Assembly: GCA_964016885.1 (NCBI GenBank)
Contig: OZ024742.1
Location: 329,220,001 to 329,284,000 of the forward strand
Length of the DNA: 64,000 bases
Reading direction: 5' to 3'
Source of the DNA: Eledone cirrhosa
Taxonomy: Eukaryota
Below the pieces are notes generated by a model. The model worked only from the letters and a program-made list of their open reading frames with translations, did no database searches and was not told where the DNA came from. Positions 1 to 64,000 of this stretch are shown here, piece after piece. Every line of letters starts with the position of its first letter. Position 1 is the stretch's first letter. Both the position numbers and the translations under genes were made by a program.

Positions 1-80
1 CTCGATATGCAAATTGGGCTACTCAGCCGTTAATATGCATAAGGTAAGTATATACGTTCAACAATCTGTCAGGAAGGTAT

Positions 81-123
81 ACGTTGCTGACGATAGCTAA
101 CAAGCTTGAAACTAGTACAGCGT
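81..123 (+). ncRNA. Minimal type I hammerhead ribozyme motif (Penelope pLTR/retrozyme type)
   Basis: ACGTTG-CTGACGA-T-AGC(TAACAA)GCT-T-GAAA-CTAG-TA-CAGCGT. Intact CUGANGA/GAAA/UH core, 6-bp stem I (ACGTTG/CAGCGT, one G.U), 3-bp stem II, palindromic stem III ACTAGT. Confidence 0.8.
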
Positions 124-241
124 TCCTTTGTCAGTGTTGAACAAACGAGCAACGGTGGTTGCTAGACACTACGGCTTAATACGGGATGTTTGTTTACAAA
201 CACACCGAGCATTATAATAAATGTTCGGTGAATCCATACGT

Positions 242-562
<321 letters not shown>

Positions 563-1259
563 TTTGGGATTGTGTAAACTTCCACCGGTTTTGACGATGA
601 GTGATCCAGATGTTCGATTAACTGAGAAGCTTGGTTATGAACTAGCCTACAAATGCCAGATAATCCCGCACACGTGTAAACTAAAAGGAATTCTCAAGGT
701 GATTCAGCATGATACATTGTACGACAAGTTTTGCCATTTGAAGTACGGTAAAATCCAATCTTTCCTGCTAAGTGAAATGGACCAACCTGAAAGAAAAAGA
801 AAATGTCATGTTTGAGGACTCCGCGCCACTGCGAAATGGAACTTACGACTTTAAGATGGTGGGTTAAGCACCCTAGCCACAAACTATAAGCTTTCACACA
901 CAGATTCATCCCATCCCTATACATATATATATATATATATATATATGAATGTATGTCAATATACCGTATGTTTAATTAAAAACATTTAGAAGACGAAACG
1001 CTATCAGTTTTAAAGTAGTGACTATGTCACTTAATTCTTTTCAGCGCAGGAAGGGAGAGAAACTGACAGTCTGTTTCACGCTGGTTGGTGTTCATTAGTC
1101 ACGTACACCCCTGCGTTCGGCGAAAATTATAGAAGCTGGGTTCTTATAGAATTCCATTAATAATTAGCAGCTGATTATACAGAGCGATTGCAATCCAGCA
1201 GAAATTAGGTATTAGGATTGGTTCTCTGAAATAGAGATTCATACATGAATGTATGTATA

Positions 1260-1316
<57 letters not shown>

Positions 1317-1426
1317 AAGATATATTTAAAATTGTTGGGTTACAACTAGTAAATATTTATAACTGATATAAAAGCACTCGACAAATACTTGGAGTATATT
1401 TACAATATTAAATAAATGGAAAACTA

Positions 1427-1533
1427 TATTTATAAAACCATATTTATTTCATTATATATATTTCGGGGATATCATATTAACAATATGCTATGCCTTCATC
1501 AGACAAAATACAATATAAACAGTTTTATAGATA
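1427..1533 (-). ncRNA. Hammerhead-like motif, family D copy 1
   Basis: Minus strand: TTTTGT-CTGATGA-AGGCATAGCATATT(GTT)AATATGATATCCCC-GAAA-TATA-TA-TAATG. Flanking helix 1427-1438/1522-1533. Homologous to 58314-58420. Confidence 0.65.
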
Positions 1534-1626
1534 AATATATTCGACATACCGTAATAAACATCAACTTCATTTGAAGAGGTTTACTCTAGCAGTATTTAAT
1601 ATTGTATATATATATATATATATATA

Positions 1627-1788
1627 CCGTATTCCCCGGCACCGAAGACGCCTCGTCCTTGAGGACGCACCTTAATTTTGAAAAGAACTTTAAAAAAATA
1701 ATAAACAACATTCAGCCTCCAGGACGCATAGTGGATGTTTTAGACTTAATTTAGGAATAAAGTACGTCTTCGACGCGGCGAAATACAG
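1627..1788. mobile_element. MITE, Tc1/mariner (Tc2/Tigger-like) non-autonomous element
   Basis: Imperfect TIRs CCGTATTCCCCGGCACCGAAGACG / CGTCTTCGACGCGGCGAAATACAG, with TA on both sides. Confidence 0.7.
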
Positions 1789-2181
1789 TATATATATACA
1801 AATACGGGCGGGCAAGCCTGTGCTAATAAGGAATTTACTTTGCAACCACGTGGATGGATACGGGTACAGTCACATTTCTCTTATGTTATGAATTAAATAT
1901 ATCTCTCTACTTCTTATCATACAGTCACCTCCCTCATTTTGTATTTGTTTTGTATGTAGTTATCGCCTACATCGCCGCTATCCCTACACTTTTGAATCAT
2001 TGTAATTTCTTACTCTGCTTCTAAACTCTTATTTATTGTTATTACCACGGCTTATTTGCAGTTAACAGCTTCTATCTCTAATTTGTTTCTCACTCTCTAT
2101 TTATAACTATTATTCTAGTCTAACACTTACGTTTTCCTGTTAGCCTATTGCTTCGTTTATCTTAAAACTAAATTAAGTTTA

Positions 2182-2659
2182 CTAGCAGAAAAACCACCCT
2201 TCATGTGGTGTTCTGCTAGCATATGTAATGTGTATATTGATATTAAAAGCAGGTATATATATACATGTAGTTATGATACATCAAATAAAATCGTAATTGA
2301 CAATATATAATACATAGAAATTGAACGAAGACTGCGTTTCACTGTCTTATTTAATCAGTAACGTAATCCATGATTCATTAAAAAAGACGATATTATATAT
2401 AAACTTCATTAGGAGAAAATTAGTATGTTTATTTAAGCGATAGCCAACCGGAAGTGTTGACATTTGAGAAATGTTAAAGAAGTGAATCTTTAAATAAACA
2501 AAATATATTCAATCAACAGATAAATTATGTAATATTCATTCATTATTTATTCGAAGTAATCCAACTTATTTTACTAATGGGATAACAAATTATAAACCAT
2601 ACGCAGTCCTTACTTTATTATAGTTTAGATTATATTATACACAGACACAAATCTAGAGA
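2182..2659 (-). mobile_element. Non-autonomous Helitron-like element, copy 1
   Basis: Minus strand ends in a hairpin then CTAG|T and begins at a candidate A|TC. About 450 bp homologous to 3270-3810. Confidence 0.5.
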
Positions 2660-3045
2660 TATTTGAACAGGGAATGGTCAATTATATAGAGAGGAACTTG
2701 ATTAGTAAATAGTATAGCGCCCGCCGAGATATGAAGGACACTAATAATTCCACAGAAGAAAACGTCACAAGATTATACGCAGTCCAACGATTTTACTTGC
2801 GTGTACCTTTAATATCATTTTAACAGTTGATGCTGACTTCCTGTTATCTACTCATGATGATAAAAAAAAATCTACGTCCGGTTTCTCCCCCTCCTCATTT
2901 TTTCCCTCTCATTTACTATCTTTTATGCTTTCAGTTAATTGCAACGGCCGATCTCCAATTTGATTTACATAGTCAGAGCTCATATTCGTAAAATATTCAT
3001 GCCCATAGTTGTGTCGTTATAGAGTAATGTAATATCATTATTATT

Positions 3046-3267
3046 GGATTGGCAGTATTGGTAGCGAGTCGGACGCCATGCTTTGCAACATAGAGTTAGG
3101 GCCCTTTATGATCTGAGTTCAAATTCAGCCGAGGTTAACTTTGCCTTTCATCCTTACAGCGTCGATAAAATAAAGTACCAGTCACGCACTGGTGTCGATT
3201 TAATCGACTTCCTCCTCCCTAAAAATTGCTGGCCTTGTTTGTGACTATATAAGAAACCATTATTATT
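3046..3267 (+). mobile_element. tRNA-type SINE, family 1
   Basis: A-box-like TGGCAGTATTGG, B-box-like GAGTTCAAATTC, conserved core GAGGTTAACTTTGCCTTTCATCCTTAC..GTCGATAAAATAAAGTACCAG, (ATT) tail. Many copies in the window. Confidence 0.8.
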
Positions 3268-3269
3268 TA

Positions 3270-3810
3270 CTAGCAGAAAAACCACCCTTCGGATGGTTTT
3301 CTGCAAGTATGTGTAGTGCGCATATTGATATTATACGGAAATATATATGCATGTAGATATGATACGTCAAATAAAATCGTAATTGCGAATATGCGCAGAA
3401 ATCGAAGAGAGACTGTGTTACACTCTCTTCTATAATCAGTAAAGTAATCCTTGATACATTTAAAAAAGACGATATTATACATGATCTGCATTACGGCGAA
3501 ATGTTATGAAAATGAAAGAGGAGAAAATTAGCGACGGAAATATAAACGTTACGATGAAAATATATGAACGTTTATATAAGCGATGTGATATAGCGTACGG
3601 CTATATGTTATGACATAACTGACGCTAACCGGAATGAAGAGAATCTTAAAATAACCATTACATAATATACTTATGTTTAATCAAGAGGTACGAAATTTAG
3701 TTGATAAATTACATAATATTCATTAATGATTTATTCCAAGTAATTCAACTTATTTCAATAACGTGTTCGGAAGTAAATATCCTTGACGCAGTCCCGCAGT
3801 CCTCCAATCA
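3270..3810 (-). mobile_element. Non-autonomous Helitron-like element, copy 2
   Basis: Same terminus as copy 1 (plus-strand A|CTAGCAGAAAAACCACCCTTC), with subterminal hairpin AAAACCACCC-TTC-GGATGGTTTT. Confidence 0.5.
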
Positions 3811-3820
3811 TTATATATTA

Positions 3821-4105
3821 GGGCGGTGGATTGGCAGTATCTGTCGGACGCCATACTTTGCAGCACAGTTACGTCCCTTTACGGACTGAGTTCAAATCCC
3901 GCCAAGGTTAACTTTGCCTTTCAGCCTTACCGGGTCGATAAAATAAAGTACCAGTAATACACTTGGATAATTGCTGGCCTTGTGCCAAAAGTAGAAACAA
4001 TTATATATTAGATAGTTGCAAGGACGTTGGTTTGGCATTATCGGTAGAGCGTCGGACACCCTGTGTCGCGGCATAGATTTACGGCCCTTTTGGTCTGAGT
4101 TATGA
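3821..4105 (+). mobile_element. SINE family 1, one full copy plus a 5' fragment
   Basis: GGATTGGCAGTATC...GAGTTCAAATCCC...GTCGATAAAATAAAGTACCAG...GGCCTTGTGCCAAAAGTAGAAAC; a second head at ~4021-4105. Confidence 0.8.
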
Positions 4106-4591
4106 CTCGTTAGTACGGGAACATACAGGTGCATAGAGATAAAAAATCTCTGCATATCACTTTTAGCTATATACTTTGTCTACGAAGATTTTGAAGCCGC
4201 CTCGTATTTTCAATTGATTAAAAAATGTAATTTAGGACCAGCATATTGTGTATGGTGGTTTGTATTTTACCATGAAATTTGCATGTAGTGACTTTACTTA
4301 AAATTTGTTTTCCACAATGCTGTTTATACACAGACTTTACTAAAGGCAGAGGCGTCACTCTAATTCATTAAAATATTTTACCCGGCTTCTGAAGAAAATT
4401 CCATTTGAAATGTTTCTTATTGTGAATAAACAGTTAAAATAGCAACTACATAGTTTCACATATGTATATTTTGTTCTATAGATAAACATGGTCACTCAAT
4501 CTTTATAGAAATAACTGAAATGTAAATGAGATATCTATCTATCTAGGTAGCTATTTATCTATCTTTCTTTCTTTATCATCTCCCTTACACT

Positions 4592-4624
<33 letters not shown>

Positions 4625-5040
4625 GTATATATATGTGTGTGCGTGTGTATGTGTGTTTGTGTGTGTGTGTTTGCATGTGTGTGTGCATCTGTCTGTAAAT
4701 TTACACAGGAGAAACTCCAGATTAATAATACTCAAGCACATCCTCAATAAAGAAAACATTAATTGCTACTATGGTGTTCAGTACACATTCAAGTTATCGT
4801 CAATACTTAGGTTCAGGGAATTTGTTTTCCGTCTGAAGAGGTACAGAACACATTTTCTCTATTATATCTTGTGCTAGACGACTATATTTCCCACCTGCGT
4901 TCAACCGACCACATTTAAATTGTTCCCAATTCTTTCGTCAACCGCTTTTTTTTTATATAATTGTCCTTGTGTCTGTCTTTATATCTATATTGATATAGAT
5001 ATATATAGACATTGAGATATAGTCACAAACACACACACAC

Positions 5041-5077
<37 letters not shown>

Positions 5078-5151
5078 CACACATCACACACACAAACACA
5101 CACACGCACACACATACATATATGTAGTTCCATAACAGTTAGTTCACTATA

Positions 5152-5192
5152 CAGAGAACACGTGTTTCACCTTTAGCAGATCTTAAGCTCGG
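5152..5192 (-). ncRNA. Degenerate hammerhead, family G copy 1
   Basis: Minus: CCGAG-CTTAAGA-TCT(GCTAA)AGGT-GAAA-CACGTG-TT-CTCTG. One core change (G5>U), palindromic stem III ACACGTGT. Homolog at 47660-47716. Confidence 0.55.
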
Positions 5193-5597
5193 TCTGAATA
5201 TATATATATATATCTCCACCACTAACAACAGTGACTTACTACTTCATACCACACCGGGTCACAGCGCAGAACGAAAACCTATTGATAACATGAATCCCCA
5301 GTTCGGTCTTCAAACAACAAAAACTTGCATACTTGCGCAAGTAGGATTGTTGACTTTAGATTCGTATAAACCTATTGGAGAAACGAAGATCTGCCTCTGA
5401 GAAGGTCCAGGTTTACTTGTTATTAACGTGTTGGCTTTCTCGTTGTTTCGGTGTCGTGGCTGGGTCTGCCTGCCATAGCTTTCAATTTGACATGCCGTCT
5501 AACGAATGTTATTAATCTGAGACTCCTCATGGAGTGCTTGGCAGCACATTCCTCGTTGCTTCTCGCTGGCTTGGCTGCAACTGGAGCTTCGATTTTA

Positions 5598-6191
5598 CCA
5601 AACTTTAAAATAGAATCTACACACAGAAAAGACGCAATGTTTAGACAAATCACAGAGGCAATAAACATAAAAGAATTACAACCAAAATTAAATAGAAAAT
5701 ATGAGTGGAACAGCAATATCACAACTTACAATTAAGGACAAAATGAAAACACACACACACATAGAACAAACAACCAACCAGTAACATGTAAATAAACAAA
5801 TAAATAAATGAACATAAACACACACATACACCCGGATGTGGCGCATGCGCAGACTGAGCACACAACACACACACATAAACAAAATGGCGTAGGACAGAAC
5901 AAAGGAGAGGCACAAAAACAAAGAAAAAAATCCCCAGTCACTGAAGAGGTCACAGAATGTGTGACGAAAGACCTTTGACAATATATAAACAACTATCTGG
6001 TTGTGGAACCAACCAACCAACCATACATTTATAGATTTATTCCTAAATTTATAAATTTATTATAATAAATTGAAGTGAAAGCAACTGGTGCGTGTGTTTC
6101 TTATTGGCAACATGACCATTCCAAAGTATAACAATATCGGTTTCAACACACGATTTCAGATAAAGAATCTTGCTAAACAAATTCGGAAACG

Positions 6192-6193
<2 letters not shown>
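5598..6193 (+). mobile_element. Penelope-like element 3' end: GIY-YIG C-terminus plus pLTR
   Basis: Frame reads FKIESTHRKDAMFRQITEAINIKELQPKLNRKYEW (R..EA..I...P.LN motif of PLE GIY-YIG). A hammerhead-bearing non-coding tail follows and ends in (TA)n. Confidence 0.75.
5937..5979 (+). ncRNA. Minimal type I hammerhead, family A copy 1
   Basis: GTCA-CTGAAGA-G-GTCACA(GAATG)TGTGAC-GAAA-GACC-TT-TGAC. Intact core, stem I GTCA/TGAC, 6-bp stem II. Confidence 0.8.
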
Positions 6194-6231
<38 letters not shown>

Positions 6232-6236
<5 letters not shown>

Positions 6237-6430
6237 AACCACAAACCACAAACCTCCATCTCAATTCTACTTTTGAAAAGCATAAGAACTACGAAACCGG
6301 TAAAGGAACGAAATAAATATTCTTAAAAAGACTCCAGTTGCATTTTCGATTTCATCTTTTTTTTCCATTTTCACTCGTGTAGGACATCTCGGCTTTTCTT
6401 TATTTTGAAAAAGCTCTCATTTTCTAAATA
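6232..6430 (+). mobile_element. (TA)n-flanked mini-element with degenerate hammerhead, family F copy 1
   Basis: CTT-TTGAAAA-GCATAAGAACTAC-GAAA-CCGG-TA-AAGG at 6270-6306. Homologous to 31005-31140. Confidence 0.55.
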
Positions 6431-6431
6431 A

Positions 6432-6472
<41 letters not shown>

Positions 6473-6683
6473 TGCTCACCGACATCCAGAGTTGACACTG
6501 CACTCAGTGCTCCTGTGGGAGCCACTGCATATACACACTGGAAGAGGAAGACCCAGTTTAACAAATGTTGATGCCCTAAGGATAGACCCTAGTCTGTTGG
6601 TGACGCAGGACATGACTGCGATAATGAGGGACAGAGACTGCTGGAAAGAACTCGTCCCTGGACCTCGGGAATTTTACCCGCCC
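6473..6683 (+). mobile_element. RTE-clade LINE 3' fragment inserted in (TA)n
   Basis: Translation VLLWEP..GRGRPSLTNVDALRID...MRDRDCWKELV is the typical RTE C-terminal motif. Confidence 0.75.
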
Positions 6684-7249
6684 TATATATATATATATTA
6701 TTGGTTGATTTACGAATAGTTCAATTTGAAAACGTACTCGTCCAATGCGAATATATACAAGAAAATTCTCACCTCTTTATAACGTTTGGAAGGCGAACAA
6801 AAAGCGAAGAGATCTGCTTGACAGGAACCGAACTACTCATTTGTCGTATACCGTCCACCCTGTTTAACCCTTACACAAAAGGCCCGGCTAATGTCTTCTT
6901 AGAATAGGCGTCTTTAATGTCTTCTTAGAATAGCCCTCACTAATGCCTTTTAGAATATTAAACTAATTGATAAATGTATAAACCAGATTGATGTATTAAT
7001 GTATCATTGGAAAATTTGAAATTTGTAAATATATTCGCCATAACCCATTTCGTACTTTTGGTTAAGAGCATATTGCAATAATTTTAATAACTATCAATAC
7101 AATTTGAATAACAATTGAATAAATCGGATAATGTCAAATTTGCGGTGGTAATTGTTTAGTGTGTTCCGATGGCATTCACAGTCGCAATGTGGACAGAATT
7201 GATATGTTGCTCGTGGTCATAAAGAGAGTGAACCTGAAAGTTGGCTAAA

Positions 7250-8180
7250 AACGGTAAGAAATGATCCTGTTCATGATAATGTTGCGAATAAGGATGTAGA
7301 TGTTTTTAATGAAGAAGAGAAAGATGTTTATTGTTATGATGTGGTTAATGATGATATTGATGGAAATGGTGATGATATTATTGATAATAATGCCAATGAT
7401 GGTTTTGATAAGGATGATGAGGGTAAGGATATTTTTGGTAATAATTACAGTGATGATGTTGATGATGTTGATGGTAAGATTGTTGCTGATAACAATGATG
7501 ATGATACGGATGATGAATATTATATTGCTGATGATGAAAATATTTATGAAGATAGTCGACGTCATAATAGGAAAGAGGGTAGTTTTCATGATAACCAACA
7601 ACATAATATATATATCGATTTTGATGAAGTGGACGATGATTATGGTGATGTTTACAATGATTAAAAGTGTTATTCATGTCAAAGATAACAGTCCTGATAG
7701 CGAAACTACTAGTAAATATAATGATAATAGTATTTGTAGTATTATGGTGGAAGAGGGTAGATGTTGATGTGTTAGATGTAATGATAGAGCTGGTGATATT
7801 GGTGGCAGCTGAGGAAGATTGTAGTGGTGGTGGTGCTAGCGGTTGCAGTGGCGGCAGTCGTAGTGGTTATGGCTGTAGGGGTTATGGTGACAGAATTGTT
7901 GATGGTTGTAGATGTATTGGTAGTAATTGTGGGGTTATTGATGATGGTTAGTAGTGATGATAGCGGCACAAGGGGTATCCGTGGGGATTTACGTGATATT
8001 GGCACTAGTTGGGGTGGAAGTGTTAGTTGCTGTACTGATAGTGTAGATGCCTTATTGATGTTTGTTGTGATAGTTCTGGTACGTGTGTAAATTGTTGTTT
8101 TTCCTGCAACTGTAGCTGCAGCAATTATTGTTGGGGTTGTGGCGGTGGTGATGCAATTGTTGTAATAACAGGATTTGTGG
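7250..8180. repeat. Degenerate (GAT/GGT/TGT)n low-complexity region
   Basis: Cryptic trinucleotide repeats giving D/N-, M/I- and V-rich pseudo-ORFs in several frames. Confidence 0.8.
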
Positions 8181-8765
8181 TGCTGGTTAATTTTTTTCTC
8201 AGCACGTAAAAACATAAACACAGTTTGTTAATGTTATAATCATTTTAACGAAACCGTAAGCAATGTCAACCACAAATTAACGACCAAGTCCTGACTCATT
8301 ACAATACTCATTCTTCTAATTTCCGTCTGACTTGATTACGAAAGACAACACATGAATAAATAAAGAAAGAAATAATTTAAATAAAAAAAACAAACGATAA
8401 ACTGTAATAGCAAATAAAAACGAACAGATAAAAACATTGTATAACAAAAAATAGAACAAACACCAGTAGGATGTATTTCTTGCGCGTGTAGAGTACGTGA
8501 TAGTTAAGGATAGGAAAGACAAGGAAATTGGATTTGTTATCGAACGACGATTCAATCTTGATCAACCTTCATTCATATTTATTTTATATTATTTATTTTA
8601 ACTTGTATTTTTTTTCATTCGTTTATATTCGATTTTTTTTATATTTATGATTTTCTTCAGACTAAGCAAATATTAAATGTTGCATTCTAAACATAACGAA
8701 CAGATCATCTCAGCAGAAATTGATATGCAGTATTTATCAAAGAGATCGCATAAAAACACACACGG

Positions 8766-8796
<31 letters not shown>

Positions 8797-9084
8797 TATA
8801 CGCACACACACACATACACACGCAAACACAATCCCAATTATATACATATGTATGTTTACAATGACATTTTCTTCAATTCGGCGGGAATTCCCCCTGTTGT
8901 TTTTATTTTCCTTAGTCATTCGACAGAGAGGATGAAGGTTAACTTGCCCAATGGGAGACACGAATCACTATACACTAGTCCCAGTAGTTAGGAAAGGACG
9001 TGAGCAAACAATGCCATGAATATTGCTGGATATAGAGAGATATAAAGACACTCAAGAAGGGAAGGGAAGCGAGAATAATGTAAT

Positions 9085-9404
9085 GTGTACATGCATATAT
9101 ATATACACACACGCACACACACACACATATATATGCAGATATATGTATATATATATATATTATATATATATATATATATTATATATATATATATATAAAT
9201 ATATATTATATATTATATATTATATATATTATATATATATATTATATATCTATATATGTTTGTGTGTATGTGTATATGAGTGTGTGTGTCTTATGCGTAT
9301 GCATACACATAAGACACACACACTCACACACACACATACACAAACATGTATAATATATATATAAATATTATATATATATATCTAAATATATATATATATA
9401 TATA

Positions 9405-9440
<36 letters not shown>

Positions 9441-9475
9441 TTGTTTGTGTTTTTGTGTGTGTATGTGTGTGTGCA
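9085..9475. repeat. Compound TA/CA/TG microsatellite
   Basis: Visible runs. Confidence 0.95.
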
Positions 9476-10142
9476 TAAATTCATGTATTTATATATTGAC
9501 AAATAAATGTGTCTGTAATTTCGGCTTCTTTTTGTTCTCTCTTGCTCCCTATATAATCAGCCACACTAACTCACGACATAAACACATACATATAATGCAT
9601 AAACACACCTATACAGACACATATACACACATAAACACACCCACATAACGTAAGAAATCACAGGCACAGGCACACACGCCACACATACACACACACACTC
9701 TTACATACATACACACGCGTGCAAAGAAGGAGAGAGAGAGAGAGTGGGGAGGTAAGCACCCAATGTTTCTTGCTGTCGTACATACGATCCATTACAACAC
9801 TAATAGCCTTTAGTCACGAACTTGCAAACTTTTATTACAAAAAGTAAACAACGTCTGGATAGAAAATGATAATTGTTTCTCAGTCTAGCCTAGCTTTATT
9901 CTAAACAATCTCTTCTATCGGCATGCAAAGCAAACACCGTGGTTGTCTGACGTGGCCACCAGAGGTCGCTGGCACATAAGCTTCTTCTCTCAGCTAGACG
10001 TGATCTCATAATGCTTCGTTGCGAGTATATCCCTTCCCATTGCCTTTCATTTTATTTATTGCTTTCTTTCTAACATTCTTTTTCATCTCCTTTTATCTCT
10101 TTTCTTTTCACCTCCCTTTCTCTTTTTCTAACTTTGTTTGGT

Positions 10143-10424
<282 letters not shown>

Positions 10425-12194
10425 ATATATAAAGTCAATTCATCTAAAAATAAAAATAGCACCAGCACACTATAAACACGACGATCATAAAGATGCTGCT
10501 GAGGATGATGATGGCGGTATTGTTTCTCACTATGCTAGCGTTTTTTTTTTATAATTGTTAAATAAAAATGTAAAAAATACAAGATATGTTTATCAGTAGC
10601 AAGTACAACACGCAAGCAGTCATAATAGCAATAAGTGTTTCTAATTTAGGCACAAACCCTTCATTTTTGGCTTAAGACGATTATATAGACTCTAGTAATT
10701 TACTGTTTTTTTTATCGTCCCTGGAAGGATAAAAGGCAAAGTTTACTTCGGTGGTATGCGAACTCGGATTACAAATAACCGGAAGAATAACTGCCAAGCA
10801 TTTTGTCCGAGTAGCATAACAATCCGGGTAATACAAAATCCTGTTAATAAAAATAACGATTTCTATATGAGCCGCACCGATCGGAAAAAAAAATAAATAA
10901 AATAAAACGTTATCGACAGCACAGGGAGACACAATGGCGACTTTCCATGTAAAAATTGTTTAACAAAGATAACAAACGTAAACATTCGAACTAAAGAAAA
11001 TTCACAATCGAAGGAACCTTGCGGGTGTCACTAGAGAAGTCCCACCGAAAAGCCACGGTCACGCTGACTGCTAGAGCAAGTGTCCTTCCCACTTGTCCTC
11101 CCCCAATATACGAGTGCATACTTAGAGTCGGACCTTGGCTCAGGCCATGCTCACCTCTTTTATCAACTTTCACCAAACTGGTGGGAAAGAATTTCGCCCC
11201 CCTCCACCCAGATTTTCCTCTTCACGTGAAAACTGAAAAAGGCGATCAAGGCTTTGCCGAAGTGGAAAGGGAATGTCTTCAACTTTTTCATACATACCAC
11301 TCACACGACCTCTAACATGTATATAAAAACTGTCTGCTCTTTCCGGTAAAAGGAAAGCGGAGGGGAATTTTACAATTACTAATAGCCAGATCCATCCTCT
11401 ACGTGACAGTAGGTTTTCGAAATAAACTTGTCAGCAATACTCGGAAACTCAATGTGTACATGGAGGACTGTTTCTTCGCCCTACACATATTACAGACATG
11501 CTCGGCTGACGCCACTACTCTACTTGGAAGGTTCGCCTCGAACTGGAAATCCTCCCCAGTAGCAGTGCCAGGACGATATTTCTGGAAGTTATCCACAGGC
11601 CCTGGATTGAAAGTCCTCAGGAAATGTGTACCTGATTGATTTTCCTCAAAGCCCGGTGTTTTACAAAGAACGTTATCACATTTACCCGCCACTAACACTC
11701 TGTAGAACGTCAAAATGGAATTTCCACCGTCCTCTGCGTAGTCCTCTACGTAGTGGACGTTGACAGCAAATGGACATCCTGACCATAGACGCGCGTCCAT
11801 TCCAGAAACGGCAAAATAACAAATGGGTCATTGCTGTCAGCCGTGAACTATAACAATTGACAATGGTCAGGCGATTGTAGATGAAGGATGCGATGTCCAG
11901 GTTCGCCACCTTTGCCAGACCTTTCAGGGATAGATTTCTTTAGTCCAATTACTGCATGCGAGCTGCCACGCTGCTCGTAAATACGTTTTAATTTTTGTCC
12001 TTTCAGAAATCTGTACCAAACCAAGAATCCGAGTGATTCCAAGATTCAATGTATAATTTCTTATCGTAATCAGTTATTCACATCCATAGACTGGTTGAAA
12101 TTTATTTACCATATCTTTGCTAAGTGCAAAAAATCAATATATCTTGTGAGGTGTTTCTAAAGAAGAGGACAACATGTCCATGGTATCATAACAT

Positions 12195-12312
12195 AATTGT
12201 TTCTACTTTTAGGCACAATGCCAGCAATTACCCAGTGCATTACTGGTACTTTATTTTATCGACCCCGTAATGATGAAAATGCAAACTCAACCTCGGCGGG
12301 ACTTTGAACTCA
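12195..12312 (-). mobile_element. SINE family 1 (3' part)
   Basis: CTGGTACTTTATTTTATCGACCCCGTAATGATGAAA...CCTCGGCGGGACTTTGAACTC is the reverse complement of the SINE core. A more decayed copy lies at ~10636-10815. Confidence 0.75.
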
Positions 12313-13336
12313 TAATGATAGAAAGAGAGGTACTATGAACAAAAAAAAAAAAAGATTGGAAATGAGTGTGAGGAGTTATGAGGGGGAAATTTAACAGACT
12401 TTGCTGCACAGCATTTATTAGCTGAACTCCAGGGAGAACACATATCAATATCCGACGCATTAGTTATTTCACTTCGCGGAGCAATTTTCAGGCGTGACAC
12501 CCTCGTCTTGATTTGTCGAGGAAAACGGGCAATCCAGGTAGCCGGTTGTACATTAACGTTCTATCTACAAAATATATTCTTCTACTCAATAATGTTTATG
12601 TAAGATATTCACCCCACCCATTTTTATAGTCACTCTGTCACTCTTGTCATTGAGTAGACTTATAAGGAAAAAAAAAACATTCTAGCCATAGACATTCCAC
12701 TTTCCTCTTTGACTATGGAAGGTTGTTAGATGTGCGATATGTGGCTGCTATTTCTAGCATATTGAGCAAAGGCATACATGATTCTTACTTACCTTGTTAC
12801 AAACTTATGGAAATATATGACTCTTTCGCCCCATTCCTTGTCTCTCTATCTCTCTCTCTATTCTCATTAGTCCTTCCGTGACATAATCCTTGCAACAGTA
12901 ATATGTTTTGCCTGCATGTTAACATTAATTGCAATTGCTATTTAGATTGAAATTAACTGACACAATTAGGTATCAAACATTTTCGTTTTGGTCAGGGATA
13001 AATTGTTCTCATATATCTGATACACGTCATTTCTTTTTCCCTTTATATCGAAAAAGAAAATTTGAAATATTAGCAATAACAATAACTGAGTGCGTATCTT
13101 ATTATTAATATAGGGGTCCATTTACAATACGACTGGCTGTAATTATATTCAGCTGATCATATCAAAACAACTTGAATATCGATGTAAGAAGAGCGGATGC
13201 ATGCATTTCACTGTTGTTGCAGGTCAACAGCACCCTGTAAAGTCTAAATTTCGAGATAAGAAGCACAACATCGTCTTATATATTTTGTGAACTAACACTT
13301 TTTTGAAGGGTTATTTACATATAGTGGAAGCTTAAA

Positions 13337-13515
13337 CCGACCTGTCAACTTATCCCGTCCGACGGGGAGATCTCCCATCCACTTTGGGATGGGTGAGAGA
13401 TGTCTTCTCTTGTGAAAATAGGTAAAATCTCCCAATTTGGGTTAATTTCTTACCGTTTTGGGGTGCCCCTTGTCATGGTACTCCCCGGTTAGTTTTGTAG
13501 AGGGTGGCAGGTCTA
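13337..13515. mobile_element. MITE, hAT-like
   Basis: Terminal inverted words GACCTGTCAAC / GGGTGGCAGGTC around a GC-richer body; no clear TSD. Confidence 0.45.
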
Positions 13516-13846
13516 TTAACTGGCATATATTAATTAGTGATAGAACTAATAGAGTGGGTTTGAACATAAAGGTGTATAAGAATCGAAATGAAGTATGGTA
13601 CATGCATTACGTCACTGTGAATATGTTGCAGCTGCAACAACAGCAATGACAAGAGCAACTAATGCGTTTCATTGTCTTTACCTATCACAGCATTCACGGA
13701 TTTTCTCCAGAGAACTTAAGGATTTAAAAGGATATCAAATGTTTTTAAAGCAATCTATGTGACTAGCATTAATTCCGCTAACACTTATACAGTGTGATTT
13801 AAATTAGAGTCGTGTATGAACTCATTTACACCATATTTATATATAA

Positions 13847-14062
13847 TGGTTTCTGATTTAGGCACAGGGCCAGCAATTTGGGGGGAGGGGAAAGTCGATT
13901 AAATCGACCCCAGTGTGTTACTAGTTCTTTATTTTATCGACCTGGTAAGGATGAGAGGAAAAGTTGACCTCGGCGGGAATTGAACGCAAAACATAAAGAA
14001 CCGTAACTCTCTGCTACAAGCATGTTCTCCAGCGCTCAACCGATACTGCCAATCCACTGCTC
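13847..14062 (-). mobile_element. SINE family 1
   Basis: TTTTATCGACCTGGTAAGGATGAGAGGAAAAGTTGACCTCGGCGGGAATTGAAC...TACTGCCAATCC. Confidence 0.8.
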
Positions 14063-14849
14063 TATGTTTACTTATAATAAATGTACTTTTAATTACACCG
14101 TAAATAATTTAAACGACGATCCATATAGGTTCATATATGCCGTTCAACTGTGAAGCGATGCACAAAATATGAAAAAAAAGGGGATAGAATAGTCGAAACT
14201 AAGTTTTGGGGATATAAAATATCACAAACATATGGAAGTTCAATATAACGCATACACAAATTGAATTCTTCAGATTATTTCATACTTTTGCCTAGCATTC
14301 CCCACCACCCCAGTCTAAACATATCTGTTTCTCTGCGACTCACATAATTATGAACGAGCAACTTAGCAATAGAAATGCGGAACTACCGTTACGGTGTGCT
14401 CAGATCGTTAAATCCGATGTCACGGCAGCAACTCCGTATCGGTTCACTGCTTCTGTAACAGATATCCTCCACTGGGAGTCATCAAAACTGTTCAGTGACG
14501 CAGTAATCAAAGTGCTCAGAGATTCGCACACAGCACGATGGACAGAGTCCTTGTACATATAAGTGAATTTCGTCACTACAACTGGCATGAATCAGGTTAA
14601 AAATATACTTTAAAAGATGAAAAAAAAATATAAAGACAAAAGAGATGGAATGAGGTTTGATTTTCATGACAAACTGTATAAGTGAATTGAAACCAAGAAA
14701 TGAATACCAATGATATGAGTGCAAGGAGAGTAATGCCAATAATACCGTTTCGTCAATGGTTATAGTAATTTCATACTGCTGTCATTAATATCCAGTGGGA
14801 CAACATTGAATTTTTTCCGTCTGATAAATATGACGTATATACCCTTCAC

Positions 14850-15135
14850 ACATGGGTTTAGTCACTAGTGTGTTCAACTCACTTTCGTAACGTATTGAGT
14901 TCGAATCCCGACAGCGCGTTGTATTATTGAACTAGGCTCTTTATTTCACATCACGCTAGTCCACCTAAATGGAAATAATGAGTTTTAGACTCAGTTCAAA
15001 CGTCCATTCTTACTACACATTGTGTAACACTGAATCTCCTTGAGATTTATGTTAAATCACTTCCACATTAATTCTTCCACGAGTAGACTGTTTCGTTGGT
15101 GAAACAAATGTTACATTCTTCGCTGGATCGAACGT
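14850..15135 (+). mobile_element. SINE family 2 (decayed)
   Basis: B-box GAGTTCGAATCCCG and CACTGAATCTCC(T/C)TGAGA..TA(T/C)GTTAA shared with 26785-27085. Confidence 0.55.
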
Positions 15136-16869
15136 ATGTCCAACATAAACAGTTTTCAGATATCAAGGATTCATAAGGACTTTTAATTATTAAGTGGATG
15201 TGTAATTAATGTGCCTTTGGAGTGAACCCTGGTCTATTATAGGTAGCTTTCCAGTGTTGGAATTTCAAGTCAATGTTGAGTAGAAATGTGAATATTTCTC
15301 CCTGTGATAATACTTTAAAGTATGAGAGAGGCAGTATTTTGCTTTATTGTTTTTTTAACGACATACCACAGCAAATGAAGGAAAAGAAATGCCGATGTCA
15401 GAGGGAATGTAAACATTTGATGAAATTCTAACATTGAAAATGTTAGTAACACAACCGAAAACAATAAGTAATTGTTGATAGCTCTATATACTAATTGAAT
15501 GAATCGGATAAAATACCCTTGGTGACAGGAAAGGATGGGCAGAGATGCATATGAGAATTGAATCAAATTTCAGAGCAATAAAGTTGCACGACAATTGCTT
15601 GAATTAAACTTTCTAACCACCCACCCACATGTTATCTAAACCACGCTTTTTGATAATATGCAATCTAGTTCTCAACATAGAAATCAAGTCAAAACCTTTC
15701 TGGACCATAGACGCCCATCAGACTGGGTATAATAGAAGTTTCATGCGCCGTTAAAGGACTGAACGTACACATCTTGAGCAATTATTATTCTCAGCTGCCT
15801 CTGGGAAAATATTCACTCGAGTAAGCAGGGGTATCATGAAATAGAGAGCATTGCACCAAAACACAACGCGCCGCTTGGTCCGGTTGTTGAAACCATGATC
15901 TTACGATCATTGCATACGTGTTAATGCAATATATCATGTAACTACATACATTTTCAAAACAGAAAAGCATTTAAAAGAGAATCTGTGCAAAATTGATATT
16001 TAATTAACTTGATATTTAATTAACATATGCAAATTAAAATAATTCTGGTTAATCGAATAAATGACCCCGCCCCCATATTTATAAGTTATTATTTATAATT
16101 TATATTTAGCATAAAATTAAGTATTTACTTAATCTTTTCAAAATGAATTTATCTTTGAATATAAAAAAAAAGAAACTTAAAATCTTTTTCAAGGTGGGCG
16201 GCTCATCAAGACAGAGTTTCTCCGGGTTTCACTTGTATTAAGTGACTAAAGCTATACCTGGCACGCCTGAAAGTGTCGCCAATATATCGTAGGGCTAAAC
16301 CCTAGCTGCTGCTTTTGTATGAATTTTCAGCTGAATTGTCTGAAGCAACATGACATGATGTGTTTTTCTCAACAACACAACGAAGTTACCAAACCATTCT
16401 GATCATGACTCAAGCACATTCACCAGTAAGCTGCATGCATTCACAAATGATAATAGTCAGTAATTTATATTTATGTTAAAAATTCACATTTATACAAGTC
16501 ACTCCAATTTCAGATTCCTGTGGGTATTTTTATCCTTTATTTACTTTAGCATTAAACACCTAAAATAAGTAAATCTACATTCTAGATAAATTATATGTAA
16601 TGGTAAAGGAGGAGATATTGTTATTTTCCTTATTAGCTACATGAGGTTGATGGAATTGCAGAATCGTTACAGCACTGGGCAAAATGGTTTGCTCTTTGTA
16701 TTCCAGATCTATATGTTGTATAGGTTTCCTTTCATTTGTCCGTGGTCAATAAATTAAAGCAGCCATATAATAGACATTCCTCCCATCCCAGTTGCTGGTA
16801 CTCTGCCTACATTTTTAAACCGATGTTATTTTAGTTAGAGAGGTGGGTTTTTTGAATTAATAAAACGCC

Positions 16870-17413
16870 TAAATTCTAAAAATTGTGTTCCGGCTCTTGA
16901 AGTTCTTAGTTCAATTACGTTCGATGTAATTTGCCTATCATCCTTCCAGGGTCGAAACTAATAATGTACAAGTCAAGTACTAGTATTGAAATAATCGACT
17001 TTAACCTTCTCCTGAATTTCTGAGCTCGTGCCTAAAATAAAAACGATGATAATATCAAGTTGAGCCCCAATTCTCATGTACTTATTGTCAGCGTTCTTGG
17101 AGGCTGAACGTTGCCTTTTAAACCCAGCCAAACAAAAGGAAAAGAAAATGACTGAAGAAAGTATTCATCAAGTATTGGGGTCAGTTAAATCAACTTAACA
17201 ATATTGCTCACCTTGTACCTTAATTAAACACCAATTGGCAGTAACGGTATAGTGTCGGACGCCATGCTTTGAAGCATAGAGTTACCTCCCTTTATGATCT
17301 GAGTTCAAATCCCGCCGAGGTTAACTTTGTCTTTCATCCTTACGGGTCGATAAAATAAAGTACCAGTAATGCACTGGCAATTGCTGGTCTTGTGCCAAAA
17401 GTAGAAACAATTA
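16870..17413 (+). mobile_element. Cluster of SINE family 1 copies
   Basis: Decayed copy at 16870-17045 and a well-preserved copy at 17235-17413 with B-box and core. Confidence 0.75.
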
Positions 17414-18144
17414 TCAACTATATTAGCCTTGTAATTGATCCAATGACCTTGCCTCTCCCCATATGGTCCTAGTTGTAACAATTGTATGCTGTATGACCCG
17501 ACGTTTGAATCTAGTTAATTTGAATTAATTGACAATTATCAAAAGAGAAAAACTCATACGAGATAATTCAAATCATGGATATCAATATTGAAGTGGTAAG
17601 TTTTTATGTAACGTATGTGTACTTAGTGTTCTTTGCGGTATGGTTTCGAACGATGGAATATATATTCAAGTCTTAACAAAACAGGAAATATTTGAATATA
17701 CATTTCATCGGTATGAAAGTGTTAGAGTTAGGGAAAATAATAAGCTTGATGTAAATCCAGTGTGACAACTACCATGGTTAAACTATAATAAATATTTGGA
17801 AGACTACATGATTCTCAAGAATTTCGTCATATATTCTGAAGAAGTAAAATGAAGAGTGCGATCCTAACTGCGATTTACTGATTTACTGTAAGAGCAGTCG
17901 GATCGCGTGCTATATTGATTATTGAAAAATGTGAATGGTTTCGAATGACAGAACAGCCTAGCGGACAAAAATCATCAGAACTGTCATTATCACGGAACAT
18001 AAGAATTGTTAATGAAGAAAGGAGACATTATCTAAACAAGATGTACATCGGAATTTAGTGGTTTCTCTCGAGTAGCTCCTGTTATTAATGGCTGAGGGAT
18101 TGACAAGTACGAGGTATATAAATGAGGAAAGGAACATATATATT

Positions 18145-18332
18145 AACATCAGCTTCATCATCATCATCATCATCAACATCATTAATATCATCATCATCAG
18201 CATAGTCATCATCAATATCATCATAAATATCATCATCATCATCCACACCATCACGACAAAAACAACACCATCCCCACCACCATTACTACTACCACTATCA
18301 CTATCATCATAATTATCGCAGCTAGCATTATT

Positions 18333-18366
<34 letters not shown>

Positions 18367-18405
18367 GCATCACCCTTATCATTAACATCATCATCACCAT
18401 CATGA
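18145..18405. repeat. (CAT)n microsatellite region
   Basis: Visible ATC/CAT runs. Confidence 0.9.
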
Positions 18406-18582
18406 CGTTCAGCAATCAAATCAAGATACCAATCGTTTCAAGTTACAACAGTTAAAATCATTCAAGAAGTGTTGATAATAAATCATAACGTGTGAATAAA
18501 CCGTGCTTAAATACACATTTATCTCTTTCTCTCTTTGTCTCTCTACTCTCCATCTCTAAATCTTTTATATATATATATATAC

Positions 18583-18644
<62 letters not shown>

Positions 18645-18646
<2 letters not shown>

Positions 18647-18833
18647 CGAAGGAAATGTGGTAAGGAACCAGGTGGACCATAACGCACCAAAGTACTCAAT
18701 ACTTAGGGTAGTAGAGTGGGTAATAGGAACAAGTAAGACCCCGACGGCTGAGCTCAAGCCGTTTCGACGGCTAATTCTGGACTGAATTAGCCGTCGATAC
18801 GGCTTGAGCTCAGCCATCGGGGTCTTACTTGTT

Positions 18834-18838
<5 letters not shown>
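18645..18838 (-). mobile_element. Fold-back mini-element family B copy 1 (hammerhead 3' half) in (TA)n
   Basis: Inverted arms 18723-18777/18784-18838. Contains GAAA-CGGCT(TGAGCTC)AGCCG-TC-GGGGTC. Same element at 29704-29920. Confidence 0.75.
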
Positions 18839-19172
<334 letters not shown>

Positions 19173-19710
19173 ATGTGTTTTGCAACAAGTCACTTTGTGG
19201 CTCAATGAAGAATTAATAAATTAAATAATCAGAGCTATATAGCATAAAACATGTCTATAGAATCACCAAATAAAATATATACCGTTTCCTCTCCCAATTA
19301 GCATAATTAACCATATAAAAAATCAATTAGACCAAGCTATAAGAATAAAGGCTCCTATGAAGAAATCTCCGACAAATAACCGAAAGCAGCCCCTTCGCGG
19401 CGGTTACGACGGATCATTTATCGAATATTTCGACAGCATGTATAAATCGACCAGATATACAGTCAACTAAACAGAATTAGGTGTAAAATAAACTAGAAGA
19501 AAAGTGAACATATTTAAATGTGTTCGATAAATGATCTGTCGCAACCGCTGCGAAGGGGCTGCTTACGGTTATTTGTCGGAGATTTCTTCATAGGAGCCTT
19601 TATTCTTATAACTTGGTCTAATTGATTTTTCATATGGTTAATTATGCTAATTGGGAGAGGAAACGGTATATATTTTATCTGCTGATTCTATAGACATGTT
19701 TTATGATAAA
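19173..19710. mobile_element. Asymmetric fold-back element in (TA)n, family J
   Basis: About 190-bp inverted arms (19238-19430/19516-19710) around an ~85-bp spacer, with (TA)n on both sides. Confidence 0.75.
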
Positions 19711-19730
19711 TATATATATATATATAATAT

Positions 19731-20895
19731 ATAATAAAATAAGTCCCTCATCAGTGATTTGCCGAAGATCATAGATATTTCATTGCATTAAAAATCATAT
19801 ATCTCACTTCGGTGCAATAATAACCAAAATAAGTTATTAGGACAATTAAAACGCGTAAAGCGAGTGAGACAGGAGAACAACAGAAAATATAGCATACCGT
19901 AGGGGAGAAACAAGCTTCAAAAATTATTCTGTTTAGCATAAGCTAGGTGAATATATGAGCGCTTAGAGAATAGTACCAACACGAACGAAGGCTATTGAGC
20001 AGAGAGAGAAAAAATAGCGTTCGTGAGTGCAGGATGAAATGAAGAGAAGAGGGAGAAAAACAGTGAGTGAGTGAAAGTGTGAGGAAGAGTTAACGGACAA
20101 GACAGAGGGGGAGAAACAGAGAGAATGGGGGAACAGTAAGAGAGAGAGAAAAAAACACAGAATCGCAGTGGTAAATATATGTATTAAAATATAGAGAAAA
20201 ATACTGCAGGTAGCACATGGTAACATGTAATAAAATAAGTCCCTCATGAGTGATTTGCCGAAGATCATAGATATTTCATTGCATTAAAAATCATATATCT
20301 CACTTCGGTGCAATAATAACCAAAATAAGTTATTAGGACAATTAAAACGCGTAAAGCGAGTGAGACATGTTACCATGTGCTACCTGCAGTATTTTTCTCT
20401 ATATTTTAATACATATATTTACCACTGCGATTCTGTGTTTTTTTCTCTCTCTCTTACTGTTCCCCCATTCTCTCTGTTTCTCCCCCTCTGTCTTGTCCGT
20501 TAACTCTTCCTCACACTTTCACTCACTCACTGTTTTTCTCCCTCTTCTCTTCATTTCATCCTGCACTCACGAACGCTATTTTTTCTCTCTCTGCTCAATA
20601 GCCTTCGTTCGTGTTGGTACTATTCTCTAAGCGCTCATATATTCACCTAGCTTATGCTAAACAGAATAATTTTTGAAGCTTGTTTCTCCCCTACGGTATG
20701 CTATATTTTCTGTTGTTCTCCTGTCTCACTCGCTTTACGCGTTTTAATTGTCCTAATAACTTATTTTGGTTATTATTGCACCGAAGTGAGATATATGATT
20801 TTTAATGCAATGAAATATCTATGATCTTCGGCAAATCACTGATGAGGGACTTATTTTATTACATGTTACCATGTGCTACCTGCAGTATTTTTCTC

Positions 20896-20900
<5 letters not shown>
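19731..20900. mobile_element. Family C: 496-bp monomer in tandem plus inversion, in (TA)n
   Basis: AAGTCCCTCA recurs at 19741 and 20237 (period 496). 19732-20367 is the reverse complement of the unit read at 20366-20900. A diverged single monomer lies at 60757-61254. Confidence 0.8.
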
Positions 20901-20978
<78 letters not shown>

Positions 20979-20984
20979 TGTCTG

Positions 20985-21094
<110 letters not shown>

Positions 21095-21189
21095 AATACT
21101 ATATATGTATTACATATGTATTATATATATATATACACACACACACACATATATATATAATATATTTATATAACTTTCATAACTTTGAT

Positions 21190-24100
21190 ATGTTTCGGAC
21201 AGTATTGGCCCAGGCCATATCTAACTTAATAACACCACCTGGCGAAGTCTTACAAATCAGTGTTTGGGCACCATGGCCCACTCGAGCAGAGAGTTATGGT
21301 GGCATATCCGGGTGCAGGAGGATTATCCGGGATTTCTTGAAGGAATTTATCCAAAGTCTTCTTGAACTTGATGTGGTCTGTCTCTTCTTTGATGTGTTTT
21401 GGTGTAATGTTAAAGAGTGCAGGGCCAATTGAGGTGAAATAATTGTGCCGTATTGTTGTTATAAGATGCGAGTGAGATTTTTGTTGTGGGTGGATAGCAC
21501 GGGGCCCAAGTCTTGGGTTTACATTAAAGGTGATGCCAACATCATTTGGGAAAAGCTGAGGGAATATTTTCCACATCATGCAGATAATGTAGCGCTCATG
21601 ACGACGTTGGAGAGAATAAAGGTTGAGCCTTTCTAATCGACTCCAATAGTCAAGGCCTGTCATGCCATCTATAATTTTTGTAATCGATCATCGGGGTGCT
21701 TCAACTTTCATGATACTTTGTTTCGTGTGGGGAGACCACAGTATTCAAGGTGGGGTCGGGCAAATGTGGAGAAGAGAAGGATAACAGTGTGGATATCTCT
21801 CGACTGGAAGGTTGTGAGAATCCAGGAACACATTCTGCGGGCCATGTTAACTTTGCTGTTTATATGAGTGGCCCAGCTTATGTTGTTGTCCACAATTACT
21901 CCCAGATCTCTGATTCTGTTGTATCCCACTAGAGTTTCACGCGAAGGAAGAGAGTATGGTAGTTTCAGGGCATCCTTTTTTCCAAATTGGATTAATTCGA
22001 ACTTATCCTCATTCAGCAACATATTCTTGTCTGCCCATTGGATAACAGACAGTAGGTCTGATTGAAGGCTAGTTCGGTCACCCAACTCATTGATGAGCAT
22101 TTGGAGCTTGGAATCATCTGCAAAGATTCTTGTGTTGCTGTGATTGATGATGTCAGTAATGTCATTAATGTAGATGATGAAAAGAAGTGAGCCCAACACA
22201 GTGCAGGGCTTCATTTTTCTCCTTCGACAACAACATGTTGGGGTCTGTCTGTCAGGAAACATTTGATCCAGTGTAGTAACTTTCCGGAGACACCAATATT
22301 GGATACTTTTGTCAGTAGAATCTTATGATCAACCCTGTCAAAGGCCTTGCTGAAATCAAGGTAAATGACATCAGTGTTAGAGCCCTCTCCCAAAGCTCTC
22401 AAAACATCGTCAAAGTGATGCAAGTGCTGCGTTAGGCAGTCCCTTCCATTACGGAACCCATGATGGTTGAAGTTCAGCAGGCCGTTCCTTTCAAGAAAGT
22501 GGGTTATTCCTGATCTCACCACCCTCTCAAATGCCTTGATAATATGAGAGGTGAGTAAGATCGAACGGTAGTTCGCTGTAAGGGACTTATTTGCCTTTTT
22601 GAAGATTGGGACAACGGACTGGGACAGAAAACTTTCAGGGATATAGCCGGTGTCCAGTGAGTTCCCCCCACAGATTAGCAAGAGGAAATGCAAGTTGGTG
22701 TCGACACACCTTCAGGACACAAGCAGGGAACCTGTCGGGGACTACTGCTGAATGGTGTTTAATTTCGTTTATTGCCGCTAATACATCAGCGGCGCCAAAC
22801 GTTATGTCCGATATAGTGTGTTGGGGTTAACATCATTGATACGCCCCAGATCGGCCATATCAGGATTGCTGAAAACAGAGCAGTATTGTTTCTGCAGTAT
22901 CTCGCCCATGGTTTTGGCCAGTAACCTTGTTTTTTAACAAATGAAAAGAATACTTTGGGGTTGAGTTTGATTTTCTCCATGGCCCACTCCTCTTCAGCTC
23001 TTCTCTGGTTATTGATGATGGTCTTCATGCATTATTAGAGGTTATTTTTTTTATACAAGCAGTGCGATAGCCGTCGAATGTGTGTGTTGCTGTTGGCAGT
23101 ATTTTAATGTGTTAATTTTTTTATTGTTCTTTTTATTTTTCGGATAATTGTTTTTCTGTTTTGGGGGATACTGCACTTAGTTTTGTTCACAGCTTTTGTT
23201 GGGGCGTGTTTTGTATATATATTTGGGACAGTGTCTACAAAGATCTGCCAAAATATGTTGATGTTGGTGGAAGTGTGTGAGTGTGTAAAAGACCAGTCAA
23301 CATGTGATAGTTCGTTCATAATTGCATCCCAGCTGGCATTGTAGAGATCCATGTTATCAAATGAGTGTGCTGGAAAGAGGTCCCTAGGATTAGCTTTCGG
23401 CTGGTGGAATCTCAGGTTACAAAGAATGTCATGGTCTGAGAGAAGGGATTTTTCCACTGTAATAGCATGTATAGTGTTAGTGCGGTTACTAAGCACTAGA
23501 TCCATAATGTTCTTCTGATGCCTTGTTGGTGCAACGACAAGTTGGGACAAGAAAAACTTAAGACTCGACTGCTTCTTTGTCAGTGCTTGAGTTTGGAGTG
23601 CCTGATTTCAAACTGTTTGTAGACCAATCGACACAGGTTATATTAAACTCTTTCATCAAATGTATGTTGCTAGATTTGCACTGTTTAATAAAGCATTTAA
23701 TGCTGTTGAGGCATTCTTTGAATCAGATTATGGGTGTTTGTGGTGGCCTATAGAACCCAACTAATATCAGGTCATTGGCTTTGTTGTCCACAGTGACTGA
23801 TTCACAGTAGCCATTGGAGAATGTTGTGTTACCATCTGCTGTAAAGGAATCATGCAGGAAAATGGGAGTTCCACCCTTCCTTCTGCCAACACGATCCGCG
23901 CGGATGGTTGTGAAATTCCTCACTCTTAATTCGTACTCCAAGTGGGAGTTGTCAAGGTGGGTCTCAGTAAGAATGAAGAAGGGGATGTGAAATGGATGGT
24001 TACCAACCCACGTGTGGGCAGCATGCTTTGGTGTTGGCTGGCAGTGTTAGTGCGTCTAGCACCGGGTAAATGGGTAAATATGCAGTCGCTATGTGTGCAT

Positions 24101-24600
24101 AGCCTCTGACGTAGTGAGTAGCGGTATATTTTGGGGTTTCTAGTTTGTGTAGTGTGGGGGGTGGGGTGCATACAACTCCATAGATATTTTAAAACGTTAT
24201 TTTGAGTACAGCATGAGTGTGGTGGTGATGTGGGGGAAGAAAGCAGTGCCTTTTCATTGACACTAGTTGACATGGTAGAATACGATAGCGGCAGTGGTGG
24301 TGACGATGATGATGATGTCAGCTGTGATGGAGGCGGTGAGCGTGGTGGGAGGGAAAGCAGTGGTCCATTTCTAGCAGTTGATGTGGCAGAAATGATGACG
24401 GTGGTGATGATGATGACAATAAGGATGTCTGAGAAAGTGGTGGAGAGATACTGTTGTTCAGTAACTCAGTTATTATGCTCGAATTCAGTAGTGGTGGCTC
24501 CTAATTTTCTGGCTGTTGTTGTTATTTTCGCTGTTGTTGTTGTTGTTGTGGCTGTTGTTGTGTTTGACCATTATAGTAAAAATGGTTTTGAATTAGTTTG
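21190..24600 (-). mobile_element. Decayed CR1-group LINE (APE endonuclease plus RT)
   Basis: APE motifs (RADRVGRRKGG, GFYRPP, DLVLS, LSDH), RT motifs (NYRSILLTS, HGFRNGRDC, YLDFSKAFDRVDH, FADD, DLGV) and C-terminal YWSRLERLNLYSLQRR. Many frameshifts. Confidence 0.9.
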
Positions 24601-24879
24601 AAAGAGACTTCGACTTGTTTTAGTTTGTTGTGTATCTGCTTAGCAGACCTCGTGGTGAATGTTTGAGCTGTTTTTTCAGCAATCTCATTCAGACACGAAA
24701 CGTTAAGGTTTATTGCTTGGGACAGAGAAAACCATGTGTTTATTAACAGGTCAATTTCATTATCAGACCAATTTCGTCTGTTTTAGGCTTGCTGGTCAGT
24801 AGTCATTTTTTTTTTTTTCGTTTTCCTTGTGTATGATTTCAGATATTTGATATTTAATATTTGATATGTGAGTGAGCAT

Positions 24880-25230
24880 TTGGTTATTTGAAGACATTAG
24901 AGAAGCCTGTATATATATATTCTCTCTTATGGATGTGAGTTTTTGTTATTTGAGATTTGGTTATTTGGTTGTTTGAAGATATTCAAGGAAAAACTAGTGT
25001 ATATAATAATTTGTAGTTAGTAAAACGTTCTTGCGAGTTTGTAGGAAAAGCACGTGTATTTGTATGTACTTTTTCCTATGTGGATGAGCCTTTGGTTATT
25101 TTGTTGTTTGGGGTTATTAAAAGTTTTTGGTTATTTGGTTGTCTGAAGATATTAAGAGTAAAACGAGAGTAATTAATAATCTGTAGTTCAGAAAACGTAC
25201 ATATGAGTTTGTAGGAAAAGCACGTGGTTA
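24880..25230. repeat. Short tandem repeat, ~170-bp period
   Basis: TTTGTAGGAAAAGCACGTG at 25038 and 25208; TTGGTTATTTG..GAAGA recurs. Confidence 0.7.
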
Positions 25231-25233
25231 CAA

Positions 25234-25264
<31 letters not shown>

Positions 25265-25280
25265 CATATATGTATGTATG

Positions 25281-25394
<114 letters not shown>

Positions 25395-25410
25395 CATATA
25401 TGTATGTATG

Positions 25411-26097
<687 letters not shown>

Positions 26098-26784
26098 CAT
26101 ACATGGATGGAAGTACGGCTGTAGAACCTTACTTTATGTGTGTGGTTTGTGTTATGTGTAAGTGGATTCTTGCGTTGGAGTAAATATATATTTTACTACG
26201 TTTCTGAAGCTGATACATTGCAAATAGTGCTGGAAATATTATGCTAGCGAAGCTGTATAGTAAAACATAGAGAAACGAAAATGAATCGTAACAGAAGGGA
26301 AAACACGAGAATCTGAATGTTACACTGGAAACAGAGAATAATAAATATTATAGAATTCACAATCTGTCGGTTTTCCTGATATTTTACTCTTTGTTTTTGT
26401 TTCTCTCCTTTCCTATCCAGTATCGTTACCTCAATATTTCCAGCATTTGCATTGTATCCGTTACAAAATAGCACTACATTGAAATATATATATATCTTTA
26501 TGATATGAGTACGCCTACGTATATTTTCTTCCATTTATAACGATCTGGAATGTTTGCCACAATATAGAATTATGCGTTCCATAACTCTCTAACAGTGTGT
26601 ATACATGCGTATTGTCGGTTTGTGAGTGGGTTTGTGTAAGTGCCTGTATATAATAGCATGTGCATATGCAGCTCTTTGTTCATTGTTTTGTGATTATATG
26701 TGTGGATGCACGTGTTTGTGTATGTAGGTTTATGTGCCTAAGTGTTTGTGTATCTTTACCTGAATGTATGTGTGCACGTATGCA

Positions 26785-27085
26785 GGTGCGTAGCTTAGTG
26801 GTTAGGGTGCTGGTCTTATGACATGAGATCGTGAGTTCAAATCCCGCCCCTGACAGCACATTTTGTTCTTTATTTCACGTTAATCTATTCAACTATGCAG
26901 TCAAAAATGAGTTCATCTAATCAGGAGACATTTTGTCATCTGAGAGCCACACTGAATCTCCCTGAGAACTACGTTAAGGTTGACTGTTTCTGTGGAATTC
27001 TCAGGCCCCTGTACATCACTTTCATGAATAGGTCGTTCCGTTGACTGAATTAATCGGAACCCTCGTCAACGAAAGAGGTCCAACT
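26785..27085 (+). mobile_element. tRNA-derived SINE, family 2
   Basis: A-box TAGCTTAGTGG, B-box GAGTTCAAATCCCG, body shared with 14850-15135; another head at ~27838-27960. Confidence 0.7.
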
Positions 27086-27267
27086 ACGCATCTGTATGTA
27101 GGTGTGTAACATCACATGGCTTAGTTGTCAGGCATACGAACTAAAATCTGTGTTCAAATCTCATCCATATATTGTGCCTTTAAGCAAGACTCTTTATTTT
27201 ACTTTCCTCTAGCGTGTTTCTAGTATGTATGCATGCGTACTAGGAAAATTCAGTTGTTTCAAATCCA

Positions 27268-27363
27268 AACACACGCACACACACACGTACACACACGCAC
27301 ACACACACACACACACGCACACACACACACACATACACACACACACGCACGCACGCACACACA

Positions 27364-27444
<81 letters not shown>

Positions 27445-27494
27445 ATATATAATCAGGAGTTGACGAACCCACCATATTTGTCAATTCCAAGACC

Positions 27495-27580
<86 letters not shown>
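27268..27580. repeat. (CA)n and (TA)n microsatellites
   Basis: Visible runs. Confidence 0.95.
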
Positions 27581-28535
27581 GTGACGAAACATAAGTCAAT
27601 TGCATCATGAACTATTGGCTGTTAATCTGTTTCTGTATATGTGGCGGGGCTGTGTGGATATGTTTACGGGATTTCTATGTGCGTGTCTGTGTTAGTCTTG
27701 CTTTGAAGCATTTATTACTAATCAATATGAAATCCTATTATGTGAGAGTTTATATATTTATGTACGTATATCGTGAAGAATGTTAATATGTTTGTGTTTA
27801 TTTGGCCAAGCATGTTAATATATGTATCTGAATGTGAGTGCCTTAGTGATTGGGTATACGGCTCGGGCTGTTAAGGTCGTGAGTTCGATTCATAGTGGTG
27901 CATTTTGCCGTTTGACCAGAACTTTTATTTTATCTTGTTCGAATGCAACTAAGTAAATGAGTTGAGATCGTACTCTCGGGTCTAGAATAATCGTCGCCCC
28001 TTATTTATTAATATTTCAGATCTCCTCTCACGATTTTAATCATTCACCGCACCGCTCATTAAATTTTGCAAAATTTTATTTTATGTGGTAGCATTCCGGC
28101 GACAATTAATTTCCTTTAAACATGAAAAAACATTATACATACAAAAAAGTACATCACTAGATATTGCATACGTTATAGAATAAATAGAATGGGTTGAGGT
28201 TTCAATTTGTAAAGTAAACCACTAATTCTGGTTTTTGAAAAGTAAACGGAGACAACCTAAGAAAATTACCGATTTTCCAACTCCCTCCTCCAAATCTCCA
28301 CTTATTCCAACTACCAATTATTCTCCTCCGCCTCCCCTATTAATAGGGGCAGAGCGTAAGTATACGGCAAACTCCTACTTTACGCTGTGGGAGCAGCAAC
28401 ATTTTAACTTTCGCAAAATTACCTAGTGCTATGGGCCACACTAATATACATACATCCGTATGTGTTTGACAGCTGAGAGAAATAAGTACTAGGTATTGAG
28501 TAATATATATATATATATACACATATATATACATA

Positions 28536-28593
<58 letters not shown>

Positions 28594-28599
<6 letters not shown>

Positions 28600-29284
28600 T
28601 AAATTCAGCGAGAATCGTATTTCGGCGGTGTAGAAAAAGCGAAACGAAACGCAACATCGTAGATATGCTGGCAAGCGCTCCAATAGTTAAAAAACTAGAG
28701 CTAAACAATATGTTAAAACGCCATACAAACTGAAAAAGTGGTCAAGAAGGCATTATCCACCTATGCCAAAAAACAAATCAAGCTAAACAGGTCGAACAAA
28801 ATAAATGATAAAAACAGACTTGGACCCAAATGGAATTGATGGTGAAATCCAAATTCAGGGTGTCTGTGACACATAAATCAATAATACTATCTGCTTAAAA
28901 CTATAAGCTTTTAGCATAATGATCAAACAAGGAATATCACGGTATCAACAGGTATTTTGCTCTGCACCAACTTTGTGAATGACGTAGTACTTTGTAAAAG
29001 CACATAAGTAATTCACAAGGGGAAAACCCCCAGATTTTGGCAAATGAATTCAGTATGTGTATATAATGCGAAAAATTGCATAGATAGCACAAATCGAATA
29101 AGCACTCAACCCGGTAGTTTTTAAAATAAACTTATGCAATTAATCTGTCAATAGAATTATTAACAGGTTAATTCTAAGACTCGGGAGATTAATACAAATA
29201 TAAATACAGCGAGAATCGTATTTCGGCGGGTAGAAAAAGCGAAACGAAACGCTGGCAAGCGCTCCAATAGTTAAAAAACTAGAG

Positions 29285-29287
<3 letters not shown>
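28594..29287. mobile_element. (TA)n-flanked element with ~100-bp terminal direct repeats
   Basis: CAGCGAGAATCGTATTTCGGCGG...CCAATAGTTAAAAAACTAGAGCTA at ~28605-28703 and ~29207-29288. Confidence 0.7.
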
Positions 29288-29329
<42 letters not shown>

Positions 29330-29660
29330 ATGTATATATATACTCTACTTACTATCCTTGCTTTCATATTTCTCCTCGCTCCCCTTTTCTCATTGTATTT
29401 GTATATAAACAAGTACATAGATACAAGGAGAAAGGGAGAGCAATGAGAAAAGGAGAGTAATGAGAAAAGGAGAGCAAGAAGTACATGGAGAGGTTAAGGC
29501 AAATATTGCTCAAGTTATGCTGGAAACAGACAATGTGAAAAAGAGGAAGAAGAAAATTAACTGAAGAGGTACATTCTGCACCAAAATGACTTTTCTTCCC
29601 TTTCAAATTTACAAAATCGAGTTTTCGTCTTTTGTAATTCTTGCAGCAGCAGAAGCAAGA

Positions 29661-29703
<43 letters not shown>

Positions 29704-29708
<5 letters not shown>

Positions 29709-29920
29709 AACAAGTATGACCCCGACGGCAGAGCTCAAGCCGTTTCGACGGCTAATTCTGGACAAAAAAACTTTTTTTTTTAGTCCAGAATAAGCCGTCG
29801 ACACAGCTTCAGCTCTGCCGTCGGTGTCATACTTGTTCCCATTACCCACTCTACTACCCTAAGTATTGAGTACTTTGGTGCGTTATGGTCCATCTGGTTC
29901 CTTACCACATTTCCTTCGTT
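29704..29920 (+). mobile_element. Fold-back mini-element family B copy 2
   Basis: Same sequence as 18645-18838 in the opposite orientation; arms 29704-29763/29783-29842. Confidence 0.75.
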
Positions 29921-30099
29921 ATATATATAAATATATATATATATATATTTTGGTGTAACAAACACGTTTTTAGATACTTTTTACCAAATCATTTTAGAAT
30001 GTTAATAGTTAATGAATCCAAATTGCTTATCCGCTAACAGTATGTTGACAGCATTTTGTTTGTGAGCATTCAGTAGCCTGAGCTGCTTTCCTTGTCTGC

Positions 30100-30373
30100 C
30101 TAAAACCTTCTTCAAAGATTTTCTATCAGCACCAATTTTCTCGACAAACATCTTTCAACATGGTATGATGTTCCTGGTTACAAACGTGGACTTGAAAAAC
30201 TTGAGAACATAGTTGTTGTGAATGATGTTGTAGAAAAAGGTGTCAAATTCATTCAGGTTTACAATAATATTCTCTCAAAAGTTGAAACTGAGAAACAATT
30301 TGTTTTACAGATCATTACCGAAAACCGTAAAACATGCCCAACTGCCACTAAACCCTTTCTTACGCAAAAATAA
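30100..30373 (+). pseudogene. hAT-superfamily (hATm-like) transposase C-terminal remnant
   Basis: Frame reads TNFLDKHLSTWYDVPGYKRGLEKLENIVVVNDVVEKGVKFIQVYNNILSKVETEKQFVLQIITENRKTCP, resembling the VVND.AERGV..I..YN..L.K.E..Q..LQ motif. Confidence 0.6.
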
Positions 30374-30374
30374 T

Positions 30375-30712
30375 TGTTTATACTTTTGGCACAAGGCCTG
30401 CAATTATTAACAGTTTATTACTGGTATTTTATTTTATCGACCACGTAAGGATGAAAGGCAAATATAACCTCGGCGGGTTTTGAACTCAGAATGGCAAGGG
30501 CCGTAACTCTATGCGTCAAAGCATGGCATCCGGCCTTCTACCGAAACATAATTATTTCTAATTTTTCGGTCATGGCCCGCAATTAACCAGTGCATTACAG
30601 GTACTTTAATTTATCGACCCCGTAAGGATGAAAAGAAAAGTTAACCTCGGGTGGATTTGAACTCAGAATGGCATGGGCCGTAACTCTATGCGTCAAAGCA
30701 TGGTGTCCGGAG
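30375..30712 (-). mobile_element. Two tandem SINE family 1 copies
   Basis: TTTATCGACC..GTAAGGATGAAA...CCTCGG.GG.TTTGAACTCAGAATGGCA occurs twice (30375-30545, 30551-30712). Confidence 0.85.
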
Positions 30713-30808
30713 TAAAGCATGTTTGGGAGGAGTAAACTTGAATTTTACGGAATCTTAGAGTTTTCGGGAAATTACCTATTGCTAAGGGGGGGGCCACCCT
30801 TATATATC

Positions 30809-30898
<90 letters not shown>

Positions 30899-30936
30899 TG
30901 TGGGTGTGTGTGTCAGGAAAAGTAATCGAAAATGCA

Positions 30937-31140
30937 ACAGTTCTTATGCTTTTCAAAAGTAGAATTGAGATGGAGAGTTTGTTTTTTTTTCTCGCATGCG
31001 AGAAAAAACACAAACCTTCCATTTCAATTCTACTTCTGAAAAGCATAAGAACTGTGAAACCGGTAAAGGAAACAAATAAATATTCTTTCACTCGTGTAAG
31101 ACATGTTTTTTTTTTATTTAAAACAATCTCATTTTCTTAT
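30937..31140 (+). mobile_element. Family F copy 2: fold-back element with near-intact hammerhead
   Basis: Palindrome centred on CTCGCATGCGAG (30991-31002), arms to 30937/31055. CTT-CTGAAAA-GCA(TAAGAAC)TGT-GAAA-CCGG-TA-AAG at 31033-31068. Confidence 0.7.
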
Positions 31141-34100
31141 ATATATATTTATTTAATTTCCATTTGTGTGTATGTATACATATACACATACATATGCCTA
31201 AATATATATGTATGCATATATATCTATGCATATATGTATAAGCAGTTACAAGGAACTCGTTTTTCATCGTTGTTTATTAGATACTTATAAAGCATGAGAT
31301 TGTCAAGGGTGGCTGAGTATGTTATACATTTAATGAAGTCTGTCATATTGTTATTTTCGCAAGTTTCAATGTAACTTTACACCATATCGTTACATTAAGG
31401 CACAACCCAAGAGTTTCCACATCTCTCGTTAGGTTCACGAGCACAAACGGCAATGTAACTGAATGGTTTTCCCTATTCTTTTTGTTTTTCTTTGTTTCCT
31501 CTTTTTGTTTACGTTCTGTGTATGCATCCTATCCAGTATGGTTTACTGGGGTCTCTTCTTCTTCTTCTTCTTCTTCTTCTTGGTGTTCACATGCAACCGA
31601 CGATCACGAGATCACTATAACGTAGACAGCATGGCAGTGTTTTGGGCGGAATTGTTAAAGTGTCGGACGAGATGACTTGCGCTGTCGCTTCCATTCTAAG
31701 TTCAAATACTAACAAGGTATTCACATTCCATCAATACCCAGGTCTAATTACCTGACTATGGCACATAAAATTATTACAAATGCTGCAACAGGTAGATGAG
31801 ACCGTTTGTAATTGATGTACAACTATGAAGATTATGATGATGATGAAAATGTGTAAAATGATAACATGCTTGTAAAGGAATGCATCCAACATAATATATT
31901 TACATTTGCATAGAATGATGGATTGATATATGCTCACATCTGCACAAACATTGAGCGAGTAACTGTAAAGCTACACGTATTTTTTTTATACTGCAACAAT
32001 GAAATAAGTGACAATACAAAAAGCTAATTACAAAACAGTGTGATAGGAAGAATAAATTTGATGGAACGAAACACAATCATGTTAATTGTTGAGAGAATTG
32101 CTTTATAGGAGATTTTATGACCAGCATAAATGTGTTGAAGTCTTCTGGAAAGTTTGAAGTTTCTCTGCGAAGATTGTATGAGGTTGGGAACTCTAACACA
32201 ATAGCGCTAATAATCACTCTGTAAATATCAATAACATCAATACCAACGACGGCGACTATAACTTCATGCCGATGACGATGTTGGCAATGGTATTGGTTTT
32301 TGTGATGGTGGTTTTGAGGATGAGGATGATGGTGGTGAAAGACGGAACAAATGAACCACTAATTTCAATAAATAAATAAAGAAAATCGGTAGTTTTATTG
32401 TTCGGGCTATTTAGAACAAGCTCAGATTAAGATAACCTTTCATCACAATGCGTTTCAACTTGAGCGTTCTCTTTATATTTTCAAATATATTTTAATTAAA
32501 TTACAGTTTACAATATGCTATTCTATTCTTAAGATGCAACGTTTGTTTTTTTAAGGATATGTGGCTGCTATTTCAAGCAATTTGGGCAGCAGGTTAGATG
32601 AAGCACAAGTAACAAGAAGTGCGCCCCAAAATGATCTACAATCATTGTCGGCCACCCAGCAAAACAAACTTTGTCACTCAGACACATACATACACATGTA
32701 CAAACGTACCAGGCGTGTCCTCCACCTCAGATATTTCTAATTGAGAGATGAAGTCGTGCGACGAAAAAATAGGCAAAGGTTCGATGAAAGAAATCATTTT
32801 AGGGGGAATCGAAAAATGCATGAACATTTTTTTAAAAACCTCCACAAGCTGCAGGCCAGCAGGTTTGAAGGAGATTATTTTAAACAAAAATTTGGAATCT
32901 GCATAAAGGATGAGACGCATAGGCAGGGGCTTTCCTATAGCGACAACTGAAGGCTTCTTTCCAGGTTGCAAAATATACATTGGTCCGATTAGTGAATGAT
33001 CTAGACTGGTAGATAATTATTAGATAAAAGTTAGCGATAAAAAGCAATAGACAAAAATAGAGTAAAGAAGAGGCTACTGAGGAAACGTTTACGATAAGCA
33101 TTACGGTCGAAGTTTGTGCGACGAGAAGGTCTATCGGTCATTCCTTTATCGGAAACTACAAAGGATGGCTAGATTGATCTATATATCATACTCTAAGGAA
33201 CTAAGAGATGAAATTCATTCAATTCACCCGAGTAACAGATTGACACAGTTGCAACAAGTTTACAAATATTTTAGTCACCAATATGTTTATTTGAATGTGA
33301 GGTAATATAAGAAAAGTGACCCGTAAATATTAACCTACATTCAACAAACATCTATAGGTTCCAGTGTGACACCTCAGAGAGGGTATTTCCTCTTGATATT
33401 GAGGGTAATCGTGAATTTGTATAGCCTTGGCTTCTGACCACTAATCGGAAACTTTCCTTTTTATAAATACTCGATGAAAATACCTATTTGTATGTATCCA
33501 ATTTATGCAGTGTCACAAACATTTTGGGCCCTTCTGGCGAATAAAAAAATTACCATGATCCCCATCGTTGTTTGCGCCGTAGTTAGCATCCTCGTCGTTG
33601 TCATAGTCACCATCGTCACCGTGTGCAATATTGTGATCTGTATTAGCATTGTCACATTGTCGAAAGCGGTCTTCCAATTCTGGAAACACGCCCTAGGCTT
33701 TTATTTAATTAAAACTTGCCCCACAGCTTTAAAAGAGTATTTCATTTCGTGTCAAAATATGAAGATGTCAAAATAAGTGGTGTCAACCATTTCAATGAAA
33801 CACACACTCACACACACATACAAACAAATAAAACATGATTGCGTGGATGTGTGTGCGTGTGTGTCTTTCTCTCTCTATATATTAATACATATATATATAT
33901 ACGCTACATTATGCGACACTTTTACAGAGTTGTGTTCCATTTTCACATATGATTTAAAATCAACTTACAATTTAGTCAGCTGTTTAACTTAGCTTTTGAC
34001 ATTTCTTAGTCTAACCACACTAAGAAAAGTTCTACGACTCTATTTCGTACTACCCTATCCGCAACCACCCACGTCAAATCCTGTTGTAGATCATAACATC

Positions 34101-35674
34101 ATACGACCTTCACCACAGCTTCAGACATTTCGCTGCAAACGATTTTACGGATATACTCATTGATCGCAGGAAGTTATATTATTTAGGCTCAGTAATGTAC
34201 TTTTGATTCCTACACAGTCTGTGTATTCTAATTAAGCTGTTGCAAGTCCTGTAGAAAATAGTTGAACATGATAGGAGAGACAGTGAGCCGGTGTTCTGGA
34301 CAGGGGTGTATAACACAACAAGGACGATGAGTGAAGAAAGATGCTATCATAGCACACTACTATAAATATAACTTATTCAAAGTAGTGGTGTTTCATACAT
34401 GGGCTCTCAATGAACTAATTATTGATTTCACCTAGATTCTAGGTGATGTGTTAGTGTCTTGTACTGACCTACCTGAAATACGATTGGCTGTTTCTTGCAA
34501 ACGCAAACTGTAAACAGTGCCATTCACCGATGACCCATGCATCGGTTCAATATTGTTCCTGACACGTGTATGACACCGAATCATCTATTATGTACAAGGT
34601 ATGATTTCCTCACTTCCTACATGGTTTCACTTGTCTTCAACTTATTGCATATCTAAATTCCCCATGAGGAAATAAAATGAAGTAGATCATTGGGTCAAGA
34701 TGTTGAAGTAAATATGTCACAGGTGTATTCCTAAATTTAATTGTGTCCGTTTCTTGGGCAGTTTCATTTTCACAATATACAAAACAGCAATTACATTATA
34801 CGATAATTGTAGTACATGATATCAAGTATTCATCTGAAGTGCCGTTCATATTTAATTGGAAATGCTTACAACCTTAACAAACACCAATGTTTATATATAT
34901 TTCTGCAAAGTCAAAACTCAAAGTATTTCAATTAACATGGCGGGATTCAGAATTGAAAGCATATATGAACCCGTATACAATATGTTTTTGTGTAATACAC
35001 ATGCATTTAATTTTACTGAGTGGTTTCGCTGTGCAGATATAGTTTCTTAACAATTCTAATTTTTTTATTTTATCAAATTTTGTTTTCAATTTTTTTTTCA
35101 TAGTGAAAATATTTCACAATTTGTTTAAATGACGAGAAGTATTATTTTCTGTATGTTGTCTAATTTTATGTTGAATTTCTAGTACTTAGGGTGAGCATTT
35201 GTCTGTATAATTTTTTTTTTAATCACTCCCAAATATTATCATAGGATTGGTGTTGCTATTTAATCCAACATCACGGATATGTCTATTCCCATATTGGAAT
35301 GCTTTCATTTATTTACGAAATATAATATTACCGTATGTTGCAATATAAACATCTCTGAGGATACGCCTTTTTATGATGGTTTTTAACAACAATATCTACA
35401 TCATTTTTCATATCTCAGATTGCATTAGTTAGTATTTTTAAACTAATGTTGTTATTGCATGAGAAATGCTATGACGTGTATTTGTTCCATTTCTTTTCTC
35501 TTGTTATACCATAATCCTCACATAATTAGCAAAATAAGAAAACCTGAAATGCGTCATGCTGGGATACATATATAAATACACTCACACATGCACACACTGA
35601 CACATGCTACATACATACACACACACACTCATTCACACACACACAGACACACACTCACACAAACACACATATAC

Positions 35675-35743
<69 letters not shown>

Positions 35744-36515
35744 TGTTTGTGTGTGTACATTCTGGCAAGCCTCAACAAACTATTGTTATCCCCACGCCAG
35801 GACCTCAAATATTACTACTAAATTTCTGATGCAACACCCCTCATCAGCCACCACGTTTTCCAACCAAAATACTGACCACAATAGTCCCAGCTTTCTTTTT
35901 TCAGCTCTTCATCTTTATATATATATAAATCGTTGGCTAAATTCACACGTGCTTTCCTACTGCAAAAGTGTTTTTCTGTTTCTTCCTCCCTTTATTCATT
36001 CTATTTCTCCTTCTTGCCTCCTCCTATATTTTGATCAAGGACTAACCTCCTTTTTCCTCTAAGACTTTGCTCAATTTTACTTAGACCTTGCCTTAACCGC
36101 ATTATATCATTTTCAATGTAGTATTTCGACCAGGCTTCTTTTATCATACTCTACTTTGTTTTTCATTTTAGTTGTAATTTATCCTTAACAAGTCGTGCAA
36201 TTTCTCGGATAAGTTACCTTTTTGTGTTATGCACTTTATCTAGAAATGTGGTATCACTCACAAATTTACGTTTTTTTTGTAATTCCATGCATAATACTGC
36301 TATTTACTCCTCTCACATTTACCGGGGCATTCATCAAATCCATAAGCCATCATTATAATGCAAGCCGTTCATTAGCTCATTGTCCCTCTCTCCTCTTGTA
36401 TAAACATCCTCAGCAGTACGAGATTTCAATCTATAACCGTCCTCTCTAGCGGTCTTCAGACTCATAATAATTTCCCGTTTTTCTGTTCTTCTTGTCTAAA
36501 TTTATTATTATTATT

Positions 36516-38850
36516 ACTTCAGCTGAAATTCAGTACGTCCTTGTCGGCTGCACGAGGTGCAAGTCACCCGGTTTGGATGGTCTGCCCTACGAACTTTTAG
36601 TAAGTATGCCAGACTGGTTCTCCGATCACCTGGAAGCGTCTACTGCAACTAACAGCAGAATAGGAGTATTCCCAGTTCTGTGAGCAGGGGCGTAGTGACG
36701 CTGATAAGGAAACAGGAGAAGAAGAGAGATACATTAGAACAATTCAGGCCCATATCTCTGCTCAACACAGCATTTAAGATTTTGGCAAAGGTGTTAGCAA
36801 AGAGGTCGGCGATTGTCGTCAAAAATTTGGTTGAGAAGGCGCAAACTTGCGCAATCCCAACCAAGTCCATACACGACAACATCCACCTCATGCGATACAT
36901 CATAGAGAGCGTAGGATGTAAATCTGACTTCGGTGGTGCTCTGATCAATTTAGATCAATCGAAAGCATTCGATAGGGTCGACCATTGGAATCTGGAGGCT
37001 GTTCCAAATGCAGCTGGCTTCGGCCCCGTCTTCAGAAGCTGGATCGCTGCAATGCACAGCGGCATCTGCTCGGTCGTCAAGGTTAATGGCCACCTCTCGG
37101 AACCGCTTCAGGGTTCCCGATCGGTCCTGCAAGGGTGCCCTCTCTCTTCCCTTCTGTATGTATTGACTCTCGGGCCATTTCTGCGGAAGCTGGAGCTGTG
37201 GCAGGGCATCCCGCTCGAACTGGGATGCGGAAAAACTGTGACGTCTTATGGGGACGACATCACCGTGATTGTGTCCGACACCTCGGAAATCGAGGTGGTC
37301 GGCACCTTATTTGACGAATATGAAAGGTTGACAGGAGCGAAACTTCACCAGGATAAGTCGGTAGGCTTGCAGCTCGGTGCTTGGAGAGGCAAGTCCATAC
37401 CGTCCAACAGCATCATTGGGCGCTGGACGGATGGACGGATAAATTTTCTCGGGATTTGGTTCGAATCAGACCTCCAGGTGGATAAGAATTAGGACGAGGT
37501 AACGAGCGGGGTAGCCAGTCTCACCTAGAAATGGGCTGCGAGGAAGCTAGGACTGAAAGGTCGCGTGGAGGTGCCGAATGCGTACATCGTGTCCGTCATC
37601 TACTACCGCCTGACCGTCATGTTTGCACCTGTCCACACCACAACAAGTTCGAACGGCTCCTGTTTAAATCCTTGTGTAGGGGAGAGGACCCGGTGGTGAG
37701 AGATTCCATCTGCTGCCAGCACCCTCTAGGCGGCTAATGATACGCAAACACGTGCTAATGCTGCGACATCTTCAAATATTCTGCCTGAACAGGTGTGGTC
37801 GTCGTTTATCAGACGGGCATTTCAGCAGATCGTCTGTTTGAATGAACTGCAGTCGTGGGTGAAGAAGGGAGCAACACTGGGTGACTGGCATCTGAAATGT
37901 TGCCAGGCACTCACTGCCCTCTACTAGACGGACAATGCGGTCAGTGGAACTCCCATTCTCGAGTTCTATAGAAGACAAGTGGTGGGAAACTGCGATGATG
38001 CACTCCGGGCGTGAACGGAGTTGAACTGACCAGTCTGTTACGGAAGACTTTCAAGCTAGGACGATGGATAACTTCCAGAAATCCCTAGCGTGGCAGTGCT
38101 ACCGAGGGCACTGCCGGATCGGGAGAAACTCTACAGGAACGGAATTGCTGTAAGACGGACCTGCCCGAGATGCGCCCAGAGCGACGACACCGTTCTACAC
38201 GCACTCATCCAACGTCCGTGTATTACTGACTTGTGGAGTTATGTCGAACAGCTTTTGTCGCGTGTAGAACGGATCCGGCCATCGACCGAGGCCAAAGTGA
38301 AGATGGACCCTCCGTCTTCCTTTGGCTAGGAAGGGTAGGCTATTTCCTCTGACTGATGGCAGTTGCGAAAGATATTAGTTGGTGGACCAGATTGAAAGGA
38401 CTGAAGGCAGACACTTTTCTCTTCGGCCAATCACTCATCAACTTCTTCAAGTTTCAGCTGGAAAGATATATTAGGGTGAAGAGAGAAGTGCTGCCACCCA
38501 GTACATTTGCTAAAAGGTGGATGAATGTGGCGAGAATGGCCTGTATCAGTGCGCCTACTCTGACAATGTGCCTATAGAATGGTTAATTTTAGGAGGAGAG
38601 GGGTGCCTTCCACGGGTGCCCTTGAAGCGTCGGCTGTTTCAGGATTGGTGGGCTACCTGCGTCACCCCTGTGTCGTCCAGTCTTTATTGTGAAATTTATT
38701 GTTATATTCATGCATGATTTATTTTATATTTTTTTATATTTTAATCGTTAAATTTATCTTGTGCTCTTTTACTCGAGGTTATTGTAAAGCCCCACTGTCC
38801 ATGTCTTTGTATTGTCCCCTACATGTCGGCCCTTGTGGCCAATACATGAG

Positions 38851-38885
<35 letters not shown>

Positions 38886-38895
38886 CATTATTATT
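36516..38895 (+). mobile_element. 5'-truncated L1/Tx1-type LINE, copy 1
   Basis: KSPGLDGLPYE, FRPISLLNTAFKILAK, NLDQSKAFDRVDH, QGCPLS, YGDD, CPRC zinc motif; (ATT)n tail 38851-38895. Stops and frameshifts. Confidence 0.9.
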
Positions 38896-38896
38896 G

Positions 38897-41180
38897 TTCT
38901 TTGAGTCTCAGTCATTGATGTTAGTTAACTGGAAAGTTTGTAGAAATGAATATCAAGGCACTACCTGCAGCCTCAGATATTCAGGACGTATCGGAGGTTT
39001 ATTGCTATTCCCAGCAAGCATGCCTTTTGAAGCGTTCCAAAAAGCGTGGCGGGGCCACTTTTCTTTAACATTCCCTGGAAACTTTTTGAGATAGTACTTA
39101 GTGCGCCTATGACAATCGGGACCACTTTCACTTCATGGCAGTTCCAAATGCTTTTTACCTCACACTTTAAGTCCTGGTATCGGTTAATTTTCTCCCTCTC
39201 CTTCTCTTGTACTCTCGTGTCGAATGGGACGGCCACATCCACAATCTGGCACGATATTTTTTCCTTGTCCAAAACCACCAGGTCAGGTCTATTGTGTTCT
39301 AATTTCTTGTCCGTCTGTATCCTAAAATCCCACAGCACATTCACCTGATCGTTTTCTATCACCGACTCTGGCTTATCCTCATACCACTTCTCAGAATGTG
39401 GTAAATTGTTTACTTTGCATAGGTGCCAGTGGATCACCCTGCCCATCACATCATGTCTCCAGCCCTTATAGTGAGTCTGGGCTAGGTGTTTACACTCGGA
39501 TACAATGTGAGCCACAGTCTCCTCACTCTCTCCACAGATCCTGTAAATATGGTGTTTCAACCACTTCGTTTTGAGGGCCTGCTCTTGCGCAGCCATTAGC
39601 ATTACTTCTGTAGCCTGTTTAAGGTCTCCTCTTTTCAACCAGTTCAATGTCTGTGGATGTCTGAATTCAGTTTTCTCAAAGAAGGTACTATGAAGGGATT
39701 GTTCATGAAGGCTGCTATTTCCCCTTGTTGTTATTTCCTCCTTGGACATCCCCTCGTCTATTGACCTCTCCTTCAGTACAATTCTGAGCATTGGCTCCTT
39801 ACTATCAGTCACGTATTTGTGTAGGTTGTTTTTCACCATCTGAACACGGTCCTCTATGCTGATAAGACCTCTTCCACCTTCAGATCTCCTTAAGTAGAGT
39901 CTATCGACATCACTCCTCTTGTGGAACATGTTGTAGATAGTCAATAGCTTCCTAGTCTCCCTATCCATTTCTTTTTGTTCAGCAACATTCCATCTCAGAA
40001 TTCCCGCAGTGTACCTAATAATAGACACAGCTCGGGAATTTACTGCACTTATTGCATTCCTACTGTTCAGATGTGACTTTAATACACTCCTTACTCTCCG
40101 AATATATTCAGATCTTATCAATTCCTTCATTATTTTGTTCTTGATGTAATTAGCCTCCATAACACCCACATACTTGTATCCTTCTTCAGTGTAAATTTCC
40201 TTCATCATCTCACCTGTTGGTACCTGAATTCCGTTGCTTCTGCTCAATTTACCCCTCTTAATCACAAGGACTCCACACTTACTAATACCAAATTGCATAC
40301 ATATATCATTGCTGAAAATACGGACAGTGTCAACAAGCACATCCAACTCCTTCTCACTCTTCCCGAAGAGCTTAAGATCGTCCATGAAGAGGAGGTGGTT
40401 GATGGTAAGCTCTCCCTTTCCCAACTTGTATCCTGCTCTCACTTTTCGCAGTATAATGTCAGGGGCATCAGGGCAAGTACAAACAACAGAGGGGACAGAC
40501 TATCTCCCTGGAAGATACCTCTCTTGATATTCACGCCTCCCAAGGATTCTCCAGCTGATGTTACCTCTGTTTTCCAGGACTTCATACTTTTGCCCAACAA
40601 CTGTCTGATGTTATCTGCCACCTTAAAGATCTCTAGGCTTTTGGTGATCTAAGAATGAGGCACCATGTCAAATGCCTTTTTGTAGTCTATCCATCCCATG
40701 GTAAGACCAGTGTGTCTCCCCTTGCAATTCCCCATTACCATTTTATCAATAAGTAACTGGTCCTTTGTACCACGGGACTTCTTTCAGCAGCCTTTCTGTT
40801 CGTCCGGTAACAAGTTGTTTGTGTGGAGGTGTTGGTAGATTTCCTCAGAGATAATGCTTGTCAACAGTTTCCACATTACGGACAGACATGTGGTAGGTCT
40901 ATAGTTGGTAACATCATTACCCTTGATTCGGTCTTTCATTACCAGAACTGTGGTACCTTTTGTCAACCACTCTGGTACCTCACCTGACATCAAGCAGTCA
41001 TTGAACATGGTCGTCAGTTTCGGGTGGAGGGATGTTATATTTTTAATCCGATACCCCTGCACACCATCTGGGCCTGGTGATTTCCAGTTGGTTATTATTT
41101 TGGCCTGCCCCTTAAGAGTTTCAACTGTGATACTCAAATCAGTTTGTTTGTGTGCCTGTTCACTAATCTCCTTTTCTACT
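38897..41180 (-). mobile_element. R4/Dong-like RLE retrotransposon, family 1 copy 1
   Basis: GIFQGDSLSPLLF, LLFMDDLKLF, RICGESEETVAHIVSEC, RHD, RPDLVVLD..IVDVAVP..EK..RY. 3' end abuts (TAA)n. Confidence 0.92.
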
Positions 41181-44100
41181 TTCTAATCTCCTTTCCCCAA
41201 GAAGCGAAGTCTCACTCTTTGGAAACCCTAAAGAGTGAGGAGATAGTCTTGGTGCCCTCCGAATGCGGGCAGAAAATTGTGAGTGTCAGAGTCCCCCAGG
41301 TCCCACCCGACATGCCCATACCTTGGCTGTCCGCGTCTGTCCTTGCTGGAATCGAGGACAGGACGACCATGCTGCAAGTAGAGAAAATAGGGAGAGAGAA
41401 CTGGTCAGGTATAGGCAATACATTCTTAAACAAACTGCCCAGGATATCATAGACATCGAGGAAGGACTCCATCTCCCTATAAGCATAGAAGGAAACGGCC
41501 AAAATGGTATCTCTGTGGGTCGAAGGGTCACCTCAGGGCCATTTGCTCGCAGAAGACAGCGAAGAAGAAGGCCCCTCTCGTTCCAATACGTGGTCCGCTG
41601 CTACCAAGAACAGGGTAGGCAACAAATACAGAAGTCCCTTCCACGGTGAGTAGGAGGGAAACGACCTTAGCACCCGTACCAAGGCCACGGACAACTAAAG
41701 CAGCAGCATCAGTGACGGCAAAACCAATCGCTACATTTGAAGTAGCTGCACCAGCAACACAATTGCCGGAGAGGGCTCCACTACCACCACCAACAGCCGT
41801 GGAGCACATACCCCTCCTAGACGCCACGGAATCCGACATGGTGTTTGAGGCGGGAGTGAAGTGGCAAACGGTCTGTCACAAAAAAACAAAAAACATAAAA
41901 TCCCTTCGATTCACACTCCAAAAGCGAAGGCACACAAAGAGGGGTAAAGGCAGCAAGGAAACTTGCAGCAACACCACCACCACCTAGTGGATAGGGGAGG
42001 AGGTGCAAGTGCCTCACCAACCTGCTCAGACGTTTTGAACTGTCTGACAGGTATCGACTGGATCACCCGAATGTGCCAATGTGGACATGGACAAACCGCA
42101 TCGGGTAATCCAGATCGTATCTCGATAGGGTATTCTGCAGAATAAGGCTAGTAGAAATTGTCCACAATTTAAATGAGTCGACGACACAGACCACACATTT
42201 GTGATCTGTGAGATCGATATAGACAGACTTCATAGACAAGGGCCCTGTTACTGGAAGCTGAACGCGTCTTTCCCGGCACACAAAGCCTACAGAGACCGGA
42301 TTAGCGTATTAGTTAAGCAGGCGTTGACGGGAGCGGTCGTCAACAACAGGTGGTGGTTCGCCCTGAAAAGGGCAATTAAAGTAGAGTCGATTAGGTTTAG
42401 CAAAGGAGTAGTGATAGAGGAAAATAGGGTAGAGGGAGAGCTAGTAAGAAAGCTAGAATAGGCGTTTAGGACAGGCATCGAAAACGACGTGCTTGCGGCG
42501 AGATGGGCACTCAACCAATTCTTCAACGCAAAACACGAAGGCTGCGTTGTCAGAGCTAGAGCGCGTGCTCTGAAACACGAGGGGACAAAATCCGTCCAAT
42601 GGGCCCGGGTGGCAGAGGTGCGACATGGCAACAAAGCCACAGTTCGGTCTTTGCCTGACCAAAACGGGTGCGTGTTGCTCGAACCCGAGCAGATGTGTGA
42701 AGCTTTTTAGCAGCACTTTGCTGAACTGTTCGGGAGCAGCGGCGAGCCGGATCGGGCATGGCCTTCAGTGTATACCTAGACGGACTGCCCCGGCTCTCCA
42801 CGACCGCAGCACAGTGTTGCGAAAACTAATAACAGCCGGTGAAATACGGGAAGCGATGGCTAACCACACGATGGGTAAATCGCCGGGTTTGGATGGTCTG
42901 CCCTACGAGCTTTATGCATTTATGCCAGACTTGTTCGGTGACCTCTTGGCAGACATCTACTGCAACTGGCAGCAGACTGGGAGCATTCCCAGTTTTGTGA
43001 GCTGGGGAGCAGTGGCGCTGCTGAGAAAATACCCGAACAAGGAGGATGTTATCGATAATTTCAAGCCCATAACCCTGCTAAACGCAGAGTTCAAGATTTT
43101 GGCCAAGGTGTTAGCAACGAGGTTGGCGCTTGTCGTCAAGGGTCTAATAGGAGAGGCGCAGACATGCGCTATTCCGGACAGATCCATACACGACAATCTC
43201 CACTTCTTGCGACACATCATAGAGAGGGTGGTTAAGGAATCTGGCACGGGTGGGGCCCTGATCAAAATGGATCAATTCAAAGCATTCAAGAGGGTCGACT
43301 ATCGGTACCTGGCGGCGGTCCTAGAGGCTGCCGGTTTCGGGCGCGTTTTCGGGGTTGGATCGCTGCGATGTACAGCAACATCTGGTCAGTTGTGAGGGTA
43401 AATGGCTACCTGTTTCAGCCTTTCAGCATCATGCGCTCGGTCCGACAGAGTTGTCCCCTCTCGCTCGTCCCTCTTGTACGTATTGGCTCTCGAGGCGTTA
43501 CTGCACAAAATGGGGGCGATGTAGGGTGTCCCACGCGAACTAGGATGCGGGAAATCCGAGTCGGCTTGCGCCGACGACGTCACCTTTATGGTGTCGAGCA
43601 CCAGACACGTCCAGATGCTCGGCACCGCACTCAATGTATACGTAGCGGTCACAGGAGCAAATATATACCAGGAAAAGTCGGTGGGCTTGCAGTGCGGCAC
43701 CTGGAAAGGGAAGTCCATGCCGTCCGACAGCATCGTGGGGCGTTGGACGGACAGAGCGGTTAAATTTCTCGGGGTCTGGTTCGGACCGGACCTCCAGATG
43801 GAGAAAAACTGGAACGAGGTGACGAGCAAGGTGGCCTCCCTCACCCAGAAATGGGCCGAGAGGGAGAAGTCTCTGAAAGGCCGGGTGGAGGTGCCGAATG
43901 CGTACATCGCATCCGTCCTCTGCTACCGCCTCACCGTCGTCCCTTGACACGGCCCAACTCTCACCAAAATGGAGCGCCTCCTCTTCCGCTTTTTGTGGAA
44001 GGGACGCGCTCCCATGGTCAGACGATCCATCTGCTGTCAACAGCCGTTGCGTGGAGGACTGGGAATGCCATGGCTGATGATGCGCAAACATGCGCTGAGG

Positions 44101-44879
44101 CTGCGACATCTCTGGTGCTTCCTAGACGGTGAACAGGTGTGGTTGCCGTTCGCCAGGAACATATTCCAACAGCTCGTCTCCTTGACGGAGCTGAAGTCCT
44201 GGGTCAGAAAAAGACCGAGCATTGCTGATTTGTGGACCTATGTCGAACAGTTGCTGTCGCGTGTAGGACTGATCCGCTTATTTACTGAGTCCATTGTGCA
44301 GATAGTCTCACCGTCTTCCTTCGAGGAGGAAGGGCAGGCGGTTTCCATCTGCCTGGTGGCCATGGCGAAAGAGATTGTGTGGTGGACAAGGATGAAAGGG
44401 TTAAAGACAGACACTTTCCTCTTCGGTGACTCCCTAATTAACTTTTTCAAGTTTCATTTGAAGAGGAAGATCAGGGTGGAGAGGCAAGTGCTGCCTTCTA
44501 GCAAGTTTGTTGAAAGGTGGGTGAATGTAGCGAGAATGTTGAGAGATGGAAAATTGAGAGAGGGCGCTTACCCTGGTGGTCAGGATGGCCGTGGTTATTT
44601 GTGTGGTTTTCGCCGAGTAACCCTCGGAGGTTTCCCCCCTATTTGTGAATTTTTCATTGTTTGAATTTTCATTTTTATTGTTTATATATATGTTTCTATG
44701 TCTTTTTTTCTTTTCTTATATAAATAATAAAAATATTTAAACGCACAAACCCACATCGTACAGTCCTGTACCGTCCTGTGCCGTTTGTAATGTTTTTCTT
44801 AATATCAGCCCTTGTGGCCAATAAAGAAATAATAATAATAATTATTATTATTACTATTATTATTATTATTATTATTATT
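41181..44879 (+). mobile_element. L1/Tx1-type LINE, copy 2 (ORF1 remnant, partial APE, RT)
   Basis: ORF1 knuckle (W)YLCGSKGHLRAIC at ~41500-41546, APE end GPCYWKLNAS, RT motifs, same 3' end CCCTTGTGGCCAATA plus (AAT/ATT)n. Lacks the zinc-finger segment (deletion near 44220). Confidence 0.9.
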
Positions 44880-45392
44880 TGCTGTCACAACTTTTGCTAG
44901 GCGAATATGTTAGTCATTGTTTGGCCTATCAAAAGCAATTATTGTGCATAGAATAATTTTGACAGTGACGAAAGCGTGTAGTGATGTGTCATGAAGAATG
45001 TCATATTACCTGAAGAATTTGTTCAAAATAAGGACAAGAGAAAAGTGACATTCACCTGTCTCATAGCACATGAAAAAAATGATCAACACTTGCTGAGAAT
45101 GCAACTGGAGAAACCAGATTCGATGGGTTAAACAATGCTTTTTCTATCAACGAACTCATGCTAGAAGAGAAAGATTAGTGAGGGAGAGAGAGGGGGAGAG
45201 TGAGAGAGAGTGAGAAAGACTGAGAGAGAGAGTGATACAGTGATAGATAGAGAGAGAATGAGATTCTGAGAGGGAGAGGAAAAGTAGTGAATTAAGAGTA
45301 GTGCTCGGAACTTATAGAAGCTATCCTTTCTGACGCTCTAACAACTTCTAATTAGCCGTCATTGCCATAATCAACATTAATATTATCGGCGC

Positions 45393-45610
45393 CGTGGATG
45401 GCAGATTCGGTAGTGCATCGGACAACATGCTTAGCGACATATAGTTACGGCTCTTTAAGTTCTGAGCTCAAATCCTGCCGAGACTAGCTTTGCCTTTCAA
45501 CCTTACAAGATCGATAAAATGAAGTACCAGTAATGCATTCGGGTAGATTTAAACTACTTTCCCCTCCCCAAAAACTGTTGGCCTTGTACCCAAAGAAGAA
45601 ACCAATATTA
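45393..45610 (+). mobile_element. SINE family 1
   Basis: TGGCAGATTCGG...GAGCTCAAATCC...TCGATAAAATGAAGTACCAG. Confidence 0.75.
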
Positions 45611-45919
45611 TCGACGCCATCGTCATTGTCAACTATTCATCATAAATAGGATTATTATCACCTTCACCTACTCCACTAGCAAAACCATTGCGACTACGTC
45701 GTCCATTAGAAAACCATCACAGCATCAATACGGACCGCACCTAAGCTACCACTACCACCATTATCAGCATACCACTACAGACATCAAAACTACGAGAATC
45801 ATGAACAAACGAATACTGCCTTCACCACTTCAACACTACTAACATCATGCCTTCATTTGCAGCACACCCATCACCTCCGCCCATACAATCTTGCAGAGGC
45901 CATCACCTGCATGAAAACA

Positions 45920-46107
45920 CAACATAACTCTTACCATCATCAACACCATCACAAACAGCAGCAAAATCAACACAATCCACATGGTCATATTACCACCAGA
46001 CTACCATAACAAACACATCACAACAGCCATCAGCACCAACTTGAACAGGGAAAACCACCACCACCACCACCACCACCACCACCACCACCACCAACAACAA
46101 CAGCAGC

Positions 46108-46189
<82 letters not shown>

Positions 46190-46370
46190 CCATCAACAAC
46201 AACAACAACAGTAGCAACATCAACAACAGTAGCAACATGTATCCAGAATTACAACCATCATCATCTCTACCATCATCAGGCCACTATAATAATTACCACC
46301 ACCACCCCCGGGTATGAACATAATATCATCTCTAACACCATCACCATCATCACCATCGACATCATCAACT
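45920..46370. repeat. (CAC)n/(CAA)n microsatellite with CAT-rich flanks
   Basis: Visible runs; the polyH/polyQ ORF is a repeat translation. Confidence 0.9.
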
Positions 46371-47456
46371 TGAACAGGCGATTTTTGGTCATGTTCTACG
46401 TTTCCATTTCCATCTTATTCTGCATCAGCACCACTACGACAAATACAACTGTCATCACTAGAAACATCGTCATACACATCACTACAGCTGTTGCAATCAT
46501 AACAAGCGCAACTTCCAGCAGCGCTACCTCAACAATGTCATCCTCATTATAACCATTCATAACAACAACAGTACGAATAGCATCTTATTCAACTTCGAAT
46601 ACAGTATCACTTTGATAACGTTAATTGTTTGCAAATCATTATCAATAGAACCGCCTCCTTTAATTTAACGTACTTCAGCTACAATGGAGAAGATCATTCT
46701 GTCAAAGACATAATCAAATGGAACGTTTGTTAGGCACCCATACCCATACCCACCGTAGACACATAACAAATCTTGTCAAAATATCATATAACCACAACAC
46801 AACATTTACATAATCAAGATAATTGACAGCAAAATTAGCGCTGGAGTAAAGATAATGAACATACTTTGCCAGTTCCCATGAAAAGGTGGGCATTAATCAG
46901 CGTCTAACTTCACCATAATTTGTCAAACATGCACGAATTATAGAATAATTTATATCAATAAAATTCCAGTAGGAAGAACCGTTCAGTTATTTCCTCATGG
47001 TATACATTACGGAGGTAGAACTGGATATAGAATCTTTCGTTCAATCATATTCGGCACAGAAAATTAGAAATAATATAAGTAAACATAATTGCAAGAAGTT
47101 CTCGATAATAATCATTGTTAGCTTTCAATTGACAAACAACCAAAAACAATGTGGGATAATGTACATGTACTGGTGACCAACACGTATTTCATAAAATTAG
47201 ATATTCAATGCCTTAATAAAGTATGTTATGGTAACATATTCTCACGCACACAAACCCACACACGTATTATCAACATGCAAAAATTAATGGAAGATTACAA
47301 TAGAAAACAAAAACTATAATAATATAATGCTAAGTTAGTACAACACTTAGTCGAGTACGAAAACACTTAACGTTTCCGACGCTGTTCCTTCTTTAAGAGA
47401 TAGAAACACGGTAAAGATAGATCAGTCATCTATCCCTCTCAATGCCCCTGTCTCTG

Positions 47457-47816
<360 letters not shown>

Positions 47817-48001
47817 TGAGAGAGAGAGAGAGAGAGATAGAGAGAATGTTTAAGTATCGCGAGAGAGAAAAAAGGAAAGATAGGCGATACATATATTTAG
47901 TTGGCAATAGTTTGCCAGATGTGCTCAATATTCGTGCCTACAGAGTTAAATATTAGAAGCGTCAATATTTAGTGGGCGAGAAAAAATAAGCAGAGTGATT
48001 A

Positions 48002-48393
48002 TAAAATAAATGAATACAAGGAGTTTAAAACCGTTAAAACATGTTTATATAACAGTGCACATACGTACGTTTCGCCCGGAATGGGATTATGAAGGGCATG
48101 AAAAACAAAAAAAGGATCAATACACGACCCAGGAGGGGTTTCATGGATAAATTCACATCAGAGTTTATTCTTCGCCTACGTGCATGTGTTGTTATTATCG
48201 CAGAGCAGGGGGAGTAACTTTGGGCGGTAAACAATGAGCTCGAATGTGAATTTAACCGTGAAACCCCTCCTGGGTCGTGTATTGATCATTTTGTTGTTTT
48301 CCATGCCCTTGATAAGCCCATTCCGGGCGAAACGTACGTAGGTGCACTGTTATATAAACATGTTTTAACGGTTTTAAACTCCTTGTATTCATT

Positions 48394-48399
<6 letters not shown>
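48002..48399. mobile_element. Fold-back element family E with degenerate hammerhead
   Basis: About 160-bp arms (48002-48165/48237-48399). GCCC-TTGATAA-GCCC(ATTCC)GGGC-GAAA-CGTACG-TA-GGTGC at 48305-48345. Confidence 0.75.
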
Positions 48400-48475
<76 letters not shown>

Positions 48476-48668
48476 ATTATATATATTTATTAAAATAACA
48501 GATTAAAGTTTAAGCAAAGAATCGCTGCTTTCACCCTTAACGGGATCTTCTGAAACTGTTATTTTAATAAATATTTGCTCTAGGGTTCTTATATATCTGA
48601 TATATATTTATCCTTATTGAGCCCTCTTTGGATTTTAGTCTTCAAAATTATTAATATTATTATTTTTA

Positions 48669-48736
<68 letters not shown>

Positions 48737-51503
48737 GTTATTACTCTTTGAGTCACAGTCATTGATGTTAGTTAACTGGAAAGTTTGTTGAGATGAATAT
48801 CAAGCCACTACCTGCAGCCTCAGATATTCAGGACGTATCGGAGGGTTCTTTCTGTTCCCAGCAAGCATGCCTTTTGAACCGTTCCAAAAAGCGGGAAGGG
48901 GCCAATTTCTTTAACCATCCCTGGAAACTTTTTGAGATAGTCCCTAGTGCGCCTATGACAATCGGGACCACTTTCACTTCATAGCAGTTCCAAATCCTTT
49001 TTACCTCCCACTTTAAGTCCTGGTATCGGTTAATTTTCTCCCTCTCCTTCTCTTGCACTGTCGTTTCGAATGGGCAGTCCAAATCCACAATCAGGCACGA
49101 TTTTTTTTCTTTCTCCAAAACCACCAGGTCAGGTCTATTGTGTTCCAGTTTCTTGTCCGTCTGTATTCTAAAATGCCACAGCAACTTCACCTGATCGTTT
49201 TCTATCACCGCCTCTGGCTTATGCTTATACCACTTCTCAGAATGTGGTAAATTGTTTACTTTGCATAGGTGCCAGTGGATCACCCTGCCCATCACATCAT
49301 GTCTCCAGCCCTTATAGTGAGTCTGGGCTAGGTGTTTACACTCGGATACAATGTGAGCCACAGTCTCCTCACTCTCTCCACAGATCCTGCACAGTGGGCT
49401 AGCCTCCTTGTAAATGTGGTGTTTCAACCACTTCGTTTTGAGGGCTTGCTCCTGCGCAGCCATTAACATTCCTTCTGTAGCCTTTTTAAGGTCTCCTCTT
49501 TTCAACCAGTTCCATGTCTGTGGATCTCTAAATTCAGTTTTCTCAAAGAAGGTACTATGAAGGGATTTTTCATGAAGGCTGCTCTTTCTCCTTGATGTTA
49601 TTTCCTCCTTGCACATCCACTGGCCTATTGTCCCCTCCTTCAGTACAGCTCTGAGCATTGGTTCCTTACTATCAGTCACGTATTTGTGTAGGTTGTTTTT
49701 CTCCATCTGAACATAGTCCTCTATGCTGATAAGACATCTTCCACCCTCATATCTCCTTAAGTAGAGTCTAACGACATCACTCCTCTTGTGGAACCTATTG
49801 TAGATAGTCAATAGCTTCCTAGTCTTCCTATCCATTTATTTTTGTTCAGCAACATTCCATCTCAGAATTCCCGCACTGTACCTAATAATAGACACAGCTC
49901 GGGAATTTACTGCACTTATTGCATTCCTACTGTTCAGATGTGACTTTAATACTCTCCTTACTCTCCGAATATATTCAGATCTTATCAATTCCTTCATTCT
50001 TTTGTTCTTGATGTCATCAGCCTCCAGAACTTCATACTTTCCCAGGACTTCATACCTTTGCCCAACAGCTGCCTTATGTTATCTGCCACCTTGAAGATCT
50101 CCAGGCTTTTGGTGATCCAAGAATGAGGCACCATGTCAAATACCTTTTTATAGTCTATCCATCCCATGGCAAGACCAGTTTGTCTCCTCTTGCAATTCCT
50201 CATTACCATCTTATCAATAAGTAACTGGTCCTTTGTACCACGGGACTTCTTTCGGCATCCTTTCTGTTCGTCCGGTAACAAGTTGTTTGTGTGGAGGTGA
50301 TGGTAGATTTCCTCAGACATAATGCTTGTCAACAGTTTCCACATTACGGACAAACATGTGATAGGTCTATAGTTGGTAACATCATTACCCTTGATTCGGT
50401 ATTTCATTATCAGAACTGTGGTTCCTTTTTTCAACCACTCTAGTACCTCACCTGACATCAAGCAGTCATTGAACATGGTTGTCAGTTTCGGGTGGAGGGA
50501 TGTTATGTTTTTAATCCAATACCCCTGCACACCATCTGGGCCAGGTGATTTCCAGTTAGTTAGTTTTTTGGCCTGCCCCTTACGAGTTTCAACTGTGATA
50601 CTCAAATCAGTTTGTTGGCGTGCCTGTTCACTGATCTCCTTCTGTACTGTCTCAATCCACACTGCCTGGTCATTATGTTTGACATCCTGCTCCCATATTC
50701 CTCTCCAGAATGTTTTAGTTTGTTCCGCATCAGGGATCAAGTCGTTGCCTCTTTCTTACCCTTCAAGCTGTCCAAACAGCATCTTCTGGTTGTTGTCGAA
50801 CATGCGGTTCTGTCTATACTGGCTGACTCTGTTCTCGTATCGCCTGATTTTTGCACTTTTTGCTACAATGCGTTGCTTCAGTTCCTCTATGATAATATTT
50901 AGCTTTTTCCTCCTAGTTTTGTACTTTATTTCCAGTCTATTTTTAGTGTCTATGTTTTTTAATGTCCCATTCAGTAGGGACTCAAGCTTTCCAATGTCAT
51001 TTCTCATTTCCCTGATTTGAACACTCAGTCGTTTCTTCCACCAAGGCTCTGCTCTTTCTTGTCTGTTGTTTCCTCTCGCTTTTATACCAAATAGTTTCCT
51101 CACCGTATTTTCTGTTGCTTTGAGGATATTGTTGCACTGGTGAAGGCTCCTCGCCTCAAGGTATGGGATGACTTTGTTTACCTTAGCTGTTGTTTCTTTT
51201 AACTTTTTCCTGTCTACAAATCTTAGGTTCATAGGTCTCCCACTATCATTGTTCAATTCCTCTACCTCTAAGTTTAGGTTATCTACCAAATCTTGTCCTA
51301 GCCCGTCAGCATTGATCTCCTCAGTGGCCGTATCTCTGTTCCAGTTATTATTTATCTCAGCATTCAGATCATTGTCTGTTTCGGGTGGTTCCACCGTTCC
51401 TCGACCTCTTCACCTTAATTTCCCACTGGCTCGTTTGCCTGGCATACTCCACCCTCCATCTCGAAGCTAATCTCTCTGCCCAGTTCCTCCAGTTCCAGCT
51501 CGC
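48737..51503 (-). mobile_element. R4/Dong-like family 1 copy 2 (longest; RT core deleted)
   Basis: N-terminal PWWKKRL region, RT0-4, CCHC CRICGESEETVAHIVSEC, RLE. About 410 bp containing the FMDD motif is missing near 50025. (TAA)n on both sides. Confidence 0.92.
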
Positions 51504-51523
51504 TTATTATTATTATTATTATT

Positions 51524-53917
51524 TGCATGTATCTTGCTTTATGTTTATACGAGTTATGACCAAGTCACAACCAGTGACCTCAAGAGACAACAAGGTCCGC
51601 CATGTTCAAGAAAGAACATACATATTCACACATGCATCCTTAGTGTTTAGACTTGTGATGTACTTATATTGACAGGATCTTCCTTAGTATATGGGCAGTT
51701 CCCATTAGTACTATCTGTTGTATTTCTCCTATACGCGGGTTTCCTGGGATTTGCGATAAGTAGTCGTTAGACCCCTTAGGTATCATTCCAAGAGCGCCTA
51801 CAACCACTGGTATTGTTTTAGTTCTCAATTTCCACATTTTTCCAATTTCTATCTCCAGGTCCTTATACTTGCTCAATTTTTCAAATGTTTTTATAGATAC
51901 ATTCTTGTCTATTGGAGCAGACATATCAATTAGCAGGCATACCCTCCTTTGAAAGTCCTTCAATATTATATCAGGTCTATTTGCATCTATTTTTCGGTCT
52001 GTTTGGATGCTAAAGTTCCACAAGATTGAGATGTGATCTTTTTCAAGTATGGGAGGTGATTGATGCTCCCACCAATTCTTTTGATGGGGCAGGTCAAAAT
52101 GCTTACACATTATCCAATGTATGTATTGTGCAGCTCTGTCATGCCTGTTTAGGTATTCGGTTGGAGCTATAGGACTGCACATTGAAATGATATGGTCAAT
52201 GGTCTCTGGTTGTTTTTTGCATACACGGCATAATGGGCTGCACCCATTTTTTATTATGTTGGCTTGGTAATTTTTTGTTGGCAGACACTGATCTTGTGCC
52301 GATATAATCAGTCCTTCAGTCTCCGATTTCAGTCCAGAGGATGCCAACCACTGATGGGTTAAAGTTTTGTCAACATCAGGATTGTTAGCTCGCTCTGGGT
52401 ATTTTCCATACAGAGGCTTTTCTTGCCATTTCTTAGCCAGTTTCTGTAGCAGTTCTTTCTTTGCAGTTACTTTTACCTGCTTTGCTTTTTCTGTGTTTTC
52501 CATTTCAGCAGTAAATGGGACTTCTGAAATTTGTAGTCCATTACTGTATCTTTGTGCATCTTTTGTAATGGAATATGATCTTTTGGTGCTTTCGTGTTTC
52601 AAAACGAGTTTGATCATCCAATCATGTGATTCCCTTAGATATGTGGATAATACAATTGTTGCAGTTTTCAACGCAATGTCTAACTGGATTAACCCACGTC
52701 CTCCTTCTTTCCTAGGGAGATATATTCTATCTATATCTGCCTTAGGGTGATGCATTCTGTGCATGGTTAAGAATTTTCGGATTTTTGTATCGAGCCTACG
52801 GATCTCTGTGCTTGACCGGTTGATGACATTGTAACTGTAGGTTACTACTGGTATGGCAAGCGTGTTTATGGCATCGATCCTATTCCTTGCATTCAATTCC
52901 GTTCTTAAGATTGCTCTGACTCTGCGGTAACATTCTTTCCTTATCCTTTCCCTCATTGTCGAGTGCTTGATTCCGTCTCCTTCACAAACACCTAGATATG
53001 TGTAAGTTTTTTCTTGATCAAGCTCTCTTATCACGTTCCCCCGATCAAGATTAATGTCTGAACTCTTCAGCAGCTTTCCTCTGGTGAACGTTGCTTTGGC
53101 GCATTTATCCAGTCCAAACTCCATTTTAATGTCATGACTGAACTGCTTCACAGTGGATAATAGCCCTTGCAATTGTTCATCATTTTTTGCAAATAGTTTC
53201 AGGTCATCCATGTAGAACAGGTGATTAATGGTTTTGTCATAGACTCTATATCCATGTTTTGTTTCATTGAGCATTTTACTTAATGGTATAAGTGCGATGC
53301 AGAATAAAAGCGGTGATAAAGAGTCACCCTGAAAAATTCCACAATTAATGTTAACTTCTCCAGCTTCCAGTGATTTTGTTTCACTATTCAAAAGGAGTGT
53401 CGTTCTCCATGTCCTCATACTGAATGACAAAAACCTCCTGACAACGGGGGATATTTTGAAAATCTCTAAACATTTTTCAATCCAACTGTGTGGCAAACTA
53501 TCGAATGCTTTTTTATAATCTATCCAAGCAATCGATAGCATTTTGTGTCTATTATGACAATCTTCCAGTATCATTTTGTTAACCAGAAGCTGATCCTTAC
53601 AGCCATATGAGCCTCGTTTACACCCTTTCTGCTCAATGGGAAATAGGTCATTTGTTATCAGGTGGTCATATGTGTATTCAGTTAGGACTGATGTTAAAAT
53701 TTTATACATTGTGGTCAAGCAGGTTATCGGTCTGTAATTTTTGGGATTGTTTGTCTCATCATTCTTCGGTAGCAGGAATGTAATGCCGTTAACTAGCCAT
53801 GATGGTATCTTTTCTGGCTCCTTAACTATTTCATTGTAAAGTTGGGCTAACAGCTCCTGAGACTCTGTGAAGGCATTTATCCAAAAGTTTTGTATTTTGT
53901 CTTTTCCTGGGGATTTC

Positions 53918-53918
<1 letters not shown>
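51524..53918 (-). mobile_element. R4/Dong-like family 2, 5'-truncated, young
   Basis: Flanked by (TAA)n at 51504-51523 and 53919-53980. 3' UTR at 51524-51663 differs from that of family 1. Confidence 0.92.
51664..53916 (-). CDS. RT + CCHC + PD-(D/E)xK endonuclease frame (5'-truncated)
   Basis: The 684-aa ORF extends upstream without a stop to KSPGKDKIQNFW at 53916. Motifs: [68 protein letters not shown]. Confidence 0.85.
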   Translation of the reverse strand, partial: KSPGKDKIQNFWINAFTESQELLAQLYNEIVKEPEKIPSWLVNGITFLLPKNDETNNPKNYRPITCLTTMYKILTSVLTEYTYDHLITNDLFPIEQKGCKRGSYGCKDQLLVNKMILEDCHNRHKMLSIAWIDYKKAFDSLPHSWIEKCLEIFKISPVVRRFLSFSMRTWRTTLLLNSETKSLEAGEVNINCGIFQGDSLSPLLFCIALIPLSKMLNETKHGYRVYDKTINHLFYMDDLKLFAKNDEQLQGLLSTVKQFSHDIKMEFGLDKCAKATFTRGKLLKSSDINLDRGNVIRELDQEKTYTYLGVCEGDGIKHSTMRERIRKECYRRVRAILRTELNARNRIDAINTLAIPVVTYSYNVINRSSTEIRRLDTKIRKFLTMHRMHHPKADIDRIYLPRKEGGRGLIQLDIALKTATIVLSTYLRESHDWMIKLVLKHESTKRSYSITKDAQRYSNGLQISEVPFTAEMENTEKAKQVKVTAKKELLQKLAKKWQEKPLYGKYPERANNPDVDKTLTHQWLASSGLKSETEGLIISAQDQCLPTKNYQANIIKNGCSPLCRVCKKQPETIDHIISMCSPIAPTEYLNRHDRAAQYIHWIMCKHFDLPHQKNWWEHQSPPILEKDHISILWNFSIQTDRKIDANRPDIILKDFQRRVCLLIDMSAPIDKNVSIKTFEKLSKYKDLEIEIGKMWKLRTKTIPVVVGALGMIPKGSNDYLSQIPGNPRIGEIQQIVLMGTAHILRKILSI

Positions 53919-53980
<62 letters not shown>

Positions 53981-53981
<1 letters not shown>

Positions 53982-55489
53982 TTTCTTTGAGTCTCAGTGA
54001 TTGATGTTATTTAACTGGAAAGTTTGTTGAAATGAATATCAAGCCGCTACCTGCAGCCTCATATATTCAGGACGTATCGGAGGTTTCTTGCTGTTCCCAG
54101 CAAGCATGCCTTTTGAAGTGTTCCAAAAAGCGGGGCTGGACACATTTTCTTTAAACATCCTTGATAACTCTTTGGGATAGAAACTAGTGTAGCTATGACA
54201 ATCGGGACGACTCTGACTTCATGGCAGTTACAAATCCTTTTTACCTCCCACTTTAAGTCTAGGTATCGGTGAATTTTCTCCCTCTCCTTTTCTTGCACTC
54301 TTGTGTCAAATGAGCAGGCTACATCTACAATCAGGCACGATCTTTTTTCCTTGTCCAAAACCACCAGGTCAGGCCTATTGTGTTCCAGTTTCTTGTCCGT
54401 CTGTATCCTAAAATCCCATAGCACCTTCACATGATCGTTTTTCTATCATCGCCTCTGGCTTATGCTCATACCACTTCTCAGAATGTGGTAAATTGTTTAC
54501 TTTGGGTAGGTGCCAGTGGATCACCCTGCCCATCACATCATGTCTCCAGCCTTTATAGTGAGTGTGGGCTAGGTGTTTACACTCGGATACGATGTGAGCC
54601 GCAGTCTCCCCTCTCTCTCCACAGATCCGACTCATTGGGCTAGCCTCCTCTTGTAAATATGGTGTTTCACTCACTTCGTTCTGAGGGCTTGCTCTTGCGT
54701 AGCCATTAGCATTCCTTCTGTAGCCTTATTAAGGTCTCATCTTTTTAACCAGTTCCATGTCTGCGGATCTCTAAATTCAGTTTTCTTAATGAAGGTACTA
54801 TGAAGGGATTTTTCATGAAGCTTGCTCTTCCTCGTTGTTGCTATTTCCTCCTTGGACATCTTCTGGTCTTTTGTCCTCTACTTCAGTACAATTTTGAGCA
54901 TTGACTCTCTACTGTCAGTAACGTATTTGTGCAGGTTGTTTTTCTCCATCTGAATACAGTCCTCTATGCTGATAAGACCTCTTCCACCATCAGATCTCTT
55001 TAAGTAGAGTCTATCGACATCACCCCTCTTGTGGAACATGTTGTAGATAGTCAATAGCTTCCTAGTCTTCCTATCCATTTTTTTTGTTCAGCAACATTCC
55101 ATTTCAGAATTCCCGCACTGTACCTAATAATAGACACAGCTCGGGAATTCACTCCACTTACGACATTGCTACTATTTAGATGTGATTTTAGTACGCTCCT
55201 TACTCTTCGAATGTACTCAGATCTTATCGATGCCTTCATTTTCTTGTTATTGGTGACATTTAACTCCAGAACATTGCTTCTGCTCAATTTACCCCTCTTC
55301 ATCACTAGGACTCCACACTTATTAATACCAAATTCCATACATATATCATTGCTGAAAATACGGACAGTGTCAACAAGTACATCCATCTCCTCATTCTTCC
55401 CAACGAGTTTAAAATCGTCCACGAAGAGGAGGTGGTTGATGGTAAGCTCTACTTTTCCCAACTTGTATCCTGCTCTCACTTTTCGCAGT
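53981..55489 (-). mobile_element. R4/Dong-like family 1 copy 3 (5'-truncated)
   Basis: LLFVDDFKL, RICGERGETAAHIVSEC, RPDLVVLD. Same 3' UTR as copies 1 and 2; (TAA)n on both sides. Confidence 0.9.
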
Positions 55490-55555
55490 TATTATTATTA
55501 TTATTATTAATATATATATATATGTGTGTGTGTTTGTCTGTGTGTGTATGTGTGT

Positions 55556-55671
<116 letters not shown>

Positions 55672-56319
55672 ATATATATATATATATAAATAAATATATA
55701 TATAAACAAGCATATAAAATGATGGTATAAAAAAATACAGCAAATAACAGTATGCTAATTATGTTTCGTGGCATGATAATAAGTTCGTTGGAATTAACTG
55801 TTATTCCAGCCTTTGTATTTGTTCTTGTCTGACATATTACATTTGGGAAGAGAATGCAAAACAGAACCTATTCTCTGGAGTGTATGTATAAATCTTATGA
55901 AGGCCTCCTCATTCACATACTCAGACACTCCCAGATAGAAGCACGTTCTCGTTCTGAGGAAAATATACAGATATACTTCTCAATCTATCTCTTGTTATAC
56001 AACCTAGATCCTTACAGAGGCATTCTGGATAAAAATAATATTTAGGCTAGAATTATATTCCATGGTTTGATTGAACTCTCTATAATCAAATAGGGTAAAT
56101 TAATCGCATAATTTGCGCACTCTTGTACAAGTTATGCACCAATTTTCCCAAATATAATTTCAACTTACTGACTTATTAGCTTATACACCTAGTTTTAGAC
56201 ATTTCCTACTATGACATCGGTAGGGACATTACTAAATCTGCTTACCCATCCACGCTTAATTATGTGACAAATCGTATCCCAATAAAACACCCTTTGTCAT
56301 TTGCGATATTTTCAGGGCG

Positions 56320-56983
56320 CTGCTATACAGCTTGATAAGCAAATGAAATTAATCATGTCATTTACACAGACGAGAAAACTATATATTCTCGCCTGTTTTC
56401 GAAGTCCAGCAGTTGCAAGAGCGGGAGGAATCGTGCTGAATGGGACCAGTTCAGTTCGAAATGCACAGACGATTTCCCTTTGGCTTCTGCTGGCGACCAC
56501 GAGGTGGCGATAGCTGCCGGTGTTTTGGCATAGCTACGGCTTTCTAAATGTTTATTTATAAACATACCGTATTCCTTTAGAAATAGGAAATTCCAATGCA
56601 TATCTGTATACACCTTTGCTTGAAGCTAAATTCTAGTTCTATTTAATATAAGTTGAGCCAAGTTATACAGCTTCATAAGCAAATAAGATTAATCACCCAA
56701 TTTATACAAAAGAGAAAAATGTATATTCTAGCCTGCTTTCTAAGTCCAGCAGTTACAAGTGCGGGAGGGATGGTCCTGATGTGAAGCAGTTCAGTTCGAA
56801 ATGAATCGGCGATTCTCCCCCCTCACTGCTGCTGGACGCCACCAGGTGGCGATAAGTGCGGGTGCTTTTTCATAGCTACGGCTTTCTAAATGTTTATTTA
56901 TAAACATACCGTATTTCTTTAAAAATTCCAAATTCCAATACACATGTGTATACCGCTATGCTCCACGCTAAATTCTATTTATA

Positions 56984-56988
<5 letters not shown>
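56320..56988 (+). mobile_element. Retrozyme-like head-to-tail dimer, 340-bp monomers, each with a degenerate hammerhead
   Basis: Motifs at 56427-56477 and 56767-56815, exactly 340 bp apart. Deduced consensus GGAATCGTC-CTGATGN-G(G/A)AC(CAGTTCA)GTTC-GAAA-TGCA-TC-GACGATT. Ends in (TA)n. Confidence 0.7.
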
Positions 56989-57040
<52 letters not shown>

Positions 57041-57045
<5 letters not shown>

Positions 57046-57590
57046 ATACTTTGAGAGGGTCATGTTGCCAATAAGAAACACACGCACCAGTTACTTTCAC
57101 TCCAATTTATTATAAATTAAATTTATAAATTTAAGAATTAATAAATTTCCGGTTGGTTGGTTGGTTCCACAACCGGACGGTTGTTCATATATAGTCAAAG
57201 TTCTTTCGTCACACATTATGTGACCTCTTAGGTGACTGGGGATTTTTCTGTTTGTTTTGTGCCTCTCCTTTGTTCTGTCCTACGCCATTTGGTTTTTGGG
57301 TAAGATGGCGTAGGACAGAACAAAGGAGAGGCACAACACATAGAGAAAAATCCCCAGTCACTGAAGAGGTTACATAATGTGTGACGAAAGAACTTTGACA
57401 ATATATGAACAACCGTCCGGTTGTGGAACCAACCAACCGGAAATTTAAAAATTTAATTTATAATAAATTGGAGTGAATCAAACGGTGCGTGTGTTTCTTA
57501 TTCGCAACATGACCCTCCCAAAGTATAACAATATCGGTTTCAAAACATGTTTTCAGATAAAAATCTTGCTAAACAAATTCAGAAACGAAA
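57041..57590. mobile_element. Fold-back copy of the family A pLTR in (TA)n
   Basis: About 250-bp arms (57041-57289/57304-57531). Right arm matches 5883-6193 and ends at the same GAAACGAAA|TATA. Confidence 0.85.
57357..57399 (+). ncRNA. Minimal type I hammerhead, family A copy 2
   Basis: GTCA-CTGAAGA-G-GTTACA(TAATG)TGTGAC-GAAA-GAAC-TT-TGAC. The mirror copy at 57194-57236 (-) has a mutated core. Confidence 0.75.
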
Positions 57591-57608
57591 TATATATATA
57601 TATATACG

Positions 57609-57693
<85 letters not shown>

Positions 57694-58015
57694 TTAGAAA
57701 CGTTGAAATATAAGAAGTTGTGAATGTGAGAGAAACATAAATTCTTGAAGAGGGAAAAAATTGTGCCCCTTTAGTATAACAGAAAATGTTTTAGACATCC
57801 CTTTAGTGTAAATGGTAAGCACGACTTGACGGTAAATTGTTGGTGCGAGTTCACGTCACACAGTCGGTGCTTTACAATTTTTTTTCCCACCATGAAGCGA
57901 TTATATGCCCACCATATAATACTATAATTCATAGTCAAACAACGTTAATGTTTTTTTTCAAATATACATAGGCTGCGTCCATTTATTCTATTCGAAATGC
58001 TTCGTCTCTTATATA

Positions 58016-58069
<54 letters not shown>

Positions 58070-58198
58070 TGTAATAAACAACATAAGGCAATTATTTTAT
58101 TTACCAGTGGTTTCTTAAAAGCAAAAAATGTTGCTTTCAATCATCAGAATGAAAAAAACCTACATAGAGCACTTTTTTTTCCTGGACTTTTCCAACTT

Positions 58199-58290
<92 letters not shown>

Positions 58291-58313
58291 CGATATTAAC
58301 AAATGGAAACTAT

Positions 58314-58420
58314 ATTTATAAAACCATATTTATTTCATTATACATATTTCAAGGACACCAAGTTAAATTATGGTGTGCTTTCATCAGATAAAATATAATA
58401 TAGAGCAGTTTTATAAATAA
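58314..58420 (-). ncRNA. Hammerhead-like motif, family D copy 2
   Basis: Minus: TTTTAT-CTGATGA-AAGCACACCA(TAATTTAACT)TGGTGTCCTT-GAAA-TATG-TA-TAATG. Confidence 0.65.
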
Positions 58421-58551
58421 ATATTGACATACCCTTAAAGAATGCAACCATTACTGTTGGAAGCTCCCGGATAGTGGAGTTATATCATTAATTATACTAT
58501 TAGGTATGTTAGTATTTGATATTTTTTAAATAAGCTGTTGGGTTACGGAGA

Positions 58552-58601
<50 letters not shown>

Positions 58602-59924
58602 AGAACAACAGAGAGTAAAAAACGAGAGAGAGAGGAGAAAGAGAAAGGAGAGCGAGAGCGAAAACACTAACTCATATCTTGTTGAGTTATCTTAAACATT
58701 TGAGAGGAAATGTTAATAATCATGAATTTAAGATACATATATAATATGAGAAATTTAACCATTGTTTAAATATGATTAAATGTTTAGTTAATCAGTTAAA
58801 ATATTGAGATCAATACATTAAAAATTGATATCTATATATTAAGAAATCTATATATTATTATTAAGATTATATTATTAAAAATATATATATTATATAACAC
58901 ACATACACACGCAAAAATACATACATATAAATATATATACACACGTATAAAAATATATATACATATCTAACTACATATATAATATATACACATAAAATAT
59001 AAAGGATTTTTTAATTTAAGATATAGGAATCTTATAAAATCAGAGAAAATCATTTCAATGTAAAATCAAAGCAGCATGAAGGAAAATTACGTTATTTAGT
59101 TATATAAATGTTACAATTGTTAAGATATTAAAGGAAATTTTATGTAATACACACTTTATGTTATTAAACAATTTTTTTTTATATAAGTTTTATAAAATTA
59201 CCTGTTATGTAGTTAAGACTGTTATTAAGTGCAATCGAATTGTATGCATATACACATATATATACATACACAATTCCCACATATACATACATATATGTGT
59301 GTACCCACACAAATAGGTAGATATGCATCACATATATATATACATACAGATAACATACACACATAAAACATATGTACATGTATATCAATACACACATACA
59401 TATATATATACACACATATATAGAGAGAAAAGTATATATAAATACAGTACATAGTATAATTGAAGTACATAAAATACAAAATAATTATATTACGATTTGG
59501 AAATATAATTATAAGCAATATAACTTTAAAACAATATAACTTTAAAAATATTATAGAATATTTCAAGTTATAATTTCAAAATAATAATATGCTTAATAAA
59601 TTTAGTATGAAAATGTTCTACGTATATTTAACTTAATTTTATAACCATAAGAGAAAGAATAAGAAACTTTCAAAAGATAAACTTTCGAAAATAGGAGAAA
59701 CTATCAAAAAATATTCTCCCCTTTTAAGAGCTTTCAGTATATTTATCTAGAAGAGTTTATTATATTTACTTATATTTAGGAAGAACAGATTTTTTTTACT
59801 TGAGTGTATAAGCAGTCAAAAAATGAAGGAATCTAATGATTTATCGATAGGTTCAATATATTAATAGAATTAATTAATTAATTATATTACATTTTAAATT
59901 TATATTTAAACGTTGAGTTCAATC

Positions 59925-60590
59925 TATGTCTACAGCAACTAAAATATTGTTCCTTAGGTTCAGGGAATTTTTGGTCTTTAATATAAAGAATATTTCCTCT
60001 ATACAAAGATCACAATTTTCCGAAGAGGAGTTAAAAGGAGTGGCTTTGAAATAATATTCCAAATCAACGAATATTCAAGGCTCTTTAGTTTGAGGTCCCA
60101 TAATAAGCTAGATGGAGAAGTTGAAGATTTTTTGTTTGGATCTGTAAAATAATTTTCATGATTATTGAAGCGGGATTTAAACTCTGTGGAAGTGGATCCC
60201 ACATAATTAAATGAATTTAAATTAGTTTTTACATTATTATATTTTTAGCTAAGCAATTGTTATTTAACGGACAGTTAGATTTATTTCTACAGTTACATTT
60301 ATCAAATTGGATATTACTTGGGTTATTATTCGTATTTTGGTTAGGTTTTAAATTTCTTTTATTAATTTTATTAATATTTTGCGCTAAGTTTTTGGTGGAA
60401 GAATAAGTTAATTTTATAGTATGTCCATTAAAGATTGAATAATATCTATGTGTTCTAGGGAAGCATTTTTCAAGAGCTTTAAAAAATAGTTTAGCAATAG
60501 GTGTTTTAATATTTAATGAGAAAGGAGGAGCGAACCATAATATGTTCCTAGTTCTATTTCTTTTCCGGCTTTCGGAATTAATGTAAGTTT
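59925..60590 (-). mobile_element. Penelope-like (Neptune-type) RT-thumb/Zn-linker/GIY-YIG fragment
   Basis: Minus strand reads RNILWFAPPFS.., CNCRNKSNCPLNNNCL, YVGSTSTEFKSRFNNH, LWDLK..WNII, CDLC..E. Frameshifted. Confidence 0.85.
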
Positions 60591-60702
60591 TCTATTATTG
60601 TTGTTAAAATTGTTAAAATAGTTAAAATTGTTACGATTATGGTTAGTTGTTATATTATTATTATTATCAATGTATTTAATTTTATTTCTATACCCAGATC
60701 TA

Positions 60703-60756
<54 letters not shown>

Positions 60757-60762
<6 letters not shown>

Positions 60763-61249
60763 TAAACTGCGATTCTGTTTTTCTCTCTCTCTCTCTTACT
60801 GCTCCCTCGTTCTCTCTGTTTCTCTTACTTTCTTTCGTCCCCTCTGTCATGTCAGTTAACACTTTCTCTCTACTGACCTCTTCCTCGCACTTCCACTCAC
60901 TCACTGTTTCTCCCCTTCTCACTTCTCCCCGTTCGCGACGAAAACGATTTTCCTTCTTTCTTACATCGGATTCATCTCGAAAGGTCTATTTCTTACTCGC
61001 TCATATATTCACCCAGCTTATACTGATAGAATAACTATGTAGCTTTCCCCTGTGTTGTTTACTTGTCTCACTCGCTTTACGCGTTTTAATTGTCCTAATA
61101 ACTTATTTTAGTTATTATTGCACCAACGTGAGGTATATGATTTTTAATGCAATGAAATACCAATGACCGTTGGCAAATCACTGATGAGGGACTCATTTTA
61201 TAACATGTTATCCATGTACAACCAGCAGTATTCTTCTCCCCATATTTTT

Positions 61250-61254
<5 letters not shown>
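60757..61254 (+). mobile_element. Family C single diverged monomer in (TA)n
   Basis: Collinear with 20419-20900 plus 20366-20418; (TA)n on both sides. Confidence 0.8.
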
Positions 61255-61296
<42 letters not shown>

Positions 61297-61380
61297 CGAT
61301 GGTCGCTGAAAAGTTCATAGGCTGAGCAAGATATTCTCATGAAATGACAAAATGAGGTTTATTTTTAGTCATAATCACTG
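61297..61380. mobile_element. Mariner-like terminal fragment
   Basis: TA|CGATGGTCGCTGAAAAGTTCATAGGCTGA resembles mariner TIRs; no partner TIR seen. Confidence 0.4.
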
Positions 61381-61497
61381 GAAAGCAACAATGCAGAGAT
61401 TAATAACAATAGCTGAAATTATGCAAAATTTCCCATATTTAGGATCATATGATTATTGTCACCCTATAAATCTTTCATCGATCCTCGTATATCTACG

Positions 61498-61543
<46 letters not shown>

Positions 61544-63894
61544 CAAAAAGTCAACGGAAACAACAGAGCACACAGCACATTACAAACACCACATGTGTGA
61601 GACTTTTGTGAGTATTTGAGTGTGTCCTTGTTTCCTGTTTCCCTGTGTAAGAGTGTGTTTATATATGTATCTCACAATTCTATCGTAAATAAGCGAGTGC
61701 TAACGAACTGTAACGAGAAATGCATTCATTCACACTCATAACTCGATGCTAAGGTAGCTGTGACGCAACTTGAAATGCTCACAGAAAAATTGAATGTATT
61801 CTCATGGATTCATGAACATGTAGCCAACTTTGTTGGTGTTATCTCTAATTATGTATAGGCATTCTCATTGTTAAACACTGCTCTGGTTTCAAAGATCAGT
61901 TCTTTCTTTAGTCACTTTTGTGCAAAAATCGAGGGAATGGTAAATAGGCTTTTTCAATGGGAGATTTCATAGATACCAATATAAGTATAGTTGTTGAATT
62001 AGGAATTGAACACACGATGGGTAAAACCTTTGATAATTTATTCAGATTTCGTGAATATTCTCAGTTCATTTATCTGAATCGAACAAACCATTTATTTTTC
62101 TGAACTAATTAGCTCAAACTTACTGGGATTAGGTGGATCTATTACATATCTAATAAAAAAAACATCAACATGATTATGTTGATTTGGAATGTCTGTACTT
62201 TGAGAGACATTTTTAGACGGAAATCTTATGTAAGTAGCATGACATCTCACAGGGTGGTCCGACATATGATTTCACATTCTTTAATTTTTTTCTTACTCTC
62301 TCATGAAATTTAAATATATTCATGTGTTAGTTGTTCAATACCCCATATCAAAACTGCTGAGTAGAACTCCGTAATGTAACTAACTGATATAATAATCATT
62401 TTACGCAGGATCAAGCCATAGCTTATTTTCAATATTTAGACAGGAATGGAAGTGCCACATCGCAGGCCAATATGCAGGGTGAACAACAAAAGTATTTTCC
62501 AACTGAATGGAATCTGGTAAACTCGGTGTAGACATCTAACAATAAAATAACTGCTCCACGTCCCTTTAATTCTAAAATGTAAATTCAGGGATATTTTACT
62601 GATACATGGTATATATTGAGTAAAATAATATACCCTTTATTTTGGCGTGTTTATGTTAAATATTTAAATGTGTATGTTATTTGTAGAACGTTATTTGGCC
62701 ACACAATGATATATTTTTGCCTCAGATTCGTCTGTCCTTACCGATGATGGCTCTCACAAAGCTGTCATTCGTGAGGGAACATTCATGTGTGTGGGTACAC
62801 CAATTCAGAATGCACAACTCTGATGCATCTGGTGTGAACATATATTAGTGCATACAGAGGTTGATATCTATTATCGATTTAGCCCATTCATATATTGTTT
62901 TTTCTAACAATCAGTTTTCTGCTACTTTGTGTATGGGTTTGGCTATGGCTGAGCACCTGCCAACGTGAATATTTGCCAGGATTTCTCATTTGATCTGGGT
63001 TAACATATAACGCTGTTGCGTGTACCTGCTTACACCTCTGGAACTTTAATTTTTGCCTCTCTATCGTCACTCTTCATAATTTTCTAGAATGCATTAAGTT
63101 GTAGAAAACATCTCAGTTGTTCTTCTTTTACTCTCTTCATTACTACCACTTTACTTTGAATAAACAGAGCTTCAATAAATCTCAATAAACTAACTACAAA
63201 ATTAAAAAGGATCTAGTGACATATCTTAAATGTCATATAACGTAGTTTCACTCAACTTTGAAAACTACACCATACAAACATATTTAAATCTTGATCCGTG
63301 AGACGTGACACAGAATTAAGAAAAAAAAAAATAACAATGATCCTGTCTAGTATAAATATCACACAAAGATATCGAAAACAAAAGTTTACATTTGATATTA
63401 TAGTCGTAGATACACTATATCGGAAAGAGTCTGCTCTATACTTCCTGATAAGGGAAATTAAAATCGAATGAGGTCGAATATATCAAAAAGCTTAGTTATA
63501 TATAAAATATATATTAGGCTGTTTCCCACGAATATCTGTATTTTATGCCTTAAATAAATACTAGAAATATACTAGTAACATAGTCATATTTCCTGAGACT
63601 AAAAAAAAATAAGAAAGAAAGAAAAAATAGAAAAAATACTCGTTCGTACGTTAGAAGACCTTTATACAGAACTCTAGTTCTGCGATTGGAAAAAGGTTCC
63701 TTCCGCAAAAAAGCACTAAAACTAAAATAAAGCAAGAATAAGACTATAATAAAAACGGGATCACATAACAACGGTAAATTTGTTGTTAGTGGTGGAGTTA
63801 TGTTTGTTGGTGGTGGCGGTGCTGTTGTGGGGCGGGGGCTATTGGTATTAGGGGTTGTGATGTCAGTAATAGTGTTGTTGATGTTGTTGTTGTG

Positions 63895-64000
63895 ACAACT
63901 TCCTTTGTAAGAGAGATTAAAGTTTGGGTAGTCTGTGTTATTGTCATTAAATATATATTTGAGAATGCTCCACTTCATTTGCAGCGGGCATGAAATTAAA
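63895..64000 (-). mobile_element. Possible Penelope GIY-YIG-linker remnant
   Basis: Minus frame CPLQMK...LSYKGSC weakly resembles CPL..C...YIGS. Confidence 0.25.

Follow-up and report, generated by a model that had tools for sequence, protein, structure and literature searches.

A candidate hammerhead ribozyme with S-G-C block order and a split stem II in a high-copy retrozyme-like repeat of Eledone cirrhosa

Results

Repeat Units and Hammerhead Words at the Locus

The window, that is, the whole 64,000-nt stretch of Eledone cirrhosa DNA analyzed here, contains two arms of a non-coding repeat joined head-to-head and a solo unit from a second subfamily, all of which carry a motif composed of hammerhead words:

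19725..20367, minus strand: minus arm of 1.3 units, facing the plus arm head-to-head, with motifs at 19743-19843 and 20239-20339
20365..20900, plus strand: the insertion's plus arm, which spans 1.08 units of the repeat (496 nt per unit) and enters (TA)n at its 3' end
20750..20850, plus strand: the whole rewired hammerhead motif
60758..61254, plus strand: solo unit of the second subfamily between (TA)n runs, with its motif at 61092-61192 and a predicted cut after 61137

Each hammerhead core word named in the preliminary description was found at the position given for it: TGATTT (20796-20801) with its partner AAATCA (20833-20838), A20795, GAAA (20812-20815) and CTGATGA (20839-20845). The paired words GATAT (20790-20794) with ATATC (20815-20819) and CCGAAG (20781-20786) with CTTCGG (20826-20831) were likewise located. 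The compensatory changes described against 61085-61200 were genuine on re-comparison, CCGAAG/CTTCGG being replaced by CCAACG/CGTTGG (two compensatory pairs) and GATAT/ATATC by GGTAT/ATACC (one further pair). The number of diverged copies, given earlier as two only, had to be revised: the window alone holds four, at 20750-20850 (+), 61092-61192 (+), 19743-19843 (-) and 20239-20339 (-), and pattern searches found thousands in the genome. The minus-strand copy at 19743-19843 is intact, and in that at 20239-20339 G5 is changed to C. A search against 4,227 Rfam families (E<=1) gave no hammerhead match at the motif; the matches returned were below threshold and belonged mostly to microRNA families on microsatellites.

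Analysis of the element beyond the window showed units of 445-762 nt, non-coding and pyrimidine-rich, that end in (TA)n and occur in arrays or solo. Each non-coding tandem unit bears one hammerhead-type motif, and the copies are dispersed. A (TA)n run was present within 150 nt on the 3' side in 191 of 244 copies and on the 5' side in 68 of 242, and the 3' ends of copies cluster 60-135 nt beyond the predicted cut. Both window arms (1.08 and 1.3 units) exceed one unit, and thus a circular or multimeric template would have been needed; their head-to-head layout is known for Penelope-like elements, as set out in the available text of Craig et al. (2021). Folding of the whole unit gave no rod-like structure, and none of the other elements examined carried the 3' tail. 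Judged from its DNA, the element is in anatomy a non-LTR retrozyme.

Several other elements are present in the window. A MITE-like inverted-repeat element at 19216-19732, with 210-nt arms that are 91% complementary, adjoins the retrozyme insertion. Non-LTR retrotransposon copies at 51664-53916 (-), 38851-41188, 48698-51409 and 53918-55489 end beside (ATT)n runs and encode a domain of reverse transcriptase (Pfam RVT_1 in a 750-aa frame, E 8e-29), together with what we take to be a restriction-like endonuclease motif, while broken LINE-type copies of two other kinds lie at 36551-37860 and 42574-44664 (+) and at 21250-23607 (-). A second repeat family carries hammerhead cores of ordinary order (CUGAAGA, hairpin stem II, GAAA) at 5935-5975 (+) and 57355-57400 (+), and at another locus (L119) a similar ordinary-order core follows a Penelope-like endonuclease ORF at a distance of about 200 nt. 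A broken Penelope-like 3' fragment occupies 59900-60590 (-), with a 120-aa piece that has no Pfam match and presumably comprises a linker and a GIY-YIG-like stretch; a possible ordinary hammerhead core lies further 3' of it, at about 58387 (-). The Penelope-like fragments beside copies of the repeat (59900-60590 in the window, and at loci L119 and L299) were considered as autonomous partners and proved to be separate insertions.

Copies in the Genome and Conservation of the Core

The number of motifs was estimated by pattern searches of the 3.0-Gb genome, each paired with a reversed control. The first two patterns gave 5,408 matches (0 in the control) and 16,162 matches (16 in the control), and a pattern for another subfamily gave 491 (0 in the control). 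A pattern for distant families added 1,622 (98 in the control), a figure that includes chance matches and some ordinary hammerheads. In total, the motif is present at about 17,000 places. The copies gathered from individual loci, all of them from this one genome, comprised 138 distinct sequences, in 105 of which 9 or more of the 11 pairs of stems I and III could form; this set was reduced to 69 representatives and, after truncated and redundant ones were removed by eye, to an alignment of 44.

The core was conserved more strongly than its surroundings, the property by which the preliminary description had proposed to judge the motif: among 14,532 copies found with a pattern free of core bases, 13,112 had all 10 core bases intact. 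On a tree of the 44 copies, which were found by core patterns, the core columns required 0 parsimony steps, U7 required 7 and several loop columns 5-11. The 56 metagenome matches and one viral match to the same core pattern were rejected as chance, given that the 56 of these 57 that were scored reached at most 13 of 21 pairs, against at least 19 of 21 in 78 of 104 genome copies. As to expression, four of six runs, with contigs of unspecified kind, gave coverage of the repeat only. Near-identical low-depth contigs under two other organism codes were considered as a second species and provided no evidence of one.

Helices of the Motif and Their Covariation

Hammerheads are assembled from three blocks, S (the cut site with strands of stems III and I), G (GAAA with a stem II and a stem III strand) and C (CUGANGA with strands of stems I and II), as defined in the available sections of Eckert et al. 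(2023; PMC10085705). In the window copy the blocks run in the order S, G, C and are combined with four further strands or helices, named Pa to Pd:

20750..20753, plus strand: Pa 5' strand, pairing with 20847-20850; two of four pairs vary on both sides
20754..20775, plus strand: Pb hairpin, second arm of the putative four-way junction; six of eight pairs vary on both sides; also present in the minimum free energy (MFE) fold
20776..20780, plus strand: Pc 5' strand, the detached stem II 5' strand, pairing with 20806-20810; three of five pairs vary on both sides
20781..20786, plus strand: Pd 5' strand, pairing with 20826-20831; five of six pairs vary on both sides
20787..20789, plus strand: predicted kink-turn, non-bulged strand (U3n, G2n, A1n); A1n in 107/124 copies, 2n being G in 87/124 and U in 36/124
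20790..20801, plus strand: block S, with the stem III 3' strand, U16.1 (20794), H17 (A20795) and the stem I 5' strand (20796-20801)
20802..20805, plus strand: stem I-stem II linker containing a conserved AA; four-base form in 107/124 copies
20806..20819, plus strand: block G, with the stem II 3' strand (20806-20810), U11.1 (20811), GAAA (20812-20815) and the stem III 5' strand
20820..20825, plus strand: predicted kink-turn, bulged strand, with a 3-nt bulge, G1b (20823) and A2b (20824); G1b in 118/124 copies, A2b in 120/124
20826..20850, plus strand: Pd 3' strand, stem I 3' strand (20833-20838), CUGAUGA (20839-20845), base 10.1 (20846) and Pa 3' strand

Sequence comparison revealed that six helices (I, III, Pc as stem II, Pd, Pa and Pb) are kept by compensatory change and that the hammerhead core CUGANGA, GAAA and UH is retained. 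In the 44-copy alignment, 90.6% of the 1,581 cells over 36 pairs were paired, compared to 75.7% in shuffles (0 of 500 shuffles reached the observed value) and 34-44% in slid controls, and 26 of the 36 pairs vary on both sides. The proportion of paired cells was 94% in Pa, 91.5% in Pb, 84.8% in Pc, 93.6% in Pd, 84% in stem III (including a sixth pair that mostly fails) and 98.5% in stem I, where the values of stems I and III are inflated because copies had been preselected on those two stems. On the tree, 37 coincident changes fell on paired columns, compared to 10.4+-2.7 when columns were randomly re-paired (0 of 10,000). Pa and stem III had just 2 coincident changes each; the support for Pa amounts to essentially one deep two-pair change and makes it the weakest helix on the tree. 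Stems I and III, for which the copies were preselected, flank the predicted cut site and covary. Pseudoknot-free folding of the first window copy recovered Pa, Pb, Pd and III, with a z of -1.5 that is not significant. The earlier suggestion of a pseudoknotted hammerhead outside types I-III is thus backed by covariation in both the 44-copy alignment and the tree. Its lack of fit to types I-III was also borne out, the order being S-G-C and not that of a circular nested three-way junction, and Rfam returning no match. Both A columns of the linker at 20802-20805 had 0 parsimony steps, and AA recurs at this place in published Naiad ends (read by eye); the pair possibly makes a tertiary contact.

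A Split Stem II and a Putative Four-Way Junction

Stem II had been described as lacking any normal form. The canonical form is indeed missing: a stem II directly after CUGAUGA was tried and had 43% of cells paired, less than the shuffles. The helix itself is not absent, as TTGCA at 20776-20780 pairs with TGCAA at 20806-20810, just before U-GAAA. The helix II that closes the core at A9/G12 is therefore present and split, consisting of Pc and one 10.1:11.1 pair. The strand that follows CUGAUGA-G pairs with 20750-20753 to form Pa, and the Pb hairpin sits between Pa and Pc with 0 or 1 unpaired base.

The bases at 10.1 and 11.1 co-vary across families (G.U, A-U, U-A, C.A and A.C), and the score of this single pair was matched by 1 of 500 shuffles in 23 copies. 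This co-variation indicates that block C retains one stem II pair, which together with Pc, Pb and Pa would form a four-way junction. The junction register slides by one pair and no single register suits all families: of 99 copies, 78 fit register A, 48 register B and 86 either one, and in 13 neither was fully paired. Most copies lack the usual G10.1-C11.1 pair, and the A.C or C.A found in two families may slow the predicted cut. In the proposed fold, Pc would stack on the core like a stem II, since its linkers match those of stem II in type SGC.

A Kink-Turn Signature between Stem III and Pd

In the loop between stem III and Pd, a 3-nt bulge is succeeded by G and A, which face A and G on the other strand, and the loop matches the standard kink-turn consensus as given in the available part of PMC5061560. 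Among the 124 intact copies the closing pair had C in 122 and G in 119; 78/124 fitted in full, including a C-G closing pair, and 100/124 had the two G.A positions when either G or U was accepted at 2n. The U2n form has a precedent in the A-U variant of Kt-23 (PMC2790904, in the part available). In the published crystal structure the tip of stem III and the tip of the I-II helix lie far apart, and the span of the short link between them is left unexplained in the sections available (PMC10085705). Through the predicted kink-turn, Pd would leave the tip of stem III and double back to reach those of stems I and II, and hence a single strand could fold alone.

The Predicted Cut and the Ends of Copies

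Cleavage is predicted 3' of A20795, in agreement with the preliminary description; this site is structurally analogous to that of known hammerheads. In 123 intact copies the cleavage triplet was AUA in 75, AUC in 27, GUU in 9 and GUA in 5, and position 17 was G in 2. The 5' ends of 246 copies showed no clear peak at the predicted cut. Foreign joins of copy 5' ends numbered 39 at this position, compared to control counts of 21 at -5 and 69 at +4; of the 39, 20 were fetched and 19 of those were true foreign joins, while the control joins at -5 and +4 were mostly at a native palindrome or TA microhomology. Among 40 inverted junctions inspected by eye, 10 had a longer arm that starts at the predicted cut. 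A single native palindrome of 8 nt, located just to the 3' side of the predicted cut, was the site of about 14 of 40 inverted junctions, which suggests fold-back priming there.

The Same Wiring, as Read by Eye, in Published Naiad Records

Naiads are stated to be without a detectable hammerhead in the available text of Craig et al. (2021; bioRxiv 10.1101/2021.04.23.441226). The accessible part of the Naiad supplement (PMC8557442) was read by eye around one core word, among 60 of its 62 matches, a reading that misses motifs with other bases at position 7 or split by a line end. Matches 26-44 (19 in all) lie in Naiad records, and 7 of them, consensus ends, show the same wiring with all six helices: three that adjoin the headers Naiad_Aacu and Naiad_Anas and share the same four-base linker, Naiad_Ovul and the record before it, which have a kink-turn-type loop, and matches 31 and 37. 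Of the others, 34 and 35 look like plain type CSG, 8 show nothing, and 26 and 42 are ambiguous. In the autonomous Naiad records, the fold is located near the 3' end. As read by eye, the form of matches 34 and 35, both Naiad consensus ends, is textbook type CSG, known so far, in the sources available, from a few soil metagenome sequences.

In the E. cirrhosa genome, three Naiad-based patterns gave 0 matches and no Naiad-type ORF was found, which does not imply absence; twenty 10-kb stretches and the other loci examined likewise contained no Naiad-type motifs upstream of copies.

Discussion

The results argue for an active-type hammerhead with S-G-C block order, whose stem II 5' strand is detached upstream and which would cut a multimeric transcript to unit length; on the sequence evidence we put the probability of this reading at roughly 0.8. 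The preliminary description missed that the block order is one published as SGC, that stem II is split, and that the host of the motif is a high-copy retrozyme. By analogy with animal retrozymes, cleavage after A20795 would release unit-length RNAs, which a host ligase would close to circles; a Penelope-type enzyme, most likely of a Naiad because published Naiad ends bear the same fold, would then copy the circles into (TA)n sites. Since no Naiad ORF was found in this genome, we can only infer the mobilizing enzyme here.

A broader proposal appears probable to us, with less assurance than the above: that the motif is a further natural wiring outside the six permutations held to be possible, with four strands in place of three blocks, a kink-turn and a four-way junction; that, together with type CSG, it is the overlooked ribozyme of Naiads across invertebrates; and that it powers a superfamily of retrozymes with about 17,000 copies in this genome.

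The same strands and the same cut would also be obtained in a domain-swapped dimer, in which blocks S and G are brought in on the III-Pd hairpin of one unit while block C and the Pc strand come from the following unit. Covariation is blind to the difference between pairing within and between units, the element forms tandem arrays, amphibian retrozyme hammerheads act as dimers (PMC7229834, in the part available), and a wide gap separates the tip of stem III from that of the I-II helix in the crystal, as noted above (PMC10085705). The kink-turn signature, however, would supply the bend that a monomer requires; published SGC constructs with a single motif cleave, according to the available sections of the same paper; solo units are common, for instance at 60758-61254 in the window; and in the autonomous Naiad records the fold sits close to the 3' end (read by eye). 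A dimer seems to us unlikely.

Rather more doubtful is a hammerhead-derived fold that signals binding or priming to the reverse transcriptase, with self-cutting lost or aided only by protein. Such a role would be consistent with the non-canonical 10.1:11.1 pair and with the position of the fold, which would adjoin the priming sites, as copy 3' ends lie 60-135 nt beyond the predicted cut; an anole Penelope-like element, moreover, had a hammerhead whose cleavage required protein and was dispensable for insertion in vitro, as given in the available part of PMC11167929. It does not account for catalytic bases that are held while neighboring columns drift, nor for position 17, which varies among A, C and U and is rarely G, as a working hammerhead needs. 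That the words arose by chance in a young repeat, with covariation from shared descent only, can be set aside as negligible: the copies are related to one another, and independent events are few in some helices, but the tree-aware test, the slid controls and the chance-match control all oppose it, as does the same wiring in the unrelated sequence of published Naiads (read by eye).

The first report of non-circular RNA permutations dates from 2023 and was drawn from environmental sequence, on the assumption that the three blocks are indivisible. If the hammerhead described here cuts, such ribozymes would be placed in animal chromosomes at high copy and the assumption of indivisible blocks would be broken, while the kink-turn would be a suggested answer to how stem III reaches the I-II helix. 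The description of Naiads as being without hammerheads would be overturned, and standard descriptors and Rfam would be seen to overlook a whole class of retrozymes.

Comparison with Known Systems

Naiads resemble the element in their tandem and head-to-head inverted insertions and in their microsatellite targets (Craig et al., 2021, in the part available), and differ in being protein-coding, whereas the element here encodes no protein. With animal non-LTR retrozymes it has in common non-coding tandem units, a GC content under about 45%, thousands of dispersed copies and a proposed Penelope-like origin (PMC7229834 and bioRxiv 10.64898/2026.07.22.740005, in the parts available), a likeness drawn from DNA sequence. 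Those retrozymes are defined in the same texts by a type I hammerhead, in contrast to the S-G-C order of the present motif. Its units of 445-762 nt are longer than the 170-400 nt of the retrozymes described in 2020 (PMC7229834, available part) and fall inside the range of 51-972 bp of the 2026 preprint (bioRxiv 10.64898/2026.07.22.740005, available part).

In the literature covered, from which subscription papers are largely missing, type SGC is treated by Eckert et al. (2023) alone, and no mention was found of stem II being split, of a host animal or of Naiads; the available portions of PMC10162972 and PMC13725137 describe no such form. As reported in the accessible sections of Eckert et al. 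(PMC10085705), the non-circular orders SGC and CSG exist and cleave in vitro, the SGC RNAs (HRIMA-1 and a variant) come from metatranscriptomes, none of them from the genome of a known organism, block C is assumed to be uninterruptible, and the published descriptor requires G10.1-C11.1. The window motif and the type-SGC sequences are unrelated. The features that they share, as far as type SGC is set out there, are the block order S-G-C, the full core, a short linker between stem I and stem II (typically 3 nt in type SGC, 4 nt here) and a helix that connects these two stems on their other sides, the analogue of which is Pd.

The differences from type SGC, to the same extent, concern block C and its surroundings. 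Stem II directly follows CUGAUGA in type SGC, whereas here just one of its pairs does and the rest lies upstream of block S, so that the uninterrupted block C with G10.1-C11.1 is not found in the motif. One strand of the I-II helix is also upstream of block S, joined through the putative four-way junction with its two extra helices, and, unlike type SGC, the motif has a kink-turn signature and no fixed G10.1-C11.1. With type CSG, in the form described in the available text, it shares two links, one running from the stem II 5' strand through the I-II helix to stem III and the other from S to G. The CUGAUGA block comes first in type CSG and last here, and therefore the three inter-block links are closed and the remaining RNA leaves the motif through Pa at stem II. 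On its sequence, the motif is closest to types SGC and CSG and departs from them in its interrupted block C.
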